Of a stretch of DNA of 64,000 bases, positions 1 through 64,000 are shown one piece after another (the first letter of the stretch is position 1; each line of letters starts with the position of its first letter). Origin of the DNA: Candidatus Woesearchaeota archaeon (GTDB lineage Archaea > Nanobdellota > Nanobdellia > SCGC-AAA011-G17 > JACPIM01); contig CAZELK010000004.1 of the NCBI GenBank assembly GCA_964513145.1, positions 29,939 through 93,938 of the forward strand. Reading direction: 5' to 3'. The translations under genes and the position numbers were made by a program. The notes below the pieces were generated by a model. The model searched no databases and was not told the DNA's origin. It worked only from the letters and a program-made list of their open reading frames with translations.

Positions 1-46
1 AAAAGCAGAAGACAGCCCTATAAGATGATAAAAAGTTTTAAAATAC

Positions 47-238
47 TTAATGATTTTCCAAATTTGACTTAGTATTGGAGTAAGCATATCTCTTTCTAAA
101 ACTATTAAAAAATAATATTAAACCAAGAAAGATAAGTGGTAAAGAATAGTATGTTGCTAAAGGTTCTTTAGAATTTATAATTACAATTGTCCCCATAATT
201 ATCCCAAATAAACCGCCTGAAAAATGTTTAGCATTCAT
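47..238 (-). CDS. small membrane protein, two predicted TM helices
   Basis: 63-aa ORF with two hydrophobic stretches. Confidence 0.45.
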   Translation of the reverse strand: MNAKHFSGGLFGIIMGTIVIINSKEPLATYYSLPLIFLGLILFFNSFRKRYAYSNTKSNLENH

Positions 239-376
239 AATACCTAACCAGAATATGAGCTTTATAAATTTAATTATAAGAATTTTGAAATAATTTCAAT
301 ATTTCATGTTTAAAATCGAAAACTCTCCGAATATTTTTACAAAAAAGTTATAAAAGAAATTATCCTTAATTAATTT

Positions 377-697
377 ATGAAAGAAGCTGAAAAACAAGAC
401 CTTGTAGAAAATATTGTCAGGTTAGTTGTCTATATAATTATTTGTTATTTTATATTGAAGATATTCAGGGTGATTTAAATTCGTTATTTAAAAGTAATCT
501 TTCAGGGTTTTTATTTTCTTTTAATATTTATTACTATATTTGATTTATCTACTAGCTTTATGTATAAAATTAATTTGATTAACGAAATTCTAAATTTTAA
601 AGATATCTTAATATTTGGTTTTAGTTCGTTGTATATTGCTTTATTAAATATAACCTCTGCTAAATTATTTGGTTTTGAGATATTGAAACAAGAATGA
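377..697 (+). pseudogene. possible membrane-protein gene with premature stop
   Basis: ATG 377 to TGA 695-697 in one frame with a single internal TAA (476-478); hydrophobic on both sides of the stop. Confidence 0.3.
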
Positions 698-698
698 T

Positions 699-1007
699 TT
701 ATTTTTGTCCTAATTCTCTTTCTAATTTATTTGCGGCTGCTTGTTTTCTTAAAGACCCATATACTATTTTTGCTCCAGCCGCTAATCCTAAAAGAATAAA
801 ATCAGCACTAATCCCATAATGTGAACGAACATGATCTTTAATATCCTCCAAAAAAAGACCTAAATTTGGTTTTTCTCTTAATATTATTCTAAGATCTTTA
901 ATATCATTAATATCCAAATAAAAATCCGAGTCTAAATTGCTCATCGCTTTTATAGTTTCTTCACTAACTACAGGCAATCCGTCTTTAGTATAATTGAATT
1001 CTGGCAT
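699..1007 (-). CDS. hypothetical protein
   Basis: 102-aa ORF, protein-like composition. Confidence 0.55.
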   Translation of the reverse strand: MPEFNYTKDGLPVVSEETIKAMSNLDSDFYLDINDIKDLRIILREKPNLGLFLEDIKDHVRSHYGISADFILLGLAAGAKIVYGSLRKQAAANKLERELGQK

Positions 1008-1060
1008 TTGTTTTCGTCAATAATAAATCTTTATAAATGTTACTAATTAGACTTAAATTT

Positions 1061-2338
1061 ATGAACAAATATACTCAATTAGGATTAAAAGTTGACAAAG
1101 AAATAGACAATCAATTAAAAATAGTTTCTGAAGAAATATGTAAAAATATTAATGATGTAAAAAGCATCATAATTTATGGCGGTTTTGGTCGTGGTGAAGG
1201 ATCAGTAAAAAAAGTAAATGGTAAATATTACCCAGCAAATGATTTTGATATTTATGTTATTACTGAGAAAAAAGCTGATGGCGAACTATTAGACAACATA
1301 GCTAAAACTGTTGCTGCAAGATTAGGAAGCAAGGGAATAGAATTTAATAAATTTGACAAAAACTGGAGTTTTGAGGACAATTTCTATTTGGATTTAAAGT
1401 GCTTAACTTTAAATGAATTAAAAAAATTAGTGCCTATGATAAGGTACTATGAATTAAGAAATTCAACCAACATAATTTATGGAGAAGATGTCAGGAATTT
1501 AATACCTGACTACAAAATAGAAGATATTCCTTTAGGTGAAGGATTTAGAGTTTTATTAAATAGAATGACACATTTAGTGGAGTATTTCTCAACTGAAGGA
1601 AAACATAATGATTTAGTTTTGAGTTTTTTCTGCACAAAAGCATATATAGACAGCTGTACTGCATTGTCTCTGCTTTCAAAAAGATATTCTCCTTCTTATA
1701 AAAAAAGAATGGAAGAATTTTATAATAATTATAAAGAAGACTTTCCAGAATTATATGATAAACTACCTGATTTACATGAAAAAATCAAGAAATATACTTT
1801 ATGGAAATTAAATTTTAATGGATTGCCTGAGAAAAATGCTGTTAAATTTTGGCTGCAAACAAGAAAAGATCTTTTGGAAGTTGTTAAATATTTTATTTCA
1901 AAATTAACTAATAAAAAAATAGAGACTATCGAAGAATTAAGTTTAGCAATTATTAATTTAGGGAATGAATATTATGAACCTTATAGCAAATATTTTTTAC
2001 AAAATAAATTTAATGTCAGATCAAAAATGTTAATTAAGATTATATCTAAGTGTATACCTTGGGGTTTTAAGTATTTATATTTTAAGAAAATATTAAAAGA
2101 AAAAAAGTTTTATCCAGAAATTTTATTGAATAAGAGAAGCCCTGACGTAATAATATTTGGGTCTGTACCTTTTATATTATTTGCAATTGATGAAGATTTA
2201 AATATTGTACAAGAAAATTTTAATAAGGGTTTTAAGACTTTAAGCAATGTATTTCCTACTAAAGCTAAAAATTGGGAAGAACTAAGCCAGGATTATGCTG
2301 ATGCTTATATTTTATTTTATTTAATGAAGATTGTTTAA
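1061..2338 (+). CDS. Pol-beta-superfamily nucleotidyltransferase-domain protein (glycan-locus type)
   Basis: YGGFGRGEG...NDFDIYV (GS/GG-DxD motif); start moved from 1037 to the ATG at 1061. Confidence 0.75.
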   Translation: MNKYTQLGLKVDKEIDNQLKIVSEEICKNINDVKSIIIYGGFGRGEGSVKKVNGKYYPANDFDIYVITEKKADGELLDNIAKTVAARLGSKGIEFNKFDKNWSFEDNFYLDLKCLTLNELKKLVPMIRYYELRNSTNIIYGEDVRNLIPDYKIEDIPLGEGFRVLLNRMTHLVEYFSTEGKHNDLVLSFFCTKAYIDSCTALSLLSKRYSPSYKKRMEEFYNNYKEDFPELYDKLPDLHEKIKKYTLWKLNFNGLPEKNAVKFWLQTRKDLLEVVKYFISKLTNKKIETIEELSLAIINLGNEYYEPYSKYFLQNKFNVRSKMLIKIISKCIPWGFKYLYFKKILKEKKFYPEILLNKRSPDVIIFGSVPFILFAIDEDLNIVQENFNKGFKTLSNVFPTKAKNWEELSQDYADAYILFYLMKIV

Positions 2339-2773
2339 ATTTTTGACTATATCTTTAAAATCTTCAAATCTTCTACGGCAATTTTCAGTAGCTGAATTTT
2401 TATTTACGTAATTACTGGATATTTCAATTAATATTTCTAAAGGATTTTTATTTTCTTTAATTCCTTCTTTAAATAAATCAAAGTTTTCTTTATGACCAAA
2501 TATTGTAGGGTCAAATTTTAATGGATCTGGAAAGAATACTGCAACATATGCTGAATTAATATCATCTAGACCATGATGTTTTAGTAAATCATATAAAAAC
2601 AACTCGCCAGTTACCCAAAATCCTAAACTTTCTGACTCTATTATTTCTTTTGCTTTTTGGCTCATTTGAGAAACTACATGTAAAAAATAATCTGATAAAT
2701 TAGTATGGCTGCCTCTTGGAACATATTTACTATTAAATCCTTTATAATCATTTATTGTTTTCTCAATTTTCAT
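2321..2773 (-). CDS. hypothetical protein
   Basis: ORF 2321..2851; ATG at 2773 (MKIEKT) avoids overlap with the upstream gene. Confidence 0.55.
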   Translation of the reverse strand: MKIEKTINDYKGFNSKYVPRGSHTNLSDYFLHVVSQMSQKAKEIIESESLGFWVTGELFLYDLLKHHGLDDINSAYVAVFFPDPLKFDPTIFGHKENFDLFKEGIKENKNPLEILIEISSNYVNKNSATENCRRRFEDFKDIVKNLNNLH

Positions 2774-2783
2774 TTTTCTTTTT

Positions 2784-3923
2784 TTAACTGTTTTTAAGAT
2801 GCTTCTCAAAAAAATTATATGCTCTTTCACGTGCTTCTCTCGGCAATTCATGACCTACTTTGGGCAAATAAATTGATGAAAAATATGTCTCTTTTCCCAA
2901 CTTTTTGTATAATTCAGCAGTTTTATTAATTTTATTTTCTGCCTCTATTTTTGGAAATATTGGGTCTTCTTCTGAATATATTATCATTAATGATCTTGGT
3001 GCTATTAAAGTTAATAAGCCCTCAGTGTCAACATATTTTGCAACGCCAGGCAATACAGTAAGCCATGTTTTGAGGATAGCACTTTCTGCATGTTGCCTGA
3101 TATTTGCTACTGAACTTGATAAAACTGTTGATTTAATTCTATTATCTAAAGCAGCCAAATACATGCATCTTGTTCCACCCATTGAATGCCCGATACAGCC
3201 TATTCTATTATTATCTACATAGCTTAAGGAACTTAAAATATTTAAAGCCATTATTTCTTCTTGTATCATTATTCCGATTGGTGGATGACCAATTTCTATT
3301 AGCTGTTGCGCCTGAATTTCTTCCATAATCTCGGGAGAAGTATTTGTTTCCTTAACTGATAAATAACTATCACCAAATAAAGGAGCATCTATTGCTAAAA
3401 CAACATATCCTCTTTCAGCAAGTTCTTTTCCATAAAATAAATCCTTGTTTCCAGCATTGCCGACAACTTCATCTTTGCCATATTCATAAAAACCACCATG
3501 TTGGTGCATAGCCATTACAGCAGGCATTTTTCTATTAATTATTTTAGGCACTAAAAGATAAGCATAGCGTCCAGTCATATTTGATGTATATAAAAAAATC
3601 TTTTTCTCAGTATAATCTCCCTTATCAATTGAGGTAATTTCATCTATTTTTGGTTTCTTAAATTGTATTAATGGCATATTCATTAATTCAAATAATTTAT
3701 ATCTTAATTTTTTATCAAAAGTAATTTTATCTCGATCATCCTTTATATCAGAGATATCAAATTTTGGTTCTTGATTTCTCTCAATATATTTCACTCCAAA
3801 AAATGCAAACCATATATCCTTTGATATTTCAGAATTATTATCTAATCCTTGATTTTCTTTGCAACTATTAATAGAACTAATTACTAAAAGAATAATAAAG
3901 ACTTTTATAAATTTGAATTTCAT
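2784..3923 (-). CDS. secreted/lipoprotein alpha/beta hydrolase (dienelactone hydrolase / acetylxylan esterase-like)
   Basis: signal peptide ending in SSINSC; GHSMGG nucleophile elbow; D and GHE triad positions. Confidence 0.8.
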   Translation of the reverse strand: MKFKFIKVFIILLVISSINSCKENQGLDNNSEISKDIWFAFFGVKYIERNQEPKFDISDIKDDRDKITFDKKLRYKLFELMNMPLIQFKKPKIDEITSIDKGDYTEKKIFLYTSNMTGRYAYLLVPKIINRKMPAVMAMHQHGGFYEYGKDEVVGNAGNKDLFYGKELAERGYVVLAIDAPLFGDSYLSVKETNTSPEIMEEIQAQQLIEIGHPPIGIMIQEEIMALNILSSLSYVDNNRIGCIGHSMGGTRCMYLAALDNRIKSTVLSSSVANIRQHAESAILKTWLTVLPGVAKYVDTEGLLTLIAPRSLMIIYSEEDPIFPKIEAENKINKTAELYKKLGKETYFSSIYLPKVGHELPREARERAYNFFEKHLKNS

Positions 3924-4041
3924 ATGTAATCTATCTTTTCTTTCTATTCATCAATTTTTAAATTTTTAGGCACTCTGTACTTGTCATAAAATTTCTAATT
4001 TATAAACTTTTAGACCAATATTTATAAAACCTTGATTTTAT

Positions 4042-5154
4042 ATGTTTTTGATGAAAACTCTAATTTTGTATATAGATGCTTTGGGATTTAATTTTATTAA
4101 TAAAGAGAACACACCATTTTTATATAATTATGGCGCTGAAAATTCATTAGTTAAATTAAAGACTTTATTAGGATATACTGCCATAGAGAATACATTCATA
4201 ACTGGAAAAAAACCAAATGAAACTGGCATATGGACAGAATTTATACATAAAAGAAATTATTTAGGCAGTTTTTTAAAAATTATATTATTGCCAAACTTTG
4301 CTTTGTCTTATATTTATGCTTTGTTGAATTATTTTAATGGCGCCACTTTTCTTTCAAAACTCCATAATATACCAAGAAGATATTTTGGAAAATTCAACAG
4401 CAGTGTTAGGGATGGATTATGGAAAAGAGAATATTTTCAGAACAAATCTTTTGTTTATTATGGGTGGCCTTTTTTTGTTGTAAATAACAAAATAAAACTG
4501 GATTTCATTAAAAGAAATGATGAATATAAAGTAAAGAAATTCATAAAAAGCTTTAATGAAAAAATTGACTTATATTTTATTCACTTGGTTGATTTGGATA
4601 AAAAAATGCATGAATTTGGAACTAGACATGAGAATTCAATTGACGAGATAAAAAAACAAGATTATTATGCGAGCTTAATTGTAAATGAATTTAAGAGCAA
4701 ATTCAGAAATTCCAAAATAATTATATGGAGTGATCATGGTTTTATTGACATAAAAGGTTATATAGATATAAATGAGATTTTAAGAAACTTAAAAGGAATA
4801 GAATATTTTTTAGATTCAACAATAGCAAGATTTTGGTTTAAGAATAATGAGTCAAGAGATATTTTATTAAAAATATTAAAAGACAGAAAAGATGGTGTTG
4901 TTGTCGGTTTAAATGAAAGAAATAAATATAATATTCCTTTTGGCATTGAATATGGCGAAGTAATATTTGCTGTAAACCCTGGTTATTTAATTTTGCCTAA
5001 TTTTTATCAAGGTTCAAAGGCTGTAAAGGGAATGCACGGCTATATGCCTGACAAAGCTGATTTGGATGCCTTTTTTATAATAAATAAGAAAATAAATAAA
5101 AAGACTTTAAATATGGACGAGGTTTTGTTTTTTTTAGAAGATGGAAACTTATAA
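4042..5154 (+). CDS. alkaline-phosphatase-superfamily (nucleotide pyrophosphatase/phosphodiesterase) protein
   Basis: IDALG, LGYT, DLDKKMH, SDHG and GMHGY metal-binding motifs. Confidence 0.8.
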   Translation: MFLMKTLILYIDALGFNFINKENTPFLYNYGAENSLVKLKTLLGYTAIENTFITGKKPNETGIWTEFIHKRNYLGSFLKIILLPNFALSYIYALLNYFNGATFLSKLHNIPRRYFGKFNSSVRDGLWKREYFQNKSFVYYGWPFFVVNNKIKLDFIKRNDEYKVKKFIKSFNEKIDLYFIHLVDLDKKMHEFGTRHENSIDEIKKQDYYASLIVNEFKSKFRNSKIIIWSDHGFIDIKGYIDINEILRNLKGIEYFLDSTIARFWFKNNESRDILLKILKDRKDGVVVGLNERNKYNIPFGIEYGEVIFAVNPGYLILPNFYQGSKAVKGMHGYMPDKADLDAFFIINKKINKKTLNMDEVLFFLEDGNL

Positions 5155-6331
5155 CTTTACAGATAAAGTTTATTTAGAAAACTGCAAAAATGCTAAAGAA
5201 GTTTTTAATTTTATAGACAAAACTCTGGATAATTATAAATTGCCTAAAGACAAGAATGCTAGAATAGTTTTAAAACCTAATTTTAACAATGACATGAATG
5301 CATTAATCGGGAATTCTACTGATTTAAGGGTTATTGTTGGTATAATAAAGGCACTTCAAAAGAGAAAGTACAAAAATATAACTATAGCTGAGGGCCCTAA
5401 TTGTGGTATTGACCACATGAATATTGATGTTTTTAAAAGATTAAGAATAGACAAAATTGCTGAATTATTTAATGTTAGTTTAGTAAATTTAAACAAATCA
5501 GATTATGAGGTCGTTGACCTTGTTACTGGAAAAGCTAAAATTGGAAAAATAATTTTAGACAATGATTTTTTGATTAATTTGCCAAAAGTTAAGACTCATA
5601 TTGAAGTTGGAATGACTATTTGCCTGAAGAATTTTGTTGGATGCTATCAGGCTTTAGACAAAAGAAATATTCATGACAGCTTGGTTGAGAACATAGTAAA
5701 AATGAATTTAATTAAGAAACCAGACTTAAACATAGTTGACGGTTTAATTGCTATGGAAGGAAACGGTCCTGCTGCAGGAATACCTAAAAAATTAAATTTA
5801 ATTTTAATTGGAAAGAATTCATTTACAACTGATTTATTATGTACAAAATTATTTGATTTTGATATTGGTGATGTTCCTTATTTAAAATTAGCTATAGAAA
5901 AAGGACATATAAATAAAGACGATTTGGAATATTCTAAAACTATTAAACAAGTTGCTTCTTTGAAAAAAGCTAAGGAAAATTTGTTTGCAAGAGTATTCTT
6001 AAATAATTTCTTTGTTAGATTAAGGTATAACAGATTTATTGATCCTTTATTCAGGAACGGACCCATACCAAGTTTTTTTAATATAATTGGAGTAAGACAG
6101 GATGTTTATGATTTTAGTGATGATAATATAACTAAATTACATTTAAATGGTTATTCTGAAAAATGTGAGGAAGTTTGTCCAATAAGCTTGAGAACTCCAA
6201 AAGACAAAAAATGTTTTCAATGTCTATATTGTTTAATGGTTGATAAAGAAATTAAACATGAAGGGAAATTAGGATTTTTAAAAAATCAATTAAATAGATA
6301 TGATAAGCATTTAAAAAATTTATATCCCTAA
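5141..6331 (+). CDS. DUF362-domain protein with C-terminal Cys cluster (Fe-S)
   Basis: VLKPNF, LPKVKTH, CLKNFVG, DGLIAMEGNGP; C-terminal CEEVCP...CFQCLYC. Confidence 0.85.
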   Translation: METYNFTDKVYLENCKNAKEVFNFIDKTLDNYKLPKDKNARIVLKPNFNNDMNALIGNSTDLRVIVGIIKALQKRKYKNITIAEGPNCGIDHMNIDVFKRLRIDKIAELFNVSLVNLNKSDYEVVDLVTGKAKIGKIILDNDFLINLPKVKTHIEVGMTICLKNFVGCYQALDKRNIHDSLVENIVKMNLIKKPDLNIVDGLIAMEGNGPAAGIPKKLNLILIGKNSFTTDLLCTKLFDFDIGDVPYLKLAIEKGHINKDDLEYSKTIKQVASLKKAKENLFARVFLNNFFVRLRYNRFIDPLFRNGPIPSFFNIIGVRQDVYDFSDDNITKLHLNGYSEKCEEVCPISLRTPKDKKCFQCLYCLMVDKEIKHEGKLGFLKNQLNRYDKHLKNLYP

Positions 6332-6646
6332 TTTTATAAAGCTGACAAAACCAACTAAATCCAGATATAAACTGACTTTATTTTTTTGAGCATAATCTTC
6401 AAAGATTTTATAAATAAAGTTCAGGTCAAAACCTGGAAAGTCACACTTGAAAATTACATTTAATTCTTCAGGCTTAATATTTTTATTTTCTATCAAAGAA
6501 ACTGCCAAAGAAGCCAAGTCTTTTAATCCTTTATTTGATTTACTTGATTTAATGCCTAGAATTGGTGGATTATAAATTATTTTATAGCTTAAGTTATCTT
6601 CTATTTTAGAATTATAGTCTCCGGATTTCTCAAATATTATTTCCAT
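6320..6646 (-). CDS. hypothetical protein
   Basis: 108-aa ORF following the GT39 gene; 3' end overlaps the convergent DUF362 gene. Confidence 0.45.
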   Translation of the reverse strand: MEIIFEKSGDYNSKIEDNLSYKIIYNPPILGIKSSKSNKGLKDLASLAVSLIENKNIKPEELNVIFKCDFPGFDLNFIYKIFEDYAQKNKVSLYLDLVGFVSFIKLGI

Positions 6647-6673
6647 TATTAGTTTGTTAAAAAAAAAGTATTT

Positions 6674-8173
6674 TTAAAAGTTTTGTTTTTCTATGAATTC
6701 ATATATGATTAATGATGGATTTTGCTGCTGCTGGTCTTGGAAATAAACTCTTGATACCTTCAAGCTGTCTTTATTCTCATCTGGATATTTGTAAAATGCG
6801 TCAGCAGAACGCTCATACATTGAAACAACATAAAACTTTGGTTTTAAATTTAATACTTCTTCTTTTGTTTCAACATAATACGTAGACCTGTCTGAATAAT
6901 ATTGCATTTGTGGTATTGAATTTGAAATTATTACTTCTCCGGGCTTTGAGTTTTCCTTCATCCATATTGCTGCTTCTTTAACCTGTATATAAGAACCTTT
7001 TTTTGAGTTTATCAATTCATTAGAACTTTTAATTTGTGAGAAAGAACCAACCAGCAGCAGGATTACAATTACTATTAAAGCAGTATATTTATTGTAATTT
7101 TTTGCATATTCATAAATTCTAAACAAACCATATGCAGCTATAATTGCAATTATCGGCAATATGCCGATTAAGTATCTTTCTTCAATATATAAGCTCTTCA
7201 TGCCATGATAAATAAACGGCGGCAGCATAAACATAAACAAAAACAAGTTTTTTTGAAGGCTTGTTTCTTTAAACAGCAAATCAGGAGCAATAACAAAATC
7301 CAGTAAAAAAAATAATCCAATAATGAATGTTATGAACAAAAACCAGCCAATATTTCCTGGTACTGCAATTAAATATTGATACAAACCAGATATGCCTAGA
7401 TATGGCTGCTTGTCTTTTGCAGGAACACCAACTTCACCATAATGCCTTAAGAAATCTTGAACACCGCCAGGATAATTTTTTTGATATAAAATAAAAAACG
7501 GAGACAATATTAATAATATCAATAAAAAGGCACCAATCATGTGCTTATTTTTCCAGAATTTTCCTTTCTCTTTAATTAAATAAACAAAAACAAATGATAT
7601 AATTGCCAGGAATATAGCAAACCTGACTGACATTGCCAAACCAGCAAATAAGCCGAATAAGTAAATATATTTAGTATTATTTTCTTTTATATAACCTTTG
7701 TAAAAATAATAAACAGCAAATAACATTAATGCTGCGGCCGGAACTGAATTTAACAGTCTGGTTGTTTCAAACAAAATAATTTTTGAAAATGCCATTGCAA
7801 AGGCAGCTACAAGTGCTATTTTTTTATTAAATAATTCTTTTGCTGCCAAATAAGTTGCAAATACCAATAAAACCGAAAATAAAACTTCTGTAAATCTTAA
7901 TGCTGCTTCATCTAAACCTATGCTAAATAACAATGACCAAAAAACAGGCAAGAAAATAGTTCTCCTGTAATACCATATATCATTTGTTTCCAAATCAAGG
8001 CCTAATCTTCTGGCTTCTTCAGCATATTGTGCTTCATCCCACCATACTGGCTGATCAATAGTCGAAAATAGGAAATATAAGCGGATTATAAATGATAATA
8101 AAAGAATAAATATTAGTATGATGTTATAATAATCCTTAAAAAATTCAATTGTCTTTTTTTTTATTTCAATCAT
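6674..8173 (-). CDS. ArnT/PMT-like (GT39/GT83) membrane glycosyltransferase
   Basis: WWDEAQY loop after TM1, many TM helices, EERY motif. Confidence 0.85.
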   Translation of the reverse strand: MIEIKKKTIEFFKDYYNIILIFILLLSFIIRLYFLFSTIDQPVWWDEAQYAEEARRLGLDLETNDIWYYRRTIFLPVFWSLLFSIGLDEAALRFTEVLFSVLLVFATYLAAKELFNKKIALVAAFAMAFSKIILFETTRLLNSVPAAALMLFAVYYFYKGYIKENNTKYIYLFGLFAGLAMSVRFAIFLAIISFVFVYLIKEKGKFWKNKHMIGAFLLILLILSPFFILYQKNYPGGVQDFLRHYGEVGVPAKDKQPYLGISGLYQYLIAVPGNIGWFLFITFIIGLFFLLDFVIAPDLLFKETSLQKNLFLFMFMLPPFIYHGMKSLYIEERYLIGILPIIAIIAAYGLFRIYEYAKNYNKYTALIVIVILLLVGSFSQIKSSNELINSKKGSYIQVKEAAIWMKENSKPGEVIISNSIPQMQYYSDRSTYYVETKEEVLNLKPKFYVVSMYERSADAFYKYPDENKDSLKVSRVYFQDQQQQNPSLIIYEFIEKQNF

Positions 8174-8616
8174 TTTATATTTCTAACTTCTCTTATTCTT
8201 TTTCTAATATCATACCTTATTTTATTGTAAATTAAATTTGATATCTTAAGAATATTATCTGATTTAAATTCTTCAAATTGGCTTATACCACCTTCAAGAT
8301 TGTATTTTCTTTTGCCATTTTTATCTTTGATAATTACTTCTTCCAATTTGTCATTAATTTCTGGGCTAATATTATCTTTCCAATCAATACTTTTTTCATC
8401 TTTTTTATCAATGAACGTATAAATTGTATTCCCCTTGTAAAGAATTAATTGATTTTCTGTGAATCCATTAAATGGATTATAATTAAGAACAGATTCCCTA
8501 TAGACATACTTGGCTTCATTTTTAAAAGTGCCTGAGAATATTGTCTCATTATGCAAACGCAAACCCATGTATATAGCAGATAAAACCCCAAATAATGCAT
8601 ATTTTATTTTTTTCAT
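8170..8616 (-). CDS. hypothetical membrane-anchored protein
   Basis: N-terminal hydrophobic helix; start/stop overlaps with both neighbours. Confidence 0.65.
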   Translation of the reverse strand: MKKIKYALFGVLSAIYMGLRLHNETIFSGTFKNEAKYVYRESVLNYNPFNGFTENQLILYKGNTIYTFIDKKDEKSIDWKDNISPEINDKLEEVIIKDKNGKRKYNLEGGISQFEEFKSDNILKISNLIYNKIRYDIRKRIREVRNIK

Positions 8617-9509
8617 TTTGTACTACCAATAATCTTCCATGCATCCTTATGCTGTTGTTTTTTTATTTTTGATTCATAATAAGTATAAAGCCACATATAT
8701 AAACGGGCTGGAAACAACAGAAATGTGTAATAAAATTCTTTTAAATTTCTAGGATATGTTAAAGCTATAAATGTTCCTTCTATTATTTCATTTAAAAATG
8801 ATTTCATTTTAGGTATTTTTTTCCCTTTATACTCTATTTTATCCATGTTTAAATAAGCTTTTGAAACCCTTTTTTTCTGGGCTATCCAATCTTTAAAATT
8901 ATCAGGGTATTTTACAAAAACTCTTGCTTTAGGCAGATATTTTAATTTATAGCCTTCAGTCATAAAAATAAATGGTATTATGGCATCTTCAGGTATATCT
9001 CTATTGAATTCTTTTATTACCTTGTTTCTGAAAGCAAACAAATAGCCGCTTGATGTAAAATATTTCCCTAAATTATCTCTTCTTAATCTAGCTATATGGG
9101 CTCCATATAATAATAAATGCGACCAATACCCAAGCAAATTATTTTTTTCATTCAATGAAACTGGATTGCCAGTTACACAGCCAACTTTCGGATCTTCAAA
9201 TGCTTTTGATATTTCACTTAATGAATTTTCAGAAACAAAAACATCACCATCAGTCAATATTAATATATCTGATTTTTTTATTTCTTGAAACAACAAATTT
9301 AGGGCGTGCATCTTGCCTTTACCTGGATCCTGAAAATGCATAACTTGTTTATATTCTTTAACATAAGTCATTGCAACATCTGTAGTCTCTTTATCTGGAG
9401 AACTAACTATAATTTCGTATTTTTCTTTTACATCTTGTTTTAGAAAAGACTCTATTGCTCTTCCTATAGTTAACGGCTCTTTAAATGATGTTATAATTAT
9501 GCTTATCAT
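8613..9509 (-). CDS. GT2 glycosyltransferase
   Basis: IIITSFKE, GKMHALN, LTDGD (DxD), PEDA, QKKR. Confidence 0.92.
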   Translation of the reverse strand: MISIIITSFKEPLTIGRAIESFLKQDVKEKYEIIVSSPDKETTDVAMTYVKEYKQVMHFQDPGKGKMHALNLLFQEIKKSDILILTDGDVFVSENSLSEISKAFEDPKVGCVTGNPVSLNEKNNLLGYWSHLLLYGAHIARLRRDNLGKYFTSSGYLFAFRNKVIKEFNRDIPEDAIIPFIFMTEGYKLKYLPKARVFVKYPDNFKDWIAQKKRVSKAYLNMDKIEYKGKKIPKMKSFLNEIIEGTFIALTYPRNLKEFYYTFLLFPARLYMWLYTYYESKIKKQQHKDAWKIIGSTK

Positions 9510-9545
9510 AAATTAAGAACTTCAATACCCCATTAATAATATTTT

Positions 9546-10301
9546 CTATTGATCTCTTGTATCAAAATTAAATTGACAAGTCTCAGAACCGCAAAAATCA
9601 GATTTTAAAACTTTACCATCTTTTATTAATTTTAAACTTTTAACTTCCCAACTCCCAGTGGTATCACTTCTAATCGCATACTTTGTGAACTCATCAAGAC
9701 TTAAAGTTAGGCTGCATTTCATATTATTAAGACCATTATTTGGACATCTTTTTATATCTTTTACCCAACCATTTGCTGAAATAGCATAAACATACAGTGG
9801 GGACAAAGTATTTACTACTGTGGGAACTTTTTCTGATTCAGCTTCTATAGTGTAGGTTTTTTCACCGAAAAAATCTTCTGCTAAAACTTTTGACACTTGT
9901 GTCTCTATCATGTATTCCTGACTCCCTCTTAATGTACTTAATTTAAATTCACATTTATTTTTCGATTTACAAAAAACTTCTTTAAAAACAGGGCCTTCGA
10001 AATAAGAAATTTTTAACCAGTTAACTAACCAATTATCTGGCGAGATGCTTCTTATATAATATGCTTTTCTTTCATCTAAATGTAAGCTAAATCTGCATAT
10101 GCCAGAATTGTCATCTTTACTTAAAACACATACATTGTTTCCTATAATTTTTATATCTGGATTTACTTCATATACATCTAAGTAAACCTTGTTTGTTTGA
10201 TCAAGTACATTTTTTCCAGTAATTGAATTAACATTAAAAGAAACAAGAGAGATTAATAAAATCAAAACAGCCCCTATTAATATCTGATTATCTCTTTCCA
10301 T
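9546..10301 (-). CDS. secreted protein with two internal Cys-containing repeats
   Basis: signal anchor; repeated C..F/L.LDE..Y.IRS...W.V..LK...G.V.K..FC unit. Confidence 0.7.
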   Translation of the reverse strand: MERDNQILIGAVLILLISLVSFNVNSITGKNVLDQTNKVYLDVYEVNPDIKIIGNNVCVLSKDDNSGICRFSLHLDERKAYYIRSISPDNWLVNWLKISYFEGPVFKEVFCKSKNKCEFKLSTLRGSQEYMIETQVSKVLAEDFFGEKTYTIEAESEKVPTVVNTLSPLYVYAISANGWVKDIKRCPNNGLNNMKCSLTLSLDEFTKYAIRSDTTGSWEVKSLKLIKDGKVLKSDFCGSETCQFNFDTRDQ

Positions 10302-10424
10302 TTACAACCTCTTTTAATAAGATTAGGTTATTACTTATTTATATATCTTTTTATGGAATTTGGGCTCAGGCATCTATTATTTTTTATATAAACATTTTTA
10401 AAATATCAAGTTTAGTTTCAATAA

Positions 10425-11984
10425 ATGCTTGAAGACAATGTTTTAAATGATAAAGATGCTAAACTTTATGATGTTTGCATAGTGATTGATAATGAAAAAG
10501 GCAGTCTTAAACAAATAGCTGAAAGATTAAATGTAGATGTTAGAACTGTTGAAAGAAAAGTAAAAATATTAAATAGATTAGGCATTAAAGTTAGAATAAA
10601 TAGAAAAGATAAAGATAATAATACAGATTATAATTATTCTTTAGAGGATTATATAGAAGATGCATTAGTAAAATTAGACAAATATTTTGGGGTTCGCCCT
10701 TTTTCAAAACCAAGTTCTCTTCCAAAAGAAGAACAAAAAAAAGTTATAGATACTTATAAAAAATTGTTAGATAGCGAAATAGTTCATTGGCCTTATTATT
10801 TCTTTGATGATGTAGAAACAAGAGATGAAAAAATAAAAGTAATAATCCCATTTTCTATAGAAAATGTAATCAAAAGAGAATTGAAAGACGTTTGTCAAAA
10901 ACATTTGGCTAAAGCAAAATTAAATGCTGTTTGTAGTAAATATTATGGAGCCTCACCCTTTCTTTTTTTAAAAACTTCCTATACTTGGTTAAAAGAATGG
11001 GAGCTTGGTAGAGTAAAAGGAATTTGGAGTGGAAAGAAAGGTAAACAACTTATGAAAGAAGCTATCAAATGGTTAATTGAAGATGTTTTACATTACTCTT
11101 TGGATGAAGTTCCACAAAGAATTAGAGTTAAAGATTTTAGAGACAATAATTTAGGTGGTTTAATTCAACAACCACTTTTTCATTTATCTCCATATAAGGC
11201 ACTTGATTTTGCTTATCCAGATAGATTTAGAAAAGAACAATTTGCATATGCGAAAAAATGGGAGGGTAAAAGAGGATTAAATCGTGCTGCTAAAGTTACA
11301 AGATATATAATTGAAAGAAAACTTGGTATAAATCCCGAAGAAATTCCTAAAGAATTAACTCGTAATAAATTTCACCAAGCTTTAAGAGAAGATGGGATTA
11401 GTGGATTACAACATGCTTTCAATATGAAGTTATATGATATTGTTAATAATGCTTATCCAGGTAAATTTCAAAGAAGAAATTTTACAAGAGCCTTTTCTTG
11501 GAAAAATGATACAAATAAAGAAACTGCTGCAAGAGAATTAAGATATTTTGTTGAAGAAAAAAAGGGATGGAAAGTTAAAGACTTACCTAAAAAAATTAAT
11601 CAAGAAGTTTTAGTTGAAAATGGATTTTGGGGGATGTTAACTTCTAAACCTCTAGGTTTCAAAGGTTCAATATTTGCTGCAATAGATAATGCCTATCCTG
11701 GAAAATTTAAAGAATGGCAATTTAAAGGAACAAGAAAGTGGAAAGGAGAAAAAGGAAAGAAATTAGCAAGAGACGCTGTAAGATGGTTGGTAGAAGAAAG
11801 ATACGGCTGGTCAGAAGAAGAGCTGCCTAAAAAAATAAGAGTCTATCATTTTAGACAAAATGGTTTATCAGGTTTATTAGCGAGTGATGATTTGGGATTA
11901 AGAAACTCGCCTTATTTAGCTGTTAATTTTGCTTATCCTGCAAAATATTTTAAAACTGATTTTCCAACTTGTAAAGGAATTTGA
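10425..11984 (+). CDS. N-terminal HTH plus DUF4046-like repeat protein
   Basis: HTH-like LKQIAERLNVDVRTVER; repeated ...AYP.KF..W.F...W units. Confidence 0.7.
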   Translation: MLEDNVLNDKDAKLYDVCIVIDNEKGSLKQIAERLNVDVRTVERKVKILNRLGIKVRINRKDKDNNTDYNYSLEDYIEDALVKLDKYFGVRPFSKPSSLPKEEQKKVIDTYKKLLDSEIVHWPYYFFDDVETRDEKIKVIIPFSIENVIKRELKDVCQKHLAKAKLNAVCSKYYGASPFLFLKTSYTWLKEWELGRVKGIWSGKKGKQLMKEAIKWLIEDVLHYSLDEVPQRIRVKDFRDNNLGGLIQQPLFHLSPYKALDFAYPDRFRKEQFAYAKKWEGKRGLNRAAKVTRYIIERKLGINPEEIPKELTRNKFHQALREDGISGLQHAFNMKLYDIVNNAYPGKFQRRNFTRAFSWKNDTNKETAARELRYFVEEKKGWKVKDLPKKINQEVLVENGFWGMLTSKPLGFKGSIFAAIDNAYPGKFKEWQFKGTRKWKGEKGKKLARDAVRWLVEERYGWSEEELPKKIRVYHFRQNGLSGLLASDDLGLRNSPYLAVNFAYPAKYFKTDFPTCKGI

Positions 11985-11987
11985 TTT

Positions 11988-12686
11988 TTAAGCACAAAAA
12001 TTAATTTCTTTTTTTATAATTTTGCCATCTATATCTATAATCCTCTCAATCTTTCCTTTTCTTTTAGCATTTATTCTTGCTAAAGCCGAATCATTTTTAT
12101 CTTTTTCATCAACAACCAACTCATTAATAAAAAAAATGTGCTTAATTAAGGCTTTTTTAAAATTAGAATCAAAATCAAAAGCAAATTCTTTCACAAAGTT
12201 AACATCATCTGCAGCAAATGTACAAAAATCTGCTTTAATTTCATTATTTCTTCCTGGTTTTGCTGTTTTTGGGGTTTTAACTTTGATTTTTAAAGTTCCA
12301 TAATCAGTACTAAAACTTAACAAGAAAATAGCATCTGGGAATTTATTGAACAAATTAAACAAACTATCTTTTGTAATTTCGTGATCAATTAAAAATGTTT
12401 TAATACCAGCAAATTGCTTCACATTTACATCGAAATCCAATTCTTTCCTTATGTCTTTTGCAGTTATAATTCCACCAGTTATTTTTGTTTTATCTTTAAT
12501 TGTATTTCCTAAAAATCTTGCAAAATCTTCAGCAAATTCAAAACTTGTTTTAATTTTTACAGATTTTTTCCCATTATTTATTTCAACTACAGCCCTATTT
12601 TCATAAATTCCTTTACTAAATCTTTTAAAATTTTTATGAACTGATTCATCAATTTTATTTTCGAAGATTTTTTTTATAAAGTTCAT
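11988..12686 (-). CDS. conserved hypothetical protein (DPANN-type)
   Basis: 232-aa ORF, good composition. Confidence 0.7.
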   Translation of the reverse strand: MNFIKKIFENKIDESVHKNFKRFSKGIYENRAVVEINNGKKSVKIKTSFEFAEDFARFLGNTIKDKTKITGGIITAKDIRKELDFDVNVKQFAGIKTFLIDHEITKDSLFNLFNKFPDAIFLLSFSTDYGTLKIKVKTPKTAKPGRNNEIKADFCTFAADDVNFVKEFAFDFDSNFKKALIKHIFFINELVVDEKDKNDSALARINAKRKGKIERIIDIDGKIIKKEINFCA

Positions 12687-12868
12687 TTGATTTCTTTTCC
12701 TAAATCTTTTAGATCTGCCTTGCCTTTGTCTCTTTTTATAAATTCAGGATCATGAAACATGCTATAAACAAGCCTTTCTATTCTCTTTAATCTTTCATTT
12801 ATTAGATCTACCAGCTTTTTAGTTTCTATTTCTTCTTTAATTTTTTTCTTTTCTGCTTCATTAAACAT
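12683..12868 (-). CDS. small hypothetical protein
   Basis: 3' part of ORF 12683..13021; start at MFNEAE avoids overlap. Confidence 0.5.
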   Translation of the reverse strand: MFNEAEKKKIKEEIETKKLVDLINERLKRIERLVYSMFHDPEFIKRDKGKADLKDLGKEIK

Positions 12869-12950
12869 ATACACGACTTCTTTTTTCATATTTATAAATA
12901 AATCTAAAAATAAAGTTCTTAATATTGCTTTTATTAAGGCAAACAAGAAT

Positions 12951-13178
12951 TTAATTGGTACTATTATTGCTTGAATTATTTTTTGGTAACCAGTTTTTCT
13001 TTGCGACATATCCTGAAACATCCTTTATATTATAACCTAAATTGTAAACCCAACCAAAATATATTTTTGCAAAAGATTGCAAATCATCTGGTTTTTTCAG
13101 ATCCAAGTCATTGTACGATTTTATAAAATATGCTCCAATGACTAATAAGATTATAATTATAACAATTAATTTTTTCAT
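12951..13178 (-). CDS. small membrane-anchored protein
   Basis: MKK plus hydrophobic helix, 75 aa. Confidence 0.65.
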   Translation of the reverse strand: MKKLIVIIIILLVIGAYFIKSYNDLDLKKPDDLQSFAKIYFGWVYNLGYNIKDVSGYVAKKNWLPKNNSSNNSTN

Positions 13179-13227
13179 TCAAGGAAAAGATTTATTAAAG
13201 AATATAAAGGTTTTTATTAATATATAC

Positions 13228-13333
13228 GCTCCCATAGTCTAGCCCGGTCAAAACTTTTGAAAAAGTGCCAAAAGATGACTAAGGACGTGAGCCTCTCGCG
13301 CTCGAGACCCGAGTTCAAATCTCGGTGGGAGCA
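13228..13333 (+). tRNA. tRNA-Glu(CTC) with 31-nt intron in the D-loop (13252-13282); no encoded CCA
   Basis: GCTCCCA/TGGGAGC acceptor; TGAGC-CTCTCGC-GCTCG anticodon arm; GTTCAAATC T-loop; removing 13252-13282 restores GGTCAA-GGAC. Confidence 0.92.
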
Positions 13334-13429
13334 ATAATATATTTGTGATTTTACAGAGATTATTTTAAAATTAGAAAACTCCGGAATTAAGCCAAAAAGC
13401 ATATAAATATCAAAAAAAGTATAAGAAAG

Positions 13430-13654
13430 ATGGAAAGAAAATTTCATGTATTAATTGAACAAGACGAAGACGGTGGTTATGTTGGTAAAGTTCCTGAATT
13501 AAATGGCTGTCTTAGTCAAGGCGATACTCTAGATGAACTTATGAAGAATATAAAAGAAGCTATTGAACTTTGTTTAGAGGTAGAATCTGAAGAAAATGTA
13601 AAAGTTACAGAAGAACAGATAAAGTTTGTTGGTGTTCAAGAGATTACATTATAA
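13430..13654 (+). CDS. hicB: HicB antitoxin (short form)
   Basis: IEQDEDGGYVGKVPELNGCLSQGDTLDELMKNIKEAI. Confidence 0.93.
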   Translation: MERKFHVLIEQDEDGGYVGKVPELNGCLSQGDTLDELMKNIKEAIELCLEVESEENVKVTEEQIKFVGVQEITL

Positions 13655-13878
13655 TGAAACTTCCCTTGCTATCTTCTAAGGAATTATGCCACTTTTTGGA
13701 AAAAGAAGGTTTTAAATCAATAAGACAAAAAGGAAGCCATATATTTTACAGACATTCTGATGGAAGAACAACAGTTGTTCCAATGCACAATAAGAAAGAC
13801 ATTAAGAGAAGCTTACTTAGAGAAATTTTGAACGAAATAAGAATGACAAGAGAAGATTTCTTCAAAAAATATAAATAA
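13654..13878 (+). CDS. hicA: HicA mRNA interferase toxin
   Basis: RQKGSHIFYRH...TVVPMH; coupled TAATG junction. Confidence 0.93.
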   Translation: MKLPLLSSKELCHFLEKEGFKSIRQKGSHIFYRHSDGRTTVVPMHNKKDIKRSLLREILNEIRMTREDFFKKYK

Positions 13879-13907
13879 AAGTGGGCAGTTAACAAATTGT
13901 TATATGG

Positions 13908-13951
13908 TCGGTGGGAGCAGATTATCATTTGTTACAGCTTCGGCGGGAGCA
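13908..13951 (+). repeat. two copies of the tRNA-Glu 3' end, 32 bp apart
   Basis: TCGGTGGGAGCA 13908-13919 identical to 13322-13333; TCGGCGGGAGCA 13940-13951 (1 mismatch). Confidence 0.8.
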
Positions 13952-14126
13952 TACGTACTTTTTTATTTTGGTTGTTTTCATTTGTACTACTCTTCTTTAT
14001 ATTTTAAATTGGTTTTATAACTTTAGATTTTAGGAGGGAAAAATGAAATAAAAATACCTGATCTTAGGAAGACCTGATGAAGATGAAGAAGAATATGATT
14101 TTGATGATGATAAATAAATCTTCTGA

Positions 14127-15317
14127 TTAATTATAATTTAATTTTTTTAATTTTTTTAAATCTTCACAAAAATCCAGTATTTTACGATAATTGAAACCTT
14201 TTATACATTCAACCGAGCCCATTGTCGGACCGTAAACAGGCTTGTCAATTCCCCAGAGATCCAAATATGTTGTGCCTTGCCAATTAGTTTCATAATCACC
14301 GAGATCACTCATGCCAATTTTTTTTAATAATTTATTTCTCATGCTTTTTTTCGTATAAACTTCGTTTTTCAAAAAATCTTCAATTTGAATTTGATATAAT
14401 AACAATTCTTTATGTATTTCTTTTTCATTATCACTAAAATCTGCTTTTCCTTTTTTTTCCAATTCTCTTGATCTTGCTTTTACCAGATTAAGAACATCAT
14501 TTAAACTTTTTTGAACGAAATTATTAATGTTGCTAAAATCACAGCAATAACTAAGTTCTGCTGACTTAAAACCAAGGTTTTTAGTGTAATTCGGGTCTTT
14601 GCTTAAAAAATCCAAAACTCCGCTGACTAAATCAGGATTATTTTTGAACTTTTCCATAAAAACCATAAATGACATTCCCAAAACAGGACTTTCATTTTCA
14701 TCTTCTGCAGCAACTAAAGGAACGTAACCTATTGAATCATTTAATGTTTTTGAGAAGACATTTATTGATCTTACTGAACAGTCCAGTAAATAATCCAAAT
14801 GAACATCAGGGTGGCTTCTTCCATCAGTATTTGATTTCCTAATTACTGTGCAAAAATCTTTAGTTGTATGTGGGTTTCCAAGCAATAAATGTTCACGAGC
14901 ATCCATAGCATCATGAATTGGACCTATTATTATTTCATGTGCTACACCAGAATTGTCTTTAACATGAATTCTTTTATGTAATTTTGAATTTACCCAGGCC
15001 TCAACATTTATTCCAAGTTCATCCATCCTTTCAAAAATTCTTCTATTATAGTCTGAAAACTTGTCACAAGTATCTTTTTTTAAATTATAAGATTTCATTA
15101 TTTTTGTTATTAGATTTTTTTCGAAAATTCCTTTTAGAATGTAAACTATTTTTTCTTCATCTAACATAGGTAAAGCTTCACAAAATTCTTCTAAATACTT
15201 ATGAGGCCATTTTGGAACTTCTGAATCCATATCAACTTTAGAAATATCTACATTAGCAAACTCTACAAGCTGAATTAAATTTTTACGTACTTGTTTTGAG
15301 TGATCATTCATGTCCAT
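14127..15317 (-). CDS. hypothetical protein
   Basis: 396-aa ORF, no recognised motif. Confidence 0.7.
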   Translation of the reverse strand: MDMNDHSKQVRKNLIQLVEFANVDISKVDMDSEVPKWPHKYLEEFCEALPMLDEEKIVYILKGIFEKNLITKIMKSYNLKKDTCDKFSDYNRRIFERMDELGINVEAWVNSKLHKRIHVKDNSGVAHEIIIGPIHDAMDAREHLLLGNPHTTKDFCTVIRKSNTDGRSHPDVHLDYLLDCSVRSINVFSKTLNDSIGYVPLVAAEDENESPVLGMSFMVFMEKFKNNPDLVSGVLDFLSKDPNYTKNLGFKSAELSYCCDFSNINNFVQKSLNDVLNLVKARSRELEKKGKADFSDNEKEIHKELLLYQIQIEDFLKNEVYTKKSMRNKLLKKIGMSDLGDYETNWQGTTYLDLWGIDKPVYGPTMGSVECIKGFNYRKILDFCEDLKKLKKLNYN

Positions 15318-15413
15318 TAAATTTAATAAGTTCTATTTAAATTTTACTATTTATTAATTACTATATAATAATAACATAACTCTTATAAATAAAACTCTTG
15401 CTTTTTAGAATAA

Positions 15414-15515
15414 ATGAAGAGAAGCTCTAGAAGATGGAAGAAAAAAGGTCAGATGAGATGGAAATGGCAGAGAAAACGCATGAGACGAGAAAAGGCCAAG
15501 AGAAAAGCCAAATGA
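15414..15515 (+). CDS. rpl41e: ribosomal protein eL41 (L41e/eS32); below the ORF-track cutoff
   Basis: MKRSSRRWKKKGQMRWKWQRKRMRREKAKRKAK matches the archaeal L41e signature (WKKKG.MRWKW.K.R.RR). Confidence 0.9.
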   Translation: MKRSSRRWKKKGQMRWKWQRKRMRREKAKRKAK

Positions 15516-15639
15516 GCTTTTAAAAAAAGCTTAAGCAAAAACTAAAGAAGAGCTTAAGCAAAAAATTAATATAAAATTCTAAATAAAACAAAATTATATA
15601 AATCTCTTTTTAGATATTTAATTTAAAAGAGCGTGAATA

Positions 15640-16794
15640 ATGAAACATATTTCTGAAAGAGAAAGAGAATTACCTGATGCAGTTATAGGTGATTTATTAA
15701 AAATAGCAAGTGAAAACAAAAATATAATTTCCATGGGTGCTGGACAGCCGGATTTTAAAGCACCAAAACCAATTTTAGATTATGCTAAAAAAGTCATTTA
15801 CAAATCAAGTCCATATTCCAATCCTGCCGGTGTTTTAGAATTAAGAAAATTAATTGCAAATAAATTAAGAAAAGAAAATAAAATTAAAAATGCAAATGAA
15901 GACAATATTATTGTAACTGCTGGAAGCCAGGAAGCTTTATTTGTTTCCCTATTATGCAGCATTGATCCTGGAGAACAGGTTATTATTCCAAACCCAGGAT
16001 ATTTGGCTTATGTTCCTGCTGTTGAGTTATTGAATGGAAGCATTTCTTATACAAGATTATTAGAAGAAGATGGATTTGAAATTGATCCAGAAAAGATAAG
16101 GGAAGTTATTGACAAAAAAAAATCCAAGGTTTTAATTTTAAATTCGCCATCCAACCCGACTGGAAATGTTTTAAGCAGAAAAACTTTGGAAAAAATTGCT
16201 GACATAGTCAGGGAATATGATCTGTATGTTTTTAGTGATGAAACTTATGAAAAGTTAGTTTATGATAAAAAACATGTTTCTATAGCAAGCTTAAATGGAA
16301 TGGAAGACTATGCTTTGACTATACAGACTTTTTCAAAAAGTTATGCTATGTGCGGCTTTAGACTGGGGTATGCACAAGGACCAAAAGAATTAATTGATGC
16401 CATGATTAAAAGCAGCCATTATATTACTTTATGTGCTCCACATATTTCCCAGTTATTAGGTGTTAAGGCTTTACAAATCTCAAACAAGTATATAGAAAAA
16501 ATGAGGCTGGAGTATGACAAAAGAAGAAAATATATTGTAAATAGATTAAATGAGTTAGGTTTGAAAACCAGTACACCTTATGGTGCTTTTTATGCATTTT
16601 CAAATATCAAGCATTTAAGCAACAATAGTTATAATTTTTCAAAAGAATTGTTAAATAAAGCCAAGGTTGCTGTAGTTCCTGGAACTGAATTTGGAATTTA
16701 TGGAGAGGGATATATAAGATTCAGCTATGCTACAGACTTAAAACTTATTAAAGAAGGATTGGACAGAATAGAGAATTTCTTGAATAAAATATGA
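15640..16794 (+). CDS. PLP-dependent aminotransferase class I/II (AspC-like)
   Basis: NSPSNPTG, FSDETY, SKSYAMCGFRLG. Confidence 0.92.
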   Translation: MKHISERERELPDAVIGDLLKIASENKNIISMGAGQPDFKAPKPILDYAKKVIYKSSPYSNPAGVLELRKLIANKLRKENKIKNANEDNIIVTAGSQEALFVSLLCSIDPGEQVIIPNPGYLAYVPAVELLNGSISYTRLLEEDGFEIDPEKIREVIDKKKSKVLILNSPSNPTGNVLSRKTLEKIADIVREYDLYVFSDETYEKLVYDKKHVSIASLNGMEDYALTIQTFSKSYAMCGFRLGYAQGPKELIDAMIKSSHYITLCAPHISQLLGVKALQISNKYIEKMRLEYDKRRKYIVNRLNELGLKTSTPYGAFYAFSNIKHLSNNSYNFSKELLNKAKVAVVPGTEFGIYGEGYIRFSYATDLKLIKEGLDRIENFLNKI

Positions 16795-17723
16795 AAATTG
16801 TAATTGCTTTGGGTGGAAATGCCATTATAAAAAAAGGTGAAAAGGAAACTTATGAAAATTTATTGAAAAATATTAAAGATAGCTGTAAAAGTGTTGTAAA
16901 AATAATTAAAAAAAATCAGATTGTAATAACGCATGGAAACGGTCCTGAGGTAGGGAACTTATTATTGCAAAATGAAATTGCTTCAAAACATGTTCCCCAA
17001 ATGCCTTTAGATATTTTAAATGCTGAAACAGAGGGTTTTATTGGGTATTTAATACAAGAACAATTAAGAAATGAATTAATTAAAAATAAAATTAAAAGAA
17101 ATATTGCTACTTTAGTTACGCAGACTTTAGTTTCTAAAAAAGATCCTGCTTTTAAAAACCCTACAAAATTTGTCGGTCAATTTTATAATTTAAAACAAGC
17201 TAATTTGTTGAAAAATAAATTCATTATTAAAAAAGATTCTAACAGGGGATTTAGAAGGGTTGTACCAAGCCCAAAGCCAATAAAAATAATTGAATCTAAT
17301 ATTATAAATAAACTTGTTGAAAAACATTATATTGTTGTTGCTAGTGGTGGGGGCGGCATCCCTGTTGTTTTGGAGAAAAATAAATTAACTGGTGTTGAAG
17401 CAGTTGTTGATAAAGATTTAAGCTCTGCTTGTTTAGGCAAAAAAATTAAGGCTGATTTATTGCTGATATTAACTGATGTTGACAAAGTTTACTTGAATTA
17501 TGGAACCAAAAAACAAAAAGGTTTAACAAAATTAAATATTAAAGAAGCTAAAAAATATTTAGATAATGGTCAATTTCCCCCAGGATCTATGGGACCAAAA
17601 ATTGAAGCATCTATAAAATTTTTAGAGAATAGTTTAATTAAAAAACGACGAGTAATAATTTGTAATATTGAAAATGCAGAAAAAGCTTTAATTGGAAAAG
17701 TGGGAACAACAATCATAAATTAA
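16791..17723 (+). CDS. arcC: carbamate kinase
   Basis: IVIALGGNA, THGNGPEVG, RRVVPSP, GGGGIPV, VVDKD, GSMGPK. Confidence 0.96.
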   Translation: MKIVIALGGNAIIKKGEKETYENLLKNIKDSCKSVVKIIKKNQIVITHGNGPEVGNLLLQNEIASKHVPQMPLDILNAETEGFIGYLIQEQLRNELIKNKIKRNIATLVTQTLVSKKDPAFKNPTKFVGQFYNLKQANLLKNKFIIKKDSNRGFRRVVPSPKPIKIIESNIINKLVEKHYIVVASGGGGIPVVLEKNKLTGVEAVVDKDLSSACLGKKIKADLLLILTDVDKVYLNYGTKKQKGLTKLNIKEAKKYLDNGQFPPGSMGPKIEASIKFLENSLIKKRRVIICNIENAEKALIGKVGTTIIN

Positions 17724-18422
17724 TCATTTTCCAAATCTTCGATCTATTCTCTCAAATTCTTTAAGTACATATTCTAAGTCGGATTTTTCAAATTCTGGCC
17801 AATATTTACCCAAGAAAAATATTTCTGCATAACTAGCTTGCCATAACAAGAAATTAGATACTCTTCTTTCTTTACCTGTTCTAATTACTATATCAACATC
17901 GCTATTTAAATATAAATTATTTTTAATTTCTTCTTCTGTTATTTTATCCAATGACAATTTTCCAGTAAGAACTTTTTGCGCCATTGCTTTGAATGCGTCT
18001 GTTATTTCTTCTATCCCACCATAAGCTAGGGCGATGTTTATTGTTAATTTAGAATGAGACTTTGTTAATGACATTAATTCATGCATTCTGTCTTGCAAAG
18101 ATACAGGCAGCTTGTTTAAACGCCCAATGTAGTTTATTTTTGTATTTTTTTCTCTTAGCTCTTCGTAATTATTTATCAATTTAATGGCTTCAGTTTCAAT
18201 TAAAGCAAATAAATAAGATTTTTCTTCTTCTGATCTTTTTGAAAAATTTTGTTCTGAGAAGCCATATAAAGTCAATTCGGGGATTTCAAAATCTCTAAAC
18301 CAGGTTATTAATTGAGATACTTTTTCAGCACCTTTTGCATGCCCTTCTTCTTTTTTAAAACCGTTTTCTTTAGCAAATCTTCTATTGCCGTCAGGTATTA
18401 TTGCAATATGCCTTGGTTTCAT
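17724..18422 (-). CDS. uppS: cis-prenyltransferase (UppS-like)
   Basis: HIAIIPDGNRR, FSEQN, IRT..E.RVSNFLLWQ.SYAE. Confidence 0.95.
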   Translation of the reverse strand: MKPRHIAIIPDGNRRFAKENGFKKEEGHAKGAEKVSQLITWFRDFEIPELTLYGFSEQNFSKRSEEEKSYLFALIETEAIKLINNYEELREKNTKINYIGRLNKLPVSLQDRMHELMSLTKSHSKLTINIALAYGGIEEITDAFKAMAQKVLTGKLSLDKITEEEIKNNLYLNSDVDIVIRTGKERRVSNFLLWQASYAEIFFLGKYWPEFEKSDLEYVLKEFERIDRRFGK

Positions 18423-18510
18423 GCAATTTTTTGCTATAAACCTGTATTTAAGACTAACTATTGCAAAATTTTAAATACAACTTAAGCAACTTTATTTTAA
18501 GAGGTGCAAT

Positions 18511-19818
18511 TTGTTGAAAAAAAGAGTTATTATAATTGGTGCAATGGGTAGGGATCTGCATAACTATATTATGTATTTCAAAGATAATCCAATCTATGAA
18601 GTTGTTGCTTTTACTAATACTCAAATCCCAACTCTAAAACATAATAAAATTCCAAAAATAATTACAGAAGATAAAGAAATACCCATACATCCTGAAGAAG
18701 AATTATCTTGGTTAATTAAACATTATAATATAAATGAATGTGTTCTTTCGTATTCTGATTTAAGTGCTAAAGAATTATCTGATAAAGCTTCAATAGTATT
18801 AGCTGCTGGAGCTGATTTTAAACTTCTTGGACCTAATAGTACAATGATAAAATCTCAGAAACCCTTAATATGCATTAATGCTACTAGAACTGGGGCTGGT
18901 AAAGGAACCATCGCTCGTTATTTTTTAAATATATTAAAAAAACTAAATAAAAACCCAACTGTAATTCGTCATCCTATGACCTACAATAGGAAATTAGAAA
19001 AACAGATTGTTCAGAGATTTAGCAATTATAATGATTTAGATAAGTTTGAGACAACTTTGGAAGAAAGAGAAGAATATCAACCATATATAGATAATGGGTA
19101 TATTGTTTATGCTGGAGTTAATTATAAATTTATTTTAAAAAAAGCGGAAAAAGAATCTGATTTTATAGTCTATGAGGGGGGAAATAATGACATATCTTTT
19201 TTTAAACCTGACTTATATGTAACTGTAGTTGACCCTTTAAGAATTGATGGTTTATTTTCTTATCCTGGAGAAACAAATGTGAGATTAGCAGATATTTTAA
19301 TTATTAACAAAGTTAATTTAGTAAAAAATAAGGATATCTATTTATTAATTAGTGAAATTAAAAAAATAAATAATAAAGCCCAAATTATAAAGGGAAATTC
19401 TATAATTTCTGTGGATAAACCTAATTTAATCAGGAATAAAAATGTCTTAGTTATTGAAGATTCACCAACAGTTACACATGGCTATTTAGGATATGCAGCA
19501 GGCTATATTGCAGCTAAAAAATTTAAAGCCAGGAAAATAATCGATCCAAGACCCTATGCTGTTGGTTCATTTAAGGAAATTTTTAAGAAATATAAACATA
19601 TAAAAAATGTATTACCGAGTACTGGATATGATAAAAATGAATTAGATGATTTAGAAAAAACAATTAATAATTCTAAATGTGATTCTGTTATTTTTGGGAC
19701 TCCTTGTGATTTAACTAAAGTCATTAAAATAAATAAACCAATTGTAAAAGTTAATTATTTTTTTGAAGAAATTGGAAAACCTAAATTATTAAAAATTATA
19801 AAAAATAAATTTAAATAA
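18511..19818 (+). CDS. COG2403 P-loop protein (cDPG-synthetase-like); candidate arginine synthetase ArcE
   Basis: GRDLHNY, TQIP, RTGAGK, EEREEYQP, EGGNND, IED.PTVTHG, DPRPYAVG; TTG start after GAGGTG. Confidence 0.8.
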   Translation: MLKKRVIIIGAMGRDLHNYIMYFKDNPIYEVVAFTNTQIPTLKHNKIPKIITEDKEIPIHPEEELSWLIKHYNINECVLSYSDLSAKELSDKASIVLAAGADFKLLGPNSTMIKSQKPLICINATRTGAGKGTIARYFLNILKKLNKNPTVIRHPMTYNRKLEKQIVQRFSNYNDLDKFETTLEEREEYQPYIDNGYIVYAGVNYKFILKKAEKESDFIVYEGGNNDISFFKPDLYVTVVDPLRIDGLFSYPGETNVRLADILIINKVNLVKNKDIYLLISEIKKINNKAQIIKGNSIISVDKPNLIRNKNVLVIEDSPTVTHGYLGYAAGYIAAKKFKARKIIDPRPYAVGSFKEIFKKYKHIKNVLPSTGYDKNELDDLEKTINNSKCDSVIFGTPCDLTKVIKINKPIVKVNYFFEEIGKPKLLKIIKNKFK

Positions 19819-19820
19819 TT

Positions 19821-21011
19821 CTATTTCTTAGGGAGTTTGTACAAAGAATAAGGAGCGATACCTATACCGAGTTTATCAAACATATAATCACTTATTTCTC
19901 CACCAGTCATACCTTTTCTTCTAAGAATAATAAGTTTATTTCTAATTTTAGGATTTAAATCTCTAATTAAAACTCTTTTTTTGATCATTTTAGCTAATCT
20001 TTTTAGTTTTCTTTTTCTACCTTCTGCTTTTAAGAAAATATTTATTTTTAAGGCGTTTAAAATACTTTCCTCATTTGAGACTGAAACCGCATCACCATCA
20101 GGATAAGAATGAATTTTTAGTTTTTTAAGAATTTTTATAAAAAGTTCTTTATTTGGATCACAAGCAATTTCTACTCTCCAAAAATTATGGGCTGAACCAT
20201 CACCATCACATACTCCTTGCAGGAATGATATTAAAAATTTAGTTGGACAATCTAATAACCAATTCATTCTAACATTATTGTATGTTGTCCCTTCATTTTC
20301 TTTTAATCCTAGACAAGTTTTTATTAAGAATTTTATGAATGGGGATTTTTCTGATATCCACCTATATAAGCCAAATGGTCTCCTCTTTTCTATTTTATTA
20401 TAATCTTTTATTCTCTTAGCTTTTATACCTAAATAATTAAAATTTTTGGATGTAAAATTTCCTATTTTTAAACTCCAATCATATTTTTTAGTAAGTGCTA
20501 GAAGAAATTGATTAGAAAATCTATATCCTTTGGGTTTACTACTATCGCTAACCATCATTCCCAATATGTATGCAAGGGCTTTTTCTTTTAATTTATGATT
20601 CGAATTATTTTTGCCAAGTTGGTTAATTACATAAGTGATCTCTTTATAAGAATTAATTTTTAGTGAAACTTCAATATAAGAATTATAAGTATGCCCACCT
20701 TGTTTGGAATGCAATGGTAATAATTTATTTCTTTTTTTAATTTTAATATTGGGAACAGATTCGGCTAATAAGATCAAATATGGTTTACATATTAAATTAT
20801 TCCTAACTTTATTGTAATCTAATCTTAATTTTTTAGCTATTTGAGCACAAGATAAACCTTTATTTTTTAAATTTGTAACTTTGAAGTAATTTTTGCATCT
20901 TGTTCTATGGGTTGTGTAAAATTCTCCGCTTATTAAATCTTCATAAAAATATAGTTTCTTTAATCTATTTAATAATTCTTTAATACTATTTATTTCGTTT
21001 GCACTAACCAC
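19821..21011 (-). CDS. free-standing double-motif LAGLIDADG endonuclease-like protein with HTH segments
   Basis: LAYILGMMVSDS and FLQGVCDGDG motifs; no intein termini; no host intron seen. Confidence 0.8.
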   Translation of the reverse strand: MVSANEINSIKELLNRLKKLYFYEDLISGEFYTTHRTRCKNYFKVTNLKNKGLSCAQIAKKLRLDYNKVRNNLICKPYLILLAESVPNIKIKKRNKLLPLHSKQGGHTYNSYIEVSLKINSYKEITYVINQLGKNNSNHKLKEKALAYILGMMVSDSSKPKGYRFSNQFLLALTKKYDWSLKIGNFTSKNFNYLGIKAKRIKDYNKIEKRRPFGLYRWISEKSPFIKFLIKTCLGLKENEGTTYNNVRMNWLLDCPTKFLISFLQGVCDGDGSAHNFWRVEIACDPNKELFIKILKKLKIHSYPDGDAVSVSNEESILNALKINIFLKAEGRKRKLKRLAKMIKKRVLIRDLNPKIRNKLIILRRKGMTGGEISDYMFDKLGIGIAPYSLYKLPKK

Positions 21012-21014
21012 CCT

Positions 21015-21506
21015 TTATATTTTTAATTTCTTCTTGTTTTTTGGATAATTTCTCTTTTCATATTCCAGTAATTTCTTTTTTAAAAAAACCACTTCAACAG
21101 AATTATAATTTGGAGTAAAGTCGCCTTTTCTATTAAATTGTTCTAGGCAGTGTTTTATTTCTTCAATATCAGCTAAATCTAGTTCTTCATCATTCCATAA
21201 ACAAACTAATCTGTCTTCTGGATAAAAATATTTGAAATAATCATCATTAAAATGACCGCATTCAGCACAATACAAATTCAAACCAACTTCTCTTATCCAG
21301 AATTGCGGTTCTCTTTCTTTCCCCATAACTTTGAATTCTCTTTTTTCTTCTTCAATTATTCCCCAGACAATTTCAAGATAAAATAATGGCGATTTACAAT
21401 AAGAACATAGTACTGGATTATCTTGTTGTGCTAAACTCCATCTTCTAGTAGATTTTATACTATCTGCAATTAGTACTGATTTGTTTATTCTTTCAACTTC
21501 GTTCAT
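21015..21506 (-). CDS. hypothetical Zn-ribbon protein
   Basis: CSYC and CAEC pairs; ATG 21506 (MNEVER) lies just past the RNA closing stem. Confidence 0.65.
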   Translation of the reverse strand: MNEVERINKSVLIADSIKSTRRWSLAQQDNPVLCSYCKSPLFYLEIVWGIIEEEKREFKVMGKEREPQFWIREVGLNLYCAECGHFNDDYFKYFYPEDRLVCLWNDEELDLADIEEIKHCLEQFNRKGDFTPNYNSVEVVFLKKKLLEYEKRNYPKNKKKLKI

Positions 21507-21515
21507 TTTATTGTA

Positions 21516-21735
21516 ATTGCCGATAGTGAAACGCACTTGTAATTTGAGCTTTGAATTTTGAGCCTTGACTATGGTTATGATAAGCTTTGAACTTTGGTCT
21601 TTTAGCCCACCAGCCCTGTCATGGGAACAAAATGATTTACTTTATTCGGATGTAGACTCAAAACAAAATAAATCAAAGCACTATCTCGAACTATCGGCAA
21701 CTTATCTATTTGATAGATAAGCAAAAATTTGGCAG
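21516..21735 (-). ncRNA. candidate structured ncRNA downstream of the DIP1984-family gene
   Basis: 11-bp perfect closing inverted repeat (21517-21527 / 21690-21700), 9-bp hairpin 21701-21721, 7-nt tandem repeats 21543-21599, no ORF. Confidence 0.65.
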
Positions 21736-22194
21736 CTAAATTAATAATTCCGCAGTCCAATTAGTTATTTGTATTTTATTATCTAAATTTGTTTTTTCTA
21801 CTTGTAATTTCTCGATTTCTTCTTCTATTTTTTTCTCTTCAATTAATGGGTGTTTGTCTACATCATTTTTTTCTCTAAATAAGTAATCTCTTTTTCTCTC
21901 AAATAAATTGCCCATATCTGAAATCCTTGCTCTTAGATCGCTTATTTTTAATATTGCTTCTGCTACTGTAATATCACCATCAATAAGTCTTATGCCTAAA
22001 TTAGTTTTTTGAATCTTTAATTTTAATTGCTTAATTTCTTCTGTTTTTTCATTAATTTGTTTAGTTAAATCCCTTATATCGAATGGTGGTTTTTTCTTAG
22101 TTTCAATGTAGAAGTTTTCTTTTCTTAAATTTACTAACCTAGATAATCTTGCTTTTTCTTTTTTCAACAATGACAATGCTTCACCTAATTTCAT
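21736..22194 (-). CDS. DIP1984-family (DUF6847-like) coiled-coil protein
   Basis: MKLGEAL start, L...I..TN, T.AEAI, and LD..IQ..NW...L end, all characteristic of the family. Confidence 0.8.
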   Translation of the reverse strand: MKLGEALSLLKKEKARLSRLVNLRKENFYIETKKKPPFDIRDLTKQINEKTEEIKQLKLKIQKTNLGIRLIDGDITVAEAILKISDLRARISDMGNLFERKRDYLFREKNDVDKHPLIEEKKIEEEIEKLQVEKTNLDNKIQITNWTAELLI

Positions 22195-22253
22195 TTTAAT
22201 TTTTAAAAACTAACTTATTTAAATATTTATGACGTATGTTTTTGTGGGTGCAA

Positions 22254-22463
22254 CTACACTGATTTTTCTTTACCGTCCAAATAAGTTATAAAACATGTTC
22301 TATTATTCTCATCTTTAGCTAAATAACTGAATAATAGCTTACCTTTTTGCAGACATGACCCTATTGCGACTAATTTGTTTATAGAAATACTAAATGTTGC
22401 TCTTTTTTGTGAAACTTTACATTTCCAGCCGATATTATCAAAAATTATTTCCATCAAATACAT
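22254..22463 (-). CDS. small protein, possibly AbrB/SpoVT-like DNA binding
   Basis: 69 aa; CKVSQKRATFSISINKLVA...LQKG beta-rich pattern. Confidence 0.55.
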   Translation of the reverse strand: MYLMEIIFDNIGWKCKVSQKRATFSISINKLVAIGSCLQKGKLLFSYLAKDENNRTCFITYLDGKEKSV

Positions 22464-22570
22464 AAATATAATTTAATATATAAGTGTTAGGCAGATATCT
22501 GAAATGTCCAGTAGTTTTTTGTCTAGTGAAATTAAATGAATTATATTGTTGATATAAGTCGTAATAAAAT

Positions 22571-22679
22571 CCGGAAGATTTTCGGTGTCCAGTTGGTATT
22601 TCCTGAAAAGTTTTCGGTTTAATATTTAAATAAGCCAAAAGATTTACGAAACTAAGTGTAAAAACCGGAAGATTTTCGG
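22571..22679. repeat. four quasi-palindromic sites at ~31-bp period (operator/iteron-like)
   Basis: CCGGAAGATTTTCGG at 22571 and 22665 (identical); degenerate CCTGAAAAGTTTTCGG at 22602 and CCAAAAGATTTACGA at 22635. Confidence 0.7.
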
Positions 22680-22719
22680 AAGTAAAGATTATAAACTATT
22701 AAGAAATTGAAAAAGTGAC

Positions 22720-23148
22720 ATGACATGTCCTTTTTGTGATAAAAAAGTCATAGAAAATCAAAAAATATTTGAGACTCTAACAGAATTTGTTATTTACAAT
22801 ATTAGGCCGGCAAATAAGGGACAATGTTTAGTAATACCAAAAAGACATGTAACAAATATAAGAGAGCTTTCTGAAAATGAATTATCCAGTTTATTTAATA
22901 CTGTTAAATTTGTTTCTGAAAAATTAAATTCTGCATTAAAGGCTAAAGGATTTAATTATGGATTTAACGAGGAAAAAATTGCTGGACAAAGTATTGAACA
23001 TTTTCATTTTCACATATTGCCAAGATATACAAATGATAAAATTCCCGAATTTCATTTGTTTCATCGTGATCCAAAAACAAAGAAAAATCTTGAAGAAAAA
23101 GAACTGAAAAAATTTGTTGAAGAATTTAAAAGTTTTTTTGCTGAATAA
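22720..23148 (+). CDS. HIT-family nucleotide hydrolase
   Basis: CPFC, PKRH, AGQSIEHFHFHILPR. Confidence 0.93.
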   Translation: MTCPFCDKKVIENQKIFETLTEFVIYNIRPANKGQCLVIPKRHVTNIRELSENELSSLFNTVKFVSEKLNSALKAKGFNYGFNEEKIAGQSIEHFHFHILPRYTNDKIPEFHLFHRDPKTKKNLEEKELKKFVEEFKSFFAE

Positions 23149-23160
23149 ATTTTATGGAGA

Positions 23161-23460
23161 TTATAGTTCTATAAAAATTTCTTCGTTTTTTACTTCGACT
23201 TTATAAGAATTTAATTTACCCATTCCAGGCATTATGTTTTGGCCTGTTTTTACATCATATTGCCAGCCATGCAATGGACAAGTAATATTATTTCCTTCCA
23301 AATCCCCTTCTGCCAATGGACCACCAACATGCAAACAATCATTATCTATTGCAAAAAATTGATCATTGATTTTAAACAAAACTATTTCTTTGTCATTAAC
23401 CTTAACTAATTTACGATTGTTTGTTAATTCTGAAACTTTTGCGACTTTGGTTTTTACCAT
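23161..23460 (-). CDS. Rieske [2Fe-2S] ferredoxin
   Basis: CLHVGGPL and CPLHGWQY; start at ATG 23460. Confidence 0.92.
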   Translation of the reverse strand: MVKTKVAKVSELTNNRKLVKVNDKEIVLFKINDQFFAIDNDCLHVGGPLAEGDLEGNNITCPLHGWQYDVKTGQNIMPGMGKLNSYKVEVKNEEIFIEL

Positions 23461-23500
23461 AGGAAAAGTATTAAATAATTGGTTAAAATACTTTTTGTTT

Positions 23501-24073
23501 ATGTATAAAGCCATAATTTTATTTGGGGCTCCTGGAACTGGCAAGGGGACGCAAGCAGAACTTCTTATGAAAAAGGGGGGGTATTTTCATTTTTCTACAG
23601 GAAATATGTTTAGGAATTTAGATAAAAAAACTAAAACTGGAAAAGTTATTATTGATTTAATTGATCATGGAAATTTTGTGCCTGATGATTTAGCATTGAA
23701 ATTATTTGAAGAAACATTAGATAAGTATGTCAATGATAAAAGATTTAACCCTGAAAAGGAAATATTAATTTTAGATGGGATTCCAAGAACAAAAGAACAG
23801 GTACATCATTTAAGAAAGGTTGTTGACATTAAAAAAATTATTTATTTTGTCATTAAAGATGAAGTTGCTATAGAAAGAACAACAAAAAAAAGATCTGGAG
23901 AAGAAAACAGGGAAGATGATAAAAATGCTGATATTGTTAAAAAAAGATTAGAGACTTTTAAAAGAATTACTCTTCCTATTTTAAAAGAATATAAAAAAGA
24001 TCTCATTGTGGAAATAAATGGAGAAAGAAGTGTAGATGAGATACATAGAGATATTTTAAGAATTTTAAAATAA
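23501..24073 (+). CDS. adk: adenylate kinase (bacterial-type, short lid)
   Basis: GAPGTGKGTQA, LDGIPRT, REDD; start at ATG 23501. Confidence 0.92.
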   Translation: MYKAIILFGAPGTGKGTQAELLMKKGGYFHFSTGNMFRNLDKKTKTGKVIIDLIDHGNFVPDDLALKLFEETLDKYVNDKRFNPEKEILILDGIPRTKEQVHHLRKVVDIKKIIYFVIKDEVAIERTTKKRSGEENREDDKNADIVKKRLETFKRITLPILKEYKKDLIVEINGERSVDEIHRDILRILK

Positions 24074-24119
24074 TTAAATTTATATTTGATATCGTTATAG
24101 TATTCCCAGGGGTGAAATT

Positions 24120-25061
24120 ATAAAACATTTATTAAGTATTAAGGATTTAAGCAAAAAAGAAATATTAGAATTTATTAAATTAGGCATAAAAATCAAAGAT
24201 AACCCTAAAAAATATTCTAAAAGTTTATTTGAAAAAACATTGTTATTATTTTTTGAACAGCCTTCTTTAAGGACAGAGATTTCCTTTGAGACAGCCATAT
24301 TTCAAATGGGTGGTGAAGCAATAGACTATCATACTGAAAACTCACCATGGAAAATCGGGAAAGAAAGCCTGGAAGATGTTGCCAAGGTTATAAGCCAATA
24401 TTGTGATGTTGCAGCCTTAAGAATAAATGACCATGATGATTTAGTAAAATTTTCTAAAAATTCCAGCATACCAATTATTAATGCAATGACGTCATTTGAA
24501 CATCCCTGCCAAATTTTGGGAGATTTAATGACTATTTTTGAAATTAAAAAGAGTTTTAAAAATCTAAAATTAACTTATTTGGGAGACAGCAACAATAATG
24601 TTACACATTCGCTAATTTATGGATGCACAAAATTAGGCATTGATATTTCTATTGGGTGCCCTTCTGAAAAAGAGTTTATGCCTCTACAATCTGTAATAAA
24701 AGACGGAAAAAGATTAAGCAAAATAAACAAATGCGAATTCAAGATTTTTCATGATGCAAATGAATGTGTGAAAGATTCTAAAATAATTTACACTGATTCA
24801 TGGATGTCATATAAAATTCCTAAAGAAGAAAAACCAAGAAGAGTAAAATTTCTGAAAGATTTTCAGGTAAATAAAAATATTATGAAACATGCTGATAAAA
24901 ATGCAGTATTTATGCATTGCTTGCCTGCATTGAGAGGAGATGAAGTAACTAAAGACGTAATTGATGGAAAACAAAGCATTGTGTTTAAGCAGGCAAAAAA
25001 CAGATTATTTTCAGAAAAGGCGATATTGCTTAAATTATTAAAAGGTAGCGTAACCAATTAA
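24120..25061 (+). CDS. arcB: ornithine carbamoyltransferase, probable ATA start
   Basis: PSLRT, HPCQ, DSWMSY, MHCLP; conserved N-terminus KHLLSIKDLS is in frame upstream of 24240, preceded by AGGGGTGA and only ATT/ATA codons. Confidence 0.88.
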   Translation: MKHLLSIKDLSKKEILEFIKLGIKIKDNPKKYSKSLFEKTLLLFFEQPSLRTEISFETAIFQMGGEAIDYHTENSPWKIGKESLEDVAKVISQYCDVAALRINDHDDLVKFSKNSSIPIINAMTSFEHPCQILGDLMTIFEIKKSFKNLKLTYLGDSNNNVTHSLIYGCTKLGIDISIGCPSEKEFMPLQSVIKDGKRLSKINKCEFKIFHDANECVKDSKIIYTDSWMSYKIPKEEKPRRVKFLKDFQVNKNIMKHADKNAVFMHCLPALRGDEVTKDVIDGKQSIVFKQAKNRLFSEKAILLKLLKGSVTN

Positions 25062-25468
25062 CATTTTACAACCTTCCTTAATTTAAAGAATAAATTTATT
25101 TTATTTTGCAATATTTCTTCTTTTACTGGCGGACCATAAGCAATATCGTCTCTTTTATTTACAATTTCTTTAACTAAACTTATTATCTCTTCAATATTTC
25201 CTATAGAATCAAGCGGAGATACAATTTGTCTTTGAATATAATCTTTTAATTTGTCATCTTTTTTCTTAAACCATCTATGATTAATTTTTGATCATTCCTT
25301 GATTATATTTAAATTATGAAAATGTTGTTCTAAAATATTTACAGCACCCAAAGATAAATAAAATGCTAGTCTTCTCTGATGGGGCAATAAACCTCTTTTA
25401 TCATTTAAAGCCGAATTGATTTCTTCTAAAACTTCATTTATTATCTCCTGATGTTTTTCGATTTTCAT
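25058..25468 (-). pseudogene. HEPN-like gene with an in-frame TGA at codon 59 (25292-25294)
   Basis: MKIEKHQEII...IIKE*SKINHRWF...KRDDIAYGPP...FFKLRKVVKC in one continuous frame; family call from memory of DPANN HEPN-like genes. Confidence 0.6.
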
Positions 25469-25479
25469 TTTAAGTCATT

Positions 25480-25500
25480 TGTCTTAACACAATTAAGACA
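25480..25500. promoter_or_regulatory. 8-bp perfect inverted repeat (operator-like)
   Basis: TGTCTTAA-cacaa-TTAAGACA just upstream of the broken HEPN-like gene. Confidence 0.45.
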
Positions 25501-25547
25501 GGTGTCTACATAATAAAAATTATTAAACTCTAATTTTAGAAATGTGA

Positions 25548-25682
25548 ATGAGAATAAAATCTGGAAATCAAATTTAATTTAGAGATTTGTTAATAGGTTG
25601 CATAGCTCAAGAAAATTGTTATAGTTTAAAAACAAATAATAAAAAACATTTTGAAAGAATTCCAGGGTTAATTTTATTATAA
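25548..25682 (+). pseudogene. 3' remnant of a VapC/PIN toxin gene
   Basis: KSGNQI*FRDLLIGCIAQENCYSLKTNNKKHFERIPGL: PIN C-terminal D..I and T.N.KHF.RI motifs, internal TAA at 25575. Confidence 0.7.
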
Positions 25683-25835
25683 ACTGATTATATCTTTTTA
25701 ATAAATTCAATCATTCAAAATTTTATTTGAATATCTTGAAAATGTTTCAATAATGCAATTAAAAGTTCGTAATTCTTCTGAAAATTAAATCACAAACTAT
25801 TTAAAATAAAAATTACTTAATTACTTTAATAAGAG

Positions 25836-27320
25836 GTGATTAATTTTTTGGAAGTTTATAAAAACTTTATAGGCGGCAAGTTCATTAATTCAGAATCAGG
25901 AAAAACATTTGCAAGCATAAATCCGAGCAATGGAAAAATTTTGGGTTATTTTCAAGAAAGCAATAAAAAAGATTTGGACAATGCTATTAAATCTGCTTTA
26001 AATGGTTTTAAATTTTGGAGGAATTTTCCAGCACCAAAAAGGGGGGAAATTCTATTTAATGTTGCCAAATTGCTAAAAGAAAATAAAAAAAGACTAAGCA
26101 GATTAGTTACAATGGAAATGGGAAAAGTAATTTCAGAAGCTGAAGGTGATGTGCAAGAGGCAATTGATATTTTTGAATATATGGGTGGAGAGGGAAGAAG
26201 ATTATTTGGGGTAACGACGCCGTCAGAATTAAGAGATAAATTTTGCATGACATTAAGAAGACCTTTAGGAATTACTGCCTTGATAACGCCATGGAATTTT
26301 CCAATTGCGATTCCTGCATGGAAAATTTCTGCAAGTTTAATTTGCGGAAACAGCGTTATATTCAAACCAAGTTCTGACACGCCATTATGCGCTTTTGAAT
26401 TAGTAAAAATATTAGATGATGCTGGCTTGCCTGAGGGAGTTTTAAACTTAATTACTGGAAAAGGCGAGGAAATTGGAAATGAAATTATAAAGAATAAGAA
26501 TATTAACTGTATTTCATTTACTGGATCCAGAGAAGTCGGCGAGTTTATTTTAAAAAATTCTGGTGTTAATAGAATTGGTTTAGAGATGGGTGGCAAAAAT
26601 CCGATTATAATTATGGATGATGCTAATTTAGATCTTGCTTTAGAAGGCGTGATATGGGGTGGGTTTGGAACTACAGGGCAAAGATGTACAGCTGCGTCAA
26701 GAATAATTCTTCATAATGATATTAAAAAAGAATTTGAAGAGAAATTATTAAAGAAAACTAAAAAACTGAAAATAGGCGATGGATTAAAAGAAAATACTGA
26801 TGTCGGTCCTTTAATTGCTGAAAGAGCAATCCACAAAGTAGATTTTTATGTTAGCTCTGGGAAAAAAGAGGGAGCTCAACTTATTTGTGGTGGGAAAAGA
26901 ATATCAAGTAGTGGGTTCTTTTATGAGCCCACTATATTCACAAATGTGAAAAAAGAAATGCGGATAGCAAAAGAAGAAATCTTCGGTCCTGTTATATGCT
27001 TGATAAGTGTGAAAGATATTGATGAAGCAATAGAAATATGCAACAGTGTTGACTATGGTTTAAGCTCCAGTATTTATACTGAGAATATACAAAATGCATT
27101 TAAGGCAATTGAGAAAATAGATGCTGGCTTAACTTATGTAAATAGTTCAACTATAGGGAGCGAAGTTCATTTGCCTTTTGGCGGTGTAAAAAGTACAGGC
27201 AATGGAACAAGAGAAGGCGGGTATACTGCTATTGAAGAATTCTCAGAAATTAAAACAGCTTATATTGATTATTCAAATAAATTACAAAAAGCACAAATAG
27301 ATAGCGTGAGAGTGAAATGA
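25836..27320 (+). CDS. NAD(P)-dependent aldehyde dehydrogenase
   Basis: ITPWNFP, FTGS, LEMGGKNP, GQRCTA, EEIFGP; TTG at 25848 is a likely start after GAGGTGA. Confidence 0.95.
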   Translation: MINFLEVYKNFIGGKFINSESGKTFASINPSNGKILGYFQESNKKDLDNAIKSALNGFKFWRNFPAPKRGEILFNVAKLLKENKKRLSRLVTMEMGKVISEAEGDVQEAIDIFEYMGGEGRRLFGVTTPSELRDKFCMTLRRPLGITALITPWNFPIAIPAWKISASLICGNSVIFKPSSDTPLCAFELVKILDDAGLPEGVLNLITGKGEEIGNEIIKNKNINCISFTGSREVGEFILKNSGVNRIGLEMGGKNPIIIMDDANLDLALEGVIWGGFGTTGQRCTAASRIILHNDIKKEFEEKLLKKTKKLKIGDGLKENTDVGPLIAERAIHKVDFYVSSGKKEGAQLICGGKRISSSGFFYEPTIFTNVKKEMRIAKEEIFGPVICLISVKDIDEAIEICNSVDYGLSSSIYTENIQNAFKAIEKIDAGLTYVNSSTIGSEVHLPFGGVKSTGNGTREGGYTAIEEFSEIKTAYIDYSNKLQKAQIDSVRVK

Positions 27321-27625
27321 GTTTACAAAAAATATTTGGATATGCTGAGTTAATTATTGGTGTAATTTTAATATTTGGGGTTATAATTGGTTCTTATTTT
27401 GTATTTTCTGTAACTTCAAATATTATATCAAAAGGGGATAATATTATTAGTTCAGCTGCAAGCAATGCTGGTTTTGAAAAAGAGGAAGTTAGTCAGTATA
27501 AACAATCTTTACAAGAAATAATTCCTTTATTAATTTATAGTGTTGGTGGTGTTTATTTACTGATATTTTTGTTAATTGGAATTTTATTTAGTTTACAAGG
27601 AATCTTGAATATTAGGGAGGAATAA
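27317..27625 (+). CDS. two-TM membrane protein
   Basis: two hydrophobic helices; overlaps the ALDH stop. Confidence 0.65.
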   Translation: MSLQKIFGYAELIIGVILIFGVIIGSYFVFSVTSNIISKGDNIISSAASNAGFEKEEVSQYKQSLQEIIPLLIYSVGGVYLLIFLLIGILFSLQGILNIREE

Positions 27626-27627
27626 AA

Positions 27628-27750
27628 ATGTCAGATTATGGAGATTTTAGCCAGAGAAAAAGCAAGAATGATAAAAAAGCAAAAAGAAGGGTAAGGGTTT
27701 ATAAGAAAGGCGGAAAATACAGGGGAATTGACCTTACGAAAAAAGAATAA
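27628..27750 (+). CDS. small basic protein (40 aa)
   Basis: MSDYGDFSQRKSKNDKKAKRRVRVYKKGGKYRGIDLTKKE; GGGAGG upstream. Confidence 0.45.
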   Translation: MSDYGDFSQRKSKNDKKAKRRVRVYKKGGKYRGIDLTKKE

Positions 27751-27795
27751 TCTAGCAAAATTATATAAATACCAGGTGTATACTAATTGTATACC

Positions 27796-28017
27796 ATGAC
27801 AGATGCAATAGGGGTAAAATTACCATCAAGATTGAAAGAAGAAATAGATGAATTAATCAGATTAGGGGTATTTGTTTCCAGATCAGATGCTTTAAAATTT
27901 GGAGCCAGATTAGTTGTTATGCTTGAAAAAATGGAACTTCCTTTATCTAAAAGAGCAGAAGAATATGCTTTTGAAGAAATAACACAAAAATTTAAGAGGA
28001 TTAAGAATGTACATTGA
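27796..28017 (+). CDS. vapB: RHH (CopG-like) antitoxin
   Basis: IGVKLP..LKEEIDELI..G.FVSRSDALK. Confidence 0.8.
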   Translation: MTDAIGVKLPSRLKEEIDELIRLGVFVSRSDALKFGARLVVMLEKMELPLSKRAEEYAFEEITQKFKRIKNVH

Positions 28018-28399
28018 TGCAGATGTTATTTATGCCCATATAAAACCAACTGACTGGCTTAAACTTTATGCTGACAAGATTATTTCTTTAAAAAATTTAC
28101 AAACTTCTATAATAAGCATAACTGAATTAGAAATTGCAGCTAAAAGAGATTTTCAGGATGATTTTTATAATAGAGTTTTAGATAAAGTAAAAGAAATAAA
28201 AAATCTCAAAATAATAAACTTAGACATTAAAATATTGAAAAAAGCAATAGAATTAAGAAAACAATACAGTCTTGGTATTTTTGATTCAATTCATATTGCA
28301 ACAGCAATAATCTTCAAGGAAAATGTTATAATCAGTTCAGATTCTGCTTTTGATAATATTGTTGAAATAAAAAGAAAAGACCCAAGAGCGTACAAATAA
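28007..28399 (+). CDS. vapC: PIN-domain toxin
   Basis: YIDADVI, ITELE, FDSIHIATA, SSDSAFD. Confidence 0.9.
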   Translation: MYIDADVIYAHIKPTDWLKLYADKIISLKNLQTSIISITELEIAAKRDFQDDFYNRVLDKVKEIKNLKIINLDIKILKKAIELRKQYSLGIFDSIHIATAIIFKENVIISSDSAFDNIVEIKRKDPRAYK

Positions 28400-28417
28400 A
28401 ATACAAAATTGATTATT

Positions 28418-30742
28418 ATGATTAAAAAAATAGGCGTTAAAACAAAAAAATTAATTGAAAGGGACACTAAAGTAATAAGCCCATCTTTGACAAGAGAATA
28501 TGAATTTGCTTTTCAAAAAGGAAAGGGTGTTTTTGTTTATGATGTTGACAATAAAAAATATCTTGATTTTGCTGCAGGGGTTGCTGTAAACAGCCTGGGT
28601 TATGGAAATAAAGAAGTAATTAATGCAATTAAAAAACAATTAAATTATGGAGTTCATATTGGGTTTAGTGATTTTTATTGCGAGAAACCAGTTGAATTTG
28701 TCGAGCTTCTTTTAAAATTTTTACCAAATAATTTACAAAAAGCTTTTTTATCAAATTCAGGAACTGAAAGCATTGAATGCGCAATGAAGCTAGCTAAATG
28801 GCATACAAGAAGAAAGTGGTGCATTAGTTTTAATAATTCTTTTCATGGAAGATGTTACGATGAACAGACAGAAGTTTTAACAGAAAGTGGCTGGAAATTT
28901 TTTAAAAATTTAATTAAAGAAGATAAAGTGCTAACTTTAAATTTAAACAACAATAGTATTGAATATCAAAATCTTGTTGGCATATATTCTTATGACTATG
29001 ATGATGAATTGATTCATTTCAAAAGCTCATCTATTGATTTATTGGTTACTCCAAATCATAATATGTTAGTGGAATTCAAAGGAAATATTTCTCTAATTGA
29101 AGCAAATAAAGTTCGCACTCATATGAAGATACCAAGATCAGGAAATTGGATGGGAATTGAAAAACAAAAATTTATACTTCCAGCTATTCAAATAGAGAGA
29201 TCTTCTCGAAATGGAAATGTTACTTTTCAGGAAATTAGGGAAAGAGAAATACTGTTAAATTTATGGGTGAAATTTTTTGGGATTTGGCTTGCTGAGGGGT
29301 GGACTTCTTCTATAACAAAAGAATGCTATAATACTGGGATAGCTCAAAAAGATTCAATAATTTGCAATAAAATTGAAAATTTATTAAACGAAATGGATTT
29401 TAAATATAGTAAAAGAGAGAAAAAAAGAAATTGTTATGAATATATAATACAAGAAGGCAAACAATTATGGTCTTATTTAAATCAATTTGGCGGTTCTCAT
29501 ACAAAGTTTATTCCTGAAGAAATAAAAAATCTACCCCCCGATTACTTAAAATTATTATTAGAATGGATGTGTTATGGAGATGGTACAATAGATAAATCAA
29601 ATAGAAACATATATTTTACTTGTTCAAAAAAATTGGCTGACGATGTGCAAGAAATATTTTTAAAAATTGGTTCAAATGCTAGAATTTATAGTAGAAAAAG
29701 AAAAACTACTTTTTCAAAATCGGAATGTATATTTTATGAAGTAAGAGAAAGAAAAAGAAGTCATCATCTATTGTGGACTAAAAAAGGAGCAATAAAAAAA
29801 GAAAATTATTGTGGAAAAGTTTATTGCTGCGAAGTTCCGAACCATGTTATTTACGTAAGAAGAAATGGCTACCCAGCTTGGTGTGGTAATTCTTACGGGA
29901 GTTTATCTTTAACAGATTCTAAAAAAGTTCATAAAGAAAGATTTGAACCTTTTTTGCCTGTAAAACATGTTCCTTATGCAGACACTTATAGATTTAATGG
30001 AAATAAAGATGAATGTGCAAATCATTGCCTGAATGAACTTGAAAAAACAATTAATGGATTACAAAATGATGTTGCAGCTATTTTTCTGGAACCTATCCAG
30101 GGGGAGGGCGGATATATTGTGCCGCCAGTTGAATTTGTAAAAGGTGTAAGAGAAATTTGTGATAAATATAACATTTTATTGGTTGCTGATGAAGTTCAAT
30201 CAGGCTGCTACAGAACTGGAAAATTTCTAGCTATTGAGAACTTTAAAATTAAACCAGACATAGTTTGTTTAAGCAAGGCTGTTGGTGGTGGACTGCCTTT
30301 GGGTGTTACTTTAGCTTCCAATGAAATTATGGATTGGGTTCAAGGGAGTCACGCAAACACACTTGGCGGAAATTTATTAAGCTGCAGTGCAGGAATTGCA
30401 ACTTTAAATTATTATAAAAGACATAAGATATGGAATAATGTCTTGAATGTTGGGGAATTTATTTTAAAAAAATTAGAGAAATTAAAAAAAGAACATGAAG
30501 TTATTGGTGATGTTCGTGGCATTGGTTTAATGATAGGGGCTGAATTTGTTGACAATAAAAAAAATAAATGGTATAATGTCGACTTCAGGGATAAACTATT
30601 GTACAAATGCAAAGACAATGGACTAATATTAATTGGTTCTGGAAAAAGTGTAATTAGACTTTGTCCGCCTTTAATTTTGAATAAGAAAGAAGCTAACTTG
30701 GGTTTAAATATATTTGAAAATTCTATTAAAAAAATTAATTAA
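28418..30742 (+). CDS. class III PLP aminotransferase (ornithine/4-aminobutyrate type) precursor containing an intein
   Basis: YLDFAAG, NSGTES, FHGR|S, EPIQGEGG, DEVQSG, SKAVGGG; about 430 aa after splicing. Confidence 0.92.
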   Translation: MIKKIGVKTKKLIERDTKVISPSLTREYEFAFQKGKGVFVYDVDNKKYLDFAAGVAVNSLGYGNKEVINAIKKQLNYGVHIGFSDFYCEKPVEFVELLLKFLPNNLQKAFLSNSGTESIECAMKLAKWHTRRKWCISFNNSFHGRCYDEQTEVLTESGWKFFKNLIKEDKVLTLNLNNNSIEYQNLVGIYSYDYDDELIHFKSSSIDLLVTPNHNMLVEFKGNISLIEANKVRTHMKIPRSGNWMGIEKQKFILPAIQIERSSRNGNVTFQEIREREILLNLWVKFFGIWLAEGWTSSITKECYNTGIAQKDSIICNKIENLLNEMDFKYSKREKKRNCYEYIIQEGKQLWSYLNQFGGSHTKFIPEEIKNLPPDYLKLLLEWMCYGDGTIDKSNRNIYFTCSKKLADDVQEIFLKIGSNARIYSRKRKTTFSKSECIFYEVRERKRSHHLLWTKKGAIKKENYCGKVYCCEVPNHVIYVRRNGYPAWCGNSYGSLSLTDSKKVHKERFEPFLPVKHVPYADTYRFNGNKDECANHCLNELEKTINGLQNDVAAIFLEPIQGEGGYIVPPVEFVKGVREICDKYNILLVADEVQSGCYRTGKFLAIENFKIKPDIVCLSKAVGGGLPLGVTLASNEIMDWVQGSHANTLGGNLLSCSAGIATLNYYKRHKIWNNVLNVGEFILKKLEKLKKEHEVIGDVRGIGLMIGAEFVDNKKNKWYNVDFRDKLLYKCKDNGLILIGSGKSVIRLCPPLILNKKEANLGLNIFENSIKKIN
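28853..29890 (+). mobile_element. 346-aa intein with LAGLIDADG homing endonuclease
   Basis: CYDEQTEVLT (block A), VTPNH (block B), GIWLAEG and MCYGDG motifs, ends CEVPNHVIYVRRNG..AWCGN then Ser+1. Confidence 0.93.
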
Positions 30743-31568
30743 TATTTTGATAACTAAAACCTTTTTTGAAATCTTTTAACCAAGATCCTTCCAGAAATCT
30801 GAATTGTTTTTTGTTCTTTTCAACAGTTAAAATTCCCATGCATTTGTCATTTAATTTGTGGCTTTTTCTAAATCCTACCTGGTCTAATGAATAAGATTCA
30901 GTATCATTTACTAGGTCTAGTTTACTGCCAACATGCATATGACCACAAAAATGATATTCTGGCTTTAATATTTTTAGAACTTCTCTTATTTCTTCTGAGT
31001 CTGGTTCATGTGTTAAAAAAATATCTATATTTCCCAAATTATTTATTCTTCTTAAGTCTGAATGTGAAAAATTATAATCTTTTACACCCCCGGATATCCT
31101 GCCAAGACCTGAAACTCTTAATTTTAAATCTCCTTTTTTTATTTCATAAACTTCTCCGGGCGGAAGATATAATATTTTTCCAAAAAAATCTACTGGTATT
31201 GGCACTTTTCTTGCAGAACTTTCTAATATTCTTAAACTTTCCTGATCTTCGTGATTTCCTGCAATAAAAACAAGATCAGCATCAATTTTTGTTTCTTTAT
31301 TATCAAAATGTCTTTTACTTATATCAGTTTCATTTAAAAAATCCTGAAATCCCAATTCAACAGGGTCTTTTTTAGCAAATTTAGCTGTTGCTTCATCTAA
31401 TTTTGAAAGATCAGGGAAATAACCCAAGTCTCCAACCTGAAGTATTGAATCTAGTTTTGCATTAGTTACTTTTTCGTATTTTTTTAATACAGACAAGGCT
31501 AAGTCTAAATGACCATGTAAATCGCCCAAAACTGCTATATTTAATTTGTCTTCAATCATACAAAACAT
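30735..31568 (-). CDS. calcineurin-like metallophosphoesterase
   Basis: GDLHG, GDLG, GNHE, THEP, GHMH. Confidence 0.9.
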   Translation of the reverse strand: MFCMIEDKLNIAVLGDLHGHLDLALSVLKKYEKVTNAKLDSILQVGDLGYFPDLSKLDEATAKFAKKDPVELGFQDFLNETDISKRHFDNKETKIDADLVFIAGNHEDQESLRILESSARKVPIPVDFFGKILYLPPGEVYEIKKGDLKLRVSGLGRISGGVKDYNFSHSDLRRINNLGNIDIFLTHEPDSEEIREVLKILKPEYHFCGHMHVGSKLDLVNDTESYSLDQVGFRKSHKLNDKCMGILTVEKNKKQFRFLEGSWLKDFKKGFSYQNIN

Positions 31569-31614
31569 ACAAGAAAATTCATTTATAAATATTATGGTTT
31601 AGTAGTAACAAATT

Positions 31615-32352
31615 TTAAAATGTGGTTATATCGATTATTTTAACCAGGTGCTCTTTATGAATTTCTATTAAATCCAAAAGACTATGTTCAAAAAATGTGA
31701 AATTTACTTTTCTTTGGAGACTGGCAATCATCAACTTGCCAAGATCTTCTATTAATGGCTTAAAAGGACCAGAGTATATTATTGCTGTTTTTTCTTCTTC
31801 ACCAATTGGCAAGGTTCTTCTAAATCCCAGATGTTTTTCTACTAATCTTTTATCAATGAATATTGAATTAAATAAATTAGAACTTATGAATATATCCAAA
31901 TCAACATCACTGACTCTGTTATAATCACTAGGCTGACCAAAATATGGGCTGTTTTTATTTTGAGAAAAACCAGAAACTAAGCTTCCGCCCAAATAAAAAG
32001 AAATTTTTTCTCCTTGAGGGAATTCTTTAGCAAACGGAGATTTAAAAAAAGAACTTATTTTTCTTTGAATATTATACATATCTTTTTCTGTTGCTCTTGG
32101 ACCTGGTTCTTTAAATTCCTGTTCTTTTTCACTTTTATTTTTTATTTCTTTTAATAAGTCTTTGTAAATTCTCTTGCTAATTCGCCCTTTTTGCTGTTCA
32201 ACTTTGCCTAATATAATGACTGCTTCTTCTTTAGAAAACTTTTTTGCTGAATTGACTGTTACAATTAAGTCATTAATATCTTCCCTAGAAAGTATATCAC
32301 TTTCTATTTCCCTATATAACTCTTCAATGCCACCTTTTTTTGATTTTGACAT
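31615..32352 (-). CDS. nucleotidyltransferase-fold protein with N-terminal extension
   Basis: YLGGSLVSG...SDVDLDIFI. Confidence 0.55.
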   Translation of the reverse strand: MSKSKKGGIEELYREIESDILSREDINDLIVTVNSAKKFSKEEAVIILGKVEQQKGRISKRIYKDLLKEIKNKSEKEQEFKEPGPRATEKDMYNIQRKISSFFKSPFAKEFPQGEKISFYLGGSLVSGFSQNKNSPYFGQPSDYNRVSDVDLDIFISSNLFNSIFIDKRLVEKHLGFRRTLPIGEEEKTAIIYSGPFKPLIEDLGKLMIASLQRKVNFTFFEHSLLDLIEIHKEHLVKIIDITTF

Positions 32353-32373
32353 ATTAAACTTAATATTTTCTTA

Positions 32374-32580
32374 TTAATTAACTTTTTCTTCGATAATTTC
32401 TGAAATCGATTTTCCTGTTTTTTCTTTTAATTCTTTTAATTTATTTATAGTTCTAACTGACAAAGTTATATCTATCCTTTTTCTTTGAAATGGCAGTTCT
32501 CTTGTTTTATCATAATTTTCAAGGGCTTCAAATACATCCTTATACTTTTTTAATATTTTTTTTATTTCACTGGATTGCAT
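32374..32580 (-). CDS. small RHH-like DNA-binding protein
   Basis: RIDITLSVRTINKLKELKEKTGKSISEIIE. Confidence 0.7.
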   Translation of the reverse strand: MQSSEIKKILKKYKDVFEALENYDKTRELPFQRKRIDITLSVRTINKLKELKEKTGKSISEIIEEKVN

Positions 32581-32676
32581 TTTTCATTCTCCTTTCTATA
32601 TTACGAATATTGGTTATATTTTGTTTTGAAATTGATGTTATATGATGCGTTAGAAGATCATTATTTACTTGTTTTT

Positions 32677-32760
32677 TGTTTTGTTCATATGACATTTTTT
32701 CTAATTCTATTATATAACCATAACCTTTGGTGTCATCAAATACTATTTTATATGTAATTA
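32677..32760 (-). pseudogene. possible fragment of a CYTH-domain gene
   Basis: IVFDDTKGYGYIIELEKMS resembles a CYTH C-terminal strand; no start or N-terminal part found. Confidence 0.3.
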
Positions 32761-32797
32761 TAAAAGGTTTTATATTGATAAATATAATCCTTTAATC

Positions 32798-33112
32798 ATG
32801 AAAGTCTTGTTTATCTGCAATCAAAATCAAAATAGAAGCAAAACTGCTGAGATTTTATTTAAAGACAAGTTTGAAACTAAATCTGCTGGATTATATAACA
32901 ATATTGTCACTGAAAAAGAAATTGAATGGGCCGATATTGTTTTTGTTATGGATGATGAACAAAGAAAAGAAATATCCAAGAGATTTCCAAAACAATATTT
33001 AAGAAAGAGAGTTTTATCTTTGGATATATCTGATATTTATTATTTTAATCAACCTGAACTAATTGAACTATTAAACAAGAAAATTAATGGACTTATTTTA
33101 GCCATTTCCTAA
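32798..33112 (+). CDS. low-molecular-weight phosphatase-like protein
   Basis: FICNQNQNRS P-loop, SAG, WADIVFVM. Confidence 0.85.
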   Translation: MKVLFICNQNQNRSKTAEILFKDKFETKSAGLYNNIVTEKEIEWADIVFVMDDEQRKEISKRFPKQYLRKRVLSLDISDIYYFNQPELIELLNKKINGLILAIS

Positions 33113-33272
33113 ATTGCTTTTTAGCTTTTTTCTTGTTAAAGAATATTTTTGTTTCTGCTATTCCCAATTCAGGCAGCCTTCTTGTAACTTTATATTTTGT
33201 TTTTGAATTTTTAATTTCTATAGATGATATTATCCATTGTTTTGCCGGATGTCTTTTAATAATTTTAATCAT
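33093..33272 (-). CDS. small basic protein (59 aa), below cutoff
   Basis: MIKIIKRHPAKQWIISSIEIKNSKTKYKVTRRLPELGIAETKIFFNKKKAKKQFRKWLK. Confidence 0.55.
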   Translation of the reverse strand: MIKIIKRHPAKQWIISSIEIKNSKTKYKVTRRLPELGIAETKIFFNKKKAKKQFRKWLK

Positions 33273-33409
33273 GAAGAAAATAATTTAAAATTCTTAATAA
33301 TAACCAGGTTAAATTTTCTGAAGATATTTCAATTAAGCATGTAAAAATTACGATAAATACATTTTTATATCAAAAGGCTTTTGTATTTTATTGAAAAAAA
33401 TGGTGAAAA

Positions 33410-34432
33410 ATGAGCAAAGAATTACTCTATGAGCTTATTGGCACATTGGGGCCCAGTGGCAATGAGGGCAATGTAAGAAAAATTATTTCTAGAGAAATCA
33501 AAGATTATGTTGATGAAATGAAGGTTGACAAGATGGGCAACTTGGTTGCTAGAAAAAAAGGTTCTGGCAAAAAAGTAATGCTGACTGCACACATGGATGA
33601 AATTGGCTTGATGGTAAGCAAGATTGAAAATAACGGGCATTTAAAAATTTCAGTTCTGGGCGGAATTGAGACTATTACATTGGTAGGGCATACTGTGAGC
33701 ATCTTAAGAAAAGACAACAAAGTTGCTTGCAATGGAGTCATAACTTTTTTTGAATTGCATGAATCTTTAGAAATAGACAAAATACCAAAATTAGAAGATG
33801 TTTATATTGATACTGGGCTGAACAAAAAAGAATTAGTTAAAAAAGGCGTTGAAGTTGGAAGTTATATTGTTACAAAACATAGGGCTTCTTTTTTAGGCAA
33901 TGATGACATAATTTCCGGAAAAGCATTAGACAACAGGGTTGGATGCTATGTTTTAATACAGTTAATAAAGAGAATAAAAAAAATAAATGTTGATTGTTAC
34001 TTTGTTTTTACTGTACAGGAGGAAGTTGGATTATACGGGGCAAAGACTTCAGTCTATAATATAAACCCTGATTTTGGAATTGCAATTGATGCAACAAATT
34101 CAGAGGATGCTGAAGCTACATCTGAACTTATAATGGGCAATGGGCCAACTATCACTGTAAAAGATTCTGAAATAATTGCAAGCAGGGAATTAAATGAACA
34201 TTTAAGAAAACTGGCAAAAAAATATAAAATCCCCTTACAATTAGAAGTTGTAGATGTGGGAACTACTGATGCAACAAGCATTATGTTTTCAAAAGGCGGT
34301 GTGCCAAGCACTGTTCTCAGCATACCTGTAAGAAATTTACATTCCACAATTGGCATAACTAATTTCAATGATCTTATGAATGCAATTGCGCTTTTAGAGA
34401 AATTATTAAAGGAACCGCCAAAATTAGTTTGA
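33410..34432 (+). CDS. M42 family aminopeptidase (TET-like)
   Basis: AHMDEIG, KALDNRVG, VQEEVGL, GTTDA, LHS; GGTGA SD. Confidence 0.95.
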   Translation: MSKELLYELIGTLGPSGNEGNVRKIISREIKDYVDEMKVDKMGNLVARKKGSGKKVMLTAHMDEIGLMVSKIENNGHLKISVLGGIETITLVGHTVSILRKDNKVACNGVITFFELHESLEIDKIPKLEDVYIDTGLNKKELVKKGVEVGSYIVTKHRASFLGNDDIISGKALDNRVGCYVLIQLIKRIKKINVDCYFVFTVQEEVGLYGAKTSVYNINPDFGIAIDATNSEDAEATSELIMGNGPTITVKDSEIIASRELNEHLRKLAKKYKIPLQLEVVDVGTTDATSIMFSKGGVPSTVLSIPVRNLHSTIGITNFNDLMNAIALLEKLLKEPPKLV

Positions 34433-34702
34433 AAATCTTTTAATATGCTTTTTTGCTATTTTATTTGTCCATTTTCCTGATGTAAATCTTTTTCTTTCAA
34501 AGTTTATTTCGTCTTTTGTTTCCCCCAAGTAAACTAAATCACCCTGATAATGAACAAAATTATAGAAGTTATCATTTTTTCTTACCTGACTTATTACTAT
34601 GGAATTGCTTAAATAATAGTTATTTGGTTTTCCAGAAACATATTCTTTAGAATGTCTTGCAGAAATAACTTCATGAATTACTTTATCTAAGGTTAAACTC
34701 AT
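34424..34702 (-). CDS. hypothetical protein
   Basis: 92-aa ORF. Confidence 0.5.
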   Translation of the reverse strand: MSLTLDKVIHEVISARHSKEYVSGKPNNYYLSNSIVISQVRKNDNFYNFVHYQGDLVYLGETKDEINFERKRFTSGKWTNKIAKKHIKRFSN

Positions 34703-34752
34703 TATATTTTTTAAGGGAAACTTATTTAAATATCTTTTCTATTTTTTTAAAA

Positions 34753-35286
34753 ATGAGAGTCAATGTAGGATCTAAAAATGATGTTAAAGTAAATGCTGTA
34801 AAAGAAATCTTATTAAATTATAATTTATTTTTAAATTCTGAAGTTATTGGTGTTGAGGTTTCTTCAAATATATCTGAACAACCAAAATCACTAAAAGAAA
34901 CTATACAAGGGGCAATGAACAGGGCAAAAAATTCTTTTCAAAATTGCGAGTATAGTTTTGGAATTGAGGTTGGGTTAATGGAAGTGCCGAATACAAAAAC
35001 AGGATATATGGGTGTCTGCTGCTGCGTTATATTTGACGGGAAAAATTATCATACTGGCTTGTCTTCTGCTTTTGAATATCCGAAAGAGGTTGTAAAACTT
35101 ATTTTTAATAATGGGTTAGATGCAGCACAGGCTTTTCACAAAACCGGGTTGACAAAAAATACCAGGCTCGGGGCTTATGAAGGTGCAATAGGATTATTGA
35201 CAAATGGAAGATTAATAAGAAAAGAATTTACAAAACAAGCTATTACAAATGCTTTAATACATTTAGAAAATCCAGAATTATTTTAG
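34753..35286 (+). CDS. yjjX: non-canonical purine NTP phosphatase (YjjX/DUF84)
   Basis: VGSKNDVKVNAV, QP, GAMNRA, GIEVG, GAIGLLT. Confidence 0.9.
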   Translation: MRVNVGSKNDVKVNAVKEILLNYNLFLNSEVIGVEVSSNISEQPKSLKETIQGAMNRAKNSFQNCEYSFGIEVGLMEVPNTKTGYMGVCCCVIFDGKNYHTGLSSAFEYPKEVVKLIFNNGLDAAQAFHKTGLTKNTRLGAYEGAIGLLTNGRLIRKEFTKQAITNALIHLENPELF

Positions 35287-35317
35287 GAAAGTGAAAAATA
35301 GAACACTTTTTATTTTT

Positions 35318-35801
35318 TTATTCTCCCAATAATCTGATAGTCTCTCTTTGAACATTTAATATTAATTCTTTTATTTTCTTTAACTGCTGTAAGTCTATAC
35401 TTGTTTCAACACCATAAGTAGAAATTTCTCTGCATTCTCTTATAGTTGGATTTGTAATATCTTTTTCAACATCAAGTGTATCAAACTGGATAACCAAGTC
35501 TTTATCCAAGTCCAATTTCTTTTCATTTATCAGAATTAGAAGAACAGTTATAGTAAAGGCCTGATTTCGTGATTCATAACCATATTTGACAAATAACTGC
35601 CAGAAAGCAATGATAAATAGCATAAAAGCCCACATTAAACGCCCAGCCATAAATTTTTAATTTTTCAAGAGCCTGCACTACCACATAATTATATTCAGAT
35701 TTCTTAATGTGCTTTTGTGCCAAATCCAAATCAGGCTTTGTTTTTATCAGTCTTTTTGGATCTTTCAGACACCATTTCAAATGCTCATCTATTTGCGACA
35801 T
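35318..35801 (-). pseudogene. HEPN-domain gene split by a frameshift near 35590
   Basis: N-part ...GFYAIYHCFLAV and C-part KYGYESRNQ...RECREISTYG lie in different frames. Confidence 0.75.
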
Positions 35802-36418
35802 TTTTTAACAACCCCAACATATTTTTCAGGATTATGGAATACAAGGCTTTCAGACAGCATATTATAAAAAATTTTGTCTCCTTTATTTAACAAAATATCC
35901 TTTTCAGCTAAATCCACATATCTTATAGGTTTTTCAACTAACTCGGATTTTCTTATTTCATCCTTTATTTTTTTTATATTTTTGACTTTTTCAAAATTAT
36001 ACATAAGCAAAACATCTATGTCATTGAAGTCCTTTGATTTTATAGATGAGCCAAAAACCAACCCCATTTCAATGCAGTCTTTAAATTTTTTCATAACGTG
36101 AAACAAAACACTTAACCATTTAGGAAACTCTTTATATTCTAAACTCAGCAAGTATTCAATGAACTTGATGGCTAATTTGTTGTTGTATTTATAGGAAAAA
36201 ATAACAGAATTGCCAATTTCCTCTTTAGTCAATAGTTGTTTGTCTACCAAAACCTTGCATAACTTATTAGCATGAGCATGATTAATATTTAATATTCTGG
36301 CCAATTGCCTGGCGTTATACCTATCATTGTAATGCTTAAACAGATATTTAGCTATTTGAATTTCAATCTTTGTAAATTGTATGTTATTAATAACCATATG
36401 TATTCTATAAACATACAT
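35789..36418 (-). CDS. HTH plus minimal nucleotidyltransferase (MNT antitoxin)
   Basis: N-terminal HTH; VFGSS...DIDVLL; directly upstream of HEPN. Confidence 0.85.
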   Translation of the reverse strand: MYVYRIHMVINNIQFTKIEIQIAKYLFKHYNDRYNARQLARILNINHAHANKLCKVLVDKQLLTKEEIGNSVIFSYKYNNKLAIKFIEYLLSLEYKEFPKWLSVLFHVMKKFKDCIEMGLVFGSSIKSKDFNDIDVLLMYNFEKVKNIKKIKDEIRKSELVEKPIRYVDLAEKDILLNKGDKIFYNMLSESLVFHNPEKYVGVVKKCRK

Positions 36419-36548
36419 AATATTTAAACCTTACGGTTTTAAGGACGCTATGCAATACTCATAGGTATGTTACATTTTTTACAAATACACTAAGCAATGT
36501 AAACTTGCGCAAAGAAATACTTAAATAATCTAAAAACAATATGAAATT

Positions 36549-36965
36549 ATGATTCCTGCAACTGATGTAAACTATTTAGCTGTTTTAATAGCTACAATAG
36601 CTTCTATGGTTGTTGGAATGTTATGGTATTCTCCTTTGTTATTTGGCAATATATGGATGAATTTAATGAAAATTAACCCAAAAGACATGGGAAAAGATAA
36701 AGGAATAGGCAAGAATTATTTTGCTGCTTTTATAAGTACTTTAATTATGAGTTTTATACTTGCTAATTTTATTGATTATGCCGGAGCTATAACAGTTTTG
36801 GATGCCTTAGTCATTGGATTTATGATATGGATAGGGTTTATTGCAACTGTATTATTGGGCGGAATTTTATGGGAAGGAAAGCCTGTAAAATTATTTTTAA
36901 TTAATATGGCGCATTATTTAGCAGCTATATTGGTTATGAGCATTATACTAACTCTCTGGATTTAA
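36549..36965 (+). CDS. DUF1761 family membrane protein
   Basis: G.LWYSPLLFG.IWM; four TM helices; LINM.HYL. Confidence 0.88.
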   Translation: MIPATDVNYLAVLIATIASMVVGMLWYSPLLFGNIWMNLMKINPKDMGKDKGIGKNYFAAFISTLIMSFILANFIDYAGAITVLDALVIGFMIWIGFIATVLLGGILWEGKPVKLFLINMAHYLAAILVMSIILTLWI

Positions 36966-37001
36966 TTTTAGAAACTTTTAAAAATTAATTTTTATATTAA
37001 A

Positions 37002-38180
37002 ATGGAATTCATAGAACCAATATCTGGACAGTTGATAAGATTAAACATGCATAGCGAACCAATTAAAAATTTATTTGAAAATGGAACCATTTCTTTAGCT
37101 TTGCTTCCTGAAAAAAACGATTTTTTATTTACACGTGAAGGGAAGTCAGCCAGAGATGCACTTGTTAAAAAAAATAATCCTGCAGAAATAAAAGAATATC
37201 ATGAAAGAAGCAAAGAAAACCTTAAATTTTTAGATTTGAATAAATTAAATTTAGTTGAAAGGGTTGTGTTAACTCCTATTGATCATGATTACCCTGGCAA
37301 AACGCCTTTGATGCACAATAGTGTATTTGAACATTACAAAGTAAAAGATTCTGTTAGCTTATTTGTAGTTGCAAACCCAATAGATATAAAAACAGTATAT
37401 GAATCATTTAAATCTGACCCAAAATATATTGGCGGTGGGGCTGGAAGCGGATTTAAAGAAATAGTTGTTTCTTATTTGGATGAACTAACAGAAACTGCGA
37501 GACATTTAGAATCTGTAAATCTGGTTGTGAAAAAAAACGGGAAATTAATCGGACATAACACAGACGGGGCAGGATTTAGAATCGGACTTGAGAAAGACCT
37601 AATAAAAATGAATGACAGCATTAAAGGAAAAAAAGTTGTAATTCTGGGATCCGGGGCTGTATTAGTACCAATTGCTTATGAATTAAAACATTTAGAACCA
37701 AAAGAAATTGTTATTTTAAACAGGACTGTTGAAAGGGCAGAAGAAGCATCATCAAAATTAAATAAAATTGTTGGATTAAATTATGCAAGATATGGTGGAG
37801 AAGAAAAAATTGGAGAGGAATTAAAAACAGCTTATCTTGTAATTAATGTTTCCCAAAAAGGAACTGGCTTGTTAAGAGATTATTCTGCATTTGGACCAGT
37901 TTCAACAGACAAAGACAAAAAGCCAATCAAAGAAAAATATTTAGAAGAGATGAAAATTGCCTTAGAAAATTTATCAAATTTACCAAAAGATGCTATTGTT
38001 GCAGATGTTTTATTAGAAGAACTTCCGAAAACATTGGAAATGGCAATTGCATCTGGACATAAAATACATCCTGGGAAAAACATGGTTCTTTATCAAGGCA
38101 TTCCGTGGTATGAAAAATTGGGATTTAAATTTCCTGAAAAAGAACTGGAAGAAATATTAAAAGGGGTTTTATTTAAATGA
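37002..38180 (+). CDS. shikimate dehydrogenase-like (AroE family), divergent, N-terminally extended
   Basis: SVN, GHNTDGAG, ILGSGA, LNRT..RA, MVLYQG. Confidence 0.75.
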   Translation: MEFIEPISGQLIRLNMHSEPIKNLFENGTISLALLPEKNDFLFTREGKSARDALVKKNNPAEIKEYHERSKENLKFLDLNKLNLVERVVLTPIDHDYPGKTPLMHNSVFEHYKVKDSVSLFVVANPIDIKTVYESFKSDPKYIGGGAGSGFKEIVVSYLDELTETARHLESVNLVVKKNGKLIGHNTDGAGFRIGLEKDLIKMNDSIKGKKVVILGSGAVLVPIAYELKHLEPKEIVILNRTVERAEEASSKLNKIVGLNYARYGGEEKIGEELKTAYLVINVSQKGTGLLRDYSAFGPVSTDKDKKPIKEKYLEEMKIALENLSNLPKDAIVADVLLEELPKTLEMAIASGHKIHPGKNMVLYQGIPWYEKLGFKFPEKELEEILKGVLFK

Positions 38181-38605
38181 ATCTTGCTGAAATTTGCAAA
38201 AATTTTAATTACCAAAGAGACAAGCCATATGAATTATGGTTTAGAGAGCAATATTTAGAGCAGATTAAAGAAAAAAAATTAAAAACTGCTGTCAGACCTG
38301 GAAACAGAACATATCCAAATCCAAAATGGGTCAATAAAGAAGAAATAGTCAAAATCAGAATTCTGAAAAAAAACGGGAATGATTTACTCAATATTGCCCC
38401 GGAATTTAATGGCTATGAAACAAGAGCAGTTATTACAAATTTAGAAGTAAAAACAATCCAAGAAGTTAACAATACTGACTTAGTCAATTGTTCCAGTGAT
38501 TGCCTTACACTGAAAGACATGAAAGAACATCTGAAAAATATTTATGGCAGAGAATTTAATGATAATGAACAAGTTACTATTCTAAAATTTGATTATCTTG
38601 ATTAA
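38177..38605 (+). CDS. ASCH/PUA-like domain protein
   Basis: Y.EQIKEKKLKTAVRPG; LK.IYG; VTILKF. Confidence 0.55.
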   Translation: MNLAEICKNFNYQRDKPYELWFREQYLEQIKEKKLKTAVRPGNRTYPNPKWVNKEEIVKIRILKKNGNDLLNIAPEFNGYETRAVITNLEVKTIQEVNNTDLVNCSSDCLTLKDMKEHLKNIYGREFNDNEQVTILKFDYLD

Positions 38606-38936
38606 AATTTTATTAAATAAAGTATCTGACTTAATGTATTTATTTAATCATTCATTTTATTATATTGTTTATTTCATGTCTATGTTCTTAAATTCTTATT
38701 ATAAAATCAGATACACGAAATATACTTTTTACCTAAAAAATCTTTAAATAATAGACTATGTAATTGTCTGATACTAAAAAATGAGAACAACACGAGGTGG
38801 TAAATATAAGAAATAATCTGAATGACTTATATTACTGTTATGAGTTCTGTTTGTCTAACTTAGTTAATTCAAGAAATTCACGCTCTAAACTTCAGTCTAA
38901 AGCTGATAAGAGAAAAACAAATTTTGGAGGTAAAAT

Positions 38937-40055
38937 ATGAGAGGAAAAATTATTGCAACTTTGATGACATTATTACTAGTAATCGGCATTACTCCAGTAA
39001 TGGCAGTTGATGTAGGGACTGGGATAGGTATTGACTTTACTACAGAGGCATTTACACCTAGAATCTACATGGCAACAGAGTCAAGAATAGTAACTGATGA
39101 CGATGTACCAACAGGAAGAAATGCCCCAGGAACAAATTTGGGAAATAGTAGTGGAAATGGTAGTATTACTCCTTCCGTCCCATTTAATACGACAAGAACA
39201 AACAACTATGCTTTTGAAGGTGAAAAAGTTAGCTGGAATGTCTTGGTATTTGACAGAAATGGAATTGAAACTGTTATGGATCCTGTTGTAACTTTGGGAA
39301 CAACTCAAGGAACTGGAAATACAGTTGAAGCTTTGTGTCTAAGGGATTTTATACAAAAGGTAGTTGGAGCAGACATCACTAATTATAATGTGAGAGACGT
39401 AAATACAAACTTAACTTTTGATACTGCAACTATGAGAACATATACTTGTACTCTAAGTGTTGAAAGCCCTGGATCAATGTCTGGAGAATTCTGGGTAGCT
39501 GCAGAAATATCAGATACAAGCGGATTAAGCAGCTCATTTGAAGAAAATGAATTCTGGTTCTTTAACCCAGTTATTGCATTAGACATAAACGGAGCATTAG
39601 ACTTTGGTGAAATAAGACCTGGCACAGACTCTTATTCAAGTACACTTGCAATTGGAAATGATGCAACTGCAGGTTCTGGTGTATTACTAGAAATGTTTAT
39701 TTCTGGTACAGATTTCCATGACCCTGTAAGCAGTGCAGCTAAATGTCCAGTAACAAATGAATTAGACTTAGAGAATTTCAGATATGTAGCAACAAGCGGT
39801 GGTAGAAGCTCAAGATTTGTAAACACTGGATTAGATTTAGAAGGTTATGATGCAATACCACAAGGAGCAAGAATAACTGAATCTCAAGAACTAATTGGCG
39901 GAGACGCTTACTTGGGAGATGCTGACTTAAGAGAAGCAGGCAATGTATTAGCACCTGGTGCTGAAGTATCTGTTACATTAAAGTTGAGTTTACCAAACCC
40001 ATGTGTTGGCGACTTTACAGACGGTAACATATTCTTCTGGGGACTAGCAGTATAA
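38937..40055 (+). CDS. secreted surface protein (DPANN-type, beta-rich)
   Basis: signal peptide, Thr/Gly-rich, GGAGGT SD, long 5' intergenic region, T-rich tail. Confidence 0.8.
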   Translation: MRGKIIATLMTLLLVIGITPVMAVDVGTGIGIDFTTEAFTPRIYMATESRIVTDDDVPTGRNAPGTNLGNSSGNGSITPSVPFNTTRTNNYAFEGEKVSWNVLVFDRNGIETVMDPVVTLGTTQGTGNTVEALCLRDFIQKVVGADITNYNVRDVNTNLTFDTATMRTYTCTLSVESPGSMSGEFWVAAEISDTSGLSSSFEENEFWFFNPVIALDINGALDFGEIRPGTDSYSSTLAIGNDATAGSGVLLEMFISGTDFHDPVSSAAKCPVTNELDLENFRYVATSGGRSSRFVNTGLDLEGYDAIPQGARITESQELIGGDAYLGDADLREAGNVLAPGAEVSVTLKLSLPNPCVGDFTDGNIFFWGLAV

Positions 40056-40126
40056 AACTTTTTTTATTTTTTTTATTTTTGAACCCTTTTGAAAAAAGCG
40101 TTCACGGAAAAAACGCGGAGAATAAA

Positions 40127-41251
40127 ATGAGAAAAAAAATCATATTCATTATATCATTAATATTTTTATTGTCACTAGTATATACTTCTACAACTAATGC
40201 TTATTATAGAAATCAATATTGGGAATGCACCAGGTCTGGTGAAACTAGTCTTGGGGATTTTTTTGGAAGATTTTCTCCTAGCCAGGGTACAAATGGTGTT
40301 TGTACAAAAACATGCTGTATTTTATGTGTAGCTAGGAATCCGATAAGCAGTTGCTTTGGAGGAAATGCACAGCCTATGTGCAGCTGCAGCCAGGGAGCTT
40401 CAGCTGATGCAACACCACCAGTATTAACAGCAAATTCTCCGGCAAACAATAATATTTACAGCAAAAGAACAGTTTATTTTAATGCCAGTGTCAGCGAAAG
40501 ATCTAAAATTGAATACAAAGACAATAAACAACCACAAAGAGGATACAAATTTTTATGCAATGGTTGCACTGGATTTTACAGGCAATTAAATTTTAATGAG
40601 GGGCAGAATGATATTACAATAAAAGCAACTGATGCTGGCGGAAATACTGATGAAGAAAGGGTTTTATTTATGGTTGATTCAAAAGCACCACAAATATCAA
40701 AAACAGAACCAAGGAACGGAAAATACGGAAATGGAAATTTTGTAATTTATTATAATGAAGAAAATCTCAAGACAATTACATTAAAATACAGGGAAGGAAC
40801 AAATTCACAAGTTACAAGCATAGCTAAGAATGACTGTGAAAGCGGCTTAAGGAAAAGCTGCACTTTCAATGTAAATAATTTACAAAATGGTGACTTGTAT
40901 TATAACTTTGAAGTTGAAGATATTGCAGGGAAAAAAGTAAAATCAAGAGAATTTAAAATTATAATTGATACTACAAGCCCAGTTTTAACTTTAGATTCAA
41001 GCTTGACTGAAAATATGCCAAATACTTTTTTAAGAAGAATAGTTTTAAGCTCAAGTGTCAGTGAAAAAGTTGACTTGTCTTATAAAGACTTAAATGGAAA
41101 CAACAGAATTGTTTCATTATGCAGAAACTGCAACTCTTATAACAGAAATGTTAATTTTGTTTCTGGATCGCATAACTTAATAATCAAGGCAGTTGATCCT
41201 GCAGGCAATGTTAATGAAAAAAATCTTGTATTCAATATTGTAAACCAATAA
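40127..41251 (+). CDS. secreted Ig-like repeat protein with N-terminal Cys-rich module
   Basis: signal peptide; D..PP/AP.I repeats; LCxxC motifs; start moved to ATG 40127. Confidence 0.8.
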   Translation: MRKKIIFIISLIFLLSLVYTSTTNAYYRNQYWECTRSGETSLGDFFGRFSPSQGTNGVCTKTCCILCVARNPISSCFGGNAQPMCSCSQGASADATPPVLTANSPANNNIYSKRTVYFNASVSERSKIEYKDNKQPQRGYKFLCNGCTGFYRQLNFNEGQNDITIKATDAGGNTDEERVLFMVDSKAPQISKTEPRNGKYGNGNFVIYYNEENLKTITLKYREGTNSQVTSIAKNDCESGLRKSCTFNVNNLQNGDLYYNFEVEDIAGKKVKSREFKIIIDTTSPVLTLDSSLTENMPNTFLRRIVLSSSVSEKVDLSYKDLNGNNRIVSLCRNCNSYNRNVNFVSGSHNLIIKAVDPAGNVNEKNLVFNIVNQ

Positions 41252-41285
41252 TCATTATATAGTTTTATTTTATATGGAAATGTAA

Positions 41286-43331
41286 ATGAGGCTGATATTA
41301 ATATTTACAATAATTTTTTTAATTTCTATAATTAGTGTTAATGCAGTTCCATTTTTTGTTTCTATAAATTCAAATGATCAAGATAATGTTTATGGTGTCA
41401 ATGACAGGCTTGTTAATTTAACAGTCACTATGAACAGCAACAGATACACTATTTTTGTCAATTTCTTAAATATGGAAACTGGGGCTAATGGAACACAAAA
41501 AGTAATTAACAATAATGACGGGACTTATACTATAAATTACACTATTTTAAGCCCTTCAAGCACAAACCCCATTAATTTAAGCGTGACTGCTTTTGATCCA
41601 ATAGACAGTACTTTTGTTACAAATAATTCATTTAATGTTATAATGGACAATACAAATCCAGTAATTGTAAGTCAGACTAAAACCCCTTTTATTTCATTTA
41701 ACACGGACAATTTAATTTTAAATGGGACAATAAATGATAATTTTGGAATTAAACAGGCTTTTATTACAGGAAACTGGGAAGGAATTTTTAAAAATTACAG
41801 CACTATAACCAATATAAGCAATGTTTACAGCCATCAATTAAACTCAAGTTTTTTAACTAATGGCCAAATTTTAATATGGAAATATGCTGCTATTGATAAG
41901 GCAAATAATGTTGGAGAGGGATTTTTAGTTATAACAAGATTAAATAATCAGACAAATCTCAGTATTTCTCCATCTACGCCTAATGGCATAAATGGTTGGT
42001 ATACTGTAGAACCAATCATAACTTTGCTTGGGGACTTAAATTCAAGCACAACTTTTTTCAGATTTGGAAATTCAATTTTAACAACTTATGTTGCTCCTTT
42101 TAACAGGACAAACACTATAAACGGAATACAGAAGCTGTTTTATTTTACAAATTTTACAAATAATGTTTCAAATAGAACTGAAGACATACAAAATATTACC
42201 TTGTTTGTTGACACAAAGAAGCCAGCTATAAGCAATTTACAGCCAGCAAACAATTCATTTACAGGAGTAAATGGGAAAATATCTGCTGTCATAGATGATG
42301 TTTTTTTAGCTAATTCAGGCTTAAATTTAAGCACAGTGAAATTGTTTTTAGATTATGAATTAACAAATGCCATTGTCACAAAAATAAATAATTTAAGTGC
42401 CACTATAAATTTAAATTTTATATTAAACAATGGAAACCATAATGTTACTGTCAATGGGATGGATATTGCAGGAAATAATGCTAGTTTAACATGGACTTTT
42501 ACAGTCAATCCAAACAACAACAGCCTGCTAAATGTTGATTCTCCTGGAAATTTAAACTATAATGCCAATAAAATTCTAATTAACATAAGCATAAACCAGA
42601 AAGTAAAATTGTTTTATTATGACAATTTTGACAATAAAACTGTTTTATTGTGCAGTGTCTGCAACAGTTTTAAATCTTTTTTAAGCTTTAAAGACGGGGA
42701 ACATAAAATCAAGTTTATTGCAAGCGACAATGCGAGCAATAATGTAAGCCAGGATATTACTTTCTTTGTTGACAATGTAAAACCAGTTATTTTAAGTTTA
42801 AATTTTAAAAATAAAAGCATTACAAATTCAACATTTTTTGAAATAAGATATACTGAGAAATTTTTGCAAAATATCAGCTTTTTTTACAAATTAAATACAA
42901 GCTCTTCTTTTAATGCTGTTAATCTGAATAACTGTTTAAATGGGACTAACATGAAATGCAACTTAAGCTTAAGTAACACTGGTCTGGATGGAAAGACAAT
43001 AATTTATTATTTTGTTATTAAAGACAAAATAAACAATGCCACTTCAAAAAAACAAAATATTTTATTTGACTTTTCAAACCCTTTTTTAAGTATTTTAAAT
43101 CTTAACAGTACATATAAAACAAAAAGCGTAAGATTTGACATTAAATCCAATGAAAAGTTGAAATCACTGAGTTATACAGACAATGGAAAAAATATTCCTT
43201 TATGCACAAACTGCATTTCTTATAACAAAACAAATTCCTTTTCAAACGGAAGCCACAATATAACATTCAAGGCTGTCGACTTGGTGGGTAATTCAAATAT
43301 GTTTAACAAAACATTTAATATTATAATATAA
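41286..43331 (+). CDS. secreted Ig-like repeat protein, Asn-rich with many N-glycosylation sequons
   Basis: signal peptide; DN..P repeats; LCxxC motifs. Confidence 0.8.
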   Translation: MRLILIFTIIFLISIISVNAVPFFVSINSNDQDNVYGVNDRLVNLTVTMNSNRYTIFVNFLNMETGANGTQKVINNNDGTYTINYTILSPSSTNPINLSVTAFDPIDSTFVTNNSFNVIMDNTNPVIVSQTKTPFISFNTDNLILNGTINDNFGIKQAFITGNWEGIFKNYSTITNISNVYSHQLNSSFLTNGQILIWKYAAIDKANNVGEGFLVITRLNNQTNLSISPSTPNGINGWYTVEPIITLLGDLNSSTTFFRFGNSILTTYVAPFNRTNTINGIQKLFYFTNFTNNVSNRTEDIQNITLFVDTKKPAISNLQPANNSFTGVNGKISAVIDDVFLANSGLNLSTVKLFLDYELTNAIVTKINNLSATINLNFILNNGNHNVTVNGMDIAGNNASLTWTFTVNPNNNSLLNVDSPGNLNYNANKILINISINQKVKLFYYDNFDNKTVLLCSVCNSFKSFLSFKDGEHKIKFIASDNASNNVSQDITFFVDNVKPVILSLNFKNKSITNSTFFEIRYTEKFLQNISFFYKLNTSSSFNAVNLNNCLNGTNMKCNLSLSNTGLDGKTIIYYFVIKDKINNATSKKQNILFDFSNPFLSILNLNSTYKTKSVRFDIKSNEKLKSLSYTDNGKNIPLCTNCISYNKTNSFSNGSHNITFKAVDLVGNSNMFNKTFNIII

Positions 43332-43429
43332 AACTTCTTTATATTTTAGTTGCTGGAGTATAGACCTCTTTGTAACATAATTTATAGAATTTGAAAAAAT
43401 ATTTATATCTATTAAAACCCTTTAATAAA

Positions 43430-44014
43430 ATGTTCAATTTTTATTTAATCAGGCATGGCGAGACAGAAAGTAATTCTAAAGGCATTGTTACTGGGCAAGC
43501 AGACAGCAAATTATCCAAAGAAGGAAAAATAAATGCCTTAAGTTTAGCCAATAATTTACAAAATATTTCTTTTGATGCAATTTATAGCAGTGATTTAGGC
43601 AGGACACTGGAAACAGCAAATATTATTTTGAAGAGTTTAGGATTAAAATTAAAAATAAATACCAGCGAAGAACTGCGTGAAACTAATTATGGAATTTATA
43701 ATAATAGAAAAAGAAAAGATGTAGAGAAAGAATGCCCAGAATATAGAAAAAATATTTTCTTTACTTTTCCAAATGGAGAGAATTTATTTATAATGCAAAA
43801 AAGAGTTATAAACTTTATTTCCAATTTAGAGAAAAAACACAATAATCAAACTTTGTTAATAATCACGCATGGCGGTCCGATCAGAGCGATAATCTCTCAT
43901 TATAATAACTTAAATTTTGGAGATTTTCTTAATGAAAAATTAACTCATAAGTATATTGGCAAATTTAAAATAAATAATTCCATACTTTTATCTTATGATA
44001 TTATTTCTGAATAA
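43430..44014 (+). CDS. histidine phosphatase (phosphoglycerate mutase family)
   Basis: IRHGET, SSDL.R, E.NYG, THGG. Confidence 0.92.
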   Translation: MFNFYLIRHGETESNSKGIVTGQADSKLSKEGKINALSLANNLQNISFDAIYSSDLGRTLETANIILKSLGLKLKINTSEELRETNYGIYNNRKRKDVEKECPEYRKNIFFTFPNGENLFIMQKRVINFISNLEKKHNNQTLLIITHGGPIRAIISHYNNLNFGDFLNEKLTHKYIGKFKINNSILLSYDIISE

Positions 44015-44015
44015 A

Positions 44016-45788
44016 TTACAATGCTTGCTGCAGAACTTTCTTGTCTGAACTTCTTATATATTTTACAAACTTGTCTTTTACTTTAGGACTTGATCTTTCC
44101 AATACTTGGTTTTGGAAACCTATTGACCTTTCAATGTGCTTTCTGGCTTTTTCAAGTTCATTGTTTGTTTTACTCTTTTCACTTTGACTTAATTTACTGC
44201 CAACCTGGCAAGCAGAAACAAATAGACTGTGAATATTGTAACTTTCATTTAATAATTCTTTTTCTTCGCTTACATAACTGTTTAAATAATAATCTTTTAA
44301 TAGCTCTCTGTTTACATTGTTATTTTTTGGATCTTCTAAAGTTGTTGTAACATCTATAATTGGGTTTCCAAAAGCTGCTTTTTCAAAATCAATTTCTGTT
44401 CCATCTTCCAATAAATTCGGCAGAGCCAGATCTCCGTGAATTAATGTATTATATCTTTTGTCGTTTATTCTATTAATAGGGGAGATTAATTCTTCTAATA
44501 TAGTTTCAATCAGATCCTGGCCTTCATTATTTACACCTACTCTTTCCAATAACCTTCTTTTTAACTGTGCTCTATAATCATAATTACTTAATTTTACATT
44601 GCCAAAATAAATTCCATTATTTTCAATATGAGTCCCTTCTTCAAATTTTATTTTTTCTTTAGAAGCTTTGTGTATTCGTCTTTCGTTTTCCAGGGCTGAT
44701 TTCAGCATCTGGGTTTTTTGTTCATCAGATGCATTTTCGAATACATCTTCAAGGTTCTTTAGTGGTTTTCTTTGTGTAACATCAAATGCATAACCATTTA
44801 TATCTTCGAAAAAAGCCAACGGACGTGCTACCTTTATTTCCTTGTCAATCTCTGTTAACTTGTATAACTCTTTATTTATTTCAAAGTCTCTTTTTAGATC
44901 TTCCATAGCTTTAAAATCATCTTTTGTTATATTTTTCTTAAATACAAATGTACTTTTTAGAAACTCAGTTGGACCTAATTCTAAGACTGCATTTCTAGAA
45001 TCTGTTATTTTTTTTAAATCCTTTCCTTTTTTTATAGCTAATTCTGAAGTATATTTCCATTGCTCTTCGCTATTTAAATTAATCTTTGTTGATTTTGTAG
45101 CTTCTATAAATAGTGCAAATAGTACATTAAATTCTATTCTTTTGTCTAAATCCAGATTACAAAGTTTTTTCCAATAATTTACGCTTTCTTCGAGATTACC
45201 ACTTCTTAGACCTGCATCAATTAGTGAGAAATAGTGGTCTATATTGTTTGGATTTTTATTGAGTAATTTTTTGTGTTGCCTTTTGAATAAATATACTGAT
45301 ATTTTTTCTAGAATACTCATTCTAAAGTCTTGATTAGAGATATTTTCAAAGCCCTTTTTAAAATAAGAAATTCCAGTTTCAAATTCTCTTTTTTGAATGT
45401 AAAGTGAACCTAATCCTAAGTCAATAGAACTTTGAAATCTGAATCTTTTTCTCTCTTTTTCCGAAAACTTGATTAATTTTTTTATATCTTCCTCATTTTT
45501 CTCTTTGAAAGATTTTGAACCAATATATAAATATTCTGGGTTGAAAGCTATGAAAAGGTAATTTTTCATAACTGGTTCATTAAGTCTTCTGCAAGTTGTT
45601 AAAAAATCATATGCTAAATATATTCCAGCAAAAATCCCCAAAGGATAAACCCAAGGTAAAATTTCATTTTGACCATCACTTGTCCCCTTTAACCCATAAA
45701 GATATGAGGCAGTTAATCCACCAAATAACAATGATGATACTCCAGCATAGTCCCCCAACTTTTGAATTAAATTTCTTTTTCCTTCCAT
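44016..45788 (-). CDS. membrane-anchored TPR-like plus APH/choline-kinase-like phosphotransferase
   Basis: two N-terminal TMs; IHGDL..PN, IDFE, GNP.ID. Confidence 0.75.
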   Translation of the reverse strand: MEGKRNLIQKLGDYAGVSSLLFGGLTASYLYGLKGTSDGQNEILPWVYPLGIFAGIYLAYDFLTTCRRLNEPVMKNYLFIAFNPEYLYIGSKSFKEKNEEDIKKLIKFSEKERKRFRFQSSIDLGLGSLYIQKREFETGISYFKKGFENISNQDFRMSILEKISVYLFKRQHKKLLNKNPNNIDHYFSLIDAGLRSGNLEESVNYWKKLCNLDLDKRIEFNVLFALFIEATKSTKINLNSEEQWKYTSELAIKKGKDLKKITDSRNAVLELGPTEFLKSTFVFKKNITKDDFKAMEDLKRDFEINKELYKLTEIDKEIKVARPLAFFEDINGYAFDVTQRKPLKNLEDVFENASDEQKTQMLKSALENERRIHKASKEKIKFEEGTHIENNGIYFGNVKLSNYDYRAQLKRRLLERVGVNNEGQDLIETILEELISPINRINDKRYNTLIHGDLALPNLLEDGTEIDFEKAAFGNPIIDVTTTLEDPKNNNVNRELLKDYYLNSYVSEEKELLNESYNIHSLFVSACQVGSKLSQSEKSKTNNELEKARKHIERSIGFQNQVLERSSPKVKDKFVKYIRSSDKKVLQQAL

Positions 45789-45845
45789 ATTAAACATTAT
45801 TTGCAAAAAGAAAAGTATATATTTGTTTCTTTTGTCTTTCTTTTT

Positions 45846-46946
45846 ATGAGTTTAATAAAAGAGCTGTCAGAAAGAGTTACTAGTTATTTTGATAGAACAT
45901 CATTAGAGGAGAAATTTTTGAGATCTCCTGGAAAAGATTCTTTAAAAGCTTATAATTTTTTAACTGGAAAGAGTATTTATTGTTTAGGTTCTTCTAAAGT
46001 AAAGAGAATATTTTGGAACAATCTTAGAGATATTGGTTTTAATCCTTCTCTTGAAGGCATGGATTTTACAAAGGCTGATAAATCTTTTTGGGAGTGCGAT
46101 TCAGAGACTCTAAATCTGTCTGAATTAAATATTAAAAAAGCAAATCTTTCAAATATGAATTTGTTTAAAACTAATTTTTCAAGATCTGATCTTAGTGGAA
46201 CTGATTTTTCTAAAAGTCTTTTAAGTACAATAGACTTTTCTGAATCTTATGCAATTCATACAGATTTTAGTAATTCGCACTTAGTAAATCTAACTTTTTA
46301 TAAAACAAAACTTCAAGAAAGTAATTTTGCGGGGGCGAATATAGATGATATTTGGCTTTCTAGTTCAAATTTTCAAGGTGTTAACTTTAATGGAGCCAGT
46401 TTCTTAGAGCTAACTACTTTCAGTTCTTCTAATTTAATTAGGGTATCTTTCACAAATTGTTTTTTTAAAAAGTCTGTAGTTTTTTTATCGTGCGATTTAT
46501 CAAAGGTAGATTTTAGAAATCTAAAAGGAGTAGTAATTGATAGATTTGAAAAAACCAATCTTTTTGGAACTGATTTTAGCGGTTTAAATCTTCATATGAC
46601 TTTTTTTAGTGATTCAAATTTAAGTGATGCCAAATTCATTAAGTCTAATCTTGCTCGTGCGTGTTTTGAGGAATCTATTCTTCATAATACTGATTTTACC
46701 GGAGCAAGTTTAGAAGAATCCAATTTTACAAAATCTAAATTTAAAAATACTGATTTTACAAAAGCTGATTTAAGAAAATCACAATTATTCGGTGTTGATT
46801 TAAGTTTGGCAATTAATTTGCCTAAAAATATGAATGGTGCTTATATAAATGACACAACAAAGGGATACTCTAAAGAAGATTTAATCAATATGGGGTGTGA
46901 ATTTACCTTAGAAAATCCTTATTCTAAGATGTTAGATCCATATTAG
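45846..46946 (+). CDS. pentapeptide repeat protein
   Basis: many (S/A)(D/N)(L/F)xx repeats. Confidence 0.9.
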   Translation: MSLIKELSERVTSYFDRTSLEEKFLRSPGKDSLKAYNFLTGKSIYCLGSSKVKRIFWNNLRDIGFNPSLEGMDFTKADKSFWECDSETLNLSELNIKKANLSNMNLFKTNFSRSDLSGTDFSKSLLSTIDFSESYAIHTDFSNSHLVNLTFYKTKLQESNFAGANIDDIWLSSSNFQGVNFNGASFLELTTFSSSNLIRVSFTNCFFKKSVVFLSCDLSKVDFRNLKGVVIDRFEKTNLFGTDFSGLNLHMTFFSDSNLSDAKFIKSNLARACFEESILHNTDFTGASLEESNFTKSKFKNTDFTKADLRKSQLFGVDLSLAINLPKNMNGAYINDTTKGYSKEDLINMGCEFTLENPYSKMLDPY

Positions 46947-47245
46947 TCAATTTATTTTTCCATTATTTTCCATATTTCTTTAAACTACTCAGACTAGGAG
47001 TGAGGTTTCTTGCCACGAATTAATCTAAATTCATAATTTACTGAATAAACAAGAAAAACTGTAAATATTATCCTGTATTTTACCCAACCAGCAAAGCTAT
47101 GGGGATTTCTCAGGAATTAAAAACTGCAGCCCCTTTAAATAATTATAAACAAAATCTCTTGAAATAATAATTGCATAATATTAATTTACAAAACTAGGTT
47201 ATACTGTCATAATGCTTAAATACGAAAATTCCCCCTTAATTAAAA

Positions 47246-48469
47246 ATGAGGGGAAAAATATTATTTTTAGTATTGATTTTAAACATTTTTGCAGTCAGTG
47301 CAATAGGTGATATTGGTTATGTTCTTAAAAATCCCAGAAATCCTGATTATAATTTTATAGATGCTTTCAATGAATTAAATTTAACTACAGACTTGATTAG
47401 TTTTAATAATTTGGGAAATGTCAATTTAAGCAAGTATAAATTTATTTTTGCTGGAAATCAGAGATTTGAACATCCTGAAAATCTTGAAATAAACAAGTAT
47501 AGGTCATTAATTGTAAACAGCTATCACCTTAATGTATGGGGTTTGAGCAATGATGACATTGCACAACTAGTAAGCAATGCACCTTTACAAATTCAAAATT
47601 CTAACATGAGCTTTACTATTTATAACAGGTGCTGTTATGGCAACAATATTGGAATACCTATTTATTATCTGGCAGCATTAAACAAAAATGAAAACATGAA
47701 GCCTTATGCATCAACTTTAACAAACAAAAATGATGTTGTTATCGGGTTTTTAAGAAAGGGAAAACAATTAAGCAATGGTTTAATTTCACAAAACAAAATA
47801 GCTTATTTTGGAGTTACAGAAACAAATTACTGGACAAATGATGCCAAAAAATTATTCAAAAGAACTGTTGTTTTATTATTAGAAAATCCCTTAAGCGAGA
47901 CTGATAATGACAATGATGGATCAAGTGCTGATGTTGACTGCAATGACAATGATGCTTCAATACATCCAAATGCTGCTGAGATACCTTACGATGGCATAGA
48001 CCAGAATTGTGATGGAAAAGATTTAACTGATGCAGATAATGACGGGTATGATGCAATTTCTGCTGGGGGAAATGACTGCAATGACAATGATGCTTCAATA
48101 AATCCAAATGCTGCTGAGATACCAAATAATGGTGTTGATGAAAATTGTGATGGAAAAGATTTAGTTATAATTCCACCTCAGGAAAATGCAACTACTTTGG
48201 GAACTAAAATAAATGTTCTTTTGTATAGAAATTATGATAATAAATTAATTAAAGAAACTGAATACATTCTTAAAGCAAACAAAGAATTTGACAAATATGA
48301 AAATTTTTCAATAAATTATATGACTTGTAGGAATTTAGAAACTGGATATTATGATTTAGTTCTTGTTGGAACTGCAAACAATGTCATGTGTTCGTTAAAT
48401 AATGATGTGACAAAAACAAGGTTTACAATTTTTGTTACAGGCACTGGTGATGACAGATGCGAAAATTAA
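47246..48469 (+). CDS. secreted protein with MopE-like metal-binding repeats
   Basis: [27 protein letters not shown] repeats; N-domain paralogous to 50429. Confidence 0.85.
47936..48120 (+). repeat. MopE-repeat block shared at DNA level with ~51134-51315
   Basis: GACTGCAATGACAATGATGCTTCAATA at 47936, 48074, 51134 and 51272 (138-bp period in both genes). Confidence 0.9.
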
Positions 48470-49371
48470 CTGTCTTAATTATAATTTTATGTATATTAAT
48501 TATTAATGTAAATGGAGCCAGATATATTAATTATAATCTTTATGAGGGGAGGATATCATTTAATGGGACTTTAATAAGAACAAATATTCCTGTTGACAAT
48601 GTAAATGTTGTTGGATATAGCTGCTTAGATGAAAGATGCAAGACTTTAGGAGAACATATATTTAATCCAGGTGTTTTAAATTCAAGAAACAATACATTCA
48701 TACAATTAGTTTTTCCAACAGAATTAATGAGCAAATTTGGATATGGTGTTTATTATTACAAAGACGGATACATAGCATGGGAACAAAACCCAAACTGGTT
48801 TGGAACAGACTCCAGAGATTCTCAAGGATCATTTAATATTTATTTAACCAAGAAAGAAGTCTGCAACAGCTTTGTAACTAATTTAAGTGTTGATAATGAA
48901 GCTAAACCATATTTACCATTGGCAATACAAGTGACATCAGGGATTTCTGCTGAAACAAATTCTGGAATAAGTAATGCAGGACCATTAGAAGCAATACCTT
49001 CTGAAGCAATAAGCAGTTACCAGGCAAGGCAGCAAGTCAGATTAAGAATTTTTGATGAAAATAACAACCTGATTTATGAAAAAATAAACAATACTATATT
49101 GAATTTTGGCGGAAATAAGAGTTTTAATTTTGAATATGTTCCAAATAAAACAGGAAGGCATAAAATAATAGTAAGCAGCAAGGTGACTGACAGCAAATGC
49201 CTTAACAGCCCAGAAATTATGTCTTCTAAAGAAATTACTATATTTAATAATGAAAAACCATTGAACATGTGCTATACTATTTTGAATAATATAAGATTGA
49301 GTTCATATAATATTAAATCTGGTGATACTATCATAATAAGCGGAAAGAAAATAAGCAATTTATTTAGTTAG
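48457..49371 (+). CDS. secreted protein, possibly C-terminally truncated
   Basis: signal peptide; Ig/CARDB-like strands; ends abruptly at KKISNLFS. Confidence 0.7.
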
Positions 49372-49434
49372 ATTTTGTTATTTATAAGTAGTACTAAGCG
49401 AAATATTTATAAAGAGTTATTTCTTATTTATTTT

Positions 49435-49710
49435 ATGGTTTTAGAAAAAGATGTACTTAGGGAAAAATTAAAGGAGATTAATCCTATTTTAAAAAAGGCT
49501 ATTATAAATTCTGGCTTAGATTTACCAATGAAGAAAATAGGCAATTATGATGGCGAATTAAACCAAGATGATCAAATTAGATTAACTAATAGACGCAGAA
49601 GATATGCTGAAGTAAGGGATATTCTTTTAAATTTAAGAAACAGATACTGCTTAAGCCAGACAGAATATGAACAGGCAAACAAATATGTTGTTGATTCTTT
49701 AGGCATATAG
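49435..49710 (+). CDS. hypothetical protein
   Basis: ATG 49435 (MVLEKD). Confidence 0.5.
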   Translation: MVLEKDVLREKLKEINPILKKAIINSGLDLPMKKIGNYDGELNQDDQIRLTNRRRRYAEVRDILLNLRNRYCLSQTEYEQANKYVVDSLGI

Positions 49711-49802
49711 TCAGATGAATTTTTTATAATTTTGACTTAGAAATATATTTTCTAACAAGCATTATTTAAGTATAATAATACTTATATATAAAATTTTAAT
49801 TC

Positions 49803-50432
49803 TTGTGGCATTCTGGAGTGATAAATTTGGGGGCAGAAAAATTGAATAGAAAAATTTACAGTTTAATAGTAATTTTCTTAATGTTTTTAGTTCCTTTAGT
49901 CAATGGATTAGTCGGCACTATTGGAAATGCAAAGGCAATAGTTACTGTTGATTTGGAAAAAACAGATATTCTTGAAAGGACTGTTTTGGTAAGAAATGTA
50001 AACAATGTAAGCGTGACTATAAAACTAGAATCTGACGGAGATCTTGAAGACATTATAGAAATACTTGACAATGATTTTGTTTTAAAAGAAAATGAAGAAA
50101 AAAATGCAAGATTTAAAGTAACTATACCAAAAGAAGGAATTTATAATGGAAATATAATTGTATTTTTTAAACCACCTGAAGGCAAAGGGGCTGGTGTTGC
50201 TTTACAATCTACATGGACTATAAAAGCAATTAATGGTGATGGTGGAAATAATTTAGCAGATAATAAAGATGATAACACTGACAACAAAACTGCTTCTGAC
50301 AGCATAATAACAGGAAGCACAGTAGTTGATTCTATAAAAAATAATGATTTTAGCTTAGGCTTTATTGTATTTTTAGTTTTGGTTGCCATAGTTGTTGTAG
50401 CTGGGTTTATTATTTTAATGCAAAAAATATGA
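49803..50432 (+). CDS. secreted/membrane-anchored Ig-like protein
   Basis: N-terminal signal and C-terminal TM; true start uncertain (GTG/TTG). Confidence 0.75.
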
Positions 50433-53400
50433 AAAAATCAGTTTTATGTTTAATTTTTGTATTTGTTTTATTAATAAGCATAGCAAATGCCAAAGATGTT
50501 GCATATGTTGCAAAAAATAATGGAAATCAGAATTTTATTGACATTTTAAACAGTTTAAGTTTAAGTTTTGATATTATCAACAATCCCGGAACTACAGATT
50601 TTTCCAATTATAAAATGATTTTAATCGGAAATGACATCTTTAATAATCAGAATGACATACCTGTTGACAAGTTTAGTTCCTTAATCATGAATAGTTTTCA
50701 TACAGATGACTGGGGCTTATCAAGAAATAATCCAAATAGCGTGGCTTCTTCACAGCCATTAAGCATTAAAAATATTGATGCAAACAAATATATTACAAAT
50801 GGATTAAATCAATTTTTGCAAGTATATTCTTCCTGCTGTTCTGGAAACGGCCTTGCATTACCTTTGTATTCATTAAGCAGGGCTGACCCAATTTCAAGAT
50901 ATATTGTGTCTTCAAATGTCAATGACCTTGATTCTGTAATTGCAGTTAATTTGCCTGGAACACGATTATTAAATAATAAAATAAGTCTTGGAAGAATTAC
51001 TTTTTTTGGCATTACAGAAACTAATTTCTGGACAAATGATGCAAGAGAATTATTCAAAAGAAGCTTATTATTTACATTAGGTGGAAATGATGCTGACAAG
51101 GATTCTTATGTTAATTCTTTAGTTGGAGGAAATGACTGCAATGACAATGATGCTTCAATACATCCAAATGCTGCTGAGATACCTTATGATGGCATAGACC
51201 AGGATTGTGATGGAAGAGACTTAAAAGATGCTGATAAAGATGGTTATGATGCAATTTCTGCTGGGGGAAATGACTGCAATGACAATGATGCTTCAATACA
51301 TCCAAATGCTGCTGAAATTCCAGACAATATAAACCAAAATTGCATGAATGATGCGCCTGTTTTGATAAATAATATTCCTAATTTAATTTTTAATGAGGAT
51401 ACTATAAAAAATAATGCCTATAATCTGAATAATTATTTTAGTGACACTGATGGGGATAGTTTAAGTTTTAATTTTGCCGGGAATTTAATGGTAAATATCA
51501 ATAATTTAAACGGGATTATTAATTTAAATCCTGAAAAAGACTTTTTTGGGAGCGAGACTATTATTTTTAGTGCTAGTGACGGCATAATAAATACATTAAG
51601 CAATGAAGTTGTTTTAACTGTAAATAATGTGAATGATGCGCCTGTTTTGATAAATAATATTCCAGACATAAATTTTGATGAAGACACAACTTATAATTTA
51701 GATTTAAATAATTATTTCAGAGATGCTGACGGGGATAGTTTAAGTTTTGATGTAAGCGGGAACTTAAGAACAAATTCAGATATTACAAATGGATTATTAA
51801 CATTAACACCACAAAACGATTTTTTTGGAAATGAAAATCTTAGATTTAGTGCAAGTGACGGAGTAATAAATACATTAAGCAATGAAGTTGTTTTAACTGT
51901 AAATAATGTGAATGATGCGCCTGTTTTGATAAATAATATTCCAGACATAAATTTTGATGAAGACACAACTTATAATTTAGATTTAAATAATTATTTCAGG
52001 GATGCTGATGGGGATAGTTTAAATTTTGGTTTTACTGTGGGCAATTTTGTTTCTGTTTTAATAGATTCCAATGGGCTAGCAAGCCTGACTGGGGCACAGA
52101 ATTTTTACGGTACTGATGCTGTTACTTTTTATGCCTTTGACAATTTCGGGACAGCACAGTCAAATTCAGTAAATTTAAATATTTTAAGCAAAAATGATGC
52201 ACCACAAATAATTTCAATTGATATACTTGACAAAAACAATAATGAAGCTACTGCTTTTTATGAAAATGAAACTTATCTATTCAGATCTATTGTCAGTGAC
52301 ATTGAAAATGACAGTTTAAGCTATGAATGGCATTTAGACAACCAGCTAATCAATACTAATAATGAATTTACTTATGAATTTAATTTTAACAGCCAAGGAA
52401 ATAAAAATTTAAAATTGATTGTCAGAGACAATTCTTTATCAAGTATACAGGAATTTAACATCAGTGTAAATAATATTAATCATGTTCCTTATTTTTTAAT
52501 GAGTGAACAATTTAACATGAATGAAGATGAAGAAACTACAATTAATTTAAATGCTGTTGACCCAGACAATGATATCTTGAGTTTTAGTGTTACAAATGGA
52601 GACAATGTTAACTGTGTGATAAATAATAATTTATTACAAATCAGGCCTTTATTAAACTGGTTTGGAACAGATAACTGCCTATTAACTGCAAGCGATGGAA
52701 TTTCAGAAAATAACCTCAATATATTGATTAATGTAAACAAAGTGAATGATGCGCCAAAAATTTCTTCTTATATCCCGCTTAATCCTGATTTAAGAATAAA
52801 ACAAAATTCTGAATTATTTTTTAGTATTGAAGCCAATGACACTGAAAATGACATTTTATCTTATAAGTGGTATGTTAATAATGAGTTGCAAAGTTCTGAC
52901 AGCAATTCATTTAATTATTTATTCAATAATATTGGTGTAATTATTGCAAAAGTAATTGTCAGTGATAGCTTGCTTGACAATAGCATAACATGGAGAGTTA
53001 ATATTGTTGAAAATGTTGATAGCACTATATTTGATGGTGAAACCACTGATTTATTTAATGCTGACTTAAATAATTTAGACAAGTTAATACTGGAAAAGTC
53101 TAGTTTTGGAAAAATATTATTTTTAGAAAAAATATCCCTTGGCCAGAACAAAAACCTGAGTGAGAATGTCTTAATAAGCAACAAAGTAATTGGAGTAAAT
53201 ACACAAAATATGCCTGAATTAAACAAAAAGGCAAGGATTACTTTGCTTCACCAGTCTTATGCTTCAGAACCAGCTATCTTTAAATCAGACTTCTTTACAA
53301 ATGACATAACACAGATTAACCAGTTTTGCAATGAGTGCAGAATTATCAGCTTTACTTCAGGACCAACAAATGACGGCACAGTTATTTTTGAAGTGAATGG

Positions 53401-54481
53401 ATTTAGCAGTTATGCTGTAAAGGAGAATTTAAACCCTGCTACTAGCAACAATAATTTTTGCATTAACGGAAATAAAGGAAATATTAGAATAAATTTAGCT
53501 GATTTAGGCAATAAAGAAAAAGTTAACTTGGGAGAAAATTTAGATGTAGTTTTAGAAGTTAACAAAGAATCTATAGTTGAATATTTATTAACTGATGAAA
53601 ACAAGGAAACTGTTTTGGATGATTCTTTTAGCACTGATTCTGGAGAAACTGAATTTAATTTGGATTTGGAAGACTTAAGTTCTGGAGACTATAAACTTTT
53701 GATAAAAGCTTACCAGGAAAACAATGAGCAAAACAACTGCCATGAAAAGAGCATTAATATAAAAATTGACGGAGATAAAAGCAATGTAAAAGTCAAAGAA
53801 TTTTCAATACAGCCAAATGTTTTAAGATGCAATCAAATGGCTATTGGCGAGATACAGCTAGAGAATCTTGGCAGCCACAGCGAGGATGCCAGCTTAAGAA
53901 TTTATAATAAAGAACTTAATATTAATTTTGAGTCAAATAACATAAAACTAAGCAAATTTGGAAAAGACGGAAGCAAGACTAAAATTCGCTTTGAATTTAT
54001 GATTCCAGATAATCTGGAAGATAATTTTTATGATTTAAATATTATTTTGGATTATTCTGATAAAACTGAATTAAAAAAAGAAATCAAAATCAATAAATGC
54101 CAAGAAACAGAAATTAAAAATTACAAGAGCAATGGATTTTTTAATTTATTACAAGATGAAATCAATGTAAACAAAGACGGCAGATTTGTCATACCTGTTG
54201 AGATATCAAATAATGACAATAAAGCAAATAGTTTTGCTGTTGAAATAAATGATAATTCTGCAGAAACAAATTCAAAAGAAGTTATTTTAGATCCTTTACA
54301 GACTGCCACAATATATGTAGAAAGCAGATTAAATGACAAGGCTTATGGCAAGTCAAGCATTGTCATTAATCTGATAGAAAACAATCTTGTTGCAGAAAGC
54401 AGGGTAATTAACTTAAATTTAAACAAACAAGAAGACAAAACTTTTTTGGAATATCTGATGTCTTTATTGCGTTCTTTATAA
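50429..54481 (+). CDS. large surface protein: MopE-like repeats, cadherin-like/tandem-95 Ig repeats, C-terminal S-layer-like domains
   Basis: VNDAP repeats, DADGDSL, 1350 aa, signal peptide. Confidence 0.9.
51575..52022 (+). repeat. near-identical intragenic duplication, 279-bp period
   Basis: ~170-bp block starting AGTGACGG at 51575 and 51854. Confidence 0.9.
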
Positions 54482-54563
54482 TTGATATTTTAAAACAGTT
54501 GTTTTTATTCCAGCACTTTTTATTATAATAATGCTTATTAATAGGGCTGAAATAAATCGCCTG

Positions 54564-55625
54564 ATGAAAAAAGAATTAAGCGACTTTATTAAATTAAATA
54601 AAAGGGATTTTCTAAGATTAGCTGGAACTACTTCATTATTAACAATTCTGGGATGTGGGGATGATAAAGGTGATGACAATGTTCCTCCTCCACCACCGCC
54701 TGTGGCTGGAAATCCACAACCAGGACCACAACAGCAAATTGACTATCATAATTATACTGGTATGGTAAGAGACACTGATGGAAATCCATTAAATGTTGAT
54801 GTGTCTTTGTCTCAAATAGACCAGTTTCGCAATTTTACTGGAGTGCAATTTATAGATACTACAGACCAGAATGGCAGGTATGAACTTATTGTGACAAATG
54901 GTGATTATAGACTGGGTGTTACTATACCACCAGGATATTTTTCATTTTTTAGAGACTTAAGAATTGTAAGTTCTTCAGGAAATTTAACAGAAGATATTAC
55001 ATTAATAAGAAAAGTAGCTCTGGATCCAAATGCATTTTACAGAAATCCAAATACTAATGAGCCAAGTATATTGGAAATGATAAGAGACATCTCTGGAAAC
55101 AGACTAACTGACACAGTACAAAGAGTAAGAAGATTTGATATTGACGGCAAAAAAATTACTTATTTCTTAGACAGAAACAATGCACCAAGCGGGTATCTGG
55201 CAAGTGTTCTTAATGCATTAAGAGACTGGGAAGTTAAATCAGGATTATCTTTATTTGAAGAAATTGGAAATTCAAGAGATGCAAATATAATCATGTCTTA
55301 TGAAAGAATTGGCGGAAAGGGACTAACAGATTTATTGAATTTAGATTCTATGAATGGAGTGAGCATACCTGCAAGAGTAAAAGTAAGAATTAAGGATGAC
55401 TTAAGCCAGGCAGTTGTTAAAGCAGTTGCAGCAAGGGAAGTTGGACATTCTTTATTTGGGAAAGAAAGATATTCCCAAGACAGAAATCATGCCATTTTTA
55501 AGGATCCAAATTATCTTAATACAGGAGATCCATTAGGTGGCATGGATGTAACACCAGACGAAGGCAATGCTGTAAAATTATATTATAATTTGCCAATTGG
55601 TTTAGAATTAAAAAATTATAGTTAA
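54564..55625 (+). CDS. Tat-like lipoprotein with carboxypeptidase-regulatory-like domain and degenerate matrixin-like domain
   Basis: KRDFLRL, LGC lipobox, poly-Pro linker, REVGHSLFG. Confidence 0.7.
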   Translation: MKKELSDFIKLNKRDFLRLAGTTSLLTILGCGDDKGDDNVPPPPPPVAGNPQPGPQQQIDYHNYTGMVRDTDGNPLNVDVSLSQIDQFRNFTGVQFIDTTDQNGRYELIVTNGDYRLGVTIPPGYFSFFRDLRIVSSSGNLTEDITLIRKVALDPNAFYRNPNTNEPSILEMIRDISGNRLTDTVQRVRRFDIDGKKITYFLDRNNAPSGYLASVLNALRDWEVKSGLSLFEEIGNSRDANIIMSYERIGGKGLTDLLNLDSMNGVSIPARVKVRIKDDLSQAVVKAVAAREVGHSLFGKERYSQDRNHAIFKDPNYLNTGDPLGGMDVTPDEGNAVKLYYNLPIGLELKNYS

Positions 55626-55626
55626 A

Positions 55627-56022
55627 ATGGGTAATAAATTAATACAACTCGAAAAGAGATTATCCAAAGAAAAATTTAATGGAAACAGATTGGAGTGGCT
55701 TCATGGTATATGGGATTCTATAATTGATATTCAAAAAATAAGCACTTTTGTTTTTGCTTGTCAAGACAAAGAAAACAATTATTATAAAAGGGTTGCAAAG
55801 AATTTTAATTACAATTTAGAAAAAGCGAAGACAATTTATGTTGAAAAACAAGAAGTGAATTCTGAAGGCAAGGCTAATTGTTATGCATGCAATTCAAAAA
55901 TTGAATTTGCTGATATTATTAGATTTCATGTTTATATTCCTGGATCAGGAATACCAAGAGTTGAAAGTAAAATCTGGTTGCCTTACTGCCCAAAATGCGA
56001 AGGAATACCTAAAAAGAGTTGA
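55627..56022 (+). CDS. hypothetical Zn-ribbon protein
   Basis: CYAC and CPKC. Confidence 0.6.
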   Translation: MGNKLIQLEKRLSKEKFNGNRLEWLHGIWDSIIDIQKISTFVFACQDKENNYYKRVAKNFNYNLEKAKTIYVEKQEVNSEGKANCYACNSKIEFADIIRFHVYIPGSGIPRVESKIWLPYCPKCEGIPKKS

Positions 56023-56044
56023 TATATAAGACTGGTTATAATTT

Positions 56045-56971
56045 TCATTTTTTGTTTAAATTTATTATATATTTATGTGCTTCTAATGCAGCTACAGCAC
56101 CCATTCCAGCAGAAATTACTGTTTGTTTATGGGGAATTAATGTCAGATCACCAGCAGCAAACAAGCCTTCTGTTTTAGTATGACAATTTACATCCACAAT
56201 TATTTCGCCCAGTTCATTTGTATCTATTAAGCCATGAACTATTGTTGTATCTGTATCATAACCTATTTGTGTAAATACCCCATCTAATTGTATTGTTCTT
56301 TCTTTTTTTGTATTTACATCCTGAATTTTCAAAGATTTAACAAAAGCATCGCCAATAATTTCCAATGGTGCTGTGTTTAATAATAATTCAACATTCTTTT
56401 TTTTCTTCATTTGATTAACAGAAATTTCGTCTGCCTTAAATTCTTCTCTTCTATGAACAACATAAACTTTTTTTGTTATGCTGGCTGCTTCTAAAACTCC
56501 TTCAACAGCAGAATTTCCACCACCAATAACAGCAACAGTTTTATTTGCAAATAACGGCAAATCGCATGTCACGCATGTGCTGAGACCTTTTCCCAAAAAC
56601 TTATCTTCCCCAGGAATATTTAATTTTCTTCTTTTTCTTCCAAAAGCCAATATAACTGTTTTAGACTCGATGTCCTTGTTATTTTCCAATTTTATTGCAA
56701 AAACATTATTTTTTTTAATTATTTTTGTAACATTGTCTTCAAGAAATTCTGAACCAAATTCTTTTGCCTGTTTTTCAAATATTTCTACTAAATCTAAACC
56801 AGTACCTCTTTCATAACCAGGATAATTTTTAATATCATTTGTCAGGGCTGTTTCCCCACCTGGATGCGGGCCTTTAATTACCATGGTTTTTAGATCTTTC
56901 CTGCAAGAATAAATTGCAGATGTCAGTCCTGCTGCACCGCCACCAACAATTACAACATCATAGCTTTTCAT
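56045..56971 (-). CDS. trxB: thioredoxin reductase
   Basis: GGGAAG, CVTCD, GGGNSA, FAAGD. Confidence 0.95.
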   Translation of the reverse strand: MKSYDVVIVGGGAAGLTSAIYSCRKDLKTMVIKGPHPGGETALTNDIKNYPGYERGTGLDLVEIFEKQAKEFGSEFLEDNVTKIIKKNNVFAIKLENNKDIESKTVILAFGRKRRKLNIPGEDKFLGKGLSTCVTCDLPLFANKTVAVIGGGNSAVEGVLEAASITKKVYVVHRREEFKADEISVNQMKKKKNVELLLNTAPLEIIGDAFVKSLKIQDVNTKKERTIQLDGVFTQIGYDTDTTIVHGLIDTNELGEIIVDVNCHTKTEGLFAAGDLTLIPHKQTVISAGMGAVAALEAHKYIINLNKK

Positions 56972-57044
56972 TACTATACTTACTTAAAATGAATATATAA
57001 ATTTTTTTGTCAAATTTTATAAATACTGTTATCTTAGTAATTTT

Positions 57045-57776
57045 ATGGAAAAAGCTGTAAAAATAACTGTCATTATAAGTTTGGCTGTATTAATCCTTGT
57101 ATTTGGGGGCTTGTTTTTTATTAAAAACATAATTTCTTCTGCAAACAGCAATATTATAACTGCATCAGGAGAATCAAAAATAGAAGTAACTCCTGACATA
57201 ACAAGTGTTTATTTTTTAGTTGAAACAAAATTAAATACAGCAGAAGCAGCAAAGAATAAAAATAATGAAATCTATAATAAGATCATTACTTCTTTAGCTA
57301 TTCAGGGAATAAATAAAGATGATGTTAAGACAGAACAATTTAGTGTAAATGAAAACTGGGAATGGGATGGAGAGAAAAGCACCAGAAATGGGTTTATTGC
57401 ACAACATAATCTAAAAATTAACTTAAAAGACCCTGAAAATATAGGAAAAGTGATAGATGTTGTTGTAGACAATAATGCAAAAATAAATTATATTAATTTT
57501 GAACTGTCACAAGAAAAACAAGGCTTTTACAAGACAGAGGCTTTAAAATTAGCTTCTGAAGATGCAAAGAAAAAGGCTGAAGCAATTGCAACTGGACTTG
57601 AGAAAGAATTGGGAGAACTTGTTTCTGTACAAACAAGTGATTTTAATTACAGACCGTGGCCAATTTTTGCTGAAGGCAATGTAGTTGCAGAAAAAGCAGC
57701 TATTGAAAGATCCGCAATTAATCCTTCTGAAAAGGATATTATGGCTTCAGTTACAATCCAGTATAGACTGGAATAA
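57045..57776 (+). CDS. SIMPL (DUF541) domain protein
   Basis: G.SKIEVTPD, ALK.A..DAKKKAEAIA. Confidence 0.9.
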   Translation: MEKAVKITVIISLAVLILVFGGLFFIKNIISSANSNIITASGESKIEVTPDITSVYFLVETKLNTAEAAKNKNNEIYNKIITSLAIQGINKDDVKTEQFSVNENWEWDGEKSTRNGFIAQHNLKINLKDPENIGKVIDVVVDNNAKINYINFELSQEKQGFYKTEALKLASEDAKKKAEAIATGLEKELGELVSVQTSDFNYRPWPIFAEGNVVAEKAAIERSAINPSEKDIMASVTIQYRLE

Positions 57777-57880
57777 GTTTTTCTTGGATACTATATTATA
57801 TAGTATGGAATATAGTCACCGAAAGGTTTATATATAAATTACAACTTGGCGATAATAACAGAATTTGGGGGTTATATACT

Positions 57881-59860
57881 ATGAATAAAATTTTAGCATT
57901 ATTATTAGTTTTTTTAATTACAATTAGTTCGGTTATTGCTGCTGATTTAAGCGTAATAAATATAGTAAATCCAGTTCCGGGAAACCCTGGAAGCAGTGTT
58001 TCCGGAAGTTTTAATGTAAAAAATCAAAATATAAACACAGCTTTGAACGGGATTACATTTGTGAGATCTGATTTAACTCATACTTCAGATCCAGCAAGCA
58101 AGATTTTAAGCAGTTCTATTACTTTTAATCCGGCAAGCATAGCTGTATTAAATGCAAATGAAGTTTCTTCAGCAATAACTTCAACTGTTGCTATACAATC
58201 TGCTGCAAAAGCAGGTACATATACTGGCAATGTTGAAGTGAGAGACAGCACTGGGACTCAAACAACTATTTTTCCATTAAGTGTTGTTGTAAATAACTTC
58301 CCAAAAATTAATGTTGATACTTTCACAACTACTAATCCATTAGAAATGAGAGAAGAACAAGGTGAAACAGCTACAGGAACTTTTACAATAAGAAATGAAG
58401 GAAATGTGGCTTTATCAAATTTAGACATTAGTCACAATGTTGTTTTGACAGATGCTGATAATGATACTATAGTTTTATCATTTACAGGCTTGCCAGCTTC
58501 TTTAAACACAGGATCAAATGCAGTAATAACAGCAAGGGCAGCTATTTCAGATGATGTAGATTTTTCAACATATTCTGGAACTGTTACAGTCAAGGATTTA
58601 GTACAAAACACACAAGCAAGCTTTGCATTAAATATTTTAGTAGAGCCTACAGTTTGTTCTGACGGAGTAAGAAGTGACGGCAATGCTGGGGGAGATAATT
58701 TAAAATTAACATTTAAAGATCCAAAATCAAGTGATAGATTTGCACCTGGCGAGGAAATTAACATAAAAATAAGCGTGAAAAATAATGACAACAGTGATAT
58801 GGATGTTGTTGTTAATGTATTTTTATTTGATTTAGATGACAGCGATGTTTTAGTTGAAGGTGAAACTGAAACAATTTTAATTGACAATGGCGAGACTGAA
58901 GATTTTGAACTTACTTTAAAAATACCAACTGATGTTGATGTAAGCAATAGTTTTGCATTATTTGCAAGGGCTAATGAAGAAGATGAAGAAGACAGAAACT
59001 GCGGTGAATCTAGAAGAGATACTGAGATAAGAAGAGAAAGACACAGTGTAACACAAAACAAGATAACATTTACTCCAAGGATTTTAGCTTGCGGCGAGAC
59101 TTTTGATGCAGCTATTGATTTATTAAATATAGGAACTACAAAAGAAGACGGCATTACTGTAAGATTATTTGATGATGAATTAGACATTGATCAAATATCA
59201 AACCAAATAACATTAGACAAATTTGACAATAGTGAAGATCAATCAATTGTAAGATTCAGGGATATAAAATTACCAGCTAATGCTGCACCAAGAGATTATC
59301 AAGTAGAGCTGCTTTTATCATATGACAGCGGACAGAAAACAGAAAGCAAATTTGGGACATTGACTGTTAACAAATGTGATGCTGTTACACCAAGTTCTGG
59401 TGGAGAAAGCAGAAAAGTCAATTTACAGGTTTTAGTTTCAAGTTTTGACATACAAGGCGGGGAATCCTTAAGCATTCCAGCAACAATTACAAATACAGAC
59501 AAAGTACAAACACAATATGTTGTTGAATTACAAAATGCACAGGATTTTGCAGAATCAGCACCCTTACCTAAAACATTGACTTTAAACCCTGGCCAGAGTG
59601 AAACTGTTTACTTTAATGTGGCTACAAAATCTAGTTTAAACCCAGGCAAATACACAGGAACTGTTGTTGTAAAAAGCGGGAACACAATTTTAGACACAAA
59701 AGCAGTAACAGTAACAACTGAAAAGGAAGCTGGTTTCTTTGGAGGCTTGGGTGGTTTTGACACTACAAGAGTTTTCTGGATAGTAGCTGATATAATCCTG
59801 ATAATTGCAGCAATTTTCTTTATCAAGCTAATATTCGGAAGAAAGAAGACAGCTGAGTAA
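57881..59860 (+). CDS. putative S-layer protein
   Basis: signal peptide, tandem Ig/CARDB-like domains, C-terminal TM plus basic tail. Confidence 0.75.
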   Translation: MNKILALLLVFLITISSVIAADLSVINIVNPVPGNPGSSVSGSFNVKNQNINTALNGITFVRSDLTHTSDPASKILSSSITFNPASIAVLNANEVSSAITSTVAIQSAAKAGTYTGNVEVRDSTGTQTTIFPLSVVVNNFPKINVDTFTTTNPLEMREEQGETATGTFTIRNEGNVALSNLDISHNVVLTDADNDTIVLSFTGLPASLNTGSNAVITARAAISDDVDFSTYSGTVTVKDLVQNTQASFALNILVEPTVCSDGVRSDGNAGGDNLKLTFKDPKSSDRFAPGEEINIKISVKNNDNSDMDVVVNVFLFDLDDSDVLVEGETETILIDNGETEDFELTLKIPTDVDVSNSFALFARANEEDEEDRNCGESRRDTEIRRERHSVTQNKITFTPRILACGETFDAAIDLLNIGTTKEDGITVRLFDDELDIDQISNQITLDKFDNSEDQSIVRFRDIKLPANAAPRDYQVELLLSYDSGQKTESKFGTLTVNKCDAVTPSSGGESRKVNLQVLVSSFDIQGGESLSIPATITNTDKVQTQYVVELQNAQDFAESAPLPKTLTLNPGQSETVYFNVATKSSLNPGKYTGTVVVKSGNTILDTKAVTVTTEKEAGFFGGLGGFDTTRVFWIVADIILIIAAIFFIKLIFGRKKTAE

Positions 59861-59893
59861 AGTTTTTAACCTCTTTTTTTATTTTACTTTTAT

Positions 59894-60754
59894 ATGGATT
59901 TAGAAAATTTAGACAAGAAGATTAATTGCCTAATTTCCAAACTAAATTTTGACCTTTCCAATAAAAATAAAATTCTTAATGATCTGCAAAACATACTTCA
60001 TAATTCTGTAAAAAACAATACTGACACAAATAAATTCGGGCTTGCTTTTTCAGGCGGAGTAGATTCAACTTTAATTGCTTTTTTATGCAAAAAATTCAAA
60101 AGAGATTTTAAATTATATACTGTAAGCATTGGAGAAAAAGAAGACTTAATCTGGGCAAAAAAGATTGCAAATAACCTGAAGATACCAATTACAACAAAAA
60201 ACATTGATTTTGACGAGGCTTTTGAAATTATTAAAAAAGTATCAAAATTATTAAAGGAAGACCACCCAGTCAAGGTTGGAATTGGGTGCACTTTATACAG
60301 TGTATTTAATTTAATGAAAAATGACGGATTAAAGCATGCTGTTACAGGACTAGGAAGCGATACTTTATTTTGCGGTTTTGAAAAATACAAAAAAGCACTT
60401 GAAAATGGTGAACTTGAAAAAGAATTTTTAAATGGCATGAAAAAAATATATGAAAACGATGTTAAACGGGATTTATTAATTGCCAAAAGCCTAAATTTAA
60501 ATTTAATATGCCCTTATCTAGATGAAGAACTTATTTCTTATGCAATAAGAATAGATCCAAAATTGAAAATTGATGACAAAGAAAAAAAGATAATATTAAG
60601 GGAAGCAGCCTTTAATATCGGTCTTAAAAGAGAATTTGCATATAGAAAAAAATTAGCTGCACAATATGGAAGCGGGTTTGACAAGGCTATTGCAGTTTTT
60701 GCAAAGGAAAATGGCTTTAAACATAAGAGTGAATTTTTAAAAAGCTTACTTTAA
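59894..60754 (+). CDS. asparagine-synthase C-terminal (PP-loop) domain only
   Basis: FSGGVDS, GLGSDTLFCGF, KIILREAA, RKK.AAQYGSG; no glutaminase domain. Confidence 0.85.
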   Translation: MDLENLDKKINCLISKLNFDLSNKNKILNDLQNILHNSVKNNTDTNKFGLAFSGGVDSTLIAFLCKKFKRDFKLYTVSIGEKEDLIWAKKIANNLKIPITTKNIDFDEAFEIIKKVSKLLKEDHPVKVGIGCTLYSVFNLMKNDGLKHAVTGLGSDTLFCGFEKYKKALENGELEKEFLNGMKKIYENDVKRDLLIAKSLNLNLICPYLDEELISYAIRIDPKLKIDDKEKKIILREAAFNIGLKREFAYRKKLAAQYGSGFDKAIAVFAKENGFKHKSEFLKSLL

Positions 60755-60863
60755 ACTTTTAGAAAAAGTTTAATCAAAAACTAAGCCTTTTAAGAAAAGC
60801 GCTAGCGGAAAAGATAACTCGTTTAAGAAAAGCTTTACCAAAAAGTAGCTGTGACTGGGAGAT

Positions 60864-61133
60864 TCACTTAAGCCCGAAATTATTTAGAAAATCTTCAATT
60901 AATCTATACTTATTTATATACTCAAAACCTTTTCTTGTTAATTTGTAGGTCTTTCCTGTCTGATTTTCTTCTTCAACAAATTTTTTTTGTATTAATTCTG
61001 CAAGATATTCTTCCATCATTTGATGAGATAAGTTTGACTTGTAAAGAATGTGTGTGGGCTTTATTGTCCCATTTTTTTCTTCAATTGCCTTTAAAATATC
61101 GTATATTACCTGGAGACGATCTCGCTTTTTCAT
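60864..61133 (-). CDS. archaeal winged-HTH regulator
   Basis: RDRLQVIYDIL...KPTHILYKSNLS...YKLT.KG. Confidence 0.85.
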   Translation of the reverse strand: MKKRDRLQVIYDILKAIEEKNGTIKPTHILYKSNLSHQMMEEYLAELIQKKFVEEENQTGKTYKLTRKGFEYINKYRLIEDFLNNFGLK

Positions 61134-61364
61134 CTTGATTTAATATAAATAGAATGTGTTTAATATTTTTTGTGTTTATGAAACAAGATTGATTTTGATA
61201 GGCAAAGCTTAACAAGAAATTTGAAAATATACTTTCGATTTTTTTTACCTCTATTTAATAATTATATATGCTATATTTAAAACTTATTAAAGTTAAATCA
61301 TACCTTTCTTTAATAAATTATTAATAAATAGACCCATTATATCTTTCTCCTGGGGGGATTTATC

Positions 61365-61505
61365 ATGAAAAATTTAAGAAGCCTGGAGTTTGATTTACAA
61401 CTTAAGGAACAAAGGACTATGTATTGGGAAAAATTTCAGAAAATACCAGCATTAAATGACTTAACTAAAAATAGGAAAATCAGACACAATAAAAGGGAAA
61501 TATAA
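61365..61505 (+). CDS. possible small protein (46 aa)
   Basis: ATG after GGGGGG; MKNLRSLEFDLQLKEQR... Confidence 0.35.
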   Translation: MKNLRSLEFDLQLKEQRTMYWEKFQKIPALNDLTKNRKIRHNKREI

Positions 61506-61602
61506 AAAGAACAAGAAATTTTTTACAATTTTTGTAGTTTTATTAGATATTTTTCTGCATTACACCAACATATTTAAATAATATTTAGCTAAATTAAAAT
61601 TA

Positions 61603-62412
61603 ATGAGAAAAAGCACAAAAAAGGGTTTGTTTTTAATATTATTTTTAATTTTAGGGAGTTTTGATTTTTATAACAGGGATTCTGAATGGTCTATTACTGG
61701 AAAAGTTATTCATAGCTTTAACCCTGAAAACGGGATTAAAATAGCTAACTGGAATTTGCAAATATTCGGGACAAAAAAAGCTGATAATTATGAATTAATG
61801 AAAAGTTATGCTGATAAGATTAATGACTATGACATTATTTTTGTTCAGGAAATAAGAGACAGTTCTGAAACTGCTTTTGACAAATTATGCTCTATGCTTC
61901 CAGGATATAATTGCGATATTTCAAGCAGGGCTGGAAGAACAAGCAGCAAAGAACAATATGGAATTATTTATAATAACACTATAAAATTGAATTTTATAAA
62001 AGATTTTAATCCAGATTTGCAGGACAGATGGGAAAGACCGCCAATAATGGCTGAATTTGATTTAATAAATTATAATTTAACTATTTTTAACATTCATGTT
62101 AAACCTGAAGATGCTAAAAACGAGCTTGATTATTTGGATGATGTTGCTTTAAATAAAAATTATACATTAATTTTAGGTGACTTAAATTCCGACTGCTCAT
62201 ATTATGACAATTCTGAAGAAACTGAATTTGAAGACTGGAACTGGATTATAAAAGACACTGATGATACAACTAGCGGACAAAGCAACTGCGCTTATGACAG
62301 GATTATTTTAAGCAACGACTTAAACAAGAAATTTATTCGCTATGATATTGACAAGGATGTTAACAAAGAACAAAGTGACCATTACTTAATCTGGCTTGAG
62401 TTAAGGGTTTAA
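61603..62412 (+). CDS. secreted DNase I-like endo/exonuclease/phosphatase
   Basis: ANWNLQIFG, VQEIRD, EQYG, GDLNSDC, YDRI, SDHY. Confidence 0.92.
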   Translation: MRKSTKKGLFLILFLILGSFDFYNRDSEWSITGKVIHSFNPENGIKIANWNLQIFGTKKADNYELMKSYADKINDYDIIFVQEIRDSSETAFDKLCSMLPGYNCDISSRAGRTSSKEQYGIIYNNTIKLNFIKDFNPDLQDRWERPPIMAEFDLINYNLTIFNIHVKPEDAKNELDYLDDVALNKNYTLILGDLNSDCSYYDNSEETEFEDWNWIIKDTDDTTSGQSNCAYDRIILSNDLNKKFIRYDIDKDVNKEQSDHYLIWLELRV

Positions 62413-62436
62413 CTTTTCCCCCAAAGTTATTTTACC

Positions 62437-62640
62437 CTAAATTTGAGGCAGTTCATACACAGCGCCTACAAAATACTTTCCACCTTTAGGCTCCAAACAT
62501 ACTCTGGTTCTGCCTTTTTTGTATAAAGACGGACCATCGCCTAGTTTAAGTTCTGTTGGTTCAAGGCCGTATTCTGCTAACTCGCTTTGCGAAAGAACTG
62601 CGCCTTCACTCAGTTCTTCTAGCCCCATTTTGCACCTCAA
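62437..62640 (-). CDS. small hypothetical protein
   Basis: 67-aa ORF. Confidence 0.5.
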   Translation of the reverse strand: MRCKMGLEELSEGAVLSQSELAEYGLEPTELKLGDGPSLYKKGRTRVCLEPKGGKYFVGAVYELPQI

Positions 62641-62776
62641 AACTTTTTAGTCATGATTAAAATTAACTTCTATAAAAATATTTTCTTTTCCAGTTAAAGC
62701 TTAACTAATTAGACTTATAGACTTTAATAAAAAGAGCAAATATTATTTTTTGTATTTTTCCAATATTTTATTTATT

Positions 62777-62899
62777 TTAAGAAAAATATTTTAATTTTAA
62801 AGCTTTATAAGCTAGATAAAAAAGCAAAGCAATCATCATTACTAAGAGTATTCTTGCATCAATAACAAAACCTTTTTTATTTAATGTTTTAAACTCCAT
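62777..62899 (-). CDS. 40-aa peptide with class III (prepilin-type) signal
   Basis: MEFKTLNKKG|FVIDARILLVMMIALLFYLAYK...; GAGGATGAG upstream. Confidence 0.5.
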   Translation of the reverse strand: MEFKTLNKKGFVIDARILLVMMIALLFYLAYKALKLKYFS

Positions 62900-63002
62900 T
62901 TTCTCATCCTCTTTAAAACCTCTTGACTTTAAAAATACTGTGATGACAAATGTGAATATTTCGAAAAGAAGATTTTTAAATTCGAAATTATTTCAATAAT
63001 TT

Positions 63003-63131
63003 ATGCAAACAGAAAGAGAAATGGTTGAAAGGGCAATTAATGAAACTAGTTTGGCTTTAAAAAAAGTTGTTTTTGGTTTTTTAATTATTGTTATATTAAT
63101 TATAGTTTTAATATGGTATTTAATGAAATAA
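63003..63131 (+). CDS. small single-TM protein (42 aa)
   Basis: MQTEREMVERAINETSLALKKVVFGFLIIVILIIVLIWYLMK. Confidence 0.45.
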   Translation: MQTEREMVERAINETSLALKKVVFGFLIIVILIIVLIWYLMK

Positions 63132-63219
63132 AGCGTGGAGCAGGATTCGAACCTGCGCAAAACCGCTGTCTCCCAAAACAGGCTGCAGGCGGTCCCATTA
63201 ACCGCTTTGGTACCCACGC
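63132..63219 (-). tRNA. tRNA-Cys(GCA) with 15-nt intron at 37/38 (63168-63182); U73; no CCA
   Basis: GCGTGGG/TCCACGC acceptor; ACCGC-CTGCAG[intron]A-GCGGT; GGTTCGAATCC. Confidence 0.9.
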
Positions 63220-63351
63220 ATATTATAGAAGACAAATTCGTTACTTTTAAAAGTTTTCTTTAATTTTGGGAATGTAGCATACAGGAATTATTGCACCCCT
63301 ATTTCTTAAGATATGAACCTCAAAAGTTAGAAGGCAGTTTAGCGTATCTTT

Positions 63352-63738
63352 TTAAAATACTATGCTCTCAGATTTCCAACCATCAGGAACTCTATAATTT
63401 TCATTAAGTATGGTTGCCTTAGAAATCCTATCTTTTACAAAAGTCCTCTCTTCATTTCTTAAATGACAATAAGCTATAATAAATTTATGATTAAATTGAT
63501 AAATTGAAACTGTCCTCCATTTTAATTCATCTGAAGACAGGCTGTAATATCTAATTTTTACTTTCTTTTTTTCTTTAAATGCTTGTCTTAATAGGGTTTG
63601 AATTTCCTTCTTATCTTCAACATATCTTAGTTTTTTCTCATTTTTTATTTTATTTAGAACTTTTTCCGCCTCTTTATCTTTAGATCTTATTAAAATCTCT
63701 TTTAATTTTTCTTTTTCATATTTTGTAAGAGATACCAT
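63352..63738 (-). CDS. stand-alone WYL-domain protein
   Basis: VKIRYYSLSS..KWRTVSIY...AYCHLRNEERTF..DRI. Confidence 0.88.
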   Translation of the reverse strand: MVSLTKYEKEKLKEILIRSKDKEAEKVLNKIKNEKKLRYVEDKKEIQTLLRQAFKEKKKVKIRYYSLSSDELKWRTVSIYQFNHKFIIAYCHLRNEERTFVKDRISKATILNENYRVPDGWKSESIVF

Positions 63739-63739
63739 A

Positions 63740-63976
63740 TTACTTTTTCTTTAATTTTACTTTTTCTTCTTTAAGTTTGAAATGTTTTGATAAATATTGC
63801 ATAATTTCCTGAAAAGTTATTTCTTCTGAAATAAGAAAGACCATATCCTTATCCCATCTATTCTTTAACATTTTTGCTTTATTGAACATTTTGATTATAG
63901 AAAACTCATCTCCTGATTCATGACATTTCTTTTTTACAAGCTCCATATTTATTGGAAGTCCTTTTTTCAAAATCAT
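63740..63976 (-). CDS. hypothetical protein
   Basis: 78-aa ORF near the window edge. Confidence 0.5.
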   Translation of the reverse strand: MILKKGLPINMELVKKKCHESGDEFSIIKMFNKAKMLKNRWDKDMVFLISEEITFQEIMQYLSKHFKLKEEKVKLKKK

Positions 63977-64000
63977 GTAAACATCATAATGGTCTCTCGG

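Follow-up and report, generated by a model that had tools for sequence, protein, structure and literature searches.

Introduction

Proteins that read short RNA motifs at fixed spacing are well known from Bacillus subtilis, in which the oligomeric proteins TRAP and HutP bind the trp and hut leaders, respectively. HutP recognizes NAG triplets separated by 4-nt spacers, also a 7-nt period. Both are β-rich ring proteins that act on 5' leaders and control termination for other genes. Dimers bound to arrays of DNA repeats are likewise familiar from the omega repressor of pSM19035 and from ParR/parC, and Ro60 (Rsr) and the Y RNAs are a conserved protein–ncRNA pair encoded side by side. A further system, VIPR, combines the RAMP/RRM protein Vipr with a vrRNA made of 5-nt YNNGG units in which NN is hypervariable, and is mostly phage-borne (bioRxiv 10.64898/2026.04.26.720920).

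The DIP1984/DUF6847 protein family is distributed over bacteria, hundreds of Acinetobacter plasmids, archaea and phages, and its genes occur on many small plasmids. Its sole solved member is PDB entry 3KDQ from Corynebacterium diphtheriae. Members are often mislabelled 'septicolysin' (a cytolysin), including those of Acinetobacter plasmids, and a full-text search of published work on the family returned nothing beyond that label on the plasmids. No RNA partner of DIP1984/DUF6847 is recorded in the papers searched or in Pfam, NCBIfam and Rfam. Candidate carriers that could be grown include Deinococcus radiodurans, in which PF20935 gave a match as a control, Picosynechococcus PCC 7117 and laboratory Acinetobacter strains with an 8.7-kb plasmid.

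Here, we report the analysis of a DIP1984/DUF6847 gene and of the non-coding stretch behind it in a Candidatus Woesearchaeota archaeon. The window, that is, the whole stretch of DNA analysed, comprises 64,000 nt of contig CAZELK010000004.1. It comes from a 978-kb genome that is 98.8% complete and carries an archaeal RNase P RNA (115 bits). The stretch is present in five DNA sequencing runs from groundwater metagenomes; the search of sequencing runs for this DNA found no RNA run.

The DIP1984/DUF6847 protein

The gene occupies positions 21736–22194 on the minus strand and encodes a protein of 152 residues. Its assignment to the DIP1984 family in the first-pass annotation is borne out by profile and by fold. 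PF20935 matches at 51.9 bits against a Pfam cut-off of 27 and covers 137 of the 141 profile positions. NF038048 aligns over the full length (E = 5.9e-18) at 65.5 bits, below the NCBIfam cut-off of 70. By these scores, the protein is a divergent archaeal branch of the family. An AF2 model made with 16 homologues (pLDDT 87.2) has four helices arranged as a bundle, and Foldseek with this model found 3KDQ at a TM score of 0.84–0.86 and a probability of 1.00, while the next match had E > 1. No RNA-binding relative of the four-helix bundle is known from this fold search, in which only 3KDQ matched, and this counts against a ribonucleoprotein; the basic character of the protein (pI 9.28) counts in favour of RNA binding.

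DIP1984 is predicted to dimerise. A model of a four-copy complex gave a self-association score of 0.68, compared with 0.01 for the best of three controls. Of proteins solved as pairs of one chain, 20 of 30 attain this mark, and of those solved as single chains, 1 of 23 does. Because 3KDQ was crystallised with four chains, the score may reflect memorisation of that entry by the predictor. At least 10% of the contacts agree between the runs, and the partner pLDDT is at least 79. The predicted interface has two-fold symmetry and follows helices 2 and 3. Outside it lie the invariant residues K2, G4, E5, N65, I81, Q142, N145 and W146, which map to the starts of helices 1 and 3 and to the ends of helices 2 and 4. 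By the topology of an up-down bundle, these residues would converge at one pole, which is a likely candidate for a binding site.

The RNA element in the window

The 229-nt gap behind the DIP1984 gene folds on the strand of the gene at −66.5 kcal/mol (z = −6.07), and none of 200 shuffles is as good. On the plus strand, the same gap has a z of −1.36. This asymmetry in folding energy points to G–U pairs, and hence to RNA. From covariance model R1, the fold z and a fold consistent with the whole family, the conserved element is placed at 21517–21722 on the minus strand (about 205 nt), on which all of its parts lie: the hairpin P0, the closing stack P1–P2, the hairpins P3 and P4, and an array of heptads. 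Model R1 itself matches the window at 21516–21701 on the minus strand with 95.6 bits (E = 5.5e-16).

P0 is a 10-bp hairpin at 21700–21722 that starts 13 nt after the stop codon in this genome; it had been described as a 9-bp hairpin at 21701–21721, to which a G–U pair is now added. The closing stem P1 corresponds to the perfect 11-bp inverted repeat already noted from the letters. Its 5' arm (21690–21700) is the exact complement of its 3' arm (21517–21527), and the start codon of the next ORF stands 10 nt further on. Inside P1, the 5' strands of P1b and P2 (21677–21687) pair with the 3' strands of P2 and P1b (21528–21537) in the family-consistent fold. These 3' strands follow a segment of the CAUAUACCUAUGCUUUUC type that is well conserved in the family and divergent in the window copy.

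P3 is a local, AU-rich hairpin of 15 bp (21633–21675) in the family-consistent fold. It holds the U-rich motifs and, at its base, the TGATTTA/TAAATCA stem listed in the first-pass annotation. A short hairpin, P4 (CCCAU/GUGGG, 21606–21625), is tentatively drawn in the same fold. The heptad array extends over 21538–21605 with about eight to nine A-R-G-N-U-Y-A-type units, most of which read AAGNUCA in this genome, and one irregular unit in its middle; the heptamers of the GNUCAAA type seen earlier at 21543–21599 on the minus strand are a part of this longer array.

Pairing between the repeats and the U-rich 5' half had been suggested earlier. This holds for the single-sequence minimum free energy (MFE) structure of this genome and fails for the family, in which the U-rich bases form P3 and the heptads have no conserved partner. 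A competing fold of the repeats against the U-rich strand is conceivable in the window genome according to the energy model.

A conserved RNA family behind DIP1984 genes

BLAST of the element against 60 relatives returned short chance matches only, the best of them inside a protease gene, so homologues were reached through the protein. DIP1984 genes at 51–54% identity were found in G015 and G008, two relatives that belong to other genera, each with the same layout after the stop codon: a hairpin (GCUUAUCU...AGAUAAG), a long closing stem whose letters differ yet remain complementary, and a run of heptads. The same layout was found in 14 full-length loci from genome bins of Woese-, Pace-, Nano- and Aenigmatarchaeota; in a fifteenth genome-bin locus, the gene is left only as a fragment of 54 residues. 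Metagenome contigs provided 52 further loci.

Among the 71 sources gathered from DPANN archaea via DIP1984 homologues, R1 matches 56, always on the strand of the gene and about 25–35 nt after its stop codon. The element stands behind every close DIP1984 homologue that has at least about 200 nt of downstream sequence. R1 had no match on contigs with less than about 200 nt of sequence behind the gene, at truncated genes, at one Aenigmatarchaeota copy of 35% identity with a visibly shorter version of the element, and at genes for proteins of 24–31% identity with a different element. These last proteins come from metagenome and viral contigs, and their stem-closed element is bounded by CGGUAG and GAGGGYGGG-N3-GGGG with complementary, covarying flanks; one such locus lies inside a phage-like tRNA array. 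The archaeal setting given in the first-pass annotation thus stands for this genome, by its archaeal RNase P RNA, and does not extend to a restriction of the pairing to archaea, as the distant viral and metagenome loci illustrate.

The covariation of the closing stem, which had been proposed as a check downstream of DIP1984 homologues, was found. In an alignment of 51 distinct sequences fitted to R1, standard pairs fill 87.6% of the cells, compared with 74.1% when partners are shuffled and 34–51% when the strands are slid by one to three columns, and both sides change in 28 of the 29 pairs. P1 is 99% paired in this model-fitted set, with covariation in all ten of its pairs; in 15 sequences aligned with MAFFT, blind to structure, it is 99.3% paired and nine of the ten pairs covary. 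P2 is 83.5% paired in the model-fitted set, and 11 of its 12 pairs change on both sides. For P0, which starts 0–3 nt after the stop codon in most homologues, a structure-blind MAFFT alignment of 40 loci gives 98.2% paired cells and changes on both sides in six of nine pairs. About 17% of the P1 cells are G–U or U–G by a count from the R1 alignment, and P0 also has many; such pairs would be A–C mismatches on the opposite strand, which argues for pairing of the sense-strand RNA. The inner hairpins are more variable. P4 is paired in 63.7% of the cells in the model-fitted alignment and in 46.5% in the structure-blind one, and a long hairpin equivalent to P3 appears in the single-sequence folds of the homologues with variable length and poor alignment.

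From this covariation, the element of the window is a member of a conserved RNA family. Searches with cmscan against Rfam 15 gave a single tRNA for the window at the gathering score, noise only for the element region at E ≤ 10, and tRNAs only for ten homologous loci at E ≤ 0.1, so no described Rfam family takes away the novelty suggested for the RNA. Together with its strict co-occurrence with the gene, described below, these results uphold the view of a conserved structured RNA tied to DIP1984.

Several other assignments were set aside. A reduced archaeal signal recognition particle (SRP) RNA was rejected since the element is without helix 8 or other SRP motifs, and the true SRP RNA of the genome was located at C1:35680-35958 with a clade-specific nhmmer profile (E = 2.5e-35); RF01857 was not found in the window genome or in its three congeners, although 47 of 57 other relatives have a match. 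A miniature inverted-repeat transposable element (MITE) or other mobile repeat was rejected since the 978-kb genome has one copy of the element and no second heptad array was found. A viral origin of the DPANN type also lacks support: IMG/VR gave one distant relative only, and there were no PHROG matches. By eye, the loops in the closing stack are not the 3-nt bulges 4 bp apart of a bulge-helix-bulge excision motif. A scan for G+C-rich islands as a guide to the ncRNAs of the genome was not discriminating.

The heptad array

The heptamer periodicity, which had been put forward as a check downstream of DIP1984 homologues, proved to be a property of the whole family. Identity at lag 7 is 0.547, compared with 0.30 expected (z about 32); the signal recurs at equal height at lags 14 and 21 and drops between these lags. 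Most members carry eight units phased from the 3' end with the consensus A-R-G-N-U-Y-A, in which U5 and A7 are conserved at 90% each, G3 at 69% and A1 at 61%. The array is the segment whose sequence is best conserved, with 1.12 bits per column, a value similar to that of the stems. A search for complementarity between columns found no conserved helix within the array or to it.

In energy models, the mean pairing probability is 0.54 for the array and 0.74 for the rest of the element. The self-complementary motifs CUUAAG, GAUC and UUAA let these models pair some of the array, so the array may not be a free single strand. The predicted cost of keeping it open averages about 13 kcal/mol and is 18.6 kcal/mol for the window genome. 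The window array is the least regular copy of the family: its phase test gives 19, compared with 25–31 for most members, an irregular unit of 8–9 nt lies mid-array, and one unit has C for U. Its best score over five units, 21.8, is inside the range of maxima from shuffled genomes (19.0–23.7), and a search of the genome with a heptad weight matrix for a second array or a target site gave nothing above shuffled controls.

Linkage of gene and RNA

Among 61 relatives, the RNA is present in G000, G008 and G015, and these three genomes and no others have a full-length DIP1984 gene; in G004, which has a gene remnant of 54 residues, the RNA is absent. Within the phylum, 151 high-quality genomes sampled evenly gave the RNA only in G000, G008 and G122, and the same three are the only ones with PF20935 above its cut-off. 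The RNA match of G122 lies outside the training set and 34 nt after the DIP1984 gene. The co-occurrence rests on few independent gains, with three genomes per sample, two of which are common to both. The representatives of the three other species of the window's genus have neither gene nor RNA, and the pair is thus accessory and gained or lost as a unit. On the strength of these genome comparisons, the DIP1984 gene and the RNA are a linked pair.

The neighbouring genes are less constant. Upstream lies a small all-β ORF of 69 residues (22254–22463, minus strand), for which neither Pfam nor the PDB has a match and for which the AF2 model is poor (pLDDT 64). Homologues of 65–70 residues are found at 10 of 16 loci at 57–71% identity, which makes it a frequent and not an obligate neighbour. 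The ORF occurs without DIP1984 in G010, G027 and G031, and where the pair is missing, a zinc-ribbon ORF that is elsewhere found behind the RNA follows directly. The pair therefore behaves as a presence/absence cassette of about 700 nt in a semi-conserved context. The all-β ORF was set aside as a partner, given its presence without DIP1984 and its poor model.

Downstream, a CxxC protein of 163 residues (21015–21506, minus strand) starts 10 nt past the RNA. It has no family match; BLASTP found homologues behind the RNA in G015/L039 and L049, and the same CxxC N-terminus is visibly encoded downstream in L056. Other genes stand behind the RNA at most loci. Since the downstream gene varies, the RNA is tied to DIP1984 rather than to the gene that follows. 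The locus of the window lies among ordinary chromosomal metabolic genes, and two ORFs of 396 residues in the neighbourhood are not paralogues. tRNA genes flank some of the distant loci and are only occasional in DPANN loci; a tRNA linkage was rejected for the latter. The pair is apparently mobile between lineages.

Discussion

We consider it reasonably probable, from sequence and predicted structure, that the element is a non-coding RNA of about 205 nt belonging to the DIP1984 gene, co-transcribed with it, and that DIP1984 binds the row of heptads, here called the rail, to form a ribonucleoprotein. The RNA would be transcribed with the upstream gene; co-transcription is most likely because P0 sits just behind the stop codon. 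The covarying P1–P1b–P2 stack would close a loop that contains one or two variable hairpins and the rail of eight heptads (about 70 nt). DIP1984, as a basic four-helix bundle predicted to dimerise, would recognize the invariant U-Y-A and G of each heptad, and the pole at which its invariant residues converge is likely to be the site for these letters. Several protomers (about eight, or four dimers) may then align on the rail into a particle of defined size. The closing stems would keep the rail in a loop and may also shield the 3' end of the transcript. It is not obvious how a symmetric dimer would fit a row of repeats that runs in one direction, and this counts against the ribonucleoprotein.

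The main rival is that the element acts purely in cis within the DIP1984 transcript, either as a 3' UTR for stability, termination or autoregulation, or as a leader or insulator of the gene that follows. In its favour, P0 lies directly against the stop codon, the next ORF of the window begins 10 nt past P1, so that all three may form one operon, and T-rich tracts follow P1 in many loci. However, these genomes have about 29% G+C, so T-runs mean little; some 200 nt with eight sequence-conserved heptads exceed the needs of a terminator or a stabilising hairpin; and a leader for the downstream gene is ruled out as that gene is not conserved. Autoregulation through DIP1984 binding would itself be the protein–RNA interaction, and thus overlaps with the ribonucleoprotein. 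We regard a purely cis-acting element as unlikely. Little credence is given to the idea that the heptads form a programmable gapped recognition code, in which protomers clamp the invariant G and U-Y-A while the variable letters 2, 4 and 6 read a DNA or RNA target. If true, this would be VIPR-like logic of unrelated origin in archaea, bacteria and viruses, and the VIPR-like layout of tandem repeats beside a small dedicated protein gene speaks for it. The variable positions are nevertheless not hypervariable, the identities of the units are partly conserved by index across distant taxa, and the arrays of one close pair, L051 and L054, differ at about 5 of 56 positions by eye. Moreover, the array is the most conserved region, the genome has no significant contiguous match to the element, and the protein is a helical bundle rather than a RAMP/RRM fold.

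The repeats could also act as DNA, in the manner of iterons or of a centromere: a dimeric protein would bind the array of direct 7-bp repeats, and the stems would be incidental. Seven to ten contiguous 7-bp repeats bound by dimers follow a known DNA-binding logic, and DIP1984 is both predicted to dimerise and encoded on many small plasmids. Yet the three helices that enclose or abut the array keep their pairing through compensatory changes, with G–U pairs that fit the sense strand only, and the folding energy is strongly strand-asymmetric, which a double-stranded DNA site would not need; the locus also lies amid ordinary chromosomal metabolic genes. To us, this makes a DNA array very improbable. 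A type III-like toxin–antitoxin system, in which the repeat RNA neutralises a toxic protein, is scarcely credible. It would share with the locus a small protein gene beside a repeat RNA with a hairpin in between, together with the patchy, accessory distribution (3 of 61 relatives and 3 of 151 phylum genomes) and relatives on plasmids. The repeats, however, are 7 nt and not about 36 nt long, the RNA comes after the gene and not before it, there is no nuclease fold, and the best PADLOC match reaches 13.9 bits (E = 0.0067).

For the ribonucleoprotein, the conserved 7-nt-rail RNA of the gene itself provides the first concrete, testable lead for this protein family, that of putative RNA binding. 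The pair adds an RNA class absent from Rfam. It is small (about 700 nt) and self-contained, and would thus be easy to express and purify. If it is true that the rail sets the number of protomers, this would be a new way to build a ribonucleoprotein of defined size.

No catalogued family matches the RNA, and described systems are at most loosely analogous to the pair. By Pfam score and fold, the protein is the one held in the DIP1984/DUF6847 records, which describe it only as a protein of unknown function. With TRAP and HutP, the locus shares a short RNA motif at fixed spacing (lag-7 identity of 0.547 compared with 0.30, eight phased units). Neither a homologous protein, as the fold search matched 3KDQ only, nor the 5'-leader attenuator context was found here; instead, a four-helix bundle is combined with a stem-closed RNA that lies 3' of the gene for this protein and carries the conserved letters G..UYA. 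Ro60 and the Y RNAs are alike in having adjacent genes and a structured RNA closed by a long terminal stem, but there is no similarity in sequence, fold or motif, and the Y RNAs are without a repeat rail. VIPR also places a small dedicated protein gene beside an RNA with tandem short repeats, alternating conserved and variable positions and a structured part. The present pair differs from it in its 7-nt unit, its constrained variable positions, its helical-bundle protein and its chromosomal setting in DPANN archaea.

Putative variant RNA elements behind distant DIP1984-like genes

Behind distant DIP1984-like genes (24–31% identity) lies a conserved element that differs from the RNA in the window. 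It is ~190–215 nt long and is located at L109:979–1195, L110:755–948, L111:1964–2167 and L113:1969–2156 (locus coordinates). This element is bordered by CGGUAG and GAGGGYGGG-N3-GGGG, its flanks are mutually complementary and covary, and its 7-nt periodicity is weaker; no Rfam match to it was found. One of these loci, L113, lies on an 82.8-kb viral contig (L123) that carries both the DIP1984-like gene and its RNA, and the two are embedded in a tRNA gene array with nine members, of which five are immediately upstream. At an Aenigmatarchaeota locus (L057), Infernal gave a 104-nt tRNA-like match 52 nt 5' of the DIP1984 gene, for which ARAGORN made no call.

In Acinetobacter, the 'septicolysin'/DIP1984 gene is present on 342 plasmids. 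Behind the copy on A. baumannii plasmid NZ_CP114382.1 there is an unannotated stretch of 322 bases (L124:1963–2284) with an 11–12-bp closing stem, the arms of which are ~150 nt apart, and a fold z of −2.25. One possibility is that this stretch represents another variant of the DIP1984-linked RNA, in a cultivable host.

Upstream ORF and an apparently decayed cassette

The small ORF upstream of the gene–RNA pair (window 22254–22463, minus strand) encodes an all-beta protein that is strongly conserved across DPANN, with 57–71% identity between lineages, and is better conserved than DIP1984 itself; no relatives were found in Pfam or the PDB. It frequently lies directly 5' of the pair and is also found without it. 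The gap between this ORF and the divergent HIT gene (22530–22700) contains two copies of CCGGAAGATTTTCGG and a third, degenerate one, which may serve as an operator or promoter element. In one of the 61 relative genomes (G004), an intact copy of the small ORF is followed by a 54-residue DIP1984 remnant (L041:1501–1680), behind which no RNA element was found; the remnant resembles a cassette copy that has decayed.

SRP RNA and other genes

The Rfam Archaea_SRP search found SRP RNA in none of four genomes, the host and its three congeners; the same search was positive in 47 of the 57 other relatives. At least for the host genome, the apparent loss is a search miss, since an nhmmer profile made from the SRP RNAs of 20 relatives clearly detects the gene outside the window, on the minus strand of genome contig C1 (35680–35958; E = 2.5e-35).

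Within the window, a class-III aminotransferase gene (28409–30742, plus strand) is split by an intein, which contains a LAGLIDADG domain. A 396-aa ORF (19821–21011, minus strand) has no Pfam match; its N-terminus carries an HTH (PHROG 3855, E = 1.3e-4), and its GVCDGDGS motif looks like that of a LAGLIDADG endonuclease.
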